NCBI GenBank assembly: GCA_031418595.1
Contig: JANOXU010000267.1
Coordinates: forward strand, 1,848 to 65,847
Source: Burkholderiales bacterium
Lineage (GTDB): Bacteria; Pseudomonadota; Gammaproteobacteria; Burkholderiales; Burkholderiaceae_C
Reading direction: 5' to 3'
DNA length: 64,000 bases
This document shows positions 1-64,000 of this stretch, one piece after another (position 1 is the first letter of the stretch; every line of letters begins with the position of its first letter). The translations under genes were made by a program, and so were the position numbers. Below the pieces are notes generated by a model, which saw only the letters and a list, made by a program, of their open reading frames with translations, had not been told where the DNA came from and did not search any database.

Positions 1-1
1 G

Positions 2-604
2 AAAGACGCCTGCGAAGGCAAGAACCACATCAGCCACCAGGCCTGGAGCACCTTCTACCAATACAGCCACGCCGCGGCCTTTCACACCTGGCTGCCCACT
101 GAAGACGAGATGAGCTGGCTTTCAAGCAAGTACCCCGACAGTTTTGACCAGAACTACCGCGCCCGCTTCGAACACTGGGGCAAGGCGGCTGCCGCGGGCG
201 GCGAGGGCCGCTGGTTCAACCAGGTCCTGCCCATGCTGTGCCAGGTCTGCCAGGTGCCCATGCTGTTCACCGAACCCGGCGACCCCACGCAAATCTGCTT
301 CCGTGAAAGCAGCTACCACGGCATGAAGTACCACTTCTGCTCAGACCATTGCAAAGAGATCTTCGACAACGAACCGGCCAAGCTGTCGCAAGCCTGGCTG
401 CCCGTGCACCAGATCTACCAGGGCAGTTGCTACCCGCCCGACATCAACCCCGCCTCGCCCGGCGACAGCCCGGTGCGCGAGGTGCTGCGCTACTACGGTG
501 TGAACGGCGGTGAAGACAACGGTGACTTCAACACCAGCCAGGATCGCAAGAACTTTGCCAAGTGGAGCAAGCGTGGCAAGACTGATGGCGAGGGCAAGAA
601 ATGA
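2..604 (+). CDS. dmpN: Phenol hydroxylase large (alpha, P3) subunit, C-terminal part; gene starts upstream of the window
   Basis: Frame is open from base 2 (KDACEGKNHISHQAW...) into ORF 110..604. Contains WFNQVLPMLCQVCQVP and YHS-like YHGMKYHFCSDHCKEIF. Followed by P4 and P5. Confidence 0.93.
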   Translation, partial: KDACEGKNHISHQAWSTFYQYSHAAAFHTWLPTEDEMSWLSSKYPDSFDQNYRARFEHWGKAAAAGGEGRWFNQVLPMLCQVCQVPMLFTEPGDPTQICFRESSYHGMKYHFCSDHCKEIFDNEPAKLSQAWLPVHQIYQGSCYPPDINPASPGDSPVREVLRYYGVNGGEDNGDFNTSQDRKNFAKWSKRGKTDGEGKK

Positions 605-996
605 GCGCGGCCGAGCAGACGTTTTTGAAGACGGTGGGCGCCTACCCGCTGCGCCAGCAAGACACCGAAGACCGCTTCTACGGCAAGCGCCTCATTTACC
701 TGAGTTGGGAGAGCCACCTCATGTACGCCGCGCCGTTTTGCGTGCCGCTGCCGCCCACACTGCCCTTCGGCGCCCTGGTGCGCGACGTGTTGCCCGAGCT
801 GTACGGCGAGCATCCCGAATTCGAGCAAATCGACTGGCAGCGCACGCGCTGGTTCAATTCGAGCAAGCGCTTCGTGCCTGACTTCGGCAAGTCGCTGGAA
901 CATCATGGCCTCACGCACAAGTCACTCATTCGCTTTCACACGCCCAAGCTTGAAGGCAGCCGCGGTAAGAACGCGGCGGGGCACAACAGCTTCTAA
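601..996 (+). CDS. dmpO: Phenol hydroxylase P4 (gamma) subunit
   Basis: WESHLMYAAPFCVPLPPTLPFGALV...YGEHPEF...DFGKSLEHHGLTHKSLIRF; ATGA overlap with dmpN. Confidence 0.92.
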   Translation: MSAAEQTFLKTVGAYPLRQQDTEDRFYGKRLIYLSWESHLMYAAPFCVPLPPTLPFGALVRDVLPELYGEHPEFEQIDWQRTRWFNSSKRFVPDFGKSLEHHGLTHKSLIRFHTPKLEGSRGKNAAGHNSF

Positions 997-1007
997 CCGT
1001 TTGTTCC

Positions 1008-2066
1008 ATGGCACAGCAACTCACCATTGAGCCCTTGGGCGCGACCATCGAGGTCGAAGACGGCCAGACGCTGCTCGATGCGGCCCTGCGCCAGGGCATC
1101 TACATTCCCCACGCCTGCGGCCACGGCCTGTGTGGCACCTGCAAGGTGCAGGTCACGGGGGGTGAGGTGGAGCATGGTGTCTACAACCCGTTTGCGTTGA
1201 TGGACTTCGAGCGCGACGAAGGCATGGCGCTGGCCTGCAGTGCCACGCTGCTGTCAGACGCCACTATCGAAGCCGACATCGACGATGAGCCCGATGCCCG
1301 CATCATCGCGGTGCGTGATTTCAACGCCACGGTGAGCCGCATCGAAACCCTCACGCCCACCATCAAGGCCATCTTCCTGAAGCTCGATGGCGAGCTTGAT
1401 TTCCAGGCCGGCCAGTACGTGCAACTGCGCCTGCCGGGGGTGGAAGGGGACAGGCCATTCTCGGTGGCCAATGCACCGGCCGATGTGCGGGCGCGCGGCG
1501 AGATCGAGATTAACGTTCGGCTTGTGCCAGGGGGTGCCGGCACGGCTTACCTGCATAACCAGTTGAAGGTGGGCGACACGGTGCCGCTCACCGGCCCCTA
1601 TGGCCGCTTCTTCGTGCGCGAATCACAGCGCGAGCCCTTGCTGTTCATGGCCGGAGGCTCGGGCTTGTCGAGCCCGCGTTCGATGATTCTTGACTTGCTC
1701 GGCCGCGGTTGGGCTCAACCCATCACCCTGGTCTACGGCCAGCGCAACCTGGCCGAGCTGTACTACGACGCCGAGTTTCGCGCTTTGGCCGCGCAGCATG
1801 CCAACTTCAGCTACGTGCCGGCCTTGAGCGAAGACGCCAGCGGTTTTGAAGGCGCCAAAGGCTTTGTGCACGACGCCGCGCGGGAGCACTTCAAGGGCGA
1901 CTTCTCCGGCCGCAAGGCCTACCTGTGCGGCCCGCCGGTCATGATCGAAGCCTGCTTGGCCACGCTGATGCAGTGCCGCCTGTACGAGCGCGACATCTAC
2001 GCTGAAAAGTTCATCACCGCCGCCGATGCGAGCAAGCCGCGCAGTGCTTTCTTCAAGCGCGTGTGA
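1008..2066 (+). CDS. dmpP: Phenol hydroxylase reductase P5 (2Fe-2S/FAD/NAD)
   Basis: IPHACGHGLCGTCK ferredoxin motif, RPFSVAN FAD motif, MAGGSGLSSPRSM, YLCGPP. Confidence 0.95.
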   Translation: MAQQLTIEPLGATIEVEDGQTLLDAALRQGIYIPHACGHGLCGTCKVQVTGGEVEHGVYNPFALMDFERDEGMALACSATLLSDATIEADIDDEPDARIIAVRDFNATVSRIETLTPTIKAIFLKLDGELDFQAGQYVQLRLPGVEGDRPFSVANAPADVRARGEIEINVRLVPGGAGTAYLHNQLKVGDTVPLTGPYGRFFVRESQREPLLFMAGGSGLSSPRSMILDLLGRGWAQPITLVYGQRNLAELYYDAEFRALAAQHANFSYVPALSEDASGFEGAKGFVHDAAREHFKGDFSGRKAYLCGPPVMIEACLATLMQCRLYERDIYAEKFITAADASKPRSAFFKRV

Positions 2067-2080
2067 GTTGAGTAAAACGC

Positions 2081-2434
2081 ATGTACGACTTCCGCCCCAA
2101 GGTCAACGTGACCATCGCACAGACCGGCGAAGTCTTTGCCTGCGCCATCGGCGAAGCCGTGCTCAAAGGCATGCTTCGTCTGGGCCGCAAAGGCATCCCC
2201 GTGGGTTGCGTGAATGGCGGCTGCGGCGTGTGCAAGATTCGCGTGCTGGAAGGCAAGACGCAACTGCTCGGGCCGATCAGCCGCGCGCATGTGAGCGTGG
2301 AAGACGAACAAACCGGATACACCCTGGCCTGCCGGGTGGCGCCCACTGAAAACGTGCGGCTCGAAGTGGCGGGCAAGATGGCCAAGAAGTTTTCAACTGG
2401 GGCGGCCATTCCGGCGAACCCCGCTGTTCCTTAA
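2081..2434 (+). CDS. dmpQ: XylT/DmpQ-type plant-like 2Fe-2S ferredoxin (reactivates catechol 2,3-dioxygenase)
   Basis: [14 protein letters not shown] and LACR motifs; located between reductase and dioxygenase. Confidence 0.9.
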
Positions 2435-2444
2435 GGAGACTGCA

Positions 2445-3389
2445 ATGGGCGTGATGCGTATTGGACATGTCAACATCAGGGTGATGGACATGCAGGCCGC
2501 GGTTAAACACTACCGCGATGTGATCGGCATGAATGTCACCATGGAAGACAAGGCCGGCAACGTCTACCTGAAGTGCTGGGACGAATGGGACCGCTATTCC
2601 GTGATCCTCTCGCCCAGCGACCAGGCGGGCATGAACCACGTGGCCTACAAGGTCGAAAAAGACAGTGACCTTGATGACCTGAAGAAGACCATCGAGGCCT
2701 TTGGCACCAAGACCACCCTGCTGCCCGAAGGCACGCTACCGGCCACCGGCCGCATGCTGCAATTCAAGCTGCCCAGCGGCCACGACATGCGCTTGTTTGC
2801 GCTGAAGGAGTATGTGGGCACCGATGTGGGCAGCACCAACCCCGACCCGTGGCCAGACAGCCAGCACGGCGCTGCCGCTCATTGGCTGGACCATGTGTTG
2901 CTGATGTGCGAGTTCAACCCTGAAACCGGGTTGAACACCGTGGCGGACAACCGCAAATTCTTCATTGAGGCGCTGAACTTCTACGAGACTGAACGCATCA
3001 TGGTCGGCCCCGGCGGCGCGATTCAACTGGCCAGCTTCCTGACCATCAGCAACAAGGCGCACGACATTGCCTTTGTGGGCGGGCCGCGCTCGGGCTTGCA
3101 CCATGCCTCGTTCTTTCTGGATTCCTGGCACGACGTTCTCAAGGCCGCCGACATCATGGGCAAGCGCAAGGTCAAGATCGACGTGGCACCCACGCGCCAC
3201 GGCATCACGCGCGGCGAGACGATTTACTTCTTCGACCCCAGCGGCAACCGCAACGAAACCTTCGCTGGCATGGGCTACCTGGCCCAGCGCGACCGCCCCG
3301 TGACCACCTGGACCGAAGACCGGCTGTGGAGCAGCATCTTCTTCCACACGGGTGAGGCGTATCCGAGCTTCACCGAGGTCTACACCTGA
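2445..3389 (+). CDS. dmpB: Catechol 2,3-dioxygenase (extradiol)
   Basis: MGVMRIGHV start, [42 protein letters not shown] signature. Confidence 0.96.
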
Positions 3390-3406
3390 AAAGCCCACGA
3401 ATCTTT

Positions 3407-3496
3407 CTACTGCGCGCCCCAATCTTGGCTCTGCGCGTCTCGCCGTACCTCCAGTACGGCTGCGATGCTCGAACCAACCTTGGGCCGCTCGCTACG
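3407..3496. repeat. About 90-bp imperfect nested hairpin element in the dmpB-glcG spacer (REP/MITE-like)
   Basis: Inner stem GCCGTAC(3442-3448)/GTACGGC(3454-3460). Outer imperfect arms CCCAATCTTGG / CCAACCTTGGG. Ends CTACTGCGCG and GCTCGCTACG. Confidence 0.5.
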
Positions 3497-3525
3497 AAAT
3501 CTTCATGAGTTTTCTCTTTCGTTAA

Positions 3526-3975
3526 ATGGAGCTGCTGATGAGCAACGAGCAACAGAGCAGCGTGCCCCAGCGCAGCATCAGCGCCACCGCAGCCCACGCC
3601 GTGGTGGCGGCTGCGGTGGCTGAAGCAGGCAGGCTGGGCATTCGCATCAACGCCGCCGTGGTGGATGCCGGCGGCAACCTGGCGGCGTTTTTGCGCATGC
3701 CCGGCGCCTTCATCCATTCCATCGACATTGCCATTGACAAGGCTTACACCGCGGCCAGCTTTGGCTTCCCCACCTCGCAGTGGGGCGCCATTGTTGACAG
3801 CGACAAGATGCTGCATCACGCGCTGAACCAGCGCGCGCGGCTGGTGATGATCGGCGGCGGCTTGCCCCTGCGCGAAGGCGATGTGCTGATCGGCGGCATT
3901 GGCGTTTCCGGTGGCTCAGCCGAGCAAGATGAAGCCTGTGCGGCAGCGGCCATCCAGGCTCTGGGCCTGGTCTAA
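3526..3975 (+). CDS. GlcG/HbpS-family heme-binding protein (start may be 3538)
   Basis: AVVDAGGNLAAFLRMPGA...SIDIAIDKAYTA...GGGLP...IGGIGVSGG family pattern. Confidence 0.88.
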   Translation: MELLMSNEQQSSVPQRSISATAAHAVVAAAVAEAGRLGIRINAAVVDAGGNLAAFLRMPGAFIHSIDIAIDKAYTAASFGFPTSQWGAIVDSDKMLHHALNQRARLVMIGGGLPLREGDVLIGGIGVSGGSAEQDEACAAAAIQALGLV

Positions 3976-3993
3976 CTATTCAGATAGGCGGAC

Positions 3994-5448
3994 ATGAAGC
4001 AGTTCCTCAACTACATCAATGGCGCATTCGTTGCCACCGGCAGAACCTACAACAAGCACCGGCCGGTTGACAACCTGGTCATCGGCGCCGTGCACGAAGC
4101 CGGCCGCGCTGAGGTCGACGCTGCCGTGGCCGCCGCGCGTGCCGCGCTGCATGGCGACTGGGGCCGCATGAGCGTGGTCAAGCGGGTGGAGCTGCTGTAT
4201 GCCGTGGCCAATGAAATCGACCGCCGGTTCGATGACTTCTTGCAGGCCGAGCTGGCCGACACCGGCAAACCTCATTCGTTAGCGTCGCACATCGACATTC
4301 CGCGCGGCGCGGCCAACTTCAAGGTGTTTGCCGACATCGTGAAGAACGTGCCGACGGAAAGCTTCGAGATGACCACGCCTGACGGCGGCAGGGCCGTGAG
4401 CTACGGGTTGCGCACGCCACTGGGCGTGGTGGCCGTCATTTGCCCCTGGAACCTGCCGTTGTTGCTGATGACCTGGAAGGTGGGCCCGGCGCTGGCCTGC
4501 GGCAACACGGTGATCGTGAAGCCTTCGGAAGAAACGCCCGCGACGGCCACACTGCTGGGCGAGGTGATGAGCAAGGTGGGCATGCCCAAGGGCGTGTACA
4601 ACGTGCTGCACGGCTTTGGCCCCGATTCAGCCGGCGAGTTCCTCACCCGCCACCCCGGCGTGAACGGCATCACCTTCACCGGCGAAACGCGCACCGGCGA
4701 AGCCATCATGGCCGCCGCCGCCAAGGGCGTGCGGCCGGTGAGCTTCGAGTTGGGCGGCAAGAATCCCGGCATCGTGTTCGCCGACGCCGATCTTGAAAAA
4801 GCCGTGGCCGGCATCGCGCGCAGCAGCTTCGAAAACTGCGGCCAGGTCTGCTTGGGCACCGAGCGCGTCTACGTGCAGCGGCCCATCTTCGACCAGTTCG
4901 TCGCGGCGCTCAAGCTCAAGGCTGAAGCCTTGAAGATCGGCCCGCCCGACATGCCCGGTGTGGGCCTGGGCCCGCTGATCAGCGCCGAGCACAAGCAAAA
5001 AGTGATGAGCTACTACGAGCTGGCGCGCAGCGAAGGCGCCACGGTGGTCACTGGCGGCGGCGCGCCGGCCATGCCGGCCGATTTGGCTGAAGGGCACTGG
5101 GTGCAACCGACCATCTGGACAGGCCTGCCCGAAAGCGCGCGCGTGATCCGCGAGGAGATATTCGGCCCGTGCTGCCACATCGCGCCGTTCGACACGGAAG
5201 ATGAAGCCATCGCGCTGGCCAACGCCTCCGAGTACGGTCTGTGCACCACGGTGTGGACGCAAAACCTGGGCACCGCCCACCGCATGGCCGCGGCCATCGA
5301 GGTGGGCCTGTGCTGGATCAACAGCTGGTTCCTGCGCGACCTGCGCACGTCGTTTGGTGGTGCCAAGGGCTCGGGCATCGGCCGCGAAGGCGGCGTGCAT
5401 TCGCTGGAGTTCTACACCGAGCTGCGCAACGTGATGGTGAAGCTGTGA
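3994..5448 (+). CDS. dmpC: 2-hydroxymuconic semialdehyde dehydrogenase
   Basis: ALDH motifs PWNLP, FTGETRTG, FELGGKNP, NCGQVCLGTER, EEIFGP, CWINSWFLRDLRT; meta-operon context. Confidence 0.95.
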   Translation: MKQFLNYINGAFVATGRTYNKHRPVDNLVIGAVHEAGRAEVDAAVAAARAALHGDWGRMSVVKRVELLYAVANEIDRRFDDFLQAELADTGKPHSLASHIDIPRGAANFKVFADIVKNVPTESFEMTTPDGGRAVSYGLRTPLGVVAVICPWNLPLLLMTWKVGPALACGNTVIVKPSEETPATATLLGEVMSKVGMPKGVYNVLHGFGPDSAGEFLTRHPGVNGITFTGETRTGEAIMAAAAKGVRPVSFELGGKNPGIVFADADLEKAVAGIARSSFENCGQVCLGTERVYVQRPIFDQFVAALKLKAEALKIGPPDMPGVGLGPLISAEHKQKVMSYYELARSEGATVVTGGGAPAMPADLAEGHWVQPTIWTGLPESARVIREEIFGPCCHIAPFDTEDEAIALANASEYGLCTTVWTQNLGTAHRMAAAIEVGLCWINSWFLRDLRTSFGGAKGSGIGREGGVHSLEFYTELRNVMVKL

Positions 5449-6287
5449 GCAGCGTTGCGGCCAATCCAGAAATTGGCACGCGCGTTCGCACGGGCGGGTT
5501 CGACACCAATCTGCATGACATGGGGCAGGGCGCGCCGCTGCTCATGATCCACGGCTCCGGCCCCGGCGTCAGCGCCTATGCAAACTGGCGTTTGGCCATG
5601 CCGGCGCTGACCACCGTGCGCCGTGTGATCGCGCCCGACATGGTGGGCTTTGGCTTCACCGAGCGGCCAGTGGGCGTGGCCTACAACATGACGACCTGGG
5701 TGCAACAGGCGCTGGATGTGATGGACGCACTGGGCGTGCAGCAAGCCGACGTGGTGGGCAATTCCTTCGGCGGCGGCCTGGCCCTGGCGCTGGCCATTCG
5801 CGCACCGCAACGTGTGCGCCGCCTGGTGTTGATGGGTTCGGTGGGCGTGCCTTTCCCCATCACCGAAGGGCTGGATGCGGTGTGGGGCTACCAGCCCAGT
5901 TTCGAGGCCATGCGCCGCTTGATGGATTGGTTTGCGTTTGACCGCGGCCTGGTCACCGATGAACTGGCGCAGTTGCGCTACCAGGCCAGCATTCGCCCGG
6001 GGTTTCAAGAATCGTTCAGCGCCATGTTCCCGGCGCCGCGCCAGCGTTGGGTCGATGCCATGGCCAGCGCTGAAGCCAGCATTCGTGCTTTGCCGCATCA
6101 AACCTTGGTGATCCACGGCCGCGAAGACCAGGTCATTCCGCTGCAAACCTCGCTCACCCTGGCCACGCTGATCCCGCGCGCGCAACTCCATGTGTTTGGC
6201 CAATGCGGCCACTGGACGCAGATCGAGCACACCGCGCGTTTCAACCGCCTGGTGGCTGACTTCCTTGCTGAAGCCGACGCAAGCTAA
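5445..6287 (+). CDS. dmpD: 2-hydroxymuconic semialdehyde hydrolase (alpha/beta hydrolase); GTG start overlaps the dmpC stop
   Basis: IHGSGPGVSAYANW, GNSFGG nucleophile elbow, HGREDQVIP, CGHWTQIEH. Confidence 0.93.
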   Translation: MSSVAANPEIGTRVRTGGFDTNLHDMGQGAPLLMIHGSGPGVSAYANWRLAMPALTTVRRVIAPDMVGFGFTERPVGVAYNMTTWVQQALDVMDALGVQQADVVGNSFGGGLALALAIRAPQRVRRLVLMGSVGVPFPITEGLDAVWGYQPSFEAMRRLMDWFAFDRGLVTDELAQLRYQASIRPGFQESFSAMFPAPRQRWVDAMASAEASIRALPHQTLVIHGREDQVIPLQTSLTLATLIPRAQLHVFGQCGHWTQIEHTARFNRLVADFLAEADAS

Positions 6288-6318
6288 CGGTTCATTCCAC
6301 TTCTTGATTCACCCCCAC

Positions 6319-7101
6319 ATGGACAAACAAACCATCCAACGCCACGGCGACGAGCTGCACCGTGCCCTGGTGCAGCGCGAAGCCATCGAGCCGCTGACCA
6401 ACCGCGAACCCGGCATCACCATTGAAGACGCCTATCAAATTCAACTGCGCATGGTGCAGCACCGGCTCGATGCCGGCGAACGCCTGGTGGGCCGCAAGAT
6501 CGGTGTCACCAGCAAGGTGGTGATGGACATGCTGGGCGTGAACCGGCCCGACTTCGGGCAACTGCTTTCCACCATGGCCTACAACGAAGGCCAGCCGATT
6601 GATGCCAGCCAGTTCATCGCCCCGCGCGCCGAGGCTGAAGTGGCCTTCATGCTGGCGCGCGACCTCACCGGCCCGGGCGTCACCGCTGCCGATGTGCTGC
6701 GCGCCACCGATTGCGTGATGCCGTGCTTCGAGATCGTTGATTCACGCATCCGCGACTGGAAGATCAAGATTCAAGACACCATCGCCGACAACGCCAGTTG
6801 CGGCGTCTTCAGCCTGGGCGGCACGCGCAAAAGCCCGCGCGCGCTCGATCTGTCACTGGCCGGCATGGTGCTGGAAAAGAACGGCGAAGTCATCAGCACC
6901 GCCTGCGGCGCCGCGGCCCTGGGCTCGCCCATCAATGCGGTGGTGTGGCTGGCCAACACGCTGGGCGCGCTGGGCATTGGGCTGAAGGCCGGCGAGGTGA
7001 TTCTGTCGGGCTCGCAGTCGCCGCTCGTGCCCTTGAAGGCGGGCGACCATTTCCACTGCGCCGTGGGCGGGCTGGGCAGCACGTCAGTTCGCTTCATCTA
7101 A
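6319..7101 (+). CDS. dmpE: 2-oxopent-4-enoate hydratase
   Basis: GRKIGVTSKVVMDMLGVNRPDFG, FEIVDSRIRDWKIKIQDTIADNAS, ILSGS. Confidence 0.92.
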   Translation: MDKQTIQRHGDELHRALVQREAIEPLTNREPGITIEDAYQIQLRMVQHRLDAGERLVGRKIGVTSKVVMDMLGVNRPDFGQLLSTMAYNEGQPIDASQFIAPRAEAEVAFMLARDLTGPGVTAADVLRATDCVMPCFEIVDSRIRDWKIKIQDTIADNASCGVFSLGGTRKSPRALDLSLAGMVLEKNGEVISTACGAAALGSPINAVVWLANTLGALGIGLKAGEVILSGSQSPLVPLKAGDHFHCAVGGLGSTSVRFI

Positions 7102-7119
7102 CGAAAGACATCACCTACC

Positions 7120-7908
7120 ATGGCACTCAGCAAAGCCACCATCGCCGAACTGGCCGAACACCTGGAAGCCGCGCAACTGCAAGTGCGCGACGTGGTGAAG
7201 ATCACCGACGCCCACCCTGACATGGATTGGGTCGATGCGTATGACATTCAAGACGCCATTCGCGCGCGCAAGGAAGCGGCGGGCGACAAGTGCGCGGGCC
7301 TGAAGGCCGGCCTCACTTCGTTCGCCAAGATGAAGCAAATGGGCGTGGATGTGCCGTGCTTCGGCTTCATGAGCGCCAGCATGGCGCGCGCCGAAGGCAG
7401 CGAGATTCGTCTGGCTGATTTCATTCACCCCAAGGTGGAGGCCGAGATTTGCGTCGTCACCAAGGCGCCGCTGTACGGGCCGGGCTGCCACCTGGGCAAC
7501 GTGCTGGCGGCCATCGATTTCGTGCTGCCCGCGGTGGAGATCATCGACAGCCGCTACCGCGATTTCAAGTTCGATTTGAAGAGCGTGGTGGCCGACAACA
7601 CCTCGGCCGCGGGCTTCGTGGTCGGCGGGCGTTCGCGCGACTTGGCTGAACTTGATCTGCGCACCCTGGGCGTGTGCCTGGAAAAGAACGGCCAGGTCGT
7701 GGCCATGGCCGCCGGCGCTGCCGTGGTGGGCCACCCGGCGGCCGCGGTGGCCATGCTGGCCAACCACCTGGGTGCGCGCGGCCAGCATATTCCTGCGGGC
7801 AGTTTCATCATGACGGGTGGTGTGACCGAAGCCATTGCCGTGGCCAAGGGCGACCACATCAACGTGCGCTTTCAAGACCTGGGCAATGTGTCCATGCGCT
7901 TTGTCTGA
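7120..7908 (+). CDS. dmpH: 4-oxalocrotonate decarboxylase
   Basis: GLKAGLTSFAKMKQMGV, HPKVEAEI, IIDSRYRDFKFDLKSVVADNTS. Confidence 0.93.
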   Translation: MALSKATIAELAEHLEAAQLQVRDVVKITDAHPDMDWVDAYDIQDAIRARKEAAGDKCAGLKAGLTSFAKMKQMGVDVPCFGFMSASMARAEGSEIRLADFIHPKVEAEICVVTKAPLYGPGCHLGNVLAAIDFVLPAVEIIDSRYRDFKFDLKSVVADNTSAAGFVVGGRSRDLAELDLRTLGVCLEKNGQVVAMAAGAAVVGHPAAAVAMLANHLGARGQHIPAGSFIMTGGVTEAIAVAKGDHINVRFQDLGNVSMRFV

Positions 7909-7917
7909 TCGTTGCCC

Positions 7918-8724
7918 ATGACCACGCTCAACCACCAAGCCTTGGCCGGCCGGCGCGCGCTGGTCAGCGGTTCCACTTCAGGCATCGGTTATGCCATCGC
8001 ATGGGCCCTGGCTGAACAGGGCGCGGCCGTGGTGGTGAACGGCCGCGACGCAGCCCGCACCGAAGCCGCGGTGCAGCGTTTGCAGCAGGCCGTGCCGGGT
8101 GCCAGCTTGCACGGCGTGGCGGCTGATCTGGCCACGGCGGCGGGTGCCGATGCCGTGGTGCGTGCGGCGGGCGAGGTCGATGTCCTCATCAACAACCTTG
8201 GCATCTACGAACAGCGCGCCTTTGCCGATCAAACCGATGACGACTGGACGCGCCTGTTCAACGCCAACGTGATGAGCGGCGTGCGCCTCACACGCAGCTT
8301 GTTGCCGGCCATGAAGGCGCGTGGTTGGGGCAGGGTGGTGTTCATCTCCAGCGAGTCGGGCGTGAACCCACCCGGTGACATGTTGCACTACGGTGTCACC
8401 AAAGCCGCGCAAATTGCCCTGGCGCGCGGTCTGGCAGAGACCTGTGTGGCCTGCGGCGTGACGGTGAATTCCGTGCTGCCCGGGCCCACGCTCACCGAAG
8501 GCGCACAGGCCTACCTTGAAGGCGAGGCGGCGCGCGCCGGCACCAGCGTGGCCGAGGCGCAAGCGCAGTTCTTTCGCAACGCGCGGCCCACGTCACTCAT
8601 CCGCCGTTTCATCGCCCCCGAAGAAGTGGCCGCCTTGGTGGCGCACGTTTGCGGGCCGCTTTCTGGTGCCATTCATGGCGCAGCACTGCGGGTTGAAGGC
8701 GGCGTGGTGCGCAACATCCTCTAA
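7918..8724 (+). CDS. SDR-family oxidoreductase
   Basis: VSGSTSGIG Rossmann motif, LINNLGI, YGVTK catalytic motif, NSVLPGPT. Confidence 0.92.
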   Translation: MTTLNHQALAGRRALVSGSTSGIGYAIAWALAEQGAAVVVNGRDAARTEAAVQRLQQAVPGASLHGVAADLATAAGADAVVRAAGEVDVLINNLGIYEQRAFADQTDDDWTRLFNANVMSGVRLTRSLLPAMKARGWGRVVFISSESGVNPPGDMLHYGVTKAAQIALARGLAETCVACGVTVNSVLPGPTLTEGAQAYLEGEAARAGTSVAEAQAQFFRNARPTSLIRRFIAPEEVAALVAHVCGPLSGAIHGAALRVEGGVVRNIL

Positions 8725-8741
8725 CGTTCCAGGAGACTCGT

Positions 8742-8933
8742 ATGCCATTTGCCCAGATCTACATGCTCGAAGGCCGCACACCCGAACAGAAGAAAGCCGT
8801 GCTGGAGAAAGTGACGCAGGCCTTGATGGACGCCGTGGGCGCGCCGAAAGAAACCGTGCGGGTGTGGATTCATGAGATGCCCAAAGAGAACTGGGGCATT
8901 GGCGGGGTGAGTGCCAAGGAGCTGGGGCGATAG
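8742..8933 (+). CDS. dmpI: 4-oxalocrotonate tautomerase
   Basis: 63 aa; MPFAQIYMLEGRTPEQK with catalytic Pro1; RBS CAGGAG upstream. Confidence 0.95.
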   Translation: MPFAQIYMLEGRTPEQKKAVLEKVTQALMDAVGAPKETVRVWIHEMPKENWGIGGVSAKELGR

Positions 8934-8954
8934 CAAGGCGACGGGGTCAAGGCG

Positions 8955-9413
8955 ATGCCAACGATCTTCATCCTCAACGGCCCCAACCTCAACTTGCTGG
9001 GCGAGCGCGAGCCGCACATCTACGGCCATGCCACGCTGGCCGATGTGGAGCAACGCTGCCGTGCCGCCGCGCAGCGCCTGGGTTTGGCGCTGGAGTTTCG
9101 CCAGTCGAACCACGAAGGCGAGTTGATCGACTGGATACATGATGCCCGCCAGCGCGCCGCGGGCATCGTCATCAACCCCGCAGGCTATTCGTTCACTTCG
9201 GTGGCCATTCTTGATGCGCTGAAGACCTGCACGGTGCCCATCATTGAAGTGCACCTGAGCAACATTCACCGCCGCGAGGTGCAGTACCAGAGGTCGCTGG
9301 TTTCGCTGGCCGCGCGGGGTGTGATCTGCGGCCTGGGGCCGCTGGGCTACGAGCTGGCCCTGGCGGCCTTGGCGGAACAGCTTCAGGCGCCCAGCAGCGC
9401 GCAAACGGCCTGA
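8955..9413 (+). CDS. aroQ: Type II 3-dehydroquinate dehydratase
   Basis: [49 protein letters not shown]. Confidence 0.95.
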
Positions 9414-10450
9414 GTCACGTCAACCGTTGTGGCCTGGCCACCCAGGTCGCGCGTGTGCAGCTTCGGGTTGGCAGTGCAATGTTCAATGGCTTGCATCAAA
9501 CGTTGCGCGGCGCTGGCTTCGCCCAGGTGTTCGAGCATCATCACCGCTGACCAAAACGTGCCAATCGGGTTGGCCAGCCCCTGGCCCATGATGTCGAAGG
9601 CCGAGCCGTGGATGGGCTCGAACATGCTGGGGTAGCGGCGCTCGGGGTCGATGTTGCCGGTGGGCGCGATGCCCAAACTGCCGGCCAGCGCGGCGGCCAG
9701 GTCACTCAAGATGTCAGCGTGCAAATTGGTGGCCACCAGGGTGTCGAGCGTGGCCGGGCGGTTGACCATGCGCGCGGTGGCAGCGTCGACCAGTTCCTTG
9801 TCCCACTTCACCGCTGGAAATTCCTGGCTGATTTGCAGCGCGATCTCGTCCCACATCACCATGGCATGGCGCTGGGCGTTGCTCTTGGTGACGACGGTGA
9901 GCAGCTTGCGCGGGCGCGACTCGGCCAGGCGAAAGGCAAACCGCATGATGCGTTCGACGCCCGCGCGGGTCATGATGGAAACATCCGTCGCGGCTTCAAT
10001 CGGGTGGCCCTGGTGCACGCGCCCGCCCACGCCGGCGTATTCGCCTTCGGAGTTCTCGCGCACGATGATCCAGTTCAAGTCGTTCGGGCCGCAACGCTTC
10101 AACGGGCCGTCGATGCCGGGCAGGATGCGGGTGGGCCGCACGTTGGCGTATTGGTCGAAGCCCTGGCAGATTTTCAGGCGCAGGCCCCACAGGGTGATGT
10201 GGTCGGGGATGTGCGGGTCGCCCGCGCTGCCGAACAAGATGGCGTCTTTGTGGCGCAATGCAGAAAGGCCGTCGGCGGGCATCATCACGCCGTGCTGGCG
10301 GTAGAAGTCGCCGCCCCAATCGAAGTTCTCGAATTCGAAGCGAAAGCCCTGGCTTGCGGTGGCCAAGGCTTGCAGCACTTGCTGGCCGGCCGGAATCACT
10401 TCCTTGCCGATGCCGTCTCCCGGGATGGTGGCGATGGCGTAGGTCTTCAT
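9383..10450 (-). CDS. Tartrate / D-malate dehydrogenase (decarboxylating), beta-decarboxylating dehydrogenase family
   Basis: True start [18 protein letters not shown] at 10450; [33 protein letters not shown]. The 3' end overlaps aroQ convergently by 31 bp. Confidence 0.88.
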
Positions 10451-10561
10451 GGGTGTGCTGGGTTTGGGGTGAGGTTGGTGCAACTGTACGGTGCGCAGCA
10501 TGCAGAATGCCGCGTCACGGCTGCGCCGGCATGAAGCTGGCCTGCCACACCGGAGACGTGA

Positions 10562-11521
10562 ATGCTGCTGCGCCGAGGTTTGATCTGCTTGCTTGGCTTG
10601 GCGGCGATGTTGCCCGCGCTGGCCCAGCCCATTTGGCCCGACAAGCCGATCCGCATCGTGCTGCCATTCCCGCCCGGCGGCCCCAGCGACATGGTGATTC
10701 GGCTGGCGGCAGAAAAGATGCAGGCCAGCCTGAAACAGACCATCGTCATCGACAGCAAACCCGGCGCCGGTGGCAACCTGGGCACGGCTGAAGTGGCGCG
10801 CGCTGCACCCGACGGTTATACGTGGCTGTGGGGCACCGACACGCTGGTCACCGTGAACCCGCATGTCTACAAGCAGCTCGGCTTCAAGGTGGATGAATTG
10901 CTGCCGGTGAGCATTGGCACGCAGTTCGGCCAGACCTTGGTGTGCCACCCCGGCGTGGGCGTGAAGACACTGGCCGAGTTGATCGCCAAGGCCAAGGCCG
11001 GCCCCATGAGTTATGCCTCGGGCGGCAACGGCGTGCCAGGGCATTTGTCGATGGAGCTGCTGCTGCACACGGCTGGCTTCGAGATGACCCATGTGCCGTA
11101 CAAAGGCCCGGCGCCGGCCACGCAAGACGTGATCGGCGCCCAGGTGCACTGCGGCCTGCTGGCCGGGCCCACCGTGCTGCCACATGTGCGCGCCGGCCGG
11201 CTGGTGGCGTTGGCTGTGTCCAGCGCTGCGCGCTCGCCCACGCTGCCCGATGTGCCCATCATGGCCGAAGCGGGTGTGCCGGGATTGCGCGCTGAGTTTG
11301 CGTTGGTGATGTTTGCGCCGCGCGGTGTGGCTGATTCGATCGTTAACCGGTTTCGGCAAGCTTTTGTTGATGCACTCAAGGCGCCTGATGTGGCTGACAA
11401 GCTGAAAGCCAGCGATCAGGCCGTGGTGGGCAGCACTCCGGCCGATGCGGCGCGCGTGTTGGCGGCTGATTCACACAAATGGGGCGAGGTGGCGCGGCGC
11501 ATCAGGCTCGGGCTTGATTGA
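10562..11521 (+). CDS. Bug/TctC tripartite tricarboxylate transporter substrate-binding protein
   Basis: Signal peptide; WPDKPIRIVLPFPPGGPSD, SKPGAGGNLG, HVPYKGPAPA. Confidence 0.93.
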   Translation: MLLRRGLICLLGLAAMLPALAQPIWPDKPIRIVLPFPPGGPSDMVIRLAAEKMQASLKQTIVIDSKPGAGGNLGTAEVARAAPDGYTWLWGTDTLVTVNPHVYKQLGFKVDELLPVSIGTQFGQTLVCHPGVGVKTLAELIAKAKAGPMSYASGGNGVPGHLSMELLLHTAGFEMTHVPYKGPAPATQDVIGAQVHCGLLAGPTVLPHVRAGRLVALAVSSAARSPTLPDVPIMAEAGVPGLRAEFALVMFAPRGVADSIVNRFRQAFVDALKAPDVADKLKASDQAVVGSTPADAARVLAADSHKWGEVARRIRLGLD

Positions 11522-11760
11522 GCCAACAGCAGACCGTTCTTCGATCATGCGCGCTCATCACGCCAAGCGACGCAAGGTCATTGGCCTGTCGGCCAAGGCT
11601 GTCCGCAAAGGTTGTCCGCGAAGTTTGTTGACAAGCGGCGCCATGGCGCGCAGGCTGGCGCGCAGGCGGTGGAGCAACACCCGCTTGGAGTTGCTGCCGA
11701 ACCGCCGCGTCGCGCGGCCGCGGGTTTGACGCTGCCGGTGCGGGCCCAGGAGGTGGTCGA

Positions 11761-12774
11761 TTGATCAATGGTCGCCTGCAACACATCACCCTGTTTGCGC
11801 GCCGGGCGTGGTTGCTCGGCTCGACCACTTTGCTTTGGCTACCGTCAATGGTTGTGGCGCAGCAGCGCCCTTGGCGCATTGCGTTGCTCGGCGGTACGGC
11901 CGGCGATGCCATCGCCTGGCGTAATTTCATCGACCCGCTGCGCCGCGGGCTGGCTGAACTGGGCCACTTGGAGGGGCGCCACTACACACTGGATCTGCGC
12001 TGGGCCGAAGGCCAACCCGAACGCTTGCCCGGCCTGCTGGCCGAGTTGGTGGCCGCGCGACCTGACATGCTTGTGACCATCGGCCCACGCCCAGCGCAAC
12101 TGGCACGCGACAGCGCGGCAGGCCTGCGCGTGGTGGCCGTGGGCGTGGATGACCCGGTGGTGTCGGGCCTGGCCCAAGGCGTGGCACGGCCGGGCGGCCA
12201 CATCACGGGGCTGTCGACGGCGTTCGACGGCCTGGTGCAGAAGCGCTTGCAGTTGCTCAAGGACATCGTTCCCGGGGCGCGGCGCCTGGGCATCTTGATG
12301 AACCCCATCACCCTGCGGCGTGCCGTCCTGGAGGCTCAGTTGCCAGCGTGGCAAAGCGCCCTTGGCCTGGAGCTGCGTCTGTTTGAGGCCCGCGCCGCCG
12401 AGGACTTTGCGGCCGCCTTCGACGCCATGCTGCGCGAGCGCCTGCAAGGCGTCGTGATCCTGGCGGACGCTGTTTTCTGGGCCCACCGCCAGGCGCTGGG
12501 CACCTGGGTGGTCAAGCAGCGTTTGCCATCGGCCTGGGGCGGGCGCGACTACCTCGATGCCGGCGGCCTGGTGTCGTACCAGGGTGATTGGCCGGCTTTG
12601 TTTCGACGCGCCGCGACGCTGGTCGACAAGGTCTTGAAGGGCACGCCGCCGGGTGACATTCCCTTCGAGCAAGGCACCAAGCTCGAACTCGTGGTGAACC
12701 TCAAGGGTGCGCGGGCACTGGGCATCAAGGTACCGCAGTCTGTCTTGCTCAGTGCGGATGAGGTGATCGAATGA
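11761..12774 (+). CDS. Orphan ABC-type substrate-binding protein (COG2984/ABC_sub_bind family), copy 1; TTG start
   Basis: AGGAGG 7 nt before TTG; RR-containing leader; DPVVSGL..ARPGGHITG, KRLQLLKDIVP, GGLVSY, KVLKGTPPGDIPFEQ..KLELVVNLK, ADEVIE end. Confidence 0.85.
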   Translation: MINGRLQHITLFARRAWLLGSTTLLWLPSMVVAQQRPWRIALLGGTAGDAIAWRNFIDPLRRGLAELGHLEGRHYTLDLRWAEGQPERLPGLLAELVAARPDMLVTIGPRPAQLARDSAAGLRVVAVGVDDPVVSGLAQGVARPGGHITGLSTAFDGLVQKRLQLLKDIVPGARRLGILMNPITLRRAVLEAQLPAWQSALGLELRLFEARAAEDFAAAFDAMLRERLQGVVILADAVFWAHRQALGTWVVKQRLPSAWGGRDYLDAGGLVSYQGDWPALFRRAATLVDKVLKGTPPGDIPFEQGTKLELVVNLKGARALGIKVPQSVLLSADEVIE

Positions 12775-13769
12775 AGCGCCGTCATTGCCTGGCGCTGCCC
12801 GCTTGGGGCCTGGCCGCAAGCGCCGCGGCACAAACCATTTCGGCGCCCACGGCAGCCCGCCCGCGCCGCGTGGCCGCACTCAATACCGGGCCGCAGAGCT
12901 ATACCGAGTGGTCGCGTTACTTCATCGAACTGCTGCGCCTGGGCGGGCATGAGTTGGGCCGCAACCTGGTGGCCGACGCGCGCTACGCCGAGGGCGAGAT
13001 GGCGCGCCTGCCGGCCCTGGCTGATGAGTTGGTGGCGGGCCAGCCCGAAGTCATCGTGGCCTTCGGCAACCAGGCGGTGGCCGCGGCGCAGCGGGCCACC
13101 ACGCGCATCCCCATCGTCATGAGTTTTTGCGCTGACCCGGTGAGCGCGGGCTTCGTGCACAGCCTGGCCCGCCCGGGCGGCAATATCACGGGTGCGGTGT
13201 GGGTCTCGGCCGAACTTGCCGGCAAGACCCTGTCCATGCTGAAAGAGGCCGTGCCGCGCGCGCGCCGCGTGGCCGCGCTGGGCAGCGCCATCGACCCCAC
13301 GCTGCGGCCCTACCGCGAGGCACTGGGGCGCGCCGCCGCGGCGCTGGGCATCACCCTGGTGCCTGTGGCTGTGGAGCGCCCGGCCGATGTGCTGCCGGCG
13401 CTGGAACGCTTGGCCGCGGCACTGCCTGGTTCGATGCCCGATGCGCTGTACGTGGCCTCAGACGGCGTGACCGAAACCCGCAACAGCGAAATCGCCGCCT
13501 TTGCGCTGCGCCACAAGTTGCCCACACTAGGTGTTTCACCAAGCCTGGTGCAGGCCGGCGCCTTGCTGTATTACGGGCCCGATGTGCGCGAGGTGATCGA
13601 GCGCACGGCGAGCTTCGTCAACCGCATCCTGCATGGCGCCGCACCCGCCGAGTTGCCAGTGGAGCAGCCCACGCGCTTCAGGTTCATCGTCAATCAAAGG
13701 TCGGCCAAGGCGATGGGCTTGGTGCTGCCACAGACCGTTCTGCTGCGGGCAGACGAGATCATTGAATGA
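12771..13769 (+). CDS. Orphan ABC-type substrate-binding protein (COG2984 family), copy 2
   Basis: MKRR leader; DPVSAGFVHSLARPGGNITG, GALLYYGPD, RILHGAAPAELPVEQPTRF, ADEIIE end; ATGA overlap. Confidence 0.88.
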   Translation: MKRRHCLALPAWGLAASAAAQTISAPTAARPRRVAALNTGPQSYTEWSRYFIELLRLGGHELGRNLVADARYAEGEMARLPALADELVAGQPEVIVAFGNQAVAAAQRATTRIPIVMSFCADPVSAGFVHSLARPGGNITGAVWVSAELAGKTLSMLKEAVPRARRVAALGSAIDPTLRPYREALGRAAAALGITLVPVAVERPADVLPALERLAAALPGSMPDALYVASDGVTETRNSEIAAFALRHKLPTLGVSPSLVQAGALLYYGPDVREVIERTASFVNRILHGAAPAELPVEQPTRFRFIVNQRSAKAMGLVLPQTVLLRADEIIE

Positions 13770-13802
13770 CACGCCAGCACGCCTTTGAAGAGGTGACACC
13801 GC

Positions 13803-14354
13803 ATGGACGCACTCACCGCCATCCACACGCGCCGCACCATCCGGGCCTACACCGAACAGCCGCTGGCCCGCGATGTGTTGCAGCGTCTGCTCTACGCTGC
13901 CGTGCAGGCGCCCACGCCACCGGTGAGTGGCCCCTCGCCTTGGCAGATAGGCGTGATCGAGGGCGCGGCGCGCCTGGCAGGCTATGGCAGCCGGGCCAAG
14001 CAATATGCCTTCGACCACCAACCGCAAGGCCAGCGCTGGGAGTGGGCCTCGCGCCCGGGCTTCGAGGTGTTCTGGAACGCCCCGGCCGTGGTGCTGTTCT
14101 GTGCCCGCGAGGGCAACCCCGAGGCGCCGTTCGACTGCTGCCGCGCGGCGCAGAACCTGCTCATCGCCGCGCAGGCGTTGGGCCTGGGCAGTTGCTGGGT
14201 GGGTGCGCCCCTGCCCTGGTTGGCCAGCCCGGGCGTGCAGCAAGAATTGGGGCTGCCCGCCGGCCATGCAGTGGCCGCGGCGGTGCTGGTGGGGCACCCG
14301 GCCGAAGCCCCGGCCGGGCAACCGCGCCCGCCGCCCCAGGTGCTGTGGTGTTGA
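13803..14354 (+). CDS. Nitroreductase-family protein
   Basis: AIHTRRTIRAY, AVQAP, AAQNLLIAAQALGLGSCWVG; RBS GAGGTG. Confidence 0.9.
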   Translation: MDALTAIHTRRTIRAYTEQPLARDVLQRLLYAAVQAPTPPVSGPSPWQIGVIEGAARLAGYGSRAKQYAFDHQPQGQRWEWASRPGFEVFWNAPAVVLFCAREGNPEAPFDCCRAAQNLLIAAQALGLGSCWVGAPLPWLASPGVQQELGLPAGHAVAAAVLVGHPAEAPAGQPRPPPQVLWC

Positions 14355-14404
14355 CGGCTGGCGCTGAATTTTGCGGATACTGGCGCAGGCTTCGCGCCAC
14401 CCGG

Positions 14405-14490
14405 TTTGTACAGTTTGAATTTCACAAGTTCATTTTGTACAAATCGAACGAACAACAAGCCACCGCATGGGTGCACCACCCTGCGCGCGC
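14405..14490 (+). pseudogene. Degenerate copy of the upstream motif and first codons of the AAA-DUF4143 gene at 15666
   Basis: 14407-14443 vs 15629-15665 match at 30/37 nt; 14456-14488 vs 15678-15710 match at 25/33 nt. Translation LYKSNEQQATAWVHHPARA vs LYKVIERQATALVHQLARG. Confidence 0.7.
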
Positions 14491-14639
14491 CTGTGCCTGG
14501 CCATGGCTGGGCGGCGCCCGCTGACAACCACCACACTCCCGGCCATGCCAGACATGATTCGCCGCAGCGTCGCGCGTCAAGCTGTTGACCTGATGAACCC
14601 AAACATTGATCGACCGAACCAACGCCGGTAGCGGGCTGC

Positions 14640-15578
14640 ATGCTGACTCTTTTCGCGTTCCTCGCCCCCTACGCCGTGGCCGTTGTGGCGCACCCCCTGC
14701 TGGCGCGCCCCGGCCCATTCGCTGGCATCACCCTTGTAGCGGCGTGCTTGTTGATCTTCTGGGCGCCTTGGCTCATCACAGCAGACGCCCCCATGCTTCG
14801 GCTCATCGCCGCCATTTCGGCGGCCATGCTGGCCCTCAAAGTCATCGACGTGGCTGTCGACTTGAGGCTGGGGCACAAGGTCACCTTGAAAAGCCACCTT
14901 GAGTTCCTGGCCAATCCCTTCACCCACGTTCGCCGCAGTCTGGCGCTTGAGCGGCGCCCGCCGTTCGACGAGAACCTCTTGAATCTGGTGAAGGGCTCGG
15001 TCGGTTGCGGTCTAGGCGTGGTGCTGTTGATGCGGCTGTTCAACGTCGATTGGTCAAGCTCACACTTTCTTGTTGAACACATCAGCAAGGTCGTTGTGCT
15101 CATGGTGGCGATAGCCTGCGGCTTGAACGCCGCGGCCGCGGCCTGGCGCCTGAGCGGTGGCACCGCCCGCAGCTTCATGGACGCACCCCTGTGCGCACGC
15201 ACACCTGCAGACTTTTGGCGGCGCTACAACCGCAACGTGCAGCAGTTTTTCTGGCAGCACGTTTTCAAGGGCGGTGGCGGCCGGCACTCACCTGCGCGCA
15301 CGATGCTCCTTGTGTTTGCACTGTCGGCACTGCTTCATGAAGTGATCTTCTTTGCCGCGGTGGGACGGGTGCAGGGCTATCAAACCGCCTTTTTCACTTT
15401 GCAGGGCCTTGCCGCGGCCATGACCGCGCGCGTGCGAGTTCGAGGCTGGTTCGTGTTGCCCTGGATGGCGGGGACGCTGGTCTTTAACGCCCTGACGTCG
15501 GTGTTATTTTTTGCCAGCATCCACAGCGTTCTTCCCTTCTATTCTCAAGAGCTGCCGCAATGGTTGCGTGGCTGGTAG
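14640..15578 (+). CDS. Membrane-bound O-acyltransferase (MBOAT_2 / wax-synthase-like)
   Basis: Multiple TM helices; FMDAPLCARTPADFWRRYN and VFALSALLHE (catalytic His) motifs. Confidence 0.8.
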   Translation: MLTLFAFLAPYAVAVVAHPLLARPGPFAGITLVAACLLIFWAPWLITADAPMLRLIAAISAAMLALKVIDVAVDLRLGHKVTLKSHLEFLANPFTHVRRSLALERRPPFDENLLNLVKGSVGCGLGVVLLMRLFNVDWSSSHFLVEHISKVVVLMVAIACGLNAAAAAWRLSGGTARSFMDAPLCARTPADFWRRYNRNVQQFFWQHVFKGGGGRHSPARTMLLVFALSALLHEVIFFAAVGRVQGYQTAFFTLQGLAAAMTARVRVRGWFVLPWMAGTLVFNALTSVLFFASIHSVLPFYSQELPQWLRGW

Positions 15579-15665
15579 CTCCGCGGCGCGGTGGATGCAT
15601 GACGGTGCGGTTGGCCGGCCGCTTGATATGTACAATCTGAACATCATGAATTCATTTTGTACAAA

Positions 15666-16850
15666 GTGATCGAACGCCAAGCCACGGCCCTGGTGCACCA
15701 GCTCGCACGCGGCTTCCCTGTGGTGGCGCTGACCGGCCCGCGCCAGTCAGGCAAGACCACGCTGGCGCGCCAGGCCTTCCCTGCCAAGCCCTACCTCACG
15801 CTCGAAGACCTGGAAGTGCGCCAGCGTGCCGTGACCGACCCGCGGCAGTTCTTCGCCAACCTGCCGCACGGCGCGGTGCTCGATGAAGTGCAGCGCGCCC
15901 CGGAGCTGTTTTCCTATCTGCAAGGCGTGGTGGATGAGCGCGCACGCATGGGGCAGTTTGTGCTCACAGGCTCGCAGCAGTTCAGCTTGAACGAGCGCAT
16001 TTCGCAGTCACTGGCCGGCCGGGCGGCGCTGGTTCAACTGCTGCCGCTCTCAATGGCCGAGCTGCGGCAGGCTGAAGCGGCCGAACACAGCCTTGATGGC
16101 GTGCTGTGGCGCGGTGCCTACCCGGCCTTGTTCGATGGCCGGCGCGAGCTGCTTGAACCCGGGCACTGGCTGGCGGCCTACGTGGCCAGCTATGTGGAGC
16201 GCGATGTGCGGCAGCTGTTGGGGGTGGCCGACCTGAGCCTGTTCCGGCGCTTCGTGCTGAAGTGCGCAGCGCGCACCGGCCAGTTGCTGAACCTGGCTTC
16301 GCTGGCCAGCGATTGCGGCGTGAGCCACACCACGGCGCGGCGCTGGCTCACGGTGCTGGAGGCCAGCTACATCGTGCACTTGCTGCAGCCCCACCACCGC
16401 AACCTGGGCAAGCGGCTGGTGAAGATGCCCAAGCTGTATTTCCTGGACACCGGGCTGCTGTGCCACCTGCTGCGCATCGACAGCCCGCTGACCCTGGCCA
16501 CACACGCGCTGCGCGGCCCCATTTTCGAAAGCTGGGTCGTGGCTGAGACGCTGAAGCACCGTTTCAACCAAGGCCTGCAACCCGACCTGTTCTTCTGGCG
16601 CGACAACCACGGCACCGAAGTTGACTTGTTGTTCGAACACCAGGGCTTGATGCACGCGGTGGAAATCAAGTCCGGTGCCACCTTCGCGCCCGATTGGCTG
16701 GCCGCCTGCCAGCGCTGGCTGCGCTACGCCGGCAGCGCCGCGGCGGCGCCCACCGTGGTGTATGGGGGGCAAGACAGCTACACCGTTCAGGGTGTTCGGG
16801 TGCTGGCCTGGCGGCACATCGGTGCAGCGCAGGGCCAACAAGAGGCGTGA
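15666..16850 (+). CDS. AAA_14 ATPase with DUF4143 (PD-(D/E)xK-like) C-terminus; probable GTG start at 15666
   Basis: LTGPRQSGKTT Walker A, LDEVQRAP, LTGSQQF, KMPKLYFLDTG, FWRD..EVDL..VEIKS. Confidence 0.9.
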   Translation: MIERQATALVHQLARGFPVVALTGPRQSGKTTLARQAFPAKPYLTLEDLEVRQRAVTDPRQFFANLPHGAVLDEVQRAPELFSYLQGVVDERARMGQFVLTGSQQFSLNERISQSLAGRAALVQLLPLSMAELRQAEAAEHSLDGVLWRGAYPALFDGRRELLEPGHWLAAYVASYVERDVRQLLGVADLSLFRRFVLKCAARTGQLLNLASLASDCGVSHTTARRWLTVLEASYIVHLLQPHHRNLGKRLVKMPKLYFLDTGLLCHLLRIDSPLTLATHALRGPIFESWVVAETLKHRFNQGLQPDLFFWRDNHGTEVDLLFEHQGLMHAVEIKSGATFAPDWLAACQRWLRYAGSAAAAPTVVYGGQDSYTVQGVRVLAWRHIGAAQGQQEA

Positions 16851-16958
16851 ATTGCAGCAAGCGAGAATGCCCGCGATGTCTTCATGCCCAGCTACGGCAC
16901 ACCGCCTGAGTTTCGCCGCCCAGGCGGGTGTGCTGGCGCGTTCAACCCAGGTGATCGA

Positions 16959-19349
16959 ATGACCCGCCGCTTCGGCCTGTTCCCCAAGTACACGCTGCTC
17001 ATCATCGCCTTGGTGGGTTCGCTGCTGGTGGCCAGCGGCGCGGTGGGCCTGTACTTTTCGTACCACGAGAACCAAGACAGCCTGGTGGCCTTGCAGTTTG
17101 AAAAGGCCCAGGCCGCGGCCACGCGCATCGAGCAATATGTTTTGGACATCGAACAGCAGGTGAGCTGGACCGCGCTGCCCGGCATGGACGGCGGGGCCGA
17201 CCCGGCCGAACAGCGCCGCATCGATTACCTCAAGCTGCTGCGCCAGGCGCCGGCCATCACCGAAGCGGCCTGGATCGATGCCAAGGGCGTGGAACAACTG
17301 CGTGTGTCGCGCCTGGCCATGGATGCCGTGGGCCGCGGCACCGACTACTCTGCCGCCCCGATGTTCACTGTGCCCATGGCCGGCAAGGTGTTCCACAGCC
17401 CGGTGTCGTTTCGCAAAGAGACCGAGCCATACCTGACCGTGTCGCGCCGTGCCGGTCCAGGTGGGGGTGTGACGGCGGTCGACGTGAATTTGAAGTTCGT
17501 GTGGGATGTGGTGTCGCGCATCAAGATTGGTGATGCCGGCCTGGCTTATGTGGTGGACGACAAAGGCACGCTCATCGCCCACCCCGACATCAGCCTGGTG
17601 CTGCAAAAGAGTGACCTGTCCAAACTGCCACAGGTGGCCGTGGCCATCGGCGCGAAGGCGCAGCGCGCAGCGGGTGATGCTGCCATGGTGGAAAAGGCGC
17701 GCAATGCGCGCGGCGGGCGCGTCTTGGCCGCGCACGCCAGCATCCCCACGCTGGGCTGGACGGTGTTTGTCGAGTCGCCCCGCTCTGAAGCGTTCGCACC
17801 GTTGTACGAAACCCTGGCCCGCATGGCCCTGGTGCTGGCGCTGGGCCTGGGGCTGTCGGTGGTGGCCAGCTTCTTCTTGGCGCGCACGCTGGTGCGGCCG
17901 ATTCGCGCCATTCAAGACGGTGCTGAGCGTGTGGCGCAAGGCGATCTGGATCATCACATTGAAGTCAAGAGCCACGACGAGCTGCAAGTGTTGGCCGGTC
18001 AATTCAACCGCATGAGCAGCGAGCTGAAGGCTTCGTACACCGGCCTGGAACGCAAGGTCGATGCGCGCACGGCCGAGCTGCAAGAGGCGTTGGACTACCA
18101 AACCGCCAGCGGTGACGTGCTCAAGGTCATCAGCCAGTCTCCTGGCAGCGTCTTGCCCGTGTTCGAGGTGATCCTGGACAGCGCCAAACGCTTGTTCGGT
18201 GCGTCGATGGCAGCGGTGTTTCGTTACGAGGCGGGCAATGTGGCGATCGTGGCCACACGCAATTGGTCAGCACAGGCCATTGAAGACGCGAAGCGGCACT
18301 ATCCCGGGCCAGTGAACCCTGGCATGGTCACAGGCCGGGCGATCCTGACACGACAAGTGGTGAACCAGCCCGATGTGCGCAACGACCCCCACTACGACAA
18401 GGCCACCGCCGCGGCAGGCGGCTGGCGGCGCCTGCTGGCGGCGCCTTTGCTGCGCGAGGGCGAACCCATTGGCGTGATCACCGTTGCCTGGCACGAACCC
18501 GGCGACACGCCACCGCGCCAGCAGGCCTTGGTGCGCACCTTTGCCGACCAGGCCGTCATTGCCCTTGAAAACGCCCGCCTGTTCAACGACCTGCAAGACA
18601 AAACCCGCCAGCTCGAAGCCGCCAACCGCCACAAGAGCGAATTCCTGGCCAACATGAGCCACGAGTTGCGCACGCCGCTGAACGCCATCATCGGTTTTTC
18701 AGAAGCGCTCATCGAGAAGATGTTTGGCGACGTGAACGACAAGCAGATGGAATACCTGCAAGACATTCACTCCTCGGGCCACCACTTGCTCAGCCTGATC
18801 AACGACGTGCTCGACCTGAGCAAGATCGAGGCTGGGCGCATGGAGCTGGATCTGAGTTGTTTCGATCTGGGCCAGTTGCTGGAGCATTCCACCATGCTGG
18901 TGCGCGAACGTGCCCAGCGCCATGGCTTGGCATTAACCTTAGAGGTGAGCGACGACCTGGCCGAGTGGGTGGGCGACGCGCGCAAGATCAAGCAAGCGGT
19001 GGTGAACCTGCTCAGCAACGCGGTCAAGTTCACGCCCAACGGCGGGCGCGTCACGCTGCGCGCCCGGTTGCTCAACGAATGGCAGGGCCAGGGCGGCGCG
19101 TTTGCGCTGGTGTCGGTGCAAGACACCGGCGTGGGCATTGCACCGGGCGATCAGGAACTGGTGTTCGAGGAATTCCGCCAGGCCGGTGGCGACGTGCTGC
19201 GCAAGAGCGAAGGCACGGGGCTGGGCCTGGCGCTGGTGAAGCGCTTTGTGGAACTGCACGGCGGCAGCGTCACGCTGCAAAGCGCGCCGGGCGCCGGTTC
19301 CACCTTCAGCTTTGTGTTGCCGCAGCATGAATTGAAAGCCCTCCAATGA
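16959..19349 (+). CDS. Sensor histidine kinase: TM-periplasmic Cache-TM-HAMP-GAF-HisKA-HATPase
   Basis: Start MTRRFGLF at 16959; two hydrophobic helices; HAMP (DELQVLAGQFNRM); GAF (LAAPLLREGEPIGVI...FADQAVIALENARLF); H-box FLANMSHELRTP; N/G boxes NAVKFT, DTGVGI, GTGLGL. Confidence 0.92.
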   Translation: MTRRFGLFPKYTLLIIALVGSLLVASGAVGLYFSYHENQDSLVALQFEKAQAAATRIEQYVLDIEQQVSWTALPGMDGGADPAEQRRIDYLKLLRQAPAITEAAWIDAKGVEQLRVSRLAMDAVGRGTDYSAAPMFTVPMAGKVFHSPVSFRKETEPYLTVSRRAGPGGGVTAVDVNLKFVWDVVSRIKIGDAGLAYVVDDKGTLIAHPDISLVLQKSDLSKLPQVAVAIGAKAQRAAGDAAMVEKARNARGGRVLAAHASIPTLGWTVFVESPRSEAFAPLYETLARMALVLALGLGLSVVASFFLARTLVRPIRAIQDGAERVAQGDLDHHIEVKSHDELQVLAGQFNRMSSELKASYTGLERKVDARTAELQEALDYQTASGDVLKVISQSPGSVLPVFEVILDSAKRLFGASMAAVFRYEAGNVAIVATRNWSAQAIEDAKRHYPGPVNPGMVTGRAILTRQVVNQPDVRNDPHYDKATAAAGGWRRLLAAPLLREGEPIGVITVAWHEPGDTPPRQQALVRTFADQAVIALENARLFNDLQDKTRQLEAANRHKSEFLANMSHELRTPLNAIIGFSEALIEKMFGDVNDKQMEYLQDIHSSGHHLLSLINDVLDLSKIEAGRMELDLSCFDLGQLLEHSTMLVRERAQRHGLALTLEVSDDLAEWVGDARKIKQAVVNLLSNAVKFTPNGGRVTLRARLLNEWQGQGGAFALVSVQDTGVGIAPGDQELVFEEFRQAGGDVLRKSEGTGLGLALVKRFVELHGGSVTLQSAPGAGSTFSFVLPQHELKALQ

Positions 19350-19723
19350 GCCGCATCCTGATCGTTGAAGACAACGCCAAGAACATGAAGCTGGTGCGCG
19401 ATTTGCTGCAACACCGCGGCCATGAAACCCTGGAAGCCGAAGACGGTGAAACCGGGGTGGCGTTGGCCCTGGCGCAGCGGCCCGAGCTGATCCTGATGGA
19501 CATTCAGTTGCCCGACATCAGCGGCGTCACCGCGCTGGCGCGTATCCGCGAAGATGCCTCGCTCGACGCCGTGCCTTGTTTGGCCGTGTCAGCCTCGGTG
19601 ATGCCCGACGAGCAGCAACGTATCGTGGCCTCGGGCTTCGATGGCTTCATCGCCAAGCCAATTTCTTTGAAGACGTTCCTGGCGGCCGTGGACGCTGCAC
19701 TCAGCAACGGCCGCAAAGCATGA
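19346..19723 (+). CDS. Single-domain response regulator (DivK-like receiver)
   Basis: ILIVEDN, LILMDIQLP, GFDGFIAKP; ATGA overlap with the kinase. Confidence 0.93.
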   Translation: MSRILIVEDNAKNMKLVRDLLQHRGHETLEAEDGETGVALALAQRPELILMDIQLPDISGVTALARIREDASLDAVPCLAVSASVMPDEQQRIVASGFDGFIAKPISLKTFLAAVDAALSNGRKA

Positions 19724-20847
19724 CTGACGCAGCAGGTGGCCACATCCTCGTCGTTGACGACGTGGAAAAGAACGCCCGTCTGCTGGCCGATGTGCTCACT
19801 GCCAAAGGCTTTCGCACGCGCACCGCGCTGTCGGGCGAGGCTGCGCTGCAAGACGTGGCGGCGCACCCGCCCAGCCTGATCTTGCTCGACGTGATGATGC
19901 CGGGCATCAGCGGCTACGACGTCTGCCGCACGCTGCGCGCCGACCCGGCGCATGCCGTGTTGCCCATCGTGCTGGTCACGGCACTCGACCCGAGCACGGA
20001 GCGCGTGAAAGGCCTGGAGGCGGGTGCTGACGACTTCTTGAGCAAGCCGGTGAATCAAGCCGAACTGCTGGCGCGCGTGCGTTCGCTGTTGCGCATCAAG
20101 ACGCTGTATGACGAAGTGCAGCGCCAAAAGGCCGAGCTGCAGCAATGGAACCAGTCGCTCGAACAGCGTGTGGCCGATGGCGTGCGGCAACTCGAACAAG
20201 TGGGCCGCCTGAAGCGCTTTTTCTCACCGCAACTGGCCGACATGCTGGTGCAAGGCGGCGACGAACTGCTCAAGACGCACCGCCGCGAGATTTGCGTCGT
20301 GTTCATCGACTTGCGCGGCTTCACCACCTTCACCGAACGTGCTGAACCCGAAGAGGTGATGGAGTTGCTGCACAGCTACCACCAGGCCATGGGTCAGATC
20401 GTGGTGGCGCACAGCGGCACGCTGGAGCGTTTTGCCGGCGACTCGGTGATGGTGTTTTTCAACGACCCCGTGCCCATCGACAAGCCGGCCGAAGCCGCCG
20501 TGCGCATGGCCTTGCAAATGCAGCAGGCCTTCACGCCGTTGGCCCAGGCGTGGGCCAAGCGCGGCTTTGATTTGGCGCTGGGCTGCGGCATCGCCCAGGG
20601 CTACGCCACGCTGGGTGCGATTGGCTTCGAGGGCCGCTGGGACTATGCCGCCATCGGCAACGTCACCAACATGGCCGCGCGCTTGTGCGGCGAGGCCGGC
20701 GGCGGCCAGGTGCTGGTCGACCGCAAGGCCATGGCCCACATTGAAGACCTGGTGCATGCCGCGCCGGTGGGGCCGCTGGTGCTGAAGGGGTTGGCGCAAC
20801 CGGTGATGGCGTTTGCCGTGTCGGAACTGAAACCATCGAACTCATGA
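19720..20847 (+). CDS. Receiver domain fused to class III adenylate/guanylate cyclase
   Basis: Start MTDAAG at 19720; REC (LVVDD, LLDVMMP, FLSKP); cyclase VFIDLRGFT, RFAGD, IGNVTNMAARL. Confidence 0.92.
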   Translation: MTDAAGGHILVVDDVEKNARLLADVLTAKGFRTRTALSGEAALQDVAAHPPSLILLDVMMPGISGYDVCRTLRADPAHAVLPIVLVTALDPSTERVKGLEAGADDFLSKPVNQAELLARVRSLLRIKTLYDEVQRQKAELQQWNQSLEQRVADGVRQLEQVGRLKRFFSPQLADMLVQGGDELLKTHRREICVVFIDLRGFTTFTERAEPEEVMELLHSYHQAMGQIVVAHSGTLERFAGDSVMVFFNDPVPIDKPAEAAVRMALQMQQAFTPLAQAWAKRGFDLALGCGIAQGYATLGAIGFEGRWDYAAIGNVTNMAARLCGEAGGGQVLVDRKAMAHIEDLVHAAPVGPLVLKGLAQPVMAFAVSELKPSNS

Positions 20848-21890
20848 GAGACAGACTGCAGATGAACGACGAAAGTGCTGTGCGCGCAGGCGGGTCAGAG
20901 CGGGTCGCGGTGCAGCCCGATGTGCTGCGCCGCGGCCTGGCCTTTTGTGCGCTGGCCTGGCCTGCCTGGCCGGCTGGCGCGCAGCAGCCCGGGCGCATCT
21001 ATCGGCTGGGTTGGCTCAGCAGCACCGAACGCCAGGAGCCCTATGCCTTGGCCATGGTGCAGCGTTTGCGCGAGTTGGGCTTTGTCGAAGGCGGCAACCT
21101 GAGCATCGAATTCAGGCTGGTGCCGGCACGCGAAGACGCCTTTTTGCGCATGGCCGAGGAGCTGGGCCGGCTGAATTGCGACGCGCTCTTTGCGTCGGGC
21201 CATCAGATCGGTCTGAGCGCCGCGTTGCAAGGCACGCAGCGCATTCCCATCATCACCGTGGCCAACGACATCGACCCCGTGGCCGCCGGCTTTGTGGCCA
21301 GCCTGGCGCGGCCCGGCGGGCGCATCACGGGTGTTTCGCAACTCATGAGCGAGTTGCCGGGCAAGCGCCTGGAAGTGGTGCGCGAGCTGCTGCCGCGGGC
21401 GCGCCGCGTGGCCGTGTTGGCCGACGCGGTGACCAAGCCGCAGTTGCAGGTCACTCGCGCTGCCGCGGCCAAACTCGGCTTTGAACTCGTGGTGCATGAA
21501 TTCGATGCCCCGCCCTACGACCTGCCCGCTGCCTTTGGCCGTTTCAAGCGGGCGGGCGCTGAAGTGATGGTGTCGCTGGCATCGGCTTTCTTCGCGGTGC
21601 AGCGCAAGGCCATCGTTGCGCTGGCCACCCAACACCGCTTGCCGGGCATCTTCCCGAATGCAGTGTGGGCAGACGCGGGTGGTTTGATGTCGTACGGGCC
21701 GAACTTCTTGGTGTCATACCGGCGTGCCGCCGACATTCTGGCCAAGGTCTTCAACGGCGCCGACCCGGCCGTGCTGCCGATGGAGCAGCCCCAGGTCATC
21801 GAGACGGTGCTCAACCTTGGCGTGGCCAAGCGCATGGGTGTGGCCATTCCACAGGCCATCGCGCTGCGGGCGGATCGGGTGGTCGAGTGA
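20844..21890 (+). CDS. Orphan ABC-type substrate-binding protein (COG2984 family), copy 3 (start 20844 or 20862)
   Basis: RRGLAF leader; YRLGWL, DPVAAGFVASLARPGGRITG, KRLEVVRELLP, GGLMSYGP, ADRVVE end; ATGA overlap with the cyclase. Confidence 0.88.
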   Translation: MRDRLQMNDESAVRAGGSERVAVQPDVLRRGLAFCALAWPAWPAGAQQPGRIYRLGWLSSTERQEPYALAMVQRLRELGFVEGGNLSIEFRLVPAREDAFLRMAEELGRLNCDALFASGHQIGLSAALQGTQRIPIITVANDIDPVAAGFVASLARPGGRITGVSQLMSELPGKRLEVVRELLPRARRVAVLADAVTKPQLQVTRAAAAKLGFELVVHEFDAPPYDLPAAFGRFKRAGAEVMVSLASAFFAVQRKAIVALATQHRLPGIFPNAVWADAGGLMSYGPNFLVSYRRAADILAKVFNGADPAVLPMEQPQVIETVLNLGVAKRMGVAIPQAIALRADRVVE

Positions 21891-21990
21891 AGGCCGCCCG
21901 GGGCAATGGCGGGCCGTTGCGCGCGTGCTCGTCGGCGCTTGCCCTTGGGCGCCCGGCGCGGGCAAGTTCTTGACCTTGAAAGGCAGCGCG

Positions 21991-23139
21991 ATGAAATGTG
22001 TCCTGGCCGGCTCCCGGTTCTTCGGCGCCTCGGTGTTGCAGGCGCTGCATCGGGAGCCGGGCATTGAATTCGCCGGCGTGGTGGTGCCCGCGGCCGACGA
22101 CCGCCTGGCCCTGGCCGCGCACACCCTGGGCGTGCCGGTGCACGTGCTGGCCAACCCGAAGCTGGTGCCCGGCGGGGCGATGCCTGAGGGCACCGAGCTG
22201 ATCATCGCCGCACATACGCACGCGCGGGTGAGCAATGAAGCGCTGCAACGTTCCAGATTAGGCGGCGTGGGCTACCACCCTTCGCTGCTGCCGCGCCACC
22301 GCGGCATTGCAGCCGTGGAGTGGACGGTGCTGCAAGGTGACGCCATTGCCGGGGGCTCGGTCTACCACCTGGCTGATGGCTGGGACAAAGGCGCCATCGC
22401 GGCGCAGGAATGGTGCTTCGTGCTGCCCGGCGAAGGCGCGCGCGAACTGTGGGAACGTGCCCTGGCGCCGCTGGGCCTGAAGCTGCTGGCGCAGGTGGTG
22501 CAACACGCGCGCTTGCAGGGTGCGCTGCCGGCGCAGATGCAGGACGAACGCTTTGCCACCAAGGCACCGCTGATGCGCAAGGCCGTGCTGCTGACGGAAG
22601 ACGCGCCGGCCGCGACCACGGCGCTGGTCGTCACCATCATGGGGCCTGACCGGCCAGGCATCGTGAGCCAGCTTGCCAGCCTGGCGCAGCGCCATGGCGC
22701 CAACTGGGCGGCCAGCCGCATGTCCAACCTGGCGGGCGAATTCGCCGGCATGGTGCACCTCGACGTGCCGCGCGACCACGCCGCCGCGCTGGCCGCCGCG
22801 CTGCGTGCGCTGCAAGGGCCTGGCCTGCGGGTGCAGGTGGCGCAGGGTGCGGGCTCGGCCGCGCCGGCCGGGCAGCGTGGCGTGTCGCTGGAACTGGTGG
22901 GCGAAGACCGGGTGGGCATCGTCAGCACGCTGGCGCGCCTGCTGGCCGAACGCGGCGTCAGCATCGAGCACATCCACACTGAAATCATCAATCCGCATGG
23001 CAGTGCCGCCGCCGCTTTCAAGGTAGTGGCCCATCTGCTGGTGCCCGCGGCCATGAGCAACGATGCGTTGCGCGAAGACCTGCAAGGCCTGGCGCGAGCG
23101 ATGATGCTGGACATCGCCCTGGGCGAGCACCAGCCCTGA
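21991..23139 (+). CDS. Formyltransferase/10-formyl-THF hydrolase-like domain fused to two C-terminal GcvR-like ACT domains
   Basis: Start MKCVLAG at 21991; GYHPSLLPRHRG...DGWDKG; ACT1 VTIMGPDRPGIV...MSNLAGEFAG; ACT2 LELVGEDRVGIV. Confidence 0.8.
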   Translation: MKCVLAGSRFFGASVLQALHREPGIEFAGVVVPAADDRLALAAHTLGVPVHVLANPKLVPGGAMPEGTELIIAAHTHARVSNEALQRSRLGGVGYHPSLLPRHRGIAAVEWTVLQGDAIAGGSVYHLADGWDKGAIAAQEWCFVLPGEGARELWERALAPLGLKLLAQVVQHARLQGALPAQMQDERFATKAPLMRKAVLLTEDAPAATTALVVTIMGPDRPGIVSQLASLAQRHGANWAASRMSNLAGEFAGMVHLDVPRDHAAALAAALRALQGPGLRVQVAQGAGSAAPAGQRGVSLELVGEDRVGIVSTLARLLAERGVSIEHIHTEIINPHGSAAAAFKVVAHLLVPAAMSNDALREDLQGLARAMMLDIALGEHQP

Positions 23140-23173
23140 ACCACCCGCCCTGAACCACCCGCCCTGACACCCC
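23134..23173 (+). repeat. 14-bp tandem repeat CCCTGAACCACCCG x2 plus a degenerate third copy, spanning the stop codon
   Basis: Units 23134-23147 and 23148-23161, then CCCTGACACCCC. Confidence 0.85.
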
Positions 23174-23208
23174 GCAACCACCACGACGCAACGACCCGGG
23201 AGCCCGCC

Positions 23209-24075
23209 ATGACCAGTGCCTTTGACCGCAGCGCCGAAGACATCGGCAACATCGTTCACCTGGAGCATGTGAACCTCACCCAGCCAGACCAACGCCTGGC
23301 CACGCAGTTTTATGTGAGCGCATTGGGCCTGACACGCGACCCCTACATGCAGACCGGCACCGACAACATGTGGGTCAACGCCGGGCGCACGCAGTTCCAC
23401 CTGCCCAGCGGCGCGGCGCAGCGTTTGCGCGGTACGGTGAACGTCGTGATTCCCGGCCGCCAGGCGCTGCTGGAGCGCCTGCGCCGCCACAGCGCGGGTT
23501 TGAGCGGCACCTTGTTTCGCTTTGCCGAACATGCCGACCATGTTGAAGCCCAGTGCCCCTGGGGCAACCGCCTGCGCTGCTACGAGCCCGACCCGGCGCG
23601 CTTCGGCGGCGTGCAACTCGGCATTGCCAGCATCGAGTTCGACGTGCCGCACGCCTGCGCCGTGCCCATTGCCGCCTTCTACAGCCAGGTGTTCCGCGCC
23701 CGCGCCAAGCTCAGCGCCACGCCCAGCGGTGCGCCCAGCGCCTGGGTACAGGTGGGCGCGGGGCAGGCGCTGTGGTTCACTGAATCAGCCGCGGTGCCGG
23801 CGCACTATGACGGCCATCACATCCAGCTTTACGTGGCCGACTTTTCCGGCCCGCACCGGCGCCTGGCCGAGCTGGCGCTGGTGAGCGAAGAAAGCAACGC
23901 GCACCAGTACCGCTTCACCGACATCGTCGACCCACAAACGCGCGAGCTGTGCTTCAGGCTCGAACACGAAGTGCGCAGCCTCACGCACCCGATGCACGGC
24001 CGGCCCTTGGTCAACCGCAACCCGCAGCAAAGCGCGCGCCACTACGTGCGCGGTGGTGATGCATTCATGCCCTGA
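23209..24075 (+). CDS. VOC/glyoxalase-like (two-module) hypothetical protein
   Basis: LEHVNL..FYVSALGL, QFHLP, HHIQLY patterns typical of VOC folds; RBS GGAG. Confidence 0.6.
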   Translation: MTSAFDRSAEDIGNIVHLEHVNLTQPDQRLATQFYVSALGLTRDPYMQTGTDNMWVNAGRTQFHLPSGAAQRLRGTVNVVIPGRQALLERLRRHSAGLSGTLFRFAEHADHVEAQCPWGNRLRCYEPDPARFGGVQLGIASIEFDVPHACAVPIAAFYSQVFRARAKLSATPSGAPSAWVQVGAGQALWFTESAAVPAHYDGHHIQLYVADFSGPHRRLAELALVSEESNAHQYRFTDIVDPQTRELCFRLEHEVRSLTHPMHGRPLVNRNPQQSARHYVRGGDAFMP

Positions 24076-24457
24076 GCGGCTTGCCCTGTTCAGGCGTCTG
24101 TTTGACGGCGACGTGCAGCGGGCCAGCATTTCGTTTCGCAACGCGCGGCAGCAAAGTCACCTGCGCCGCAATGTCCACAGCCTGACGGATGCTCGCGCTG
24201 ACGCAGCGCCGAGGAATGAATCGCCAGCCACGGCGTCGTTGGCCACCGCCAGTGCTACCCCTAACATCGAAACGCACGGGACTGCGGCATTGGTGGCAAA
24301 GTAGACGGCCTGTTCTGAGCGGCACGGCGCGCGTGGCCGTAGCGAGCCATGCGCCGTTTGACCTGCGAGATTGATCAGCTGTCACACCATGGTCTGCATT
24401 GACGAAGGTCGGGCACGAATGGTCGCACTGCAGCACAGTGCCGGCCTGCATCTCAGC

Positions 24458-27262
24458 ATGACGGATTCAGCGCCGTCTGGGCGCACGGTCTTCCTCAGCT
24501 ACAACCGCGAAAACGCCACGGCGGCGACGCAACTGCGCGACTGGCTGCGTGATGAAGGCCTGGACGTGTTCATGGACAACGTCCACCTCATCGCCGGCGA
24601 GCCCTGGCTGCAGCGCCTGAAGCAAGAAGTGGCGCAGGCCCGTGCGGTGGTCGTTTTGATGCGCCACGAAGGCCCGCGCGGCTTTGTGCTCGACGAAGTG
24701 AGCTGGTTCCTTGAACGCCACGCGCAGGCGCTGGCCCTGAAGCTGCCCGCGCCGGGTTTGTTTCCGGTTTGTCTGGGCGAGGTACCCGAAGAGCAGGCGC
24801 TCGATGCGCGCGTGCACGCGCTGCTGAAGTTTCAGGTCACGCTTTGGCAACCCGGGCAAGCCATGCCCACCGCTTTGCTCGATGCCCTGCGCAAACTGCT
24901 GCCGTCGGAACACTTCGCGCCCCAGCATTGCCCGTTCCGTGGCCTGGCCACCTTTGAAGAGAGCGACGCCGCGTGGTTCTTCGGCCGCAAGCGCGAAACG
25001 CACGAGGTGACCGACGGCCTGGGCAGCGCGCCCGCAGCCGACGGCACATTCGACCGGCAAGCGCCGGGCCACCGCCGTTATGCGCTGATCAGCGGCGACA
25101 GCGGTTCGGGCAAGTCCTCGCTGCTGCGTGCCGGAGTGTTGCCGCTGCTGCGCGCAGGCGCCCTGTGGTCGCGCACCGGCCTGCGCCACTGGCGCGTCGT
25201 GGGCCCGCTGCGGCCCGGCGCCCGGCCGTTGGCCGAGCTGGAACGCGCACTCAGTGCGATGCTTGACGCGGCCCAGCCCGAGGCGCCGGCTGCGGCCCGG
25301 CTTGCGGCTTTGCGCGGCGATGCCGGCGCGCTGGTTGGCCTGCTCGCCAAGGTTCAGGTTGCGGACACCGGCGTGCTGCTGATCGTTGATCAGATGGAAG
25401 AGCTGCTGCAAACCAGTGTCGATGCGGGCGAGCGGCAGCAGTTTGGCGCGCTGCTGGCCATGGCCTTGCAAACCCCAAGCTGCCCGCTTTACCTGGTCGG
25501 CACCGTGCGGGCCGATGCCCTGGCCGAACTGGACACCTTGGAGCCCGAGTTGGTGCGCGCGCGCAACCGCTGCGGCCTGGTCTATACCTTGCCACGCATC
25601 ACCGAGTCGGGCCTGCGCCTGAGCATTGAAGAGCCGGCGCGCCGCGCGGGCGTCGACGTCAGCGAAGTGGCCGAACTGATTCTGGGCGAGGCGCACAACG
25701 AGCCCGGCGCCTTGGCCTTGGTGCAGCACGCGCTGTGGTCGTTGTGGCGCACGCAGCACCGGCGCGGGCCCGTCACCCGCTTGCTGCGCAGCGACCATGA
25801 AGCCGCCGGCGGCCTGGCCGGCATGCTCAGCCGCGATGCGGATGCCGCCCTGGAGCAGGTGAAGGCAGAGCTGGGCAGCGACGCCGGCGCGATGCAACTG
25901 TTGCGCCAAATGACCTGGGTGGGCGCCGAAGACCGGCTGTTCCGCCGCCGGTTGGGCCGCACCGAGGCCGAGTGGTGGGCCGGTGCGGGCGAGCGCGAAC
26001 GCGGCGCGCGGGTGATCGGCATGCTCTCAGGCCAAAGTGCAGCGACAGCAGATGCTGAACCCGGCATGGCCCCGGCAGCACATTTGCCGCTGTTAGTGAC
26101 CGGCAACGATGGCGGCGCCGAGCCCTACGTGGAGCTGGTGCACGAGATGCTGCTGCGCACGAGTGGGCGTTCCGGTGAGCCGGCGCGGCCGCATTGGCAG
26201 CGGCTGTATGAATTCATCCAGCGCCACTTGAACGAGCTCAAGCTCGAACAGCGCTTGCACGCCGACGTGCACACCTGGCGCCAGCTCAGCTTCTGGCAAC
26301 GCTGGCGCCGCCTGGCCAGCTTCAAAGAGCAGCGCCAATACGCACGCTTGCCGCGTTCAGCCGATGCCAACACGCGGCGCTATTTGGCGTTCAGCCGCAG
26401 CAAGTCGGGCGTGCTGGTGGCCGCTGTGGCGCTGCCCTTGGCTTACCTGGGCGTGGGCAGCTACTTTATTTTCCAGCAGGGCAATATTTTTCCCATCAAC
26501 TACGCCACGCGGCTGCCGCTGTGGGCACTGGGCATGGGCGCCGAACCTGAGTTCGCGCGCCTGCCCGGCGCCACCGCGACCTTTGACTTTGGTTGCGACC
26601 CGGCACGCGACACGGTGGACAGGCAGGCTTGCGGCGGCGGCTACTTGCCGCTGCAACGCGCTTTCAGCCAGCCCATTCGTTGCGACATGGGCCGCCACGA
26701 GGTCAGCTTCGAACAGTTCGATCGTTTCGTTTTCAGCCAGCGACGTGCCGGCGCCGCACAACACCCGTATCCCGCGCCGGGCGAGAAGGTTCGCGGCGAG
26801 CAGCCGGTGATGGAGGTTTCACGCGCCGATGCGCAGGCCTACGCGGCATGGCTAAGCGCGCGCAGCAACCCACCGCAGCGGTATCGGTTGCCGCTGGAAT
26901 GGGAATGGGAATACGCCGCCCGCGCCGGCTCCAGCGGGCCCTACCCGTGGGGCACCGAGTCGCCCGTGGGCCGCGCCAATTTCGACGACAACGGCCCGGC
27001 CACGCCCGCGGCGCGGCCGGTGCGCAGCGGCCAGCCCAATGCCTTCGGCCTGCACCATGTGGTGGGCAATGTGAGCGAATGGGTGGCCGACGATGCCAAC
27101 CCCTTCACGGCCTCGGCGCCGCAGCATGTTTCACGCGGCGGCTCTTTCGCTCAAGGCGCCTCGCGGGTACGGGTGGCGGCGCGCCAGTCCATGGAACCCG
27201 ATCAAGCGGGCGACACGAGCACGGCCACCAACATTGGCTTCAGGCTTTGTCGGGAAAGATGA
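24458..27262 (+). CDS. TIR - nSTAND1 NTPase - transmembrane helix - FGE-sulfatase (SUMF1-like) protein (start 24458; 24419 possible)
   Basis: TIR: VFLSYNRE...FMD...GEPW...FVLDEV. Linker CPFRGLATFEESDAAWFFGR. Walker A GDSGSGKSS; Walker B LIVDQMEE; ELVHEMLL..HWQRL. TM VLVAAVALPLAYLGVGSYFIF. FGE: RLPLEWEWEYAAR, PNAFGLHHVVGNVSEW, RGGSF, IGFRL. Confidence 0.88.
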   Translation: MTDSAPSGRTVFLSYNRENATAATQLRDWLRDEGLDVFMDNVHLIAGEPWLQRLKQEVAQARAVVVLMRHEGPRGFVLDEVSWFLERHAQALALKLPAPGLFPVCLGEVPEEQALDARVHALLKFQVTLWQPGQAMPTALLDALRKLLPSEHFAPQHCPFRGLATFEESDAAWFFGRKRETHEVTDGLGSAPAADGTFDRQAPGHRRYALISGDSGSGKSSLLRAGVLPLLRAGALWSRTGLRHWRVVGPLRPGARPLAELERALSAMLDAAQPEAPAAARLAALRGDAGALVGLLAKVQVADTGVLLIVDQMEELLQTSVDAGERQQFGALLAMALQTPSCPLYLVGTVRADALAELDTLEPELVRARNRCGLVYTLPRITESGLRLSIEEPARRAGVDVSEVAELILGEAHNEPGALALVQHALWSLWRTQHRRGPVTRLLRSDHEAAGGLAGMLSRDADAALEQVKAELGSDAGAMQLLRQMTWVGAEDRLFRRRLGRTEAEWWAGAGERERGARVIGMLSGQSAATADAEPGMAPAAHLPLLVTGNDGGAEPYVELVHEMLLRTSGRSGEPARPHWQRLYEFIQRHLNELKLEQRLHADVHTWRQLSFWQRWRRLASFKEQRQYARLPRSADANTRRYLAFSRSKSGVLVAAVALPLAYLGVGSYFIFQQGNIFPINYATRLPLWALGMGAEPEFARLPGATATFDFGCDPARDTVDRQACGGGYLPLQRAFSQPIRCDMGRHEVSFEQFDRFVFSQRRAGAAQHPYPAPGEKVRGEQPVMEVSRADAQAYAAWLSARSNPPQRYRLPLEWEWEYAARAGSSGPYPWGTESPVGRANFDDNGPATPAARPVRSGQPNAFGLHHVVGNVSEWVADDANPFTASAPQHVSRGGSFAQGASRVRVAARQSMEPDQAGDTSTATNIGFRLCRER

Positions 27263-28914
27263 ACATGCGGCTCAAAGCAATCATGCTGGCATTGGCCACC
27301 GCTGGCGTTTGCGGCGCTGCCTGGGCACAGACCAGCCCACCCGTGCCGGAGCCACCGGCCCAGTTGGTGCCCAGCACCAAGCCGGCGGCACCGCCGGTGG
27401 TCGAGGTGCGGCATTACCTGGTGCTGGGCGTGACGCTGCTCGACGCCGCCGTGGTGCGCGCCGCACTCACCGGGTTGATCGGCCCACGCACGGTGGAAGA
27501 ACTGCACCGCGCCGCGGGCCAGGTGCAGGCGCTGTACGCGCGTGCCGGTTATGGCGCGGTGGTGGTGTACCTGCCGCCGCAAGAAGTGTCGGGCGGCGTC
27601 ATCACCTTGCAGGTGATTGAAGGCCGCTTGTCAGCGGTGCGCGTGGAAGGCGCTGGCCCGGCCTTCGGCGAGGCCGGCATCCTGGCCAGCCTGCCGGCGC
27701 TGCAAGCTGGCCAGACACCGCGCCTGGACCGGGTTGACGCGCAGTTGCGCATGGCCAACGACAACCCGGCCAAACGCACCCGCCTGGTGCTGCTGCCTGG
27801 GCAGCAGCCCGAACAGACCGAGGCCGAGATCGCGGTGGCGCCGGCGCCACGCCGCCAGCTTGGGCTGGAGCTTGATGACAGCGGCACGCCGGCCACCGGG
27901 CGCGCGCACCTGGGCCTGACCTGGCGCGACGCCAATGCGAGCGGCCGCGACGATGTGCTCGAACTGCGCCTGCAAGTCGCGCCCGAACAGCCCAGGCAAT
28001 TCGCGGCGGCCGGCCTGAGCTACCGGCTGCCGCTGTACCGCGCGCGCACCATGCTCGACGCCTTTGCGCTGCTGTCAGACACGCGCAGCGCCAGCATTCC
28101 CACGGCGCTGGGCGAGCTGCGCTTCGCCGGGCGCGGCCATCTGCTGGGGCTGCGCGCGACGCACTACCTGCCGCGGCTGGCGGCGTTTGATGCGCGCCTG
28201 GCATTAGGGCTCGAATACCGCGACCAACGCAACCAATGCGCCATCGGCACCCTGCCTGGCGGGGCCTGCGGCAGCGCGGGCGGTGATTTGGCCATCTTGC
28301 CCTTGACCCTGGAATACAGCCTGGCTGGCGACGCGCTGACGCCGCTGGCCCTGAACCTGGCCTGGGTGCAGGGCCTGGCCGCGGGTGGCGGCCGCGCTGA
28401 CCGCGCCGCGTTCGACGCCGTGCGGCCCGGCGCGCGACCCACCTTCACCGCGCTGCGGGCCCAGTTGAGTGCGCAACAACGCCTGAGCGTCACCGGCTGG
28501 GCCGCCAGCGCGCGCCTGGCCGGGCAATGGGCGGCGCAGCCCTTGGTGCCGGCGATGCAGTTCGGTGCCGGTGGGCGCGCTTCAGTGCGGGGCTACGAGG
28601 AGCGCGAACTCGCGGCCGACCATGGCCTGGCGCTGTCGCTGGAGTTGTCCGCACCCGGTTGGCAGGGCCCGCCCTGGCCGGGCACCACCTTGCGCCCACT
28701 GTTGTTCGTTGACGCCGCCACGCTGCGCAACCGCGACGCCGCCCCTTGCAGCGGCCTGCAGATGCGGTGCGACCTGGCCAGTGCCGGCTTTGGCCTGCGG
28801 CTCGACGCACGCGCGCTCACAGTCAGCCTGGACATCGCCCACGCTCTGCGCAGCGCGGGCACCACCCAGCGCGGGCACACGCGCGGCCACGTCTGGCTGC
28901 GCCTGGTGTATTGA
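27259..28914 (+). CDS. TpsB (ShlB/FhaC/HecB) two-partner secretion outer-membrane transporter
   Basis: Start MNMRLK (ATGA overlap); signal peptide; POTRA (LYARAGYGAVVVYLPPQEV..GVITLQVIEGRL); DDSG; QFGAGGRASVRGY motif; beta-strand C-terminus WLRLVY. Confidence 0.92.
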   Translation: MNMRLKAIMLALATAGVCGAAWAQTSPPVPEPPAQLVPSTKPAAPPVVEVRHYLVLGVTLLDAAVVRAALTGLIGPRTVEELHRAAGQVQALYARAGYGAVVVYLPPQEVSGGVITLQVIEGRLSAVRVEGAGPAFGEAGILASLPALQAGQTPRLDRVDAQLRMANDNPAKRTRLVLLPGQQPEQTEAEIAVAPAPRRQLGLELDDSGTPATGRAHLGLTWRDANASGRDDVLELRLQVAPEQPRQFAAAGLSYRLPLYRARTMLDAFALLSDTRSASIPTALGELRFAGRGHLLGLRATHYLPRLAAFDARLALGLEYRDQRNQCAIGTLPGGACGSAGGDLAILPLTLEYSLAGDALTPLALNLAWVQGLAAGGGRADRAAFDAVRPGARPTFTALRAQLSAQQRLSVTGWAASARLAGQWAAQPLVPAMQFGAGGRASVRGYEERELAADHGLALSLELSAPGWQGPPWPGTTLRPLLFVDAATLRNRDAAPCSGLQMRCDLASAGFGLRLDARALTVSLDIAHALRSAGTTQRGHTRGHVWLRLVY

Positions 28915-28941
28915 CGCCGACTCAACCGCAGGAGAACCGCC

Positions 28942-31900
28942 ATGGCACTGCCTGTTCATCTTCACCTGTCGCGGCTCGCACAGGCTGCGCTGTGTGGCCT
29001 GGCCGCATGGCCGCTTGGCGCCTACGCCGGCGACCTGCTGCTGCCTGTGGCGCCCACGGTGGTGCATGGCCAAGCCCGCATCACCACCACGGGCCAGACC
29101 ATGACGGTGACCAGTGGGCGCAATGCCGCGATCGACTGGCGCAGCTTTTCCATCGGGCCGCAGGCGGCGGTGCGCTTCGAGCAAGCTGATGCTGCCAGCC
29201 AGGTGCTCAACCGCGTGCTCGGGCGCGACCCCTCGCAGATCCTCGGGCGCCTGAGCAGCAACGGCGAGGTCTGGCTCATCAACCCCTACGGTGTGCTGTT
29301 CGGCCGCGACGCGCGGGTCGACGTGGCCGGGCTGGTGGCCTCGACCCTGAACCTGTCCACCGCCGACTGGGCCGCCGGCCGGCGCCGGCTTGATCAACTG
29401 GCTGGCGTGCCGGGTGCGGCCGTCAGCAACGCCGGCACGCTGCGCAGCCGCAGCGGCGGGCGCATCTTGCTGGTGGGCGGCGCCGGGGTGGTCAACGAGG
29501 GCGAGATCGACGCGCCTCAGGGCCGCATCGGCTTGCATGCCGCCGCCAGCGTGGAGCTGGCCGACAGTGCGCAGCCCGACATCGCCGTGCGCGTTTTCGC
29601 GCCAGGCCAGGGTGTGCTCAACCGCGGCGTGCTCAGCGCCGCAGGCGGCGTCATCGACCTGCAAGGCGCGATGGTCAATCAAGCCGGTGTGGTGCGGGCC
29701 GATGGCCTGGCCAGCGGGCCGGGCGGCGCGGTGCTGCTGCGCGCCAGCAACTCGCTGGTGTTTGAGGCGGGCAGCCTGACATCGGCCACCGGCGCGCCGG
29801 GCGGGCGCATTGATCTGCTGGGCGGCACGCAGCTCGTGCAGGGCCGCATCGACGCCGGTTCCGCCACCGGCCTGGGCGGACAGCTCAGCCTGGCCGGGCC
29901 GCAGATCGCGTTGCTGGACGGGGCGGTGCTGCAAGCGGATGGCGCCTTGGGCGGTGGCCTGCTCGCCGTTGGCGCGCCGCACGAAGCCAACGGCCTGCGC
30001 CTGCCGGCAGCGCAAGCGGTGTTTGTGGATCGCGGCGCGCGCCTGTCGGCCGACGCGCTGCACAGCGGTGATGGCGGCAGCATTCGCCTGTGGAGCGACG
30101 GCGCCACGCGCGCCTTTGGCCGCTTCAGTGCCCGCGGTGGCCCCCATGGCGGCAACGGTGGCTTGATTGAAACGTCTGGCCTGGGCTTGGAAGCCAACCC
30201 CGCCGCGGTGGACACTCAGGCGCCACGCGGGCGGGCCGGGCTGTGGCTGCTCGACCCGCTGGACGTTCGCATCGTGTCAGGCAATGGCAGTAACCAGGTC
30301 AGCGCGGGGCCCGACTTCAGCCCGCTGGGGTCGAATGCAAGCATCGGCACCAACACCATCACGAGCGCGCTGGCCAGTGGCGACGTGACCATCAGCACCG
30401 GCGCCACCGGCACACAGGCGGGGACGATCTCGATGAACGACGTGACGCTGAATGCGCCCCTGCCCGCGATCATCACAGGGGCCGGCAGCCTGATCGTGGA
30501 ACGCACGCTCACATTGAATGCCGCTTCGGGCATTGTCCTGACCGATGCCAGCATTCAGTCGAGCAGCGGTCGACTGCACCTGCGCTTGCTCGCCGGTTCA
30601 GGCGCCGCCGACGGCATCAGCCTGAATAACGCCAGCATCAACGTGCGGGGCGACCTCACGATGCGCGGGGCGAGTCTCAGCACCCAGGCTTCAATCGTCA
30701 TTGCGCGGCAGATCGACGTGCAGGCCAACCGGATCACGCTGGGCACGCCGTCGTCGATTGAAGGCATTGAGCCCACGCTGTTCGCCACGGGCGCGGGCAA
30801 TGCGCTGGTCGTGCGCGGCCTGGTTGACAACGTCGCTGTCTTTGACAGCGTGGCCGGCAGCAGCGCCCTGGCCACGGGTGATTCAGGCCGCTGGCTGCTC
30901 TATGCGCGCGACCCGGCTAACACCAGGCTCGATGGGCTGGCCTACCAGTTCAAGCAGTACGGTGCCATCTACCCGGCGCCAGCGCTGGGCGATGGCAATG
31001 CAAACGGCCTGCTCTACGCCACGCAGCCGGTGCTGGGCGTTGCCTCGAGCCTGCCACTGAACAAGGTGTATGACGGCAGCCGCACGCTGGGGTTGTCGGC
31101 GGCCCAGCTCGACACGTTGGCCCTGACCGGCTTTCTGCCCGGTGATGCGCCAAGCGTGCGCACCGGCCTGATCGCCAGCCTGAGCTACGACAGCCGCAAC
31201 GCGGGCGCTGCCGTGCCGATCACGGCCAGCCTGAAAGGCGAGCTGCCAGCGGTGTTTGATGGGGACAGTCCGGTCTACGGCTACGTCTTCGCGGGCCAGG
31301 GGCTGGCCGGCAACATCAACCCCGCTGCGCTCACCTACCGCGCCCAACCCCTGACCGTGGTGGCCGGCACGGGCTGGCCCGCGCTGGCCGGAACAGTCAC
31401 AGGCTTCGTGCCCGGTGAGTCGCAGGCCAGCGCCACCAGCGGCACGCTGCGCTTCACAACCGCGGCCGGGCCAGCGTCGCCGGCCGGCGCCTACGCGGTG
31501 CAAGGCGTGGGCTTGACGGCGGCGAACTACACCTTCGTGAATGATCCGGCCAACGCGCAGGCCCTGCGCGTGCTGCCGGCCGGCAGCAACGAAGGTCTGC
31601 CACGTCCCACCTTGCCCAGCGACAGGCCAGCGCAGCCTGACCAGCCAGGCAACCCGCGCTTGACGGTGGTGGAGCCGATCTCAGCGGCCGGGTTTGCGCC
31701 GCTCGATTCGAGCCGGCTCCCGGGCCGGCAGCTCGATGCGGCGTTTCGTTCGCGCGAGCTGGCCCTGGCGCGCCCCTTCCGCGCCGGCAAAGCCATGCTT
31801 GACGCCAACCCCAGCCTGGCCGACTTGCCCGATTGCGCCGACGTGGGCGGTGCCGTGCAGGGCGAGTGCATCGTCACGCCGGCACTCAAGATCGCCATGC

Positions 31901-33246
31901 AGCGGCTGTGGACGGTGCAGCCGCAATGGGCGGGTGAGTGGGCACTGCTGGATCGGGACGACTTGTTCGACCGCATGGTCTGGCGTGGTGACATCGACCT
32001 GTCAAAGTTCGGGGCGCAGGCTCTCGTCCTGCCGGGCGATAACACGCTCGCGCTGACCACGCCTTCTGGCCTGGGCGGGAGCAGCACACTGACGCCTCAA
32101 ATGCTGGTCATGGCCGCCGCCGGGCAGACCGGCGCCGCCGCTGGCGTGCAAGGGGGAGCTGCCGCGCCGCCGGCGGTCATCGTCGCCAGCGCAGCAACCC
32201 CCGAACAGCTGATCGCCATGGCGCCCACCGCGGCAGTGAATGCGCCAGGCAATGCGCCGGTGTGCGAAACGCCCAAGCAACAGCTCAGCGGCGAATGCCA
32301 GCGTCAAACCGAGTTGGAAGCCTTACGCGGCGCGCTCCAGCGCTGCGTATCGGAGCCGCGTGACAAGCAACCGGCCTGCCTGTTTTCGGAGCAGGTGAAG
32401 TTCCACCTGCAGCAGCGTGAACGCGAGGCGCGTTTTCTCAGCGTCACCCTGCAACAGCAGGACGCACGCCAGGCCACGCTGCCCGACATTCGGCGCAAGT
32501 GGGCGCTGGTGATCGGCGTCGAGCATTACCCCAAGGTCGCGCTGGGTGGCCAACCCGTGCGCATGCCCAACGCCGGCCACGACGCGCGGGCGGTGGCGGC
32601 CGAGCTGCGTGGCGGCTTTGGCTACATCACGTCAGAACTGGTCAACCCCAGCCGCGCCCAGGTGGTGCAGCGGCTGAACATGTTGGCGGCCGTGGCGCAA
32701 CCGAACGACTCGCTGCTCATCTTCTTCTCGGGCTACGGCTTCAGCATCGCGCAGGGCGACGACGCCGTTTGGGCCTTGAGCGATGCCGACCCGCGTGATG
32801 GCCGCACCGTCTTGTCACACGCCGATCTGGCCAAGCTGCTCGGCTTGATCGACGCGCGCCAGGTGGCATTGATTTCCGACAGCTCGCTGGCCGGGCGCCT
32901 GCGCGTCAAGCCGGTGGACTACAACGCCTTGGCCGCGCCCGACGCGGTTGGGCTGCTCGACCGCCGCGCCACGGTGGCGCTGACATCGGGCGGCAACCTG
33001 CCCATGAGCACCATGCAGGGGCAGGGCTTGTCGGACTTCGCGGCGCAGTTGGTGGGCGTGCTGCGCCGGGTGAAGACCTGGCACGTGGGTGGGCGCATCT
33101 TCCGCGAAGTGCAAACGCCCTTGATCCAGGCCGGCCGGCCCTTCGTGCCGCAGTACGGGGCCGCATCGGAACGCCTGCACCAGCCGCGCGCGGACTACAT
33201 CTTCGAACGCCGTGAACTGCAAGCCGAAGTACCGGCCAAGCCGTGA
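28942..33246 (+). CDS. TpsA exoprotein: HMW1-type TPS domain, beta-helix, YDG and MBG repeats, Cys-rich linker, C-terminal caspase-like (C14) domain with substituted dyad
   Basis: Signal peptide; IDWRSFSIG..VLNRV..SNGEVWLINPYG; GGLIETSG..WLLDP; KVYDG; INPAALT...AANYTF; KWALVIGVEHY..PNAGHDA..LIFFSGYG..LISDSS. Confidence 0.85.
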   Translation: MALPVHLHLSRLAQAALCGLAAWPLGAYAGDLLLPVAPTVVHGQARITTTGQTMTVTSGRNAAIDWRSFSIGPQAAVRFEQADAASQVLNRVLGRDPSQILGRLSSNGEVWLINPYGVLFGRDARVDVAGLVASTLNLSTADWAAGRRRLDQLAGVPGAAVSNAGTLRSRSGGRILLVGGAGVVNEGEIDAPQGRIGLHAAASVELADSAQPDIAVRVFAPGQGVLNRGVLSAAGGVIDLQGAMVNQAGVVRADGLASGPGGAVLLRASNSLVFEAGSLTSATGAPGGRIDLLGGTQLVQGRIDAGSATGLGGQLSLAGPQIALLDGAVLQADGALGGGLLAVGAPHEANGLRLPAAQAVFVDRGARLSADALHSGDGGSIRLWSDGATRAFGRFSARGGPHGGNGGLIETSGLGLEANPAAVDTQAPRGRAGLWLLDPLDVRIVSGNGSNQVSAGPDFSPLGSNASIGTNTITSALASGDVTISTGATGTQAGTISMNDVTLNAPLPAIITGAGSLIVERTLTLNAASGIVLTDASIQSSSGRLHLRLLAGSGAADGISLNNASINVRGDLTMRGASLSTQASIVIARQIDVQANRITLGTPSSIEGIEPTLFATGAGNALVVRGLVDNVAVFDSVAGSSALATGDSGRWLLYARDPANTRLDGLAYQFKQYGAIYPAPALGDGNANGLLYATQPVLGVASSLPLNKVYDGSRTLGLSAAQLDTLALTGFLPGDAPSVRTGLIASLSYDSRNAGAAVPITASLKGELPAVFDGDSPVYGYVFAGQGLAGNINPAALTYRAQPLTVVAGTGWPALAGTVTGFVPGESQASATSGTLRFTTAAGPASPAGAYAVQGVGLTAANYTFVNDPANAQALRVLPAGSNEGLPRPTLPSDRPAQPDQPGNPRLTVVEPISAAGFAPLDSSRLPGRQLDAAFRSRELALARPFRAGKAMLDANPSLADLPDCADVGGAVQGECIVTPALKIAMQRLWTVQPQWAGEWALLDRDDLFDRMVWRGDIDLSKFGAQALVLPGDNTLALTTPSGLGGSSTLTPQMLVMAAAGQTGAAAGVQGGAAAPPAVIVASAATPEQLIAMAPTAAVNAPGNAPVCETPKQQLSGECQRQTELEALRGALQRCVSEPRDKQPACLFSEQVKFHLQQREREARFLSVTLQQQDARQATLPDIRRKWALVIGVEHYPKVALGGQPVRMPNAGHDARAVAAELRGGFGYITSELVNPSRAQVVQRLNMLAAVAQPNDSLLIFFSGYGFSIAQGDDAVWALSDADPRDGRTVLSHADLAKLLGLIDARQVALISDSSLAGRLRVKPVDYNALAAPDAVGLLDRRATVALTSGGNLPMSTMQGQGLSDFAAQLVGVLRRVKTWHVGGRIFREVQTPLIQAGRPFVPQYGAASERLHQPRADYIFERRELQAEVPAKP

Positions 33247-33269
33247 TTTCGCCCCGCGCCAGCGGCCAG

Positions 33270-34205
33270 CTAAAGGGTGCCCTGTGCAAGCAGCAGTTTG
33301 ATTTGCCCGGCCCGCGGCAGCGGCGCCACGGCACCATAGCCGGTGGTGGCCAGTGCGGCGGCGGCGCTGGCCCAGCGTGCGGCGGCCAGCGGCTCATCGC
33401 CCTGGGCCAGGCGGTGCAGGTACGAGCCATCAAAACAATCGCCCGCGCCGGTGGCATCCACAGCGTTCACCGCATGCGCGGCCACGGCCATGCAGCCGGC
33501 GCCGGTGGAAACCAGCGAGCCTTCACGGCCCAGCTTCAACACCACCGTGGGTGCGCCTTGCGCATGGCACCAGGCCACGATCTCACGCGGCTCGCTCAAG
33601 CCGCTGAGCAACTGCACATCGTCCAGGCTGGGCAGGAAGTGGTGGCACAGCGGCATGGTTTGCACGATCACTTCGCGCGCCCGTTCCAGCGGCCACAGCT
33701 TCAGGCGCAGGTTGGGGTCGTAGGCCACCTGGGTGCCGGCTTGCCTGGCCAGCAAGATGGCGGCGTGCACTGTGGCCGTGGCACTGGCGCTGATGGCCTG
33801 GCTGATGCCTGATACATGCAAGAACCGGGTGTTGGCCAGCAAGCCCTGCGGCAACCCGGCCGGCTGCATCAGGCTGGCGGCCGAGCCCGCCCGGCGGTAG
33901 CTGAAGCGGTGGCCTTGTTCGCCGTGGTGAACGAAGTAGATGCCGGTGGGGGCCGCAGCGTCCAACACCACGGCCTGGGTGTCAACGCCTTCGCTGCGCC
34001 ACAGTTCAAGCAGCATGGAGCCGAACTCATCGTCACCCACGCGGGTGATGTACGCGCCGCGCGCACCCTGGCGGCAGGCTGCTATGAGCGCATTGCTGGT
34101 GTCGCCGCCAAAGCCTTGCAAGTAGGTGCGGCCGCCCGCCTCACCTGTTTGATTGAATTCGACCATGGCTTCGCCCAGCGTCACGATGTCATAGAGTTTC
34201 GTCAT
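33270..34205 (-). CDS. kdgK: 2-keto-3-deoxygluconate kinase (PfkB family)
   Basis: LGEAMVEF, GGDTSN, SGISQAIS, YDPNLRLKLW, DATGAGDCFDG. Confidence 0.88.
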   Translation of the reverse strand: MTKLYDIVTLGEAMVEFNQTGEAGGRTYLQGFGGDTSNALIAACRQGARGAYITRVGDDEFGSMLLELWRSEGVDTQAVVLDAAAPTGIYFVHHGEQGHRFSYRRAGSAASLMQPAGLPQGLLANTRFLHVSGISQAISASATATVHAAILLARQAGTQVAYDPNLRLKLWPLERAREVIVQTMPLCHHFLPSLDDVQLLSGLSEPREIVAWCHAQGAPTVVLKLGREGSLVSTGAGCMAVAAHAVNAVDATGAGDCFDGSYLHRLAQGDEPLAAARWASAAAALATTGYGAVAPLPRAGQIKLLLAQGTL

Positions 34206-34219
34206 ACGTTAAACCTGGG

Positions 34220-35428
34220 CTACCAGTTCCACATCGAGCCGTCAGCCAGCCGCGCCACGGGCAGGTAGGCGCGCTCATAGGGGTACTTGGCGGCCAGGGT
34301 TTCGTCGATCTCCACGCCCAGGCCGGGCACGTCATCCATCACCAGGCTGCCTTGCTCAAAACGGTAGTGGTGCGCAAAGACCTCGTCAGTGAGCGTCGTG
34401 TGCGGCATCAATTCCTGGATGCCGAAGTTGGGCACCCACAGGCCGAAGTTCACCGCCGCGGCCATGCTCACGGGAGAAAGATCAGTGGCGCCGTGGCAGC
34501 CGGTGCGCACCTGGTACAGCGCGGCGTAGTCGGCTATGCGGCGCAGGTGCGTGATGCCACCGGCGTGCACGATGGTGGCGCGGATGTAGTCAACGAGCTG
34601 CTCGCGGATCAGATCCTTGCAGTCGTAGATCGAGTTGAACACCTCGCCCACCGCCAGCGGCGTGGTGGTGTGCTGGCGAATCAGGCGAAAGGCTTCCTGG
34701 TTTTCGGCCGGCGTGGCGTCCTCCAGCCAGAACAGCTTGTGCGGCTCCAGCTCCTTGCCCAGCCGCGCGGCTTCAATCGGCGTGAGGCGGTGGTGGGCGT
34801 CGTGCAGCAAGTGCACGTCAGGCCCCACCGCATCACGCACCTTGCGAAACAGCTCGGGCGTGTGGCGCAGGTACAGCCCGGTGTCCCAGGGCTCCTCGGG
34901 CGGCAGGCCCTTTTCGGCCGGCTCGTAAAAGCCCGTGCCCTTGCCGACGCCGTAGGTCTTGGCCAACCCCGGCACGCCGGACTGCACGCGCACGGCCTTG
35001 TAGCCCTGCTCGATGTGCTTGTGCACGGCCTCGATGGCTTCGCTGTGGTCGCGCCCGTTGGCGTGGCCATAGACCATCACGCCATGCCGGCTCTTGCCGC
35101 CCAGCAACTGGTAAACGGGCAGGCCGGCGCGTTTGCCCAGCAAGTCCCACAGCGCCATGTCGATGGCGGCAATGGCCGTCATGGTCACCGGCCCGCGGCG
35201 CCAGTAGGCCCCGCGGTACAGGTACTGCCAGATGTCTTCGATCTGCCCGGCATCGCGCCCCAGCAGACAGGGGAAGACATGTTCTTCCAGGTAGGCCACC
35301 ACGGCGAGTTCGCGCCCGTTCAGTGTGGCGTCACCCAGGCCGTGCAGGCCTTGATCGGTGCTGACTTTGACGGTGACGAAATTGCGCCCCGGGCAGGTGA
35401 CGATGGTCTTGAGTGCGGTGATCTTCAA
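34220..35428 (-). CDS. manD: D-mannonate dehydratase, enolase superfamily (ManD/RspA); TTG start
   Basis: [56 protein letters not shown] end. Confidence 0.92.
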
Positions 35429-35449
35429 GGGTGTGGTCCGTGCGGCATG

Positions 35450-35465
35450 GCAGCATGCATGCTGC
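35450..35465. promoter_or_regulatory. Perfect 16-bp palindrome GCAGCATGCATGCTGC in the 56-bp manD / reductase divergent spacer; candidate repressor operator
   Basis: Sequence equals its own reverse complement; lies centrally between two divergent starts. Confidence 0.6.
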
Positions 35466-35484
35466 GAAACATTGTGCAGCTTGC

Positions 35485-36945
35485 ATGACCTTGCTCAGCT
35501 CCTCGACCCTGGCGCAGCGCGCATCCACCGCTGGCGCGCCGGCCTACGAACGCAGCGTGCTGCAAACCGGCATCGTGCACCTGGGCCTGGGCGCTTTTGC
35601 CCGCGCGCACCTGGCGCTGTACACCGAGGCCACTGTGGCAGCAGGCGATGCGCGCTGGGGCCTCTGTGGCGTGAGCCTGCGTGATGCGCGGGTGCCGGCT
35701 GTGCTTGCCGCTCAGGACCAGCTTTACTCGGTGACCGAGCAGCAGGGTGAAGACACGCAGACCCGCGTGGTGGGTGTGCTGCGCCAGGCCCTGCATGCGC
35801 CTTCGCAGATGGCGCAAGTGCTGGGGGCCATCGCCAACCCGCAGACCATGCTGGTCACGCTCACCGTCACCGAAAAGGGCTACAGCCGGGTCGCCGCAAC
35901 GGGTGACCTCGATCTGAACGACCCCGCCGTGCAGCACGATCTGGCCCACCCGCCCATGCCACGCAGCACCCTGGGCGTGCTGGCCGCCGGCCTGGCCATG
36001 CGGCCGGCCCGTGCGCCCATCACGCTGCTGTGCTGCGACAACATGGCCGGCAACGGCGCCGCGCTCAAGCGGGTGTTGCTTCAGTTCGCCGGGCAAACGA
36101 ACCCGCAGCTTGCGCGCCGCATCGAAGCTGACATCGCCATGCCCAACAGCATGGTCGACCGCATCGTTCCTGCCGCCACACCTGAATCGTTGGCCTTTGC
36201 GCAGCAGCGCCTGGCCCTGCGCGACGAAGCCGCCGTCGTCTGCGAGCCGTTCACGCAGTGGGTCATTGAAGACCGTTTCAGCGGCCCGCGCCCTGCCTGG
36301 GAAGCGGCCGGTGCGCTGCTCACTTCGGACGTTAAGCCGTACCAGGAAATGAAGCTGCGCCTGCTCAACGGCACGCATTCGGCCATCGCCTACGCCGGCC
36401 AGTTGCGCGGCCTGGCCACCGTGGCACAGGCCATGGCCGACCCGCTGGTGGGCGGCTTTGTGCGCCGCCTGATGCTGCAAGACCTGCGCGCCTGCGTGCA
36501 CGCGCCGATTGGCTTTGAGGTTGCCGGCTATTGCGCCGCGCTGCTGCAACGATTCGAGAACCCCACCTTGGCCCACCGCACGCAGCAAATTGCCATGGAC
36601 GGCACCCAAAAGGTGCCGGTGCGCTGGCTGCCCGCCTTGCGCGAAAGTCTGGCCCAAGGTGTGCAGAGGCCCTTGCTCGAGCGCGCGCTGGCACTGTGGC
36701 TGCACTATGCGCAAACGGCAAGCAGTGATGATGGCGCCGCGCTGGTGATCAACGACCCGGGCGTCGCCGCGTTGAAGACACGACTGGATTGTGCTGGTGA
36801 TGCATTGGCCAGCGCGCAGGCAGCGCTGTCGCATGCCGCCGTGTTTGCGCAAGAGCCGTGGCCGCGAGCATTTGTGCAGCGGCTGGCCGGCTACCTGCAA
36901 ACCCTGCGTTCAGGTGGGGCAGGGGCATTGTTGGCTTTGGCCTGA
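35485..36945 (+). CDS. Mannitol dehydrogenase family (D-mannonate/fructuronate oxidoreductase-like)
   Basis: Start MTLLSS at 35485; [64 protein letters not shown]. Confidence 0.92.
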
Positions 36946-37294
36946 CCCTGCGGCATTGGCACGTCTCAAACGTTGCTCAAGCGTTACCCGCGGCGGCGAT
37001 GGGTGGCGTCTGTGCGGCTTCGCCATGGAACCACGACGAAGAGGCCTCCACAGGTGGGCGCCTCGCATGCCTGGCCGAATAGGCGACAAAGTGCGCCTTG
37101 ATCCACATGGTCTTGTCCAGGCCAAACACGGGTTTGAGCTTTTTGTCGGCCCAGGCGCCGACTGCGGTGGTGTCGACGCCAAGCTGGGAACCTTTGCGCC
37201 GCTTGCTTGGCGTGCCTGCTCGCGTCGCAATAGACAACTGAATGGGAGTCGGCCCTCGAGCTGACTCCTTGGCCATGGCATGGTTCAAACGTTA

Positions 37295-37705
37295 TCAACC
37301 GCCCGCGTGCGGCGGATAGCGCTCAAAGACCGGCAGCTCATGCGCGTGCGCCATCCAGCGCAGCCGCTCGGCAACCTGAATGTGCGCACGGGGGGGCACC
37401 AGGTCTGGGTCGTCGTAGGTGGCGCTTTGGATATCGACAATGCCGGGCAGCACCACCTCGTTGGTGTAGAACAGCCCGGTGCCACAGTCAGGGCAAAACT
37501 GTCGGCGGCCGTGCTCAGACGAGTGGTAGGTTTTGGTCTGACCCTGGGTCAGCTTCACGCTGCCTTGCTTGTACATCGTCCACCCGACCATTGGTGCGCC
37601 GGCGTGGCGCCGGCAGTCGGTGCAGTGGCACAGCGCGTGCGTGAGTGCCTCGCCTGTGGCCTCGTACCTGATTGCGCCGCAATGGCAGCCGCCGGTGATG
37701 GTCAT
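37295..37705 (-). CDS. GFA (CENP-V) family protein
   Basis: MTITGGCHCGAIRY, CHCTDCRR, RQFCPDCGT zinc motifs. Confidence 0.92.
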   Translation of the reverse strand: MTITGGCHCGAIRYEATGEALTHALCHCTDCRRHAGAPMVGWTMYKQGSVKLTQGQTKTYHSSEHGRRQFCPDCGTGLFYTNEVVLPGIVDIQSATYDDPDLVPPRAHIQVAERLRWMAHAHELPVFERYPPHAGG

Positions 37706-37834
37706 GGGGGATCCTCTGTTGTGAAGAATGTGGAGCATCCAAGGTCACACTGCAGCGTGTTCTTGCACTTCGCTTTGATCGAAGCTCGCCGAGCGGCGCA
37801 GCGCCCAACGCCCACCAACGCCCACTATAGCCAG

Positions 37835-37867
37835 TGAAGACTGGCGCACTGGGCAGCGCAGTCTTCA
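37835..37867 (-). terminator. Stem-loop just downstream of the acyl-CoA dehydrogenase stop
   Basis: TGAAGACTG(37835-37843)/CAGTCTTCA(37859-37867) inverted repeat extended by CGC/GCG; no clear U-tract. Confidence 0.45.
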
Positions 37868-37876
37868 GGCGTGAAC

Positions 37877-39034
37877 TCAGCGATGCAGATCGAACACCGC
37901 CGCGCCGCGCTTGAGCACGCTGCGCGCAATCACCGTGCGGTGAATCTCAGAGGTGCCGTCGAAGATGCGGTAGATGCGCGCATCGCGGTAGTAGCGCTCC
38001 AGCGGCAGTTGCTTGCAAAAGCCCATGCCGCCGAAGACCTGCACGCCGCGGTCGACCACGCGGCCCAGGGTTTCGGCGGCGTACACCTTCACCATCGCAA
38101 TCAGGTCGCGGGCGTCTTCGCCGCGGTCGATCATGCTGGCGGCCTGCATCACCATCAAGCGCGCGGCATTGATCTCGATGGCGCTGTCAGCCAGCATGGC
38201 CTGGATCATCTGAAACTCGCCGATGGCCTTGCCGAACTGTTTTCGTTCGTTGGCATGGCCGGCCATCAGTTCCAGCACATGGCTGGCCTTGCCCACGGCG
38301 CGCGCACCCACCTGGGCCAGGCGCACCACGTTCAGCGCGCCCATGGCCAGCTTGAAGCCCTGGCCTTCGGCACCCAGCAGAGTGAGTGGCTCAAGTGGAA
38401 CGTTGTCGAAGAACAGTTCCAGGTGCGGCGTGCCACGCAGGCCCATCATCTTCTGGTCCTGGCCCAGGCTGAAGCCGGGCAGGCCCTTGTCGACCATGAA
38501 CATGGAGACTTCTTTGTCGCCCGTCTTGGCCGAGACCAGGAAAAAGTCGCTCCACAAGCCATCGCTGATGAAATGCTTGCTGCCATTGAGCACCCAGCCG
38601 GAGGTGGTCCTCTTCGCGTGGGTCTTGATGCCTTGCGCGTCGCTGCCGGCACCGGGTTCTGTGATGGCGATGGCGCAGGTGCGCTCACCGCTAACGGTTG
38701 GCTTGAGCCAGCGCTCGATTTGCTCGCCGCGGCATTCCAGCAGCGGCTCGTACAGGTTGCCGAAGGCGCGGCGGATCAGGATGTCGCTGGTGTGGCCAAA
38801 CTGCTCTTCGCACAGGATGCGGTCAAAGGTGTTCAGGCCGCCGCCGCCCAGTTCGGCCGGCATGTTCAGCGCATACAGGCCCAGGGCCTTGGCTCTTTCA
38901 TGCAGGTTGCGCGCCAGGGCCTCGGGCAGTTCGCCGGTGGCCTCGACGCCGTCTTCCAGCGGCTTGCATGCCTCGCCGATGAAGCGGCGCACGGTGCTCA
39001 GCAGCATGCGCTGCTCATCAGTCAGGTGAAGCAT
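37877..39034 (-). CDS. Acyl-CoA dehydrogenase
   Basis: Start MLHLTDEQRML; AITEPGAGSD, NGSKHFIS, RKQFGKAIGEFQ, VQVFGGMG, RIFDGTSEI; TGATG-coupled to the upstream gene. Confidence 0.93.
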   Translation of the reverse strand: MLHLTDEQRMLLSTVRRFIGEACKPLEDGVEATGELPEALARNLHERAKALGLYALNMPAELGGGGLNTFDRILCEEQFGHTSDILIRRAFGNLYEPLLECRGEQIERWLKPTVSGERTCAIAITEPGAGSDAQGIKTHAKRTTSGWVLNGSKHFISDGLWSDFFLVSAKTGDKEVSMFMVDKGLPGFSLGQDQKMMGLRGTPHLELFFDNVPLEPLTLLGAEGQGFKLAMGALNVVRLAQVGARAVGKASHVLELMAGHANERKQFGKAIGEFQMIQAMLADSAIEINAARLMVMQAASMIDRGEDARDLIAMVKVYAAETLGRVVDRGVQVFGGMGFCKQLPLERYYRDARIYRIFDGTSEIHRTVIARSVLKRGAAVFDLHR

Positions 39035-39840
39035 CAGCTTTGCGGCTCCAGAAGAAAGTCGACCAGCAGCGCGCGCACCTGGGCGAACATGTCGCTGCCC
39101 GTGCTGGTGCGCAAGCCGCGCGCGCGGGCCGCGGCAATGAAGGGCGGCACGGCCGGCAGGGTGACCACATCGGCGGCAAAGGCCTGCTCGCCCAACCGAT
39201 CCACCTGCACCGGCAGCGGGTCTTGCGCGCGCATGCCCAGGGGCGTCGCGTTGCAAACCAGATCGAAACCCGCAGGGTCGCTGCTGCCGGTGGTGACGGG
39301 CACCTGGCCATAGCGGCGCAGCTTGGCGGCCAGTGCCTCGCGCCGGCTGTCATCGGCATCATGCAAGGCCAGTTCGGCCACGCCGCCGGCCACCAGCGCG
39401 TGCGCAATGGCCGAGCCAGCGCCGCCTGCCCCTACCAGCAAGGCGCGCTGCCCTGCAAGCTGCGCACCGCCCGCACGCATGGCGGCCACGAAGGCTTCGC
39501 CGTCGCACATGTCGGCATGCCAGCCCTGGGCACCGCGGCGCAGCACATTGGCCGCGCCAATGGAGCGCGCCCGCGGCGTGGCGGTGGCGCTGGCGGCCAG
39601 GGCGCCAAACTTGTGCGGCACGGTGATGAGCACGCCGCTAACGTTTGGCATGCGCCAGGCCAGGCTCAGGAATTCAGCCAGATCGGCCGGCTTCACATGG
39701 GCCGGTACGCAAACAGCGTCCTGCCCGCGCTCTTGCAGCAGGGCGGTCACGCCGGCGGGCGATTTCACCTGGGCGATGGGGTCGCCCGCGATGTAGACGA
39801 TACGGGTGGCGCCGCTGTAACCGTTCAGTGCAACGGACAT
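39034..39840 (-). CDS. Shikimate/quinate 5-dehydrogenase-like protein
   Basis: GDPIAQVKSP, ITVPHK, GAANVL, DMCDGEAF, VGAGGAGSA, NATPLG. Confidence 0.88.
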   Translation of the reverse strand: MSVALNGYSGATRIVYIAGDPIAQVKSPAGVTALLQERGQDAVCVPAHVKPADLAEFLSLAWRMPNVSGVLITVPHKFGALAASATATPRARSIGAANVLRRGAQGWHADMCDGEAFVAAMRAGGAQLAGQRALLVGAGGAGSAIAHALVAGGVAELALHDADDSRREALAAKLRRYGQVPVTTGSSDPAGFDLVCNATPLGMRAQDPLPVQVDRLGEQAFAADVVTLPAVPPFIAAARARGLRTSTGSDMFAQVRALLVDFLLEPQS

Positions 39841-39864
39841 GTCAGCGCCAGCCTGCGTGAAGGT

Positions 39865-41007
39865 CTACTGCTTGCCCAGCGGCGGCAGCGCATTGGTGAC
39901 GATCTGGCGGCCGTCTTTCACTTCCACCATGTAGCTTTCGCGGTCGAGGTCACCATTGGCATCGAAGCTCACGTCCATGATGATGCCCGGGTACTTGGCC
40001 TTCTTGATCTCCAGCCCATGCATGGCTTTGGCCACGGCCTTGCGGTCGAGCTTGCCGGCCTTTTCGATCGCGGCCTTCATGGAGTACACGCCCATGTAGC
40101 CCTTGATGCCGTTGTGGTCGGGGATGTACTTGTAGGCCTGGTAGAACTTGCCCTTGAAGGCCAGCATTTCGGGGCTGGGCGCATCCACCGTGAGGCCCAC
40201 ATGGCCCAGCGTGCCGTTGGCGGCCTCGCCGGCCAGTTCGATCACCTTTTGGCTGATCAGCACGGTTTCACCGTAGATCGGTTTGGTCCAGCCCTGCTTG
40301 CGCAATTCGCGCAGGGCGCGCGCCGATTCTTCTTCGGTGAGGTAGACGAACAGGGCGTCGGCGTTGGTCTGCTTGGCGCGCAGCACGGCGGAGGAGAAGT
40401 CAATCTGGCCGGGGTCCGTGGCGATCTCGCCCACCACTTTGGTGGGGCTGCCGTTCAGCAGCTTCACCATCACGTCGCGCCCGCCCTTGCCGAAGTCGTT
40501 GTTCTGGTAGATCACAGCCAGGGTCTTGACCTTGGCGGTGATGAACTTGGCCAGCTTGGGCATGGAATGCGCCTGGCCGAAAGCGGTGCGGAAGATGTAG
40601 GGGTTGCCCTGCTGGGTGATGGCAGCGGCTTCGCCACCGGTCCAGTTCGGAATTTCACCGCGCCGGGTTTCGGCCATGCTGACCATGATCGAGCCTGAGT
40701 ACACCGGGCCGAACACCGCGAACACGCCATCGTCAACCGCTTTGGCGGCCAGGCCCTTGGCCACGCCGGGCTGGGTTTGGGTGTCGGCCGCGGTGCTGAC
40801 GATCTTCTTGCCCAGGATGCCGCCGGCGGCGTTGATTTCTTTAACCGCCAGCTCCACGCCATCGCGGAAGTAAGTGCCGGGGCTGGCGCCGCCGCCCGAG
40901 AGTTCATAGATGCCGGCTATCTTGATCACGTCTTGCGCCTGGCCCAGCGCAACGGTGCCAAACAGGGCCAGGGCAAGCGCCACGTGGCGCAGGGTGCGGG
41001 TCTTCAT
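39865..41007 (-). CDS. LivK-like ABC substrate-binding protein
   Basis: Start MKTRTLRH; signal peptide; IKIAGIYELSG, GVELAVKEINAAGGILG, YIFRTA. Confidence 0.9.
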   Translation of the reverse strand: MKTRTLRHVALALALFGTVALGQAQDVIKIAGIYELSGGGASPGTYFRDGVELAVKEINAAGGILGKKIVSTAADTQTQPGVAKGLAAKAVDDGVFAVFGPVYSGSIMVSMAETRRGEIPNWTGGEAAAITQQGNPYIFRTAFGQAHSMPKLAKFITAKVKTLAVIYQNNDFGKGGRDVMVKLLNGSPTKVVGEIATDPGQIDFSSAVLRAKQTNADALFVYLTEEESARALRELRKQGWTKPIYGETVLISQKVIELAGEAANGTLGHVGLTVDAPSPEMLAFKGKFYQAYKYIPDHNGIKGYMGVYSMKAAIEKAGKLDRKAVAKAMHGLEIKKAKYPGIIMDVSFDANGDLDRESYMVEVKDGRQIVTNALPPLGKQ

Positions 41008-41118
41008 GGGTGTCTCCAAAAATACATGTTGAACGGATGACGACAAAGAGGGCGCTGCGATGGCCGTCGCAGGCAGCCGCAGGGCGAGGCGGCGGCATCA
41101 TAGTAGATCCGGGCTTGC

Positions 41119-41133
41119 ATTCCAATACGGAAT
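41119..41133. promoter_or_regulatory. ATTCC-N5-GGAAT inverted repeat in the divergent livK/livH spacer; candidate IclR-family operator
   Basis: ATTCCAATACGGAAT in an AT-richer patch; an IclR gene lies in the right-hand operon. Confidence 0.4.
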
Positions 41134-41182
41134 TGTGTTCCACTTTCCGCTTGCCTCACCCGGCCTGGCTCCACCAACACCC

Positions 41183-42058
41183 GTGACCGACTTCTTCCAA
41201 CTCCTGCTCTCAGGTATGGCCGTGGGCGGCATCTATGCGCTGGCCGCGCTGGGCTTCACCTTGTTGTGGCAGGCCAGCGGCACCATCAACTTCGCGCAGG
41301 GCGAATTCGTCATGCTGCCGGCATTCATGATGCTGGCCTTCGGCGCCCTGGGCTCGCCGTTGTGGCTGGCCTTCTTGTTGACCTGCGTGGTGGCGGTGGT
41401 GGTGCTGGGCTGGGCCTTCAAGCGCGGCGTGGCCGACCCGCTGCTGCGCTTTGGCATGATGCCGGTGGTGGTGGCCACCATCGGTGTGTCGATCGCGGCG
41501 CGTAACGGCGTGCGCGCCGGCTACAGCGCTGAAGCGCACCCGTTCCCCAGCCTGTTTGCCGACAAGCTGTTCACGCTGGCCGGCGTCAACGTCACCCTGG
41601 CTGATGTCGGCACCCTGGTGCTGGCCCTGGGCCTGGTGCTGGCCACGCAGGCGTTTCTTTCGCGCACCGTCACCGGCCGGGCCATGCAGGCGGTGGCGCA
41701 GAACACCGAAAGCGCGGCGGTGCTGGGCATCAACGTGCCGCGCATGATCTTCTATACCTTTGCCATCAACGCAGTGCTGGCCTGTGCCGCCGCGTTGCTG
41801 GTCACGCCCACCTACCTGGCCAAGTTCGACATGGGCGAAAGCCTGGGCACCAAGGCCTTCTTCGCCGCCATCATTGGCGGCTTCAACAACAGCCGCGGCG
41901 CGCTGCTGGGCGGTGTGATCGTCGGCGTGGCTGAGAACCTGGCCGCGGCCTACATCTCACCGGCCTACAAAGACGCCGTGGCCTTGGTGCTGTTCATGGT
42001 GGTGATCTTGTTCAAGCCGCAGGGGCTGCTGGGCATGAAGGTCGAACGAAAAGTTTGA
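41183..42058 (+). CDS. LivH-like ABC permease (GTG start)
   Basis: QLLLSGMAVGGIYALAALGFTL..INFAQGE; GRAMQAVAQN. Confidence 0.9.
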   Translation: MTDFFQLLLSGMAVGGIYALAALGFTLLWQASGTINFAQGEFVMLPAFMMLAFGALGSPLWLAFLLTCVVAVVVLGWAFKRGVADPLLRFGMMPVVVATIGVSIAARNGVRAGYSAEAHPFPSLFADKLFTLAGVNVTLADVGTLVLALGLVLATQAFLSRTVTGRAMQAVAQNTESAAVLGINVPRMIFYTFAINAVLACAAALLVTPTYLAKFDMGESLGTKAFFAAIIGGFNNSRGALLGGVIVGVAENLAAAYISPAYKDAVALVLFMVVILFKPQGLLGMKVERKV

Positions 42059-42062
42059 AGCC

Positions 42063-43055
42063 ATGAAGAAGACCCACCTCGCTGGCGCCGCCGTGCTGCT
42101 CGTTCTGCTGCTGGCCGCCCCCCCGCTGCTGAAGAACTACGGCCTGTACCTGTTGAGCTACTGGCTGGTGTTCGTCATCGCCGTCATGGGCCTGAACCTG
42201 ACCATCGGCTATGCCGGGCAGAAGTCGCTCGGCCATGCCGCGTTCTTCGGCATCGGCGCGTACACCGTGGCCATCATGATAAAGGCCGGCATCAGCTTCT
42301 GGTTCGGCCTGCCGGTGGCCATGCTGGGTTGCTTCGTCATCGGCCTGGGGCTGGGCTTTCCGGCGCTGCGGGTGCAGACCATCTACCTGGCCTTTGCCAC
42401 GCTGGGCTTCAACACCGCGGTGTGGCTGGTGATGCGCAATGAAGAGTGGCTCACCGGTGGCACCTTCGGCATCAACAACATCCAGCGGCCCGGCCTGCTG
42501 GGGCTCGAATTGACCAGCAACCTGGCGTACTACTACTTCGTGCTCGGCGTGGCGCTGGTCATGGGCGCGGTGTTGTGGAAGCTGCTGCATTCGCCCTGGG
42601 GCAAGGCCTTCATGGCGCTGCGCGACAACCCGATCCGTGCTGAAAGCCTGGGCATCCATATCCAGGCCTACACGCTGCTGAGCTTTGCCATCGGCGCCGT
42701 GTATGCCGGCGTGGCCGGTGCGCTGTTTGCGCCGCTGGTTGAATTCATCGAGCCCGCGCCGTTCACCGTGGGCGCGTCGATCATGATGTATTTGATGGTC
42801 GTGGTGGGCGGCCCCGGCTACTTCTTCGGCCCGCTGCTGGGCAGCGCCGTGGGTGTGCTGCTGCCCGAATGGCTGCGCTTTGCTCAGGGCTGGTACTTGT
42901 TCGTCTTCGGCACCGCGGTGGTGTTGTTGATGTTATGGCTGCCTGATGGGCTGCTGAGCATTCCTGATCGGCTCAAGGCACGGCGCCAGGCCAGGCAAGC
43001 CAACGCGGCGCGCCAGGCGGCAGCGGCCGCATTGGGCAAGGGCGCCGCATCATGA
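42063..43055 (+). CDS. LivM-like ABC permease
   Basis: GLNLTIGYAGQKSLGHAAFFGIGAY; YLAFATLGF; WLPDGL. Confidence 0.92.
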   Translation: MKKTHLAGAAVLLVLLLAAPPLLKNYGLYLLSYWLVFVIAVMGLNLTIGYAGQKSLGHAAFFGIGAYTVAIMIKAGISFWFGLPVAMLGCFVIGLGLGFPALRVQTIYLAFATLGFNTAVWLVMRNEEWLTGGTFGINNIQRPGLLGLELTSNLAYYYFVLGVALVMGAVLWKLLHSPWGKAFMALRDNPIRAESLGIHIQAYTLLSFAIGAVYAGVAGALFAPLVEFIEPAPFTVGASIMMYLMVVVGGPGYFFGPLLGSAVGVLLPEWLRFAQGWYLFVFGTAVVLLMLWLPDGLLSIPDRLKARRQARQANAARQAAAAALGKGAAS

Positions 43056-43798
43056 CGCAGCCGGTGTTGAAGGTCACCGGCCTGAAGAAGGCCTATGGCG
43101 CGATCCAGGCCGTGGCCGGTGTGTCGTTCGAGGTCATGCCGGGTGAAATTTTCGGCGTCATCGGGCCTAACGGTTCAGGTAAGACGACCATGTTCAACAG
43201 CGTGCTCGGCCAGATCACGCCCGACGCCGGCAAGATCGAACTCAACGGCGAAGACATCACCCAGCTCAACCCGGTTCAGCTCCACCAGCGCGGCGTGGGC
43301 CGCACGTTTCAAACGCTGCAGGTCTTCGGCAAGATGAGCGTGCGCGACAACCTGCTGGTGGCCGCGCAAGAACACCAGGGCAGCATGTTCAGCCGCATGT
43401 TCGCGCCCAGCGATTCGGGCCTGGGTGCGCGCGCCGATGCGCTGATCGACCAGTTCCGCATCCGCCATGTGGCCGACAAAAAGGCCGGCGAGCTGAGCTA
43501 CGGCCAGCAAAAGCTGGTCGACATCGCCATGGCCTTCATGAGCGAGCCCAGCCTGGTGCTGCTCGACGAGCCCTGCGCCGGCGTCAACCCCAGCTTGGTG
43601 GGCGGCATCCGCACGCTGCTGAAGGAGTTGAACGGCACACGCAAGGGCAGCTTCATCGTCATCGAACACAACATGGATTTCGTGATGGGCCTGTGCCACC
43701 GCATCATGGTGATGGTGGAAGGGCAGGTCATGGCCATCGGCACGCCGGCCGAGATTCGCGGCAACCGGCAGGTGCTTGATGCCTACCTGGGGAATTGA
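43052..43798 (+). CDS. LivG-like ABC ATPase
   Basis: IGPNGSGKTT, LSYGQQK, LLDEP, IEHNM. Confidence 0.93.
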   Translation: MTQPVLKVTGLKKAYGAIQAVAGVSFEVMPGEIFGVIGPNGSGKTTMFNSVLGQITPDAGKIELNGEDITQLNPVQLHQRGVGRTFQTLQVFGKMSVRDNLLVAAQEHQGSMFSRMFAPSDSGLGARADALIDQFRIRHVADKKAGELSYGQQKLVDIAMAFMSEPSLVLLDEPCAGVNPSLVGGIRTLLKELNGTRKGSFIVIEHNMDFVMGLCHRIMVMVEGQVMAIGTPAEIRGNRQVLDAYLGN

Positions 43799-44147
43799 TG
43801 AAACACCCCCTACGCGCTTCGCGCGCCTTCCGGCAGGTAGGCTGGAAGGCCTTCGCAGGCGAGGGTCAGTCCGCAGGGACTGTTTCTCGTCCGGGCTCAG
43901 CCCCCTCATGGGGGCCGAGGCCCGCGGCTCCAAGCCGACCTGCGTCGGCTTGGACGGGCCGAGGAATGGCCGCGTCTCGCGGCCATGCGGCCTGCAAGGC
44001 ACGCCAGCGGCCCGGCAAAGCGCTTGCGCTTCAGCGAAGGCTAATATCGCGCCAGCGATGTGAGGCCGCAGCTAAAGCCGGTTCCGCGGCGTTCGCTTGG
44101 ATCGACCTGTTTCATACGACGCGAGTGCTGCTTCGTCGTCAATGAAA
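43798..44147. mobile_element. About 345-bp hairpin-rich element between livG and livF, flanked by ATGAAA direct repeats and carrying a 115-codon open frame (43798-44145)
   Basis: ATGAAA at 43798-43803 and 44142-44147. At least 8 stem-loops, e.g. TCCAAGCCGAC/GTCGGCTTGGA (43929-43954) and ATGGCCGCG/CGCGGCCAT (43966-43986). Confidence 0.65.
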
Positions 44148-44897
44148 GCTGACATGTCCGCCATCGCGATTGAGTTTGACGATGTGGTTGCCGGCTACGG
44201 CGACTTCATGATCCTGAATAACCTCAGCCTGAAGGCCAAGGCCGGCAAGATCACGCTGCTGCTTGGCCCCAACGGCGCGGGCAAGAGCACGGTGCTCAAG
44301 ACGCTGTTCGGCCTGCTCAAGGTGCGCCAGGGCCGCATCCGCCTGCATGGGCAAGACATCACCGGGGTGAGTTCGAGAGATTTGCTGGTCAAGCATGGCA
44401 TTGCCTTCGTGCCGCAGGGGCGCAACCTGTTCGGCCAGCTCAGCGTGTATGAAAACCTTGAACTCGGCGGCATCACCTTGGGCACCAAGCTCACGCGCGA
44501 ACGCATTCCTGAGGTGCTGACGCTGTTCCCCCGCGTGGCGCAGCGCCTGCACAGCGCGGCGTCGTCGCTGTCGGGCGGCGAGCAAAAGCAGTTGGAAGTG
44601 GGCCGCGCGTTGCTGCTGCGGCCCAAGGTGTTGTTGGTCGATGAACCCAGCATCGGCCTGAGCCCGCTGGTGGTGGCCGATGTCTTCAAGCTGCTGCGCA
44701 ACCTGGCCAGCCAGGGCACCACTGTTCTGATGGTCGAGCAAAACGTGAAGAGCGCGCTGAAGATGGCCGATGAAGCCATCGCGCTGGAGTCAGGCCAACT
44801 GGTGCTGCACAAGCCGGCCGATGAGTTGTTGAACGACCCCAACATCGAGCGCCTTTTCTTGGGCGGTGCACCTCCATCGGGCGAGGGGCTCACATGA
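44142..44897 (+). CDS. LivF-like ABC ATPase (start 44142 or 44154)
   Basis: LGPNGAGKST, FVPQGRNLF, LSGGEQKQL, LVDEPSIGLSP, VEQN. Confidence 0.93.
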   Translation: MKADMSAIAIEFDDVVAGYGDFMILNNLSLKAKAGKITLLLGPNGAGKSTVLKTLFGLLKVRQGRIRLHGQDITGVSSRDLLVKHGIAFVPQGRNLFGQLSVYENLELGGITLGTKLTRERIPEVLTLFPRVAQRLHSAASSLSGGEQKQLEVGRALLLRPKVLLVDEPSIGLSPLVVADVFKLLRNLASQGTTVLMVEQNVKSALKMADEAIALESGQLVLHKPADELLNDPNIERLFLGGAPPSGEGLT

Positions 44898-45943
44898 CCA
44901 GCCTCATGCCGATCATCGTGATCGGCGCCGGCGCCGTCGGGCGCATGCACATCGAGCGCGCGCTGCGCCACCCTGATGTGATGGTCGTCGGCGTGGCCGA
45001 CCCGGCGCCGGGCGCGCGCGAGTACGCACAAAGCCTGAATCTGCCGTGGGCGGCTGATGCAGCCGATCTCATCGGCGCGTTGAAGCCCAAGGCAGCCATC
45101 GTGGCCACGCCCAATTCAAGCCATGCTGAGATCGCCATCGCCTGCTTGCAAGCCGGCCTGGCCACGCTGGTTGAAAAGCCGATCACCGACTCGCTGGAAG
45201 ATGGCCTGAAGCTGCTGCATGCGGCCAAGGCCACCGGCTCAGGCCTGCTGGTGGGCCACCACCGGCGCCACAACCCGATTGCACAGACCGCGCGCCGCCT
45301 GGTGGGTGATGGCGTGCTCGGCCGCCCGGTGCTGGCCCATGTGCAGGCCACCTGGCTCAAGCCCGACAGCTACTTCAACGCGCCCTGGCGCCGCGCCAAG
45401 GGCGCCGGGCCGGTGCTGATCAACCTCATTCACGACATCGACCTGCTGCGCTTTTTGCTGGGCGATGTGGCCAGCGTGCAGGCCACCACCTCGCATGCCA
45501 TTCGAGGCCTTGAAGTTGAAGACACCGCCGCGGTATTGCTGCGCTTCACCAACGGCGCCCTGGCCACCCTGGCGGTGAGCGACGCTGCCGTGGCGCCGTG
45601 GAACTGGGACCTCGCCGCCGGCGAGGCCGCGCACTACCCGCGCCAAGACATTGATTCGCACCACCTCAGCGGCACCGAGGGCTCGCTCACCTTGCCGCGC
45701 CTGCAGGTGTGGCAGTACCGCGGCGCGCGTGGCTGGCATGAACCGTTAACCGAGTCGCGCACGGCGCCGCATCAAGCTGACCCGTATGTGGCGCAGCTCA
45801 GCCAGTTGCGCGCCGTGGCCGAAGGGCGCGAGGCGCCGCTGTGTTCGGGGCTCGATGGCCTGCGCACGCTGCAAGCCACGCTGGCCGTGCATGAAGCCGC
45901 GGCCAGCGGCACGGTGGTGACGCTGGCGCAGCTCGATGGCTGA
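44894..45943 (+). CDS. Gfo/Idh/MocA-family oxidoreductase
   Basis: VIGAGAVG, VATPN..H, LVEKP, VGHHRRHNP, INLIHDID. Confidence 0.92.
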   Translation: MTSLMPIIVIGAGAVGRMHIERALRHPDVMVVGVADPAPGAREYAQSLNLPWAADAADLIGALKPKAAIVATPNSSHAEIAIACLQAGLATLVEKPITDSLEDGLKLLHAAKATGSGLLVGHHRRHNPIAQTARRLVGDGVLGRPVLAHVQATWLKPDSYFNAPWRRAKGAGPVLINLIHDIDLLRFLLGDVASVQATTSHAIRGLEVEDTAAVLLRFTNGALATLAVSDAAVAPWNWDLAAGEAAHYPRQDIDSHHLSGTEGSLTLPRLQVWQYRGARGWHEPLTESRTAPHQADPYVAQLSQLRAVAEGREAPLCSGLDGLRTLQATLAVHEAAASGTVVTLAQLDG

Positions 45944-45979
45944 CCGATTGAGGTTGAAGTTTGATCGCGGAGTGAACCC

Positions 45980-46774
45980 ATGCCCGGTGTGATGGCCAGA
46001 ACCCTGGCCTTGATAGAGCGGCTGGCCGCTGATGTGCATGGCGTGCCCCTGGCCACCCTGGCCAGCGAGCTGAACATGCCGCGCAGCGCGGCGCACCGGC
46101 TGTTGCTGGAACTCACCGAGTTGGGCTACGTTCGCCAGGCGCGCAACCGGGGCGACTACATGCTCACCACCAAGCTGGTGTCGCTGGGTCTGTCGTACCT
46201 GAAGCTGTGCGGCATCGTTGACATTTGCCAGCCCATCCTCGACCGCCTGGCGGCCAGCAGCGGCGAACTCGCGCGCATCGGCGTGGTCGATGTCGAGCAC
46301 CTGACCTGGGTGGCGACGGCTCAGGGCGCCACCAGCGGCCTGCGCTACGACCCCGATGCCGGCGTGGATGCGCGGCTGTCATGCACCTCCAGCGGCCTGG
46401 CCTGGCTGTCCACGTTGGCCGATGACGACGCCCTGGCGCTGGTGGCGCGCGAAGGCCCGCCACGCAGCGGCCAGTTCGGCCCGCGCGCGCCGGGCAGCCC
46501 CACGGCCGTGCTCAAGCTGCTGCGCGCGGTGCGCAAACAAGGCTATGCCTACACCAATGAAACCTACCGCCCCGGCGTGGCCGCTGTGGCCGTGCCGGTG
46601 CTGGTGCCGGGCAAGGGCGCGGTGGGCGTGGTGGTGATCTCGGGGCCTTCAGTGCGGTTGCAGGAAGAGCGCGTGCAGGCACTGCTGCCAGAACTGTTCA
46701 ACGCCGCGGCCGAGCTGGCGCAGGCCAGCGGCGCGTCGCCCCTGTTCGACCGCGCCTACCAGCGTGCCGCCTGA
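45980..46774 (+). CDS. IclR-family transcriptional regulator
   Basis: N-terminal wHTH (LATLASELNMPRSAAHRLL); CTSSGLAWL; GVAAVAVPV. Confidence 0.92.
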   Translation: MPGVMARTLALIERLAADVHGVPLATLASELNMPRSAAHRLLLELTELGYVRQARNRGDYMLTTKLVSLGLSYLKLCGIVDICQPILDRLAASSGELARIGVVDVEHLTWVATAQGATSGLRYDPDAGVDARLSCTSSGLAWLSTLADDDALALVAREGPPRSGQFGPRAPGSPTAVLKLLRAVRKQGYAYTNETYRPGVAAVAVPVLVPGKGAVGVVVISGPSVRLQEERVQALLPELFNAAAELAQASGASPLFDRAYQRAA

Positions 46775-48503
46775 CGCCTTACCCGCGGCGTGTGATGTGT
46801 TGGTGGCCGGCTCGGGCGCTGCGGGCCTGAGCGCAGCGGTCAGCGCCGCGCACCTGGGCTTGAGCGTGGTGGTGGTGGAGAAAGCGGCGCAGTTCGGCGG
46901 CACCAGCGCCTGGAGCGGCGGCTGGATGTGGCTGCCGCGCAACCCGCTGGCGTGCGCTGCGGGCATTAACGAAACACTTGAGCCGGTGCGCGAATACTTG
47001 CGCAGCGTGATCGGGCCGGCGGCGGATTCAGCGGCCAATGCGGCGGCGCTGGAAGCCTACCTGGCCCATGCCCCAGCGGTGTGTGAGTTCCACTTGCAGC
47101 ACACCGCGCTGCGATTCATCGACGGCAACACCATCCCCGACTTCCACGGTGCCGCGCCCGGCGCGCGCACGGGCGGGCGTTCGCTCTGCGCGGCGCCGTT
47201 CGATGCCCGCGTGTTGGGGCCGCAGCTGCACCGGCTGCTGCCGCCACGCGACATCTTGTCGTTCCTGGGCATGGGCATTGCCGGTGGGGCGGACCTGCGC
47301 CACTTCCTGCGCGCCACGCGTCATGCCGGCTCGTTCGCCTACGTGCTGCGGCGGCTGGCGCGCCACGCCATCGACAGCGTTCGCCACGGCCGCGGCACGC
47401 AGCTCATGGGCGGCAGCGCGCTGGTGGCCGCACTGTTGAAGAGCGCGCTCGACAAGGGCGTTCAGCTCTTCGAACAACACGCACTGTGCGAGTTGCTGCG
47501 CGAAGGTGAGCGCGTGGTGGGCGTGCGCGTCAACACACCTGCTGGCCCGCGCACCGTGCACGCCCGCTGCGGCGTGGTGCTGGCCTGCGGCGGCTTTGCG
47601 CACGACACCGGGCGCAAGGCAGCGCTGTTTGCCCATGCGCCCACCGGGCTGGAACACCACTCGGCGGCGGTGCTCACGAACACGGGCGACGGCCAGCGCC
47701 TGGCGCAGCAGGCCGGCGCCGCTTTCGACGCCGCGCTGCAAGACGCGGCCGCCTGGGCGCCGGTGTCTTTGGTGCCACAACGCCACGGCCAGGCTGCGGC
47801 CTTCCCGCACTTGGTGGAGCGCGGCAAGCCGGGGTTGATGGCGGTGGATGCGCGCGGGCAGCGCTTTGTTAACGAATCAGGTGACTACCATGGCTTCATG
47901 CGCGCGCTGCTGGCGCGGCACAAGCCGGGCGAGCCGGTGGCCGCCTGGCTGCTGTGTGACCACCGCTTCATTCGCCGCTACGGCCTGGGCCACGTCAAAC
48001 CCTGGCCGCTGCCGTTGTGGCCGGCGCTGCGCTCGGGCTATCTGTTGCGTGCTGGCAGCCCGGCAGCGCTGGCCACCTTGTGCGGCATCAACGTGGCTGG
48101 CTTGCAGGCCACGCTGGCGCGCTTCAACGAACACGCCGTGCACGGCCTGGATCCCGAATTCGGCCGCGGCGCCCAGCCCTATGAACGCATGCAGGGCGAC
48201 GCCGAGCACCGCAGCCCCAACCCCTGCGTGGCGCCGATCGTGAACGCACCGTTCTATGCGGTGAAGGTCTTGCCCGGCAGCCTGGGCACCTTTGCCGGCA
48301 TCGCGGCCGACGAGCATGGCCGTGCGCTGGGTGCAAACGGCCAGGCCATCGCCGGCTTGTACGCCTTGGGCAACGACCGGGCCAGCATCATGCGCGGCCA
48401 TTACCCCTCGGGCGGCATCACGCTGGGCCCGGCGCTGGTCTTTGGCCACATCGTGGCGCACCATGCGGCTGGCCGCCCGCTGGCCATGCCGTCATCCGAG
48501 TGA
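46764..48503 (+). CDS. FAD-dependent oxidoreductase, 3-ketosteroid-delta1-dehydrogenase-like (FAD_binding_2)
   Basis: DVLVAGSGAAG, EK..FGGTSAWSGG, NTGDG, PGSLGTFAG, YPSGGITLGPAL. Confidence 0.85.
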   Translation: MPPDALPAACDVLVAGSGAAGLSAAVSAAHLGLSVVVVEKAAQFGGTSAWSGGWMWLPRNPLACAAGINETLEPVREYLRSVIGPAADSAANAAALEAYLAHAPAVCEFHLQHTALRFIDGNTIPDFHGAAPGARTGGRSLCAAPFDARVLGPQLHRLLPPRDILSFLGMGIAGGADLRHFLRATRHAGSFAYVLRRLARHAIDSVRHGRGTQLMGGSALVAALLKSALDKGVQLFEQHALCELLREGERVVGVRVNTPAGPRTVHARCGVVLACGGFAHDTGRKAALFAHAPTGLEHHSAAVLTNTGDGQRLAQQAGAAFDAALQDAAAWAPVSLVPQRHGQAAAFPHLVERGKPGLMAVDARGQRFVNESGDYHGFMRALLARHKPGEPVAAWLLCDHRFIRRYGLGHVKPWPLPLWPALRSGYLLRAGSPAALATLCGINVAGLQATLARFNEHAVHGLDPEFGRGAQPYERMQGDAEHRSPNPCVAPIVNAPFYAVKVLPGSLGTFAGIAADEHGRALGANGQAIAGLYALGNDRASIMRGHYPSGGITLGPALVFGHIVAHHAAGRPLAMPSSE

Positions 48504-48510
48504 AAGTGAC

Positions 48511-49320
48511 ATGAAACGTTTGTTTTCCCTGGCGCAGTTGATGGCCTTGCCCTTCACCCCGCCGCAAATGCTGCGCCTGGCCGCGCAAACCGGCTGCGCC
48601 GCGGCCGGCATCCGGCTGCTGCCGGCCGCGCCGGGCGGGGTGGCGCACAACCTGATGGCTGATGCGGCCATGCTGCGCGAAACCAAGGCCGTGCTGGCGG
48701 ACACCGGCGTGGGTGTGTTCGACCTGGAAGTGATCCGCTTGAACGAGCGGTTTGCGCTGCACGACTTCATGCCGTTCATGGACGTTGGCGCGCAAGTGGG
48801 TGCGGCACACATCTTGGTGGCGGGCGACGACCCCGACGAAGCCCGCTCCGTCGCAAACTTTGCCGCCCTGTGCACCGCCGCGGCGCGCTTCGGCCTGACC
48901 TGCGATCTCGAATTCATGCCCTGGACGCAGGTGCCCAACTTGCGCGCCGCCAAGCGCATCGTGGCCGCAGCGGCGCAGCCCAACGGCGGCGTGCTGGTCG
49001 ATGCGCTGCACTTCGCACGCTCAGACAGCCGGCTCGATGAGCTGGCCGACCTGCCGCGCGCCTGGTTGCACTACGCCCAAATGTGCGACGGCAAGGTGCC
49101 CGCGCCGGCCACGCACGAAGGCCTGATCTCCGACGCGCGGCGCGAACGGCTGCTGCCCGGTGAAGGCGGCATCGCGCTGCGCGAGCTGTTTGCGCACCTG
49201 CCGGCCGACTTGCCCATCAGCATTGAAGTGCCCAGCGAATCGCGCGCACCCTTGCTGGGTTACGGTGAATGGGCGCGGCGCGCCAAGGCGATGACGCTGC
49301 AGGTGCTGGGCGGCGACTGA
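48511..49320 (+). CDS. Sugar phosphate isomerase/epimerase-like TIM-barrel protein
   Basis: Start MKRLFSLAQL; LEFMPW, VLVDALH, QMCD, RLLPGEG, SIEVP metal-ligand pattern. Confidence 0.85.
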   Translation: MKRLFSLAQLMALPFTPPQMLRLAAQTGCAAAGIRLLPAAPGGVAHNLMADAAMLRETKAVLADTGVGVFDLEVIRLNERFALHDFMPFMDVGAQVGAAHILVAGDDPDEARSVANFAALCTAAARFGLTCDLEFMPWTQVPNLRAAKRIVAAAAQPNGGVLVDALHFARSDSRLDELADLPRAWLHYAQMCDGKVPAPATHEGLISDARRERLLPGEGGIALRELFAHLPADLPISIEVPSESRAPLLGYGEWARRAKAMTLQVLGGD

Positions 49321-49334
49321 AGCGCTGGCGCTGC

Positions 49335-49895
49335 CTACAGGGCGAACTGCAAGCCCAGGGTGATCAAGTCACCGCGGCCGCCGCCCACGTTTTGCAGCTC
49401 CAGCTTCAAGACCATGTTGGGTTGCGCTTGCCAGCGCAGGCCCACGCCCAGGCCCAATTCGGCGCCGCGTTTGGTCTGCGCCAGGCCCGGGCCCTTGGCT
49501 TCGGAATTGAGGTAGTGCAAGCCCACCTTGCCGAAGGCGGCCAGGCTGGGCGTGATCGCCCATTGCGGCGTGACGGAGGCGCCAAACGACCAGGCGCTGC
49601 GCTTGTAGATGTTGCCGAACTGGGCGTAGTTCTCGCTGCCCCAGGAAGCGAGCTGCGCTTCCCAGCGGTTCAACACCGGCGGCAGAAAACTGAAACTCAT
49701 GGGCCCACTGAGCTGGCCGACGATGGCGGTGCCGTAATCCGACGAGCCGGCGCCAATGGTGGCCAGCGTGCCGGTGGCGCGCAGCTGCGCGCTGGCGTGC
49801 GGCGCGGCCAGGGCCGCTGCCAGCGCAAAGGCCAGGCCCAGCGCAGCGCGCAGGCAGATTGAGCGAGGGTGGTGTGAGGGGGTGTGTTTGTTCAT
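49335..49895 (-). CDS. Outer-membrane beta-barrel protein (OmpA-like TM domain)
   Basis: Signal peptide (ALAAPHASA); amphipathic strands; FGKVGLHY, GLGVGLRW, LGLQF. Confidence 0.7.
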   Translation of the reverse strand: MNKHTPSHHPRSICLRAALGLAFALAAALAAPHASAQLRATGTLATIGAGSSDYGTAIVGQLSGPMSFSFLPPVLNRWEAQLASWGSENYAQFGNIYKRSAWSFGASVTPQWAITPSLAAFGKVGLHYLNSEAKGPGLAQTKRGAELGLGVGLRWQAQPNMVLKLELQNVGGGRGDLITLGLQFAL

Positions 49896-50175
49896 GATTC
49901 GCAGGGTGTCGGCCAGGCCGGGAGTGGCGAGACTAAGGGCGTGTTTTTGCGCCAGCCGGCATTCGACGTAACAAAAAGTTCAACAAAACTGGCACTTACC
50001 CGACCAGCGTTTGCGGGGTATTCACGCTTTGAGGCCATCACCTCGAAGCGTTTCCCCCTGAACCGCGGGGTTGAATGCTTTTGTAACATCCACACGAAGT
50101 TTTAAAGCGGGGCAGCGGCGATAGTGCGCCGCCCCACAACGCCAAACAGGCACGCAGCCACCGCGCAAGCCCAGC

Positions 50176-51972
50176 ATGCAACCCACCCTGGACACCCCGC
50201 CTGGTGCGACGACCGAGCTGCCGGTCAGCGGGCCGCGGCCTGCGCCAATAGCCGCATCGGCCGCATCGCCCGCATCGCCCACATCGGCCACCTTGGCCAC
50301 CCTATCCAGCGCCGCGGCCTTGGCGCTGGCCGCGTGCGGCGGCCACGTTGACACCCCCGGCCCAAATGGCAGCAGCACCGTGGGCGGCCTGGCCGGCGCC
50401 AACAGCGGCGGCGCAGCGGCCAGCGCTGCCCGCCCCAGCGAAGTTGACGCCGCGCGCTTCATGGCCCAGGCCACCTTCGGGGTGCGCAGCGAGCAAGAGG
50501 TGGCGGCGCTGGTCGAGCAAGGCTTGGAGCGCTGGCTGGCGGCGCAGATGAACGAGCGCGCCGAGCTGCACACCTCGTACATCGACTGGCAACGCCAGCG
50601 CAACGGGCCGCAGACCTACGTCACCGAAGACATGGCTTATGAAGCGATGTGGCGGCACTGGCTGCACGGCCAGGATCAACTGCGTTCACGGATCACGTTC
50701 GCGCTGAGCCAGATCTTCGTGGTTTCTAACGTGGCGAGCGATTTGCGCGCCTACGGCATGGCCTCGTACATGGACATGCTGCAAGCGCACGCATTCGGCA
50801 GTTACCGCGACTTGCTGCAAGCGGTGACCCTGCACCCCACCATGGGTTACTTTTTGAATATGCGCAGCAGTGAGCGCAGCAACGCCACCATCGGTGCGCG
50901 GCCGAATGAAAACTATGCGCGCGAGGTGCTGCAACTGCTGTCCATCGGCCTGATGGAGCTGAACAATGACGGCACGCCGCGGCGCGACGCCGGCGGGGCC
51001 ACCATGCCCACCTTCAACGAAGCCGTGGTGAAGGGTTTTGCCCAGGCCTTCACCGGTTGGGGCTTTGCGCTGTCGGCCAACTTCCGTTCGCCTGATGAAG
51101 GGCTCGATGCGAACTGGAAGACGCCCATGGTGCCGTTCGAATCCTTCCACGAGCCCGGCCCCAAGCTGCTGCTGGGCGGCGCCACCATTCCCGGCGGCAC
51201 GGCGGCGCAAGACCTGGCCGCTGCGCTGGACAACATTGCCGCGCACCCCAACGTGGGCCCGTTCATCGGCCGCCAGCACATCCAGCGGCTGGTCACCAGC
51301 AACCCCAGCCCGGCCTACATCGACCGCGTGGCCACGGTGTTCAACGACAACGGCGCCAGCGTGCGCGGCGACCTGGCCGCCGTGGTGCGGGCCGTGCTGC
51401 TCGACGCCGAGGCGCGCGACCCCAGCCTGGGCGCGGCAGGGCGCTTTGGCAAGCAGCGCGAACCGGTGCTGCGCCTGGCCAACTTGCTGCGCGCCATGAA
51501 CGTGAGCAACAAGACCGGCCGCAACGCCGTGCATGCGCTGGACAGCGGCGACGACGCCCTGGGCCAAAGCCCGCTGCTGGCGCCTTCGGTGTTCAATTTC
51601 TTCTCGCCCAACTTCCGCCCCGCCGGCCCCTTGGCCGCGGCGGGCCTGGTGGCGCCGGAGTTTCAGATCACCACCGAAACCGCGGTCGTGGGCAGCCTGA
51701 ATTTCCTGCGCCGCGTCATTCAGGAAGGCGGCCATGGCTGGGCCGCTGGCCGGCTTGATTTCGACTGGGCGCCCTGGGTGGCCGTGGCCGCCGACACCGC
51801 GGCGCTGCTGGCGCGGCTGGACCTGTTCTTCTTTCACGGCCAGATGAGCGCGGGCACGCGCAGCCGCATGGCCGCGCTGGTTGACAGCATCAACCCGGCG
51901 CAAACGCAAGAGCGGGTGAAGGCCGCGCTGACGCTCACCATGGTCAGCCCCGACCATGTGATCCAGACATGA
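50176..51972 (+). CDS. DUF1800-family protein, probable lipoprotein (start uncertain)
   Basis: LALAACGG lipobox; AARFMAQATFG, DQLRSRITFALSQIFVVS, HPTMGYFL, PNENYAREVLQL, HPNVGPFIG, PSVFNFF. Confidence 0.88.
   Translation: MQPTLDTPPGATTELPVSGPRPAPIAASAASPASPTSATLATLSSAAALALAACGGHVDTPGPNGSSTVGGLAGANSGGAAASAARPSEVDAARFMAQATFGVRSEQEVAALVEQGLERWLAAQMNERAELHTSYIDWQRQRNGPQTYVTEDMAYEAMWRHWLHGQDQLRSRITFALSQIFVVSNVASDLRAYGMASYMDMLQAHAFGSYRDLLQAVTLHPTMGYFLNMRSSERSNATIGARPNENYAREVLQLLSIGLMELNNDGTPRRDAGGATMPTFNEAVVKGFAQAFTGWGFALSANFRSPDEGLDANWKTPMVPFESFHEPGPKLLLGGATIPGGTAAQDLAAALDNIAAHPNVGPFIGRQHIQRLVTSNPSPAYIDRVATVFNDNGASVRGDLAAVVRAVLLDAEARDPSLGAAGRFGKQREPVLRLANLLRAMNVSNKTGRNAVHALDSGDDALGQSPLLAPSVFNFFSPNFRPAGPLAAAGLVAPEFQITTETAVVGSLNFLRRVIQEGGHGWAAGRLDFDWAPWVAVAADTAALLARLDLFFFHGQMSAGTRSRMAALVDSINPAQTQERVKAALTLTMVSPDHVIQT
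50251..50286 (+). repeat. In-frame 9-bp tandem repeat x4 (consensus (G/C)CCGCATCG; last unit CCCACATCG) encoding AAS-AAS-PAS-PTS
   Basis: GCCGCATCG GCCGCATCG CCCGCATCG CCCACATCG. Confidence 0.8.
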
Positions 51973-51991
51973 AACGCATCGCCATCTGCCC

Positions 51992-53374
51992 ATGACCACA
52001 CGCTTCACCGATTGCCCCAGCGCCTATCCGCCAGGTACACACAACCCCGCCCGCCGCGGCCTGCTCAAGGGGCTGGCCGCCAGTGCCGCGGCGCCCTGGG
52101 TGCTGCCGCTGCAGGCCCTGGCGCAAACCAGCACGGCCAGCGACTACAAGGCCCTGGTCTGCGTCTTCCTTTTCGGCGGCAATGACGGCAACAACATGGT
52201 CGTGCCGATCGACACGACCGAGTTCAACCAGTATCAAAGCGCCCGCGCGCGCCTTGCCCTGGGGCGCGAAACTCTGTTGCCCATCACCCCCAGCAACGGC
52301 GCCGGCCGGCGCTTCGGCATCCACCCCGCCATGCCCGGCCTGGCGCAGTTGTTCAGCAGCGGCAAGGCGGCCATTGCCGCCAACGTGGGCCCGCTGCTGG
52401 TGCCCACCACCCGCGCGCAATACCAGGCGCGCTCGGTGCCGCTGCCCGCGGCCCTGTTTTCACACAGCGACCAGCAAGCCGCCTGGCAAACCGGCTTGGC
52501 AGATGGCAGCGGGCGCAACGGCTGGGGCGGGCGGGTGATGGAGCGCGTGCTGGCGCAGGGCGCGCGCAACCGCGGCTTTGCGGCGCTGTCGGTCACCGGC
52601 GGCAACATCTGGCAAGTGGGCGACCAGTCGCTCACGCCCTACAAGCTGGGCAGCTCGGGCAACCTGGGGCTGGAATTCTTCAGCCCGCAAGGTACCGACC
52701 CGCTGGCCCAGGCCGTGCGTGCCACGCTGGCTGAAGGCCGCGGCCACCTGATGCAGCAGGCCTGGCTCGATGTGATGCAGCGCAGCGTGGATGTGCAGGC
52801 CGTGCTGTCGCAGGCGCTGGGGTCATCGACCCTGAACACCGCCTTCCCCGACACCGGCCTGGGCCGACAGTTGCGCCTGGCCGCACGCTTGATCAGCGTG
52901 CGCGCGGCGCTGGGCTTGCCGCGGCAAATTTACTTCGCCAGCCTGGGCGGCTTCGACACGCATGGCGATGAGCAGCTCGCGCGCCAGGCTGATTTGCTGG
53001 GCGAGCTGAGCAACGCCGCCACCGCGTTCTACAACGCCACGGTGGAGCTGGGCGTGGCCAACCAGGTGACGCTGTTCACCGCCTCAGACTTTGGCCGCAC
53101 CCTGGCCAGCAACGGCCAGGGCAGCGACCACGGCTGGGGCAACCACCAGTGGGTGTTGGGCGGCGGCGTGGCGGGCGGGCGCATCGCCGGCACCTTTCCT
53201 AACCTGGCACTGAATGGGCCGGATGACACCGACACCGGCCGCTGGATACCGAGTACCGCCACCGACCAGCTCGGCGCCAGCCTGGGCCGCTGGATGGGCG
53301 CCAGCGATGCGCAACTGGCCACGGTGTTCCCGCGGCTGGCGCAGTTCAACGGCGTGTTGCCGCTGATGGCTTGA
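51992..53374 (+). CDS. DUF1501-family protein with Tat signal
   Basis: ARRGLLKG; DYKALVCVFLFGGNDG, LFSHSDQQ, GGFDTH, TASDFGRT, SDHGWG. Confidence 0.9.
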   Translation: MTTRFTDCPSAYPPGTHNPARRGLLKGLAASAAAPWVLPLQALAQTSTASDYKALVCVFLFGGNDGNNMVVPIDTTEFNQYQSARARLALGRETLLPITPSNGAGRRFGIHPAMPGLAQLFSSGKAAIAANVGPLLVPTTRAQYQARSVPLPAALFSHSDQQAAWQTGLADGSGRNGWGGRVMERVLAQGARNRGFAALSVTGGNIWQVGDQSLTPYKLGSSGNLGLEFFSPQGTDPLAQAVRATLAEGRGHLMQQAWLDVMQRSVDVQAVLSQALGSSTLNTAFPDTGLGRQLRLAARLISVRAALGLPRQIYFASLGGFDTHGDEQLARQADLLGELSNAATAFYNATVELGVANQVTLFTASDFGRTLASNGQGSDHGWGNHQWVLGGGVAGGRIAGTFPNLALNGPDDTDTGRWIPSTATDQLGASLGRWMGASDAQLATVFPRLAQFNGVLPLMA

Positions 53375-53399
53375 GCCGTGCCGGCTTGTCCAGACAAGC

Positions 53400-55187
53400 T
53401 CACGCCGCCTTCGGCTCCGCGGCGGGCGGCTCACCGCTGGCCGGCGTAGCCGGGGCAGGCTCGGCAGCCATGCTGCGCGCGCGCTGCACCGCATGCTGGG
53501 CGGCCAGAAACGCGAACACCAGCCCCGGCCCCAGCGTGATGCCCGGCGCCGGGTACACGCCGCCCATCACCGAATGCATGTCGTTGCCGCAGGCATACAG
53601 GCCGGGAATGGCAGCGCCTTGCGCGTCCAGCGCGCGGGCGTGGGCGTCGGTGAGAAAGCCGGTGGCCGCGCCGATGTCGCCGGGGTAGAGCTGCACCGCG
53701 TAGAAGGGCGGCTCGCTGAGCGCGCCCATGGTGGGGTTGGCGCCGGTCCAGGTGGGGTCGCCGTTGGCGCGCTGGTAGGTGCTGCCGCCGCGGCGGAACT
53801 CGGTGTCATTGCCGCTGGCGGCCATGGTGTTGAACACGGCCACGGTCTGCTCCAGGTTGGCCGCGGGCACGTTGAGCTTGGCGGCCAGCGCGGCCGGTGT
53901 GGCGCCACTGAGCACATAGCCGTCAGCCAGCGCCGCGCGCAGCCCCATGCCACCCGGGCGCACCATGCCCAGGCCGTATTTGCGCAGGCCTTGCGCGTCG
54001 GTGACCAGGTAAGACGGAATGCACGGCGTGAAGCGGTTGGCGGCCTGCATGGCCAGGGCAAACAAGTGGTACGAGGTGGATTCGTTCAAGTAGCGCTTGC
54101 CGCGTGAGTTGACCACCAGCGTGTGCGGCTTGGCGCGGTCGAAAACGAAGTGCGGGAACGCGGCGGTGCTGCCATCGGCGCGTTGGCGCAGCGACACCGG
54201 CGCCCAGAAGCAATCGCTCTGGCCGGTGGGGCCATACTTCGCGCCAACTTCTTCAGCCAATTCGTGCGCAGCACCCAAATGGCCGGGTGCACCGGGGCAC
54301 CATTCAGGCTCGATGCCGGGCAACCGTTCGGCGCGCCGCTGCGCATGGCGGTTAAAGCCACCGCTGGCCAGCACCACGCCACCGCGGGCATGCAGCGTGC
54401 GGGTCTGGAAGTTTTGGCGCAGGGTGATTGAATCCACACCACCTTCGCTGCGCGCCAGGCCGGTGACCTGCGTGTGCAGCAGCAGGCTCACGCCGCGCTC
54501 GCGCAGCGACAGCAACAGCCGGCCGACGAGCGCGTTGCCCATCAACAAGCGCGTGCCACGTGGGTGCTTCAGGCGGTCTTGCACATGGCGCCAGATGATC
54601 TGCGCGCAGTACTTGAATGAATCGGGCGAACGGCTCCAACTCAGCAGATGGCCGATGTCGTCGCGGTCGACCATCATCCCTTTGAGCACGGTGAATTCGG
54701 GGATCGGCGGGCGCACCACGGCGAACAACTCGCCCAGCAGCCGGCCGTCAAAGGGCAGCGGCTCCAGCGCGCGGCCGCACAGCGAGGCGCCTTCCAGGTC
54801 AGACAGGTAATCGGGGTGGAACGGCCGCGCGCGGTACTTCACCTGCGAGTTCGTTTCGAGCTGCGCCACCGCCTGCGCGCCGTGGGCCAACAAGGCCGCG
54901 CGCAGCGTGGCACTGCTGCGGTGGGCCACGGCGCGGTCCAGGAAGGTGGTGGCGGCGGCCAGGGAGTCGTCGGCATTCACCGCGGCGCCCACGGCGCTGC
55001 CGGGGATCCAGGTGGTGCCTGCCGAAAGGGCCGTGCTGCCGCCGACGAAACCGGTGGCCTCGACCAGCAGCACCCGCGCGCCGCTGATGGCCGCAAACAA
55101 CGCGGCCGACATGCCGGCACCGCCGGCACCGACAACGATGACATCGAAGCTTTCGCCGTCGGTGAGCTGGGCAAGGTCTTGGAGCAT
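53400..55187 (-). CDS. FAD-dependent oxidoreductase, KstD-like (second paralog)
   Basis: Start MLQDLAQ at 55187; DVIVVGAGGAG, GGSTALSAG, PGDIGAATG, YPAPGITLGPG. Confidence 0.85.
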   Translation of the reverse strand: MLQDLAQLTDGESFDVIVVGAGGAGMSAALFAAISGARVLLVEATGFVGGSTALSAGTTWIPGSAVGAAVNADDSLAAATTFLDRAVAHRSSATLRAALLAHGAQAVAQLETNSQVKYRARPFHPDYLSDLEGASLCGRALEPLPFDGRLLGELFAVVRPPIPEFTVLKGMMVDRDDIGHLLSWSRSPDSFKYCAQIIWRHVQDRLKHPRGTRLLMGNALVGRLLLSLRERGVSLLLHTQVTGLARSEGGVDSITLRQNFQTRTLHARGGVVLASGGFNRHAQRRAERLPGIEPEWCPGAPGHLGAAHELAEEVGAKYGPTGQSDCFWAPVSLRQRADGSTAAFPHFVFDRAKPHTLVVNSRGKRYLNESTSYHLFALAMQAANRFTPCIPSYLVTDAQGLRKYGLGMVRPGGMGLRAALADGYVLSGATPAALAAKLNVPAANLEQTVAVFNTMAASGNDTEFRRGGSTYQRANGDPTWTGANPTMGALSEPPFYAVQLYPGDIGAATGFLTDAHARALDAQGAAIPGLYACGNDMHSVMGGVYPAPGITLGPGLVFAFLAAQHAVQRARSMAAEPAPATPASGEPPAAEPKAA

Positions 55188-55299
55188 GAGGTGCCTGGAG
55201 TGCGAGCGGGCGGCCGGCTTGGCGAGTGTGCCAAAGAAAGCGCCTGCCAGCCCGCATGCCCTGTACCGGCGAGTTGACCGAGAATGCCGCCAAGTAACC

Positions 55300-57270
<1,971 letters not shown>

Positions 57271-57492
57271 CTGCAATGACGCGCTGGTACGCAAGGGCAA
57301 GGCGAGCGTTTGCGTGATGCGCCAGGGGGGTCGCTGGGGGCATCCGCGCGCGTAGCACCTCAGTACCCAGTTTCACAAGTGCACGCACATGAAATCGCGC
57401 CCTTTCGGGCCATGGCGTCGTTGCAAATCCTCGCCAACCCACACGCCTTCCTCCAAATGGTGCTATGGTTTCCACCAAATGGAGATGAGCCA

Positions 57493-58092
57493 ATGAGCGA
57501 CCTGTCAGCCCCCTTGCGGCGAAGCGCCAGGGCGTTGGTGCGTTCAAGCGCCGCGATCGCGGCACCTTCTCAGCCTTTTGCCAGTGCCGAGCAATCGGCC
57601 GCGTTTTGGAACGTCAGCAAGCGCGATCGTGAACGCAAGCCGAAAGAGGCGCTGCATGCGCTGCTCGAGCGCGTCAAGGCCAATTCGCCAGTGCAGCTCT
57701 TCGACGCCGTTGAGCAAGGTGTGCCAACCAGCATCGTGCTGTTGTTGGCCGGCGCCTTCGGGCAGCCGGTCGCTTCCGTGATGCAGTTGATGGGCGTTTC
57801 GGAAACCACCTTCAGGCGCAAGGAAGAGGCCGGTGAGTCGTTGCCCGAAGTGGCAGGTTACAGGGCAATGGGCTTGCTGCGAGTCATGTCTACATTGCAA
57901 CAGTTGCTCCAGGAAAGTGGCGACCCGGCGTTGCTGCCGGGGTTCGACCTCGAAGCCTGGGTCAGCGCCTGGATACGCACGCCTGTGCCCGCGCTGCATG
58001 GCAAGACACCCGCAGACATGCTGCGCAACCCCGAAGGCCAGCGTGCCGTGGAAGACTTGCTTGAGCGCATGCGTGGGGGCCTGGTGGCGTGA
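57493..58092 (+). CDS. Xre/MbcA/ParS-type antitoxin
   Basis: Start MSDLSAP at 57493; HTH-like (GVSETTFRRK); C-terminal W..TPVPALHGKTPADML domain. Confidence 0.82.
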   Translation: MSDLSAPLRRSARALVRSSAAIAAPSQPFASAEQSAAFWNVSKRDRERKPKEALHALLERVKANSPVQLFDAVEQGVPTSIVLLLAGAFGQPVASVMQLMGVSETTFRRKEEAGESLPEVAGYRAMGLLRVMSTLQQLLQESGDPALLPGFDLEAWVSAWIRTPVPALHGKTPADMLRNPEGQRAVEDLLERMRGGLVA

Positions 58093-58565
58093 CGGTGCAG
58101 CTGTGGCGGATTGCCTCAGACACGCCAGCTTGGTTGGCCGAAGACATGGCTGGTAAAGGTGCTTCAAGCAAGGGCGGGCGCTGGAATGCTGCGGGTGAGG
58201 CCGTTACCTACGCGTCAACTTCCGTGTCGCTTGCGGCCTGGGAGACACGTGCTCACCTTGGCCCAGCGGGAGTGCAGCTACCGCTGAATAGATTTCTGGT
58301 GTGCATTGACGTTCCAGATGATGTTTGGAACACGAGAGCACGGGTCGCCATGCCATTGCCGGTCGGCTGGGATGCGATTCCCGAGGGCAGTGTGTCCAGG
58401 CAATTGGGCTCGAAGTGGCTGAACGCCGCTGCCACGGCGCTGTTTGTCGTACCCTCGGTGATCATTTCCGAGGAGATCAATGTCCTCATCAACCCGGCAC
58501 ATGCGCAAGCGCAGCGTCTTCGCGCCACCAAGGTTCGCCGCTTTCTTTATGACCCGAGGGTCTGA
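58089..58565 (+). CDS. RES-domain toxin (GTG start)
   Basis: LWRI..G.GA...GGRWN..G..YASTSVSLAAWE, VPSVII..E.NVLINP; R-E-S residues present. Confidence 0.9.
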   Translation: MTVQLWRIASDTPAWLAEDMAGKGASSKGGRWNAAGEAVTYASTSVSLAAWETRAHLGPAGVQLPLNRFLVCIDVPDDVWNTRARVAMPLPVGWDAIPEGSVSRQLGSKWLNAAATALFVVPSVIISEEINVLINPAHAQAQRLRATKVRRFLYDPRV

Positions 58566-60813
58566 ACGCTTTCGGGCAATCTGCTGCCTGCTTGCCGCCA
58601 TGGGGCTTTGGCTGGGTTTGGCCGCATGCAGCAACAGCCCCTACCCCGAAGGCGCTGCGGCCGAGAACACGCTGTTCAATTCGTTCGACGAACGCTCGCC
58701 GCGCTACCTCGACCCCACCGCTTCCTACAGCAACCCGGAAACGCCTTACACCTTTTCCACCTACGAGCCGCTGTACGGCTACCACTACCTCAAGCGCCCG
58801 TACACGTTGATCCCCAAGGCGGCGGTGGAAGTGGTGCCGCCGTATTTTCTGGACAAGGCCGGCAACCGCCTGCCCGACGACGCCGCGCCCGACGCGGTTG
58901 CGCAAAGCGTGTACGACGTGCGCATAAAGCCCGGCATTCGCTACGCGCCGCACCCCGCGTTCGCCAAGGACGCGCAAGGCCGCTACCTGTACCACGCGCT
59001 CAAGCCAGGCGAACTGGGCGAACGCCGCTCGCCGTGGGACTTTGCCGTGCAAGGCACGCGCGAGCTGGTGGCTGATGACTATGTGTACGCGCTCAAGCGC
59101 CACGCCACCACGCGCATCGAGGCCCCGATCTTTGCGGTGTTCTCTGAGTACCTGCTGGGCCTGAGAGAGTACGCCGATCTCATCAAGGCCGAAGACAAGA
59201 AGCTGCTCGCCGGCATGGGCGCCGATGCGCTGGACAAACCCTTCCTCGACTTCCGCCGCTGGCCGCTGGCCGGGGCCGAGGCAGTTGGCAGCCACACCGT
59301 GCGCATGCGCATCAAGGGCAAGTACCCGCAGTGGAAGTACTGGCTGGCCATGACCTTCACCGCACCCGTGCCCTGGGAAGCCGACGCCTTCTATGCCCAG
59401 CCGGGCATGAATGCGAACGGCCTGTCTTTGATCCGCTGGCCGGTGGGCACGGGCCCGTACATGATGACCGAGTACGTGCAAGACCGGCGCCACGTGATGA
59501 AGCGCAACCCGAACTACCACGGCGAAACCTACCCCTGCGAAGGCATGCCGGGGGATGCCGAATTGGGCTTGTTGGCTGACTGCGGCAAAGCGCTGCCATT
59601 TGCCGACACGGTGGTCAGCAGCTTCGTCAAGGAGCGTGTCCCACGCAAGGAGATGTTCAAGCAGGGCTACCTCGACGTGCCCGAGATCGAACGCCCGGAA
59701 TGGGGCGTGGAGTTTCGCGTCGACGCCGATGACTCACCCGCCGTGACCAAGCTCTTCGCCGAGCGCGGCTTCAAGTTCCCGCTCACGACTGACATCAACA
59801 GTTGGTACCTTGGCTTCAACTGGCTCGACCCGGTGGTGGGCAAGGGCGACACGCCCGAGCAGCAAGTGAAAAACCGCAAGCTGCGCCAGGCGCTGAGTAT
59901 CGCCATCGACTGGGAAGAGGGCTACGGCAAGATCTTTCGCACCAAGGGTGGCGTGGCCGCGCACGGGCCGGTGCCGCCGGGGGTGTTCGGCTCGCGGGAG
60001 GGCTCGCCGCAAGGCTTCAACCCCATCACGCACAAGCTGGTGGGCGGCAAGCCAGAGCGGCGCTCGATTGAGGAAGCCAAACAGTTGCTCACGGAAGCCG
60101 GTTACCCCGACGGGCGCGAGACCAAGACCGGCAAGCCGCTGGTGCTGAACTACGACTACCAGCGCACGCCCACGCCCGAGATTCGCGCAGAGCTGGACTG
60201 GATGGTCAAGCAGTTCACCAAGCTTGGCGTGCAGCTCGAAGTGCGCGCCACTGACTACAACCAGTTCCAGGAAAAGGTGCTGCAAGGCAAGCAGCAGATC
60301 TTCTGGTGGGGCTGGCTGGCCGACTACCCCGATGCCGAGAACTTCCTGTTCTTGTTGTACGGCCCGAACGCCAAGTTCCCCAAGCAGGGCGAGAACGCGG
60401 CCAACTACGCCAACCCTGAATACGACAAGCTGTACCTGCAAATGCAGGCGCTGGAAGATGGGCCCGACAAGCAGGCCATCATCGACCGCATGGTGGCCGT
60501 CGTGCGTGAAGATTCGCCCTGGGCCTGGGGCTACTGGCCCTATGTCGGCCTGGCGTTCCAGAGCTGGGTGCACAACGGCAAACCCACCATCATCATCCGC
60601 GACATGGCCAAGTACTACCGGGTCGATGCCGCGCAGCGCGTGGCGCGCCAGGCGCAGTGGAACCAGGCCACCTGGTGGCCGCTGGTGGCCATGGTGGCGC
60701 TGGCCCTGGGCCTGGCCTGGGGTGCGCGGCGGGCCTACCAGCGGCGGCAAGACGCCACGGCCAAGCGCATCGACGCGCGACCTGGCGGTGCCGCCGTGCA
60801 AGGGGCCGATTGA
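58549..60813 (+). CDS. Family 5 (peptide/nickel) ABC substrate-binding lipoprotein; start 58549 or 58600
   Basis: LAAC lipobox; YLDPTASY, YEPLYGYHYLKRPY, PVGTGPY, KLRQALS, WLADYPDAENFL. Confidence 0.88.
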   Translation: MTRGSERFRAICCLLAAMGLWLGLAACSNSPYPEGAAAENTLFNSFDERSPRYLDPTASYSNPETPYTFSTYEPLYGYHYLKRPYTLIPKAAVEVVPPYFLDKAGNRLPDDAAPDAVAQSVYDVRIKPGIRYAPHPAFAKDAQGRYLYHALKPGELGERRSPWDFAVQGTRELVADDYVYALKRHATTRIEAPIFAVFSEYLLGLREYADLIKAEDKKLLAGMGADALDKPFLDFRRWPLAGAEAVGSHTVRMRIKGKYPQWKYWLAMTFTAPVPWEADAFYAQPGMNANGLSLIRWPVGTGPYMMTEYVQDRRHVMKRNPNYHGETYPCEGMPGDAELGLLADCGKALPFADTVVSSFVKERVPRKEMFKQGYLDVPEIERPEWGVEFRVDADDSPAVTKLFAERGFKFPLTTDINSWYLGFNWLDPVVGKGDTPEQQVKNRKLRQALSIAIDWEEGYGKIFRTKGGVAAHGPVPPGVFGSREGSPQGFNPITHKLVGGKPERRSIEEAKQLLTEAGYPDGRETKTGKPLVLNYDYQRTPTPEIRAELDWMVKQFTKLGVQLEVRATDYNQFQEKVLQGKQQIFWWGWLADYPDAENFLFLLYGPNAKFPKQGENAANYANPEYDKLYLQMQALEDGPDKQAIIDRMVAVVREDSPWAWGYWPYVGLAFQSWVHNGKPTIIIRDMAKYYRVDAAQRVARQAQWNQATWWPLVAMVALALGLAWGARRAYQRRQDATAKRIDARPGGAAVQGAD

Positions 60814-61796
60814 TGCTGAACTACGTTTTGCGCCGGCTGGCCTATGGCGTGCTGGTGCTGATCGGGGTGAATCTGTTCACCTTTGCCTTGTTCTTCACCG
60901 TCAACACGCCTGACGACATGGCGCGTTTGAATATCGGCGGCAAACGCGTTTCGCAGGACCAGATCGAAAAATGGAAGGGTGAACGCGGCTATGACAAGCC
61001 GCTGTACTGGAACGTTAAGGCCGAAGGCGCCGACAAATTCACGGAAACCATTCTTTGGGAGCGCTCGGCGTCGTTGTTCACGTTCAACTTCGGCCGTTCC
61101 GATTCGCGCCAGGCGGTGGACATCGGCCATGAAATCACCACCCGCATGGGCGTGAGCCTGCAACTGGCCGTGCCGCTGTTCCTGCTGCAAGTGCTGGTGT
61201 CGGTGAGCTTCGCCCTGATGCTGGTTTTCTTCCGCCATTCGGTGATCGACTTCTGGGGCGTGGTGCTGTGCGTGGTGATGTTGTCGATCAGCAGCCTGTT
61301 CTACATCATCGTCGGCCAGTTCTTCTTCTCGCGCCTGATGCACCTGGCGCCCATGAGCGGCTACGCCGGCGGGCTGGACGCGGCGCGCTTTCTCGCGCTG
61401 CCGATCTTTCTTTCGCTGCTCGCGCGCCTGGGCAGCGAGGCGCGCCTGTACCGCGCAATGTTCCTGGAAGAGATCAGCAAGGACTATGTGCGCACCGCGC
61501 GCGCCAAGGGCTTGAGCGAAGGCGTGGTGCTGGTGCGCCATGTGCTGCGCAATGCACTCATCCCGATCATCACCAGTGCCGGTTCGTACCTGCCGTACGT
61601 GTTCCTGGGCAGCCTGGTGTTCGAAAGCTTCTTCGGCATTCCGGGCCTGGGTGCCTTCGTCATCGACGCCATCACCGGCCAAGACTTCGCCATCGTGCGC
61701 AGCATGGTGTTCCTTGGCGCGGTGCTGTATGTGCTGAGCTATGTGTTGATCGACGTGGCGTATACCTGGGTTGATCCGCGGGTGAGACTGCTATGA
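60813..61796 (+). CDS. Peptide ABC permease (OppB/DppB-like)
   Basis: MLNYVLRRL; DYVRTARAKGL EAA loop; VFESFFGIPGLG. Confidence 0.93.
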   Translation: MLNYVLRRLAYGVLVLIGVNLFTFALFFTVNTPDDMARLNIGGKRVSQDQIEKWKGERGYDKPLYWNVKAEGADKFTETILWERSASLFTFNFGRSDSRQAVDIGHEITTRMGVSLQLAVPLFLLQVLVSVSFALMLVFFRHSVIDFWGVVLCVVMLSISSLFYIIVGQFFFSRLMHLAPMSGYAGGLDAARFLALPIFLSLLARLGSEARLYRAMFLEEISKDYVRTARAKGLSEGVVLVRHVLRNALIPIITSAGSYLPYVFLGSLVFESFFGIPGLGAFVIDAITGQDFAIVRSMVFLGAVLYVLSYVLIDVAYTWVDPRVRLL

Positions 61797-63232
61797 CATC
61801 CGTGCCTAAGTTCGTCTTGCTGTGGACCGACGCGGTCATGTTCCTGCTCTGGGCTAGCCTGGCCTGGTACGGCGTGCACGTGTGGCGTGATGCGCAATTG
61901 CGCGCCACCTGGCACAAGGTGCTGCGCGACGCGCCGGCGCTGTGCGCGGGCATCGTGCTGGCGGCGTTCGCGCTCATCACGGCGCTGGACAGCATTCACT
62001 TCCGCCGCGCCTTGCCTACCGCGCCCGGCGCGCAGCAGTTCTATGCCACCACCACCGAGTCGCTGCTGGATTGGCTGCTGGAGCGGCAGATCAAGATGCG
62101 CGAAACGGGCTACTCGGCGCCGCTGGCCGCCACAGCCTTCAACAAGGACAGCATCGAACGCGGCGGCGTCAGCGTGCGCGACTATCCGCGCCTGAAGTTC
62201 GGTGGCGCCCACCTGCCAGACCCGGCCACGCAGCACAGTGGCGACGTGCTGGGCCGCGCAGCGCTGGGCATGCTGGGTGGCGCGGCGGTGGCCAGCGTGC
62301 TGGTGCTCGGCCTGGCGGGGCTGGTGCGGCGCTCGCACGGTGGTTGGCGCGGCGCCTTGCGCGCCATCGTGGCCGATACCTCCCACCTACCGCTGCGCGC
62401 GGCCACGCTCACGGTATTGGCCATCGGCATGCTCGCCGGCCCGGCGTGGGCCTTGATGGGCCATTACCACGTGCTGGGCACCGACCGCACCGGCAACGAT
62501 GTGTTCTATCAAGCGCTGAAGAGTGTGCGCACGGCCTTTGTCATCGGCACCCTGGCCACCGTGGCCACGCTGCCGTTTGCGGTGGTGCTGGGTGTGCTGG
62601 CGGGCTACTTTCGCGGCTGGGTGGACGAGGTGATTCAGTACCTTTACACCACGCTGAGTTCAGTGCCGAATGTGCTGCTCATTGCCGCCTGCGTGTTGAT
62701 GATGCAGGTGTTCCTGGACAAGCACCCCGACCTGTTTGAAACCGGCAGCGAGCGCTCCGACATCAAGGTATTCCTGCTCTGCGTGATCCTTGGCCTGACC
62801 GGCTGGGCCACGCTGTGCCGCCTGGTGCGCGGCGAGACCATGAAGCTGCGCGAGCTGGAATACGTTCAGGCCGCGCAAGCCTTCGGCGTGAGCGATACGC
62901 GCATCATGCAGCGCCACATCCTGCCCAACCTGATGCACCTGGTGCTCATCACGACCGTGCTGAGCTTTTCAGACCTGATCCTCTATGAAGCCGTGCTCAC
63001 CTATGTGGGCGTGGGGGTGGACCCGAGCATGAACAGCTTCGGCGGCATGATCAACTTGGCGCGCAGCGAAATGAGCCGCGACCCGGTGGTGTGGTGGTCG
63101 TTCGCCGCGGCGTTCGGCTTCATGGTCACCATGGTGCTGGCCGCAAACCTGTTTGCCGACGGCGTGCGCGACGCGTTTGACCCGCGCTCGCGGGCCTTGC
63201 GGCCGCGGTTGGCCAGCAGGCAAATGGCCTGA
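61793..63232 (+). CDS. Peptide ABC permease (OppC/DppC-like)
   Basis: LGTDRTGNDV, GYFRGWVDE, LREL EYVQAAQAFG, HILPN, DGVRDAFDPR. Confidence 0.93.
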   Translation: MTSVPKFVLLWTDAVMFLLWASLAWYGVHVWRDAQLRATWHKVLRDAPALCAGIVLAAFALITALDSIHFRRALPTAPGAQQFYATTTESLLDWLLERQIKMRETGYSAPLAATAFNKDSIERGGVSVRDYPRLKFGGAHLPDPATQHSGDVLGRAALGMLGGAAVASVLVLGLAGLVRRSHGGWRGALRAIVADTSHLPLRAATLTVLAIGMLAGPAWALMGHYHVLGTDRTGNDVFYQALKSVRTAFVIGTLATVATLPFAVVLGVLAGYFRGWVDEVIQYLYTTLSSVPNVLLIAACVLMMQVFLDKHPDLFETGSERSDIKVFLLCVILGLTGWATLCRLVRGETMKLRELEYVQAAQAFGVSDTRIMQRHILPNLMHLVLITTVLSFSDLILYEAVLTYVGVGVDPSMNSFGGMINLARSEMSRDPVVWWSFAAAFGFMVTMVLAANLFADGVRDAFDPRSRALRPRLASRQMA

Positions 63233-63306
63233 AAGTCATGGCATGAATCTAACGTTTGAGGTTTGCCGAAAGCTCAGGCTTGCATGTAAGTTTGCCCGTG
63301 CTACCC

Positions 63307-63334
63307 TGTGTACCCATATTCTGCGAGGTACACA
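63307..63334 (+). promoter_or_regulatory. TGTGTACC-N12-GGTACACA inverted repeat just upstream of vapB; probable autoregulatory operator
   Basis: Perfect 8-bp arms at 63307-63314 and 63327-63334, 2 bp before the ATG. Confidence 0.7.
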
Positions 63335-63336
63335 CC

Positions 63337-63531
63337 ATGCGCACGAACATTGAGATTGACGACAAGCTCATGAGGGATGCATTGAAGGCCACCGGAAGCA
63401 AGACGAAGCGCGAGGCGGTGGAACTTGGGTTGAAGACGCTGGTGCAGCTTCGCGCCCAGGAAAAAGCGCGCGAACTGAGAGGGAAGATTACCTGGCAAGG
63501 TGACCTGGCCGCCATGAGGACAGACAGGTGA
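63337..63531 (+). CDS. vapB: VapB-family antitoxin
   Basis: MRTNIEIDDKLMRDAL...TKREAVELGL...W.GDL..MR. Confidence 0.92.
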   Translation: MRTNIEIDDKLMRDALKATGSKTKREAVELGLKTLVQLRAQEKARELRGKITWQGDLAAMRTDR

Positions 63532-63929
63532 TCTTGGTCGATTCGAGCGTTTGGATTGACTACTTTCGCTCAGCGGATACACCGCAAGTCGCGCTACTCG
63601 ATTCGTACCTTGGCAGTAGCCGGCTTGCAGTGGGTGATTTGATTGCAGCCGAAGTTTTGCAAGGCGTGCATGACGCGCGCGAGTTCAAGCTTGTGAAGAA
63701 GACGCTGGATGCCTTTGTGCACATCGATCTCGTCGGCTACGAGCTGGCGGTCAAGGCTGCAGAAAACTACCGATCACTCAGAAATCATGGCGTCACGGTC
63801 CGCAAGACAATCGACACGCTCATTGCCACTTGCTGCATTGAAAACGGCCTGACGCTCCTTCACGCTGACCACGACTTCGAGCCATTTGCGCAGCATCTCG
63901 GGCTCAAGGTCGCTTATTCCCAAGCCTGA
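63528..63929 (+). CDS. vapC: VapC PIN-domain toxin (GTG start)
   Basis: ILVDSSVWID, EVLQG, RKTIDTLIA, LLHADHDF acidic tetrad. Confidence 0.94.
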   Translation: MILVDSSVWIDYFRSADTPQVALLDSYLGSSRLAVGDLIAAEVLQGVHDAREFKLVKKTLDAFVHIDLVGYELAVKAAENYRSLRNHGVTVRKTIDTLIATCCIENGLTLLHADHDFEPFAQHLGLKVAYSQA

Positions 63930-63942
63930 CTTGGAGTCATCA

Positions 63943-64000
63943 ATGACCGAGCTGGTTGCCGATTCGCCCCGCGCAGGCCTGAGCATGCTGCGCATTGACG
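63943..64000 (+). CDS. 5' end of the next gene, probably the peptide ABC ATPase (truncated by the window)
   Basis: GGAG RBS then ATG; MTELVADSPRAGLSMLRID... The ATPase is the component still missing from the oppABC operon. Confidence 0.45.
   Translation, partial: MTELVADSPRAGLSMLRID

Follow-up and report, generated by a model that had tools for sequence, protein, structure and literature searches.

A strand-specific mosaic hairpin repeat between livG- and livF-like genes, probably a copy of an element spreading in Burkholderiales

Introduction

Interspersed hairpin repeats are usually viewed as intergenic filler or as stabilisers of mRNA. Here we describe such a repeat, family A, starting from a copy that separates a livG-like from a livF-like gene in a 64,000-nucleotide stretch of a Burkholderiales genome (GCA_031418595.1, contig JANOXU010000267.1; hereafter the window). 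Positions are those of the window, and all features described lie on the plus strand.

The REP and BIME sequences of E. coli, Pseudomonas and Stenotrophomonas, together with the REPIN-RAYT systems, resemble family A in many respects. They are GC-rich imperfect palindromes found in tens of extragenic and, for family A apparently, co-transcribed copies; they form mosaics of different hairpin motifs, undergo lineage-specific expansions and often occur no more than 15 nt from a stop codon, which they sometimes provide. The termini of GTAG-REPs frequently supply the stop codon (PMC3733652), and of 496 E. coli REPs, 260 are situated at most 15 nt from a stop and, as the work is summarised, lower translation via ribosome stalling (Liang et al., 2015, summarised in PMC12306157). 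Family-A units, in contrast, are strictly polar and always in gene orientation, whereas classical BIME units alternate. They also possess an invariant, non-palindromic block of 42 nt; TGA/NTG marks their head, and their tail brings together an SD-like motif, TGA and a start context. No RAYT gene is flanked by family-A copies.

MITEs of transcribed regions, such as the Correia/NEMIS elements of Neisseria and the enterobacterial ERIC sequences, are likewise non-autonomous, 100-350 nt long, situated within co-transcribed operons, folded into long hairpins and able to bring expression signals to neighbouring genes. Family A differs from them in lacking long terminal inverted repeats (its own have 8 nt, the right one internal), in being flanked by TGA rather than TA in a fixed orientation, and in bringing a translational junction instead of a promoter or RNase III site. 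Elements of the IS200/IS605 type (Y1/HUH) and their palindrome-associated derivatives resemble it in what looks like strand-specific insertion immediately 3' of a defined short sequence, in a 3' end that closes in a similar short sequence, in subterminal hairpins and in independence from inverted repeats; unlike them, family A has dissimilar left and right hairpins, uses stops other than TGA in other genera and resides in a genome without a small TnpA. Finally, the Rickettsia palindromic elements are hairpin repeats that are open in frame and can be translated without harm, but their sites are within protein-coding genes, whose products incorporate them, whereas family A is intergenic and its frame is not conserved.

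The junction between the livG-like and livF-like genes

Both flanking genes encode LivG/LivF-type HAAT ABC-transporter ATPases whose scores fall under the equivalog cut-offs, and they are therefore treated as paralogues. The livG-like gene (43052-43798) ends in a TGA at 43796-43798; its orthologues in two same-genus relatives (G010 and G012) have the identical C-terminus, DAYLGN followed by the stop. The insert occupies 43799-44149 and is bracketed by this TGA and a second one at 44150-44152, after which a C and the probable start codon of the livF-like gene (44154-44897) complete a TGA-C-ATG junction.

The first-pass annotation had noticed an ATG (43798-43800) that overlaps the livG-like stop as TGATG and opens a stop-free frame of 115 codons (43798-44145) closing in ATGA at 44142-44145, and both are indeed present. 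It had also placed the livF start at 44142. This ATG is an in-frame alternative, and homology with other copies, which read ...ACTGAC-ATG, and with the orthologues makes ATG 44154 the most likely start; the 115-codon frame, which terminates at TGA 44143-44145, thus ends 8 nt 5' of it. The motif ATGAAA does occur at both ends, as stated earlier, but its interpretation as a target duplication must be abandoned, because the two motifs are conserved pieces of the family head (ATGAAAC) and tail (ATGRAAAC). The true flanking direct repeat is the TGA (43796-43798 and 44150-44152). Since it stands on both flanks, removal of 43799-44152 gives back TGA-C-ATG. The ancestral junction was evidently TGA-C-ATG-like and not the TGATG-AAA originally proposed.

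Fold and modular architecture

The insert is far more stable than expected from its composition. The minimum free energy of its 352 nt is -196 kcal/mol against -160 +/- 5.7 for shuffled sequences (z -6.3; 0 of 100 shuffles equal), and the fold holds at least eight terminal hairpins, as had been claimed. The three stems singled out at first sight are real: 43929-43939/43944-43954 (11 bp) and 43966-43974/43978-43986 (9 bp) are perfect, and 43825-43834/43841-43850 (10 bp) is 90% paired.

These roughly 350 bp resolve into a basic unit of 139 nt in which three hairpin blocks (75, 84 and 57 nt) are nested. The head (43798-43827) consists of ATGAAACA and the invariant block CACCCCCTACGCGCTTCGCGCGCC; other copies have A, G or T as the N of the initial NTG, whose TG belongs to the terminal TGAAAC of the element. 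Nested block 1 (43825-43899, 75 nt) contributes two hairpins, including 43825-43850, and the module of its second hairpin also occurs in an unrelated repeat family, B. It is followed by the C5-loop-G5 hairpin of the basic unit (43900-43915, GCCCCCTCATGGGGGC) and by nested block 2 (43916-43999, 84 nt), which adds three hairpins, among them the 11-bp hairpin at 43929-43954 and the 9-bp one at 43966-43986. The long bulged hairpin of the basic unit (44000-44100; arms 44000-44016 and 44074-44100) has its loop split by nested block 3 (44017-44073, 57 nt). At 44108-44115 lies TGTTTCAT, the inverted complement of ATGAAACA in the head, an 8-nt inverted repeat that is kept in other copies. The tail (44116-44149) comprises the hairpin ACGACG...CGTCGT (44116-44139) and CAATGAAAGC, homologous to the family tail GGCGCCATGGAAAAC but with the GGA of the SD-like motif decayed to GAA.

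Hairpin modules are common to several copies and to family B, and every unit has the same orientation. Together, the nested blocks show that the element grows in place through insertion of further hairpin modules. Across 75 copies, 9 of the 25 base pairs of the long-hairpin stem carry compensatory pairs, which shows that this hairpin is kept by compensatory changes.

A patchy, multi-copy family with empty sites

The proposal of a non-autonomous, multi-copy REP/MITE-like hairpin element holds up well. The suggested BLAST search for other copies recovered many in the genome of origin, where family A is present at about 40 to 50 loci (93 BLAST pieces, many at contig ends), and a 22-mer of the family has 35 matches in this genome compared with 0 for its reversed control. 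An exact 24-mer occurs at more than 116 loci in genomes named Aquabacterium, Roseateles/Pelomonas, Rhizobacter, Rubrivivax, Pigmentiphaga and others. The distribution is patchy, with 1 to 60 copies in each of 14 among 151 genus representatives and none in G001, a member of the same genus. Rfam covariance models gave no relevant match to the element at E <= 1, and a literature search with element sequences and peptides found no occurrence, general searches leading to the REP and coupling literature only.

The empty site predicted for relatives was found in both G010 and G012, whose orthologous junctions read TGA-C-GTG and TGATGCC-ATG, the TGA-C-ATG-type site being attributed to G012. Measured against these same-genus orthologues, the insert of the window shows itself to be a gain, by what appears from the compared sequences to be a recent insertion. 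Twelve more pairs of filled and empty sites were found between the genome of origin and G069 and others, the closest relative displays presence/absence polymorphism of family A, and sites shared by G000 and G069 are occupied by differing module versions.

In the clean pairs of filled and empty sites, TGA stands on both flanks. At locus L177, the empty GGTAC-TGA-CATGG corresponds to TGA-AATGAAAC...GGAGAAC-TGA-CATGG, and four further loci (L172, C114, C236 and C66) follow the same pattern. Insertion occurs directly 3' of (Y)TGA in a fixed orientation, and a 3-bp duplication or none fits the data equally well. The right junctions of C123, C266 and L174 are devoid of the native spacer or of the first codons, and such cases are frequent, so that simple cut-and-paste insertion is an incomplete account.

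Placement behind stop codons

More than 130 copies lie in gene orientation 0-10 nt 3' of an upstream stop codon, and the structure begins within this distance in about 85-90% of copies. For most assessable copies of the genome of origin, a same-strand ORF with high GC3 ends between -7 and +4 of the head; none of these copies has the end of an opposite-strand gene at its head. Elsewhere, a same-strand gene end coincides with the head in 78 of 94 copies, and a TGA is found there in most of the others too. The earlier claim that stop/start overlaps are targeted is sustained in part: copies sit overwhelmingly at gene ends, directly behind the stop, and many occupy tight junctions.

TAG adjoins none of about 35 copies in the genome of origin (about 5 expected), whereas in other genera the adjacent TGA, TAG and TAA codons number 59, 12 and 7 against a background of 74, 15 and 11% (p = 0.84). 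A TGA-specific target does not explain these background proportions. Where the left stop is TAG or TAA in these genera, no repeat of it is found at the right end.

The full 3' tail consists of a hairpin, GGARAA and TGA-N-ATG. By manual count in the genome of origin, about 26 of the 32 copies that precede a co-directional gene have it, against none of the five that precede a convergent one (Fisher p = 0.001). The tail might be thought a native leader, or an older repeat in its own right, but no instance without the core was found and the tail is missing at empty sites, which eliminates both candidates.

A mobile mosaic repeat as the preferred reading

Taken as a whole, we think it probable, with some reserve, that the insert belongs to a mosaic hairpin repeat, non-autonomous and strand-specific, that resembles REP/BIME sequences, has some MITE-like traits and is spreading in several Burkholderiales lineages. 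Such an element would integrate at a TGA, usually a stop codon itself or one within an NTGA stop/start overlap, whereby the TGA would be duplicated or regenerated. It is presumably co-transcribed with its operon, as the window copy contains no detectable promoter and its single terminator-like match is weak and buried inside a longer stem, hence not a real terminator. The full form may persist where cistrons are tightly packed, since its tail provides a fresh junction, made of a hairpin, an unpaired SD-like GGARAA, TGA and a start codon one base on; the native spacer would often be lost afterwards. The ATG-initiated open frame, in turn, is probably a by-product, since its NTG arises from the preceding base and the terminal TGAAAC, and stops are rare in GC-rich hairpins. 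Reinitiating ribosomes may translate it, although it would not be maintained for that purpose.

Alternative explanations

It was originally suggested that the frame relays ribosomes: those terminating on the livG-like gene would reinitiate at the overlapping ATG, cross the hairpins and stop at or beside the livF-like start, so that coupling is kept and the element can persist in junctions. We judge this unlikely, although several observations accord with it. Most heads mimic coupled junctions (TGAnATG, TGATG or ATGA), with A, G or T before the head TG and C almost never. Of 30 full copies that have a start codon, 28 keep the frame open until 20 nt or less before the downstream start, or past it, and 18 close it exactly at TGAnATG or ATGA. 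All three blocks of the window copy have lengths divisible by three, as do the four commonest nested modules (75, 84, 81 and 57 nt); this, together with the rarity of C before TG, is a hint that translation is under some selection. The SD-like motif of the window tail is degraded, and coupling would therefore matter more there.

Family statistics nevertheless fail to support a relay. Length variants distribute 7:6:7 over the three frame classes of their head-to-tail lengths, so the frame is not conserved among them; rare modules are not biased towards multiples of three (13 of 27). In other genera, the ATG or the tail is missing from most copies and most have no ATG-to-TGA frame, and about 30% of the copies outside the genome of origin precede a convergent gene. 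The frame-end test at the tail is almost bound to succeed, since the make-up of the tail lets two of the frames terminate at the start while the third runs into it in frame. Openness accords with base composition, a second frame is just as open, and depletion of stops on the plus strand, which we considered as a sign of translation, is not significant (29 distinct stop contexts against 39 on the minus strand). The composition of the 115-codon frame bears no coding signature (GC1/2/3 of 0.69/0.70/0.62, compared with 0.63/0.39/0.88 for the livG-like gene), and dinucleotide shuffles leave this frame open with P = 0.11 and any frame with 0.33, so that its openness in the window is within chance. 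As the SD-like GGARAA and the start codon of the tail are unpaired in the fold, independent initiation explains downstream expression without a relay.

More doubtful still is a host-selected cis-acting RNA of the REP type, whose structure, lying no more than 15 nt from the stop, would hold up ribosomes at termination or obstruct 3' exonucleases and thereby tune upstream output or segment stability. The onset of structure so close behind the stop in most copies, the compensatory changes and the invariant 42-nt block would suit such a role, as would the precedents of the GTAG-REPs that often provide the stop (PMC3733652) and of the stop-proximal E. coli REPs that, in the summary cited above, reduce translation (Liang et al., 2015, summarised in PMC12306157). 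Covariation, however, is equally expected from a transposase that recognises the hairpin in single-stranded DNA. Moreover, presence varies between close relatives and module content at the same site, no Rfam family matches, and the genes served are unrelated, here being two ATPase subunits that need equal dosage.

An integron-cassette-like site, in which ATGAAAC ... GTTTCAT would be the R''/R' core sites of an attC-like structure between cassettes, is very improbable: AAC and GTT are correctly placed in an imperfect palindrome of about 110 nt just past a stop codon and ahead of the next ORF, but the remaining core consensus (RYYYAAC/GTTRRRY) is unmet, L''/L' pairing reaches at most 8 nt, and the copies are scattered over dozens of contigs, in housekeeping and ABC operons that have the same gene order in relatives. 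That the frame is a genuine gene for a protein of 115 amino acids is hardly credible despite its ATG start, openness and tight junctions on both sides, because it has neither an NCBIfam match nor a GC3 coding signature, is missing from orthologous operons, recurs as the same DNA in all three frames relative to its neighbours, and conserves stems, not codons.

A second family with the same design

Returning to the mobile repeat that we prefer, its design recurs in family B of the same genome, which is unrelated to family A and comprises at least 51 units of about 60 nt, NTGAGCCCGCCCGGCC...AGTGCGCAGCACGAAGG-N7-8-NTGA. Its plan, NTGA...SD...NTGA, is that of family A: TGA brackets both, an orphaned start codon stands at their beginning, and an SD motif with a regenerated start codon at their end. 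It is conceivable, and we propose it tentatively, that at least two unrelated families have converged into a class of mobile elements specialised for coupled stop/start junctions, which survive by rebuilding the junction they split. In its strongest form, this idea implies placement by a process that senses gene ends, because all three kinds of stop are used in background proportions.

Family A lies near-exclusively in one orientation directly past stops. One of its forms brings a ribosome-binding site and a stop/start junction of its own, and this form occurs only ahead of a further cistron. Should these ends be an adaptation of the element, it would show how selfish DNA can colonise overlapping gene junctions, the most constrained non-coding sites of a compact genome, without polar damage. 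It would then constitute a natural 'portable intercistronic junction' and account for many spurious features annotated in GC-rich Burkholderiales, both N-terminal extensions and small ORFs.

Candidates for a mobiliser

Such precise placement behind stop codons of every kind gives good reason to look for the mechanism of insertion. Full copies have no terminal inverted repeats longer than 8 nt, the sole inverted repeat being ATGAAACA/TGTTTCAT with its right arm 35 nt inside the 3' end, and no autonomous parent or parent IS was found. A head-only copy on contig C73 that could have been the trace of such a parent turned out to hold an unrelated DDE insertion sequence in the C5/G5 hairpin. The genome encodes no small Y1 TnpA, only two larger RAYT-like genes with the PF01797 (Y1_Tnp) domain (on C91 and C16), and no family-A copy lies near either. 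Genes of the C91 type occur in 9 of 14 carrier genera and in 10 of 137 others (p = 1.5e-6), a co-occurrence confounded by phylogeny, and G132, with its 60 copies, is without one. Within the element, CTAC (GTAG on the other strand) adjoins the first stem and CGTC lies in the tail, a placement relative to the stems that differs from the published REP layout (PMC3733652).

Structure of the Insert Between the livG- and livF-Like Genes

The livG-like open reading frame (43052-43798) ends in a TGA (43796-43798) that overlaps an ATG (43798-43800) as TGATG, and from this ATG a stop-free frame of 115 codons (43798-44145) runs to an ATGA at 44142-44145. Genes for LivH/LivM-like permeases lie upstream, and the proteins on both sides of the insert yield LivG/LivF-type HAAT ABC ATPase scores that stay under the equivalog cut-offs, which makes them paralogues. 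The first-pass annotation described the site as a hairpin array combined with an open frame, and this description holds: the stems it named are present, and the 352-nt stretch folds at -196 kcal/mol, its dinucleotide shuffles at -160 ± 5.7 (z = -6.3; 0/100 shuffles fold as well), with at least eight predicted terminal hairpins. The 115-codon frame by itself is unremarkable. At codon positions 1/2/3 its GC fractions are 0.69/0.70/0.62, compared with 0.63/0.39/0.88 in livG, and in shuffles a given frame is open in 11% and some frame in 33% of cases. Neither a protein-family search with the frame nor an Rfam search with the insert returned a match. No promoter was found inside the insert and its single terminator-like match is weak and lies inside a longer stem, both of which are consistent with read-through transcription.

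A Modular, Patchily Distributed Repeat Family

The insert belongs to a hairpin-rich repeat, family A, whose exact head 24-mer occurs at more than 116 loci in named genomes, including Aquabacterium, Roseateles/Pelomonas, Rhizobacter, Rubrivivax, Mitsuaria, Methylibium, Piscinibacter and Caldimonas as well as the Alcaligenaceae genera Pigmentiphaga and Achromobacter. Among 151 genus representatives of the window's family (one genome per genus), 14 carry a 22-mer of the repeat, in 60, 35 (the genome of the window itself), 18, 14 and then 1-4 copies, all of them lower bounds given the fragmented assemblies; the reversed-pattern control was absent from the same sample, and the 22-mer was absent from one same-genus genome. 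Such a patchy distribution with bursts of copies is typical of mobile DNA.

When 75 distinct copies are compared, the first 42 nt hardly vary, which is partly imposed by the search pattern, while the outer stem of the long hairpin varies freely in sequence and keeps its pairing. One stem pair is A-U in 44 copies, G-C in 28 and C-G in 1, another is G-C in 34, C-G in 17, A-U in 17 and U-A in 2, and double changes affect 9/25 pairs of this hairpin. Pairing that persists despite sequence change shows the long hairpin to be under selection, as RNA or as single-stranded DNA.

A BLAST search of the own genome with the 341 inner bases of the insert returned 93 pieces, many at contig ends. The copies share an invariant head (ATGAAACA-CCCCCTACGCGCTTCGCGCGCC), a C5-loop-G5 hairpin and a long bulged hairpin whose end reads ...GCGTTCGCTTGG; most continue into a tail that varies more (...CTGTTTCAT-GCGTCGCGG-GTGGCGGCTGGCGCCA-TGGAAAAC-TGA-C-ATG). 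The basic unit measures 139 nt from head NTG to downstream ATG, and the window copy aligns to it as one unit plus three nested blocks of 75 nt (43825-43899), 84 nt (43916-43999) and 57 nt (44017-44073), the last within the loop of the long hairpin. The same blocks recur in other combinations elsewhere. Between the own genome and its closest relative, G069, module content differs at sites that both have filled: on own-genome contigs C7 and C56 one genome has the basic unit and the other a long version, and the livG/livF site of G069 (locus L185:467-563, identical to L063) holds a 96-nt version made of a 30-nt head, then TTCATTCGCTTGG... and the tail, its head ATG in frame with livF. This short version could reflect a genuine loss of internal sequence or a collapse in the assembly. 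From the differences at shared sites, blocks come and go in situ, in the manner of BIME-type mosaics.

Insertion Directly After Stop Codons

The search for an empty site in relatives was successful. In two same-genus genomes the orthologous livG/livF junctions (82-83% identity) lack the insert and read ...GGGGAAC-TGA-C-GTG-ATC... (G012) and ...GGAAAT-TGA-TGCC-ATG-GCC... (G010). In the window, a TGA flanks the copy on both sides (43796-43798 and 44150-44152), and deleting 43799-44152 yields GGGGAATTGACATGTCC, with the TGA-C-start geometry of the empty G012 site. Since, in addition, both ATGAAA motifs are conserved features of family A, the earlier reconstruction, a 344-bp deletion between duplicated ATGAAA ends, is not right.

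Further pairs were obtained by joining the 150-nt flanks of 18 other copies into one query and, in reverse, by mapping the copies of G069 onto the own genome. The clean pairs agree with the window: at L177/C233, GGTAC[TGA]CATGGTC becomes GGTAC[TGA]AATGAAAC...GGAGAAC[TGA]CATGGTC; at L172/C107, CCGC[TGA]CATG becomes CCGC[TGA]ATTGAACC...GGAAAAT[TGA]CATG; at C114, CGC[TGA]ACGCGG... becomes CGC[TGA]AATGAAAC...AAAAACTGACC[TGA]AACG.... The C236 and C66 pairs have TGA on both sides in the same way, and at C66 the last base of the element restores a GTGA overlap in the form of ATGA. The native upstream stop is preserved in most pairs; the last codons of the upstream protein are altered at C140, C33 and C7, where the gene now ends at the element's own TGA, and at C44, where it ends at a TAG in the element's hairpin. 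Right junctions often lack the native spacer or even first codons (C123, C266, L174).

In most assessable own-genome copies a long, high-GC3 ORF on the same strand ends -7 to +4 from the head, the TGA lying at -4 (TGAA|ATG), -3, -2 (TGATG, the window copy) or +1 (A[TGA]AAC), and in no copy does an opposite-strand gene end at the head. By the same crude GC3-based ORF caller, such an ORF ends 4-14 nt before CACCCCC in 78/94 copies from about 50 other genomes, and most of the remaining 16 have a TGA there too. Downstream, by contrast, the spacing between the core and the next start varies widely (median 33 nt, 10-90% range 4-64), and a convergent gene lies downstream of about 30% of copies. Tight spacing upstream together with broad spacing downstream is not expected from selection alone, so that placement must be largely mechanistic. 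A purely sequence-specific TGA target does not explain the stop usage across genera: stops adjoining the element in other genera (L028-L143) are TGA 59, TAG 12 and TAA 7, indistinguishable from a genomic 74/15/11% (p = 0.84; background from the own genome only). In the own genome, TAG adjoins 0 of about 35 copies, with about 5 expected.

The repeat seems to settle often in ABC-transporter operons. Another livG/livF junction, a paralogous one (L006/L025, own-genome C66:3928-4503), carries a 297-nt copy, its G069 orthologue being an empty GTGA overlap, and a liv-like operon at C198:11025-14245 has three copies at consecutive junctions. Elsewhere in the window, the site after a large TIR/STAND-type gene (27260-27265) is empty, its stop TGA being followed by A-C-ATG; there, G069 has a family-A copy, roughly 400 nt long and with modules in duplicate, directly after the TGA (L174:485-900), its tail joined to an internal ATG of the next gene with loss of seven native codons.

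The Tail as a Putative Portable Junction

In the own genome the tail motif is seen only together with the core, and empty sites lack it, so it comes in with the element. It varies between copies much more than head and core; its constant parts are, in order, a short hairpin, an unpaired GGA(A/G)AA that precedes the start by 7-8 nt, a TGA, a single base and the start codon itself (ATG or GTG). The window copy has a degraded GGA (ATGAAAGC in place of ATGGAAAAC) and hence a weak SD-like motif. By our count, the tail is present in about 26/32 own-genome copies before a co-directional gene and in 0/5 before a convergent one (Fisher p = 0.001); in other genomes it is found in 14/85 copies, essentially all before co-directional genes. 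Full elements might integrate solely at stop/start junctions, or the tail might be retained solely where it is used; under either option it behaves as a portable translational junction.

One nested module of family A also sits inside a second, unrelated repeat, family B, which was traced through it and reads NTGAGCCCGCCCGGCCGCCCGAAGGGCGAATACCGCAGTGCGCAGCACGAAGG-N7-8-NTGA or, equally, NTGAGCCCGCCCGGCC...AGTGCGCAGCACGAAGG-N7-8-NTGA. The own genome contains at least 51 simple units of 59-62 nt, besides tandem arrays and expanded versions, and one unit lies in the window as a junction insert of ATGA + 58 nt + ATGA (55737-55802). Over 51 units the head N is A 43, G 6, T 2 and C 0, the tail N is A 29, G 17, T 5 and C 0, and hence C precedes TGA at 0/102 ends. 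An A directly follows the tail NTG in 49/51 units, a long ORF begins at this NTG in 36/51, and the regenerated start is preceded, at 7-8 nt, by a strong SD. That two unrelated families of one genome both have TGA-bracketed, SD-plus-start ends speaks most strongly for termini adapted to existence within operon junctions.

Does the Head Frame Relay Ribosomes?

The first-pass annotation further proposed that the frame opening at the head ATG passes ribosomes across the element, a role that we consider unlikely. Among 38 full copies from the own genome, G069 and other genomes, 30 have ATG, GTG or TTG at the head; in 15 of these the frame stops precisely at the tail TGA, with a single base left before the start, in 3 it ends at an ATGA overlap, in 6 it continues in frame into the next gene and in 6 it stops earlier (four of them within 20 nt of the start, including the window copy at -11). 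This agreement is largely automatic, however, as any frame meeting ...TGA-C-ATG-A... ends at the TGA, ends at the ATGA or is in frame. The decisive statistic is that distinct length variants divide 7:6:7 over these three classes, the excess of the TGA-ending class stemming from the abundance of the 139-nt unit; set beside the 11% chance openness, it leaves the proposal not borne out. A second frame is equally open, and distinct stop contexts number 29 on the plus and 39 on the minus strand, which is not significant. Moreover, the head NTG consists of a variable base and the TG that opens the element's terminal TGAAAC, and any base other than C in this place yields a start codon. Two observations still speak for a relay: C is nearly absent at this base, and the three window blocks and the four commonest modules (75, 84, 81 and 57 nt) are multiples of three, unlike the rarer modules (13/27).

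Relation to Known Repeats and Candidate Mobilisers

Like REP/BIME elements, family A is made of GC-rich palindromes and forms mosaics, lies outside genes and close to stops, and has expanded in bursts in particular lineages, but it differs from them in its strict polarity, its long invariant non-palindromic block, its TGA-bracketed ends and a tail that rebuilds the stop/start junction. That REPs can lie close to stops is documented: in E. coli, 260/496 REPs are reported no more than 15 nt from a stop, where they stall ribosomes at termination (Liang et al., 2015, as summarised in PMC12306157), and GTAG-REP termini often supply the stop codon (PMC3733652). A search with family-A sequences found no paper containing them in the library covered. 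A reading as attC-like sites does not hold, since the core consensus does not fit and the copies are dispersed over the genome.

As for the suggested RAYT/TnpA(Y1) mobiliser, the own genome has two Y1_Tnp (PF01797) genes, on C91 and C16, neither flanked by family-A copies. The C91 protein (L144, C91:30550-31434; 295 aa) has a C-terminal helix-turn-helix domain, and full-length orthologues occur in 19/151 genus representatives, namely 9/14 with family A versus 10/137 without (Fisher p = 1.5e-6, both traits being probably clade-limited). The genome with 60 copies lacks this gene, and the sole inverted repeat in family A is 8 nt long with an internal right arm. Judged from these co-occurrences, the C91-type protein is a lead only, as a candidate mobiliser.

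On two own-genome contigs outside the window, C73 (~1290-1330) and C158 (~19790-19830), the same IS4/IS5-like DDE insertion sequence (end CATAAGCGCTAACGTAAG...) sits right at a C5-loop-G5 hairpin, in one case within a family-A copy and in the other within a family-B-type cluster. It has the look of an element that targets these hairpins, much as IS1397 targets REPs.
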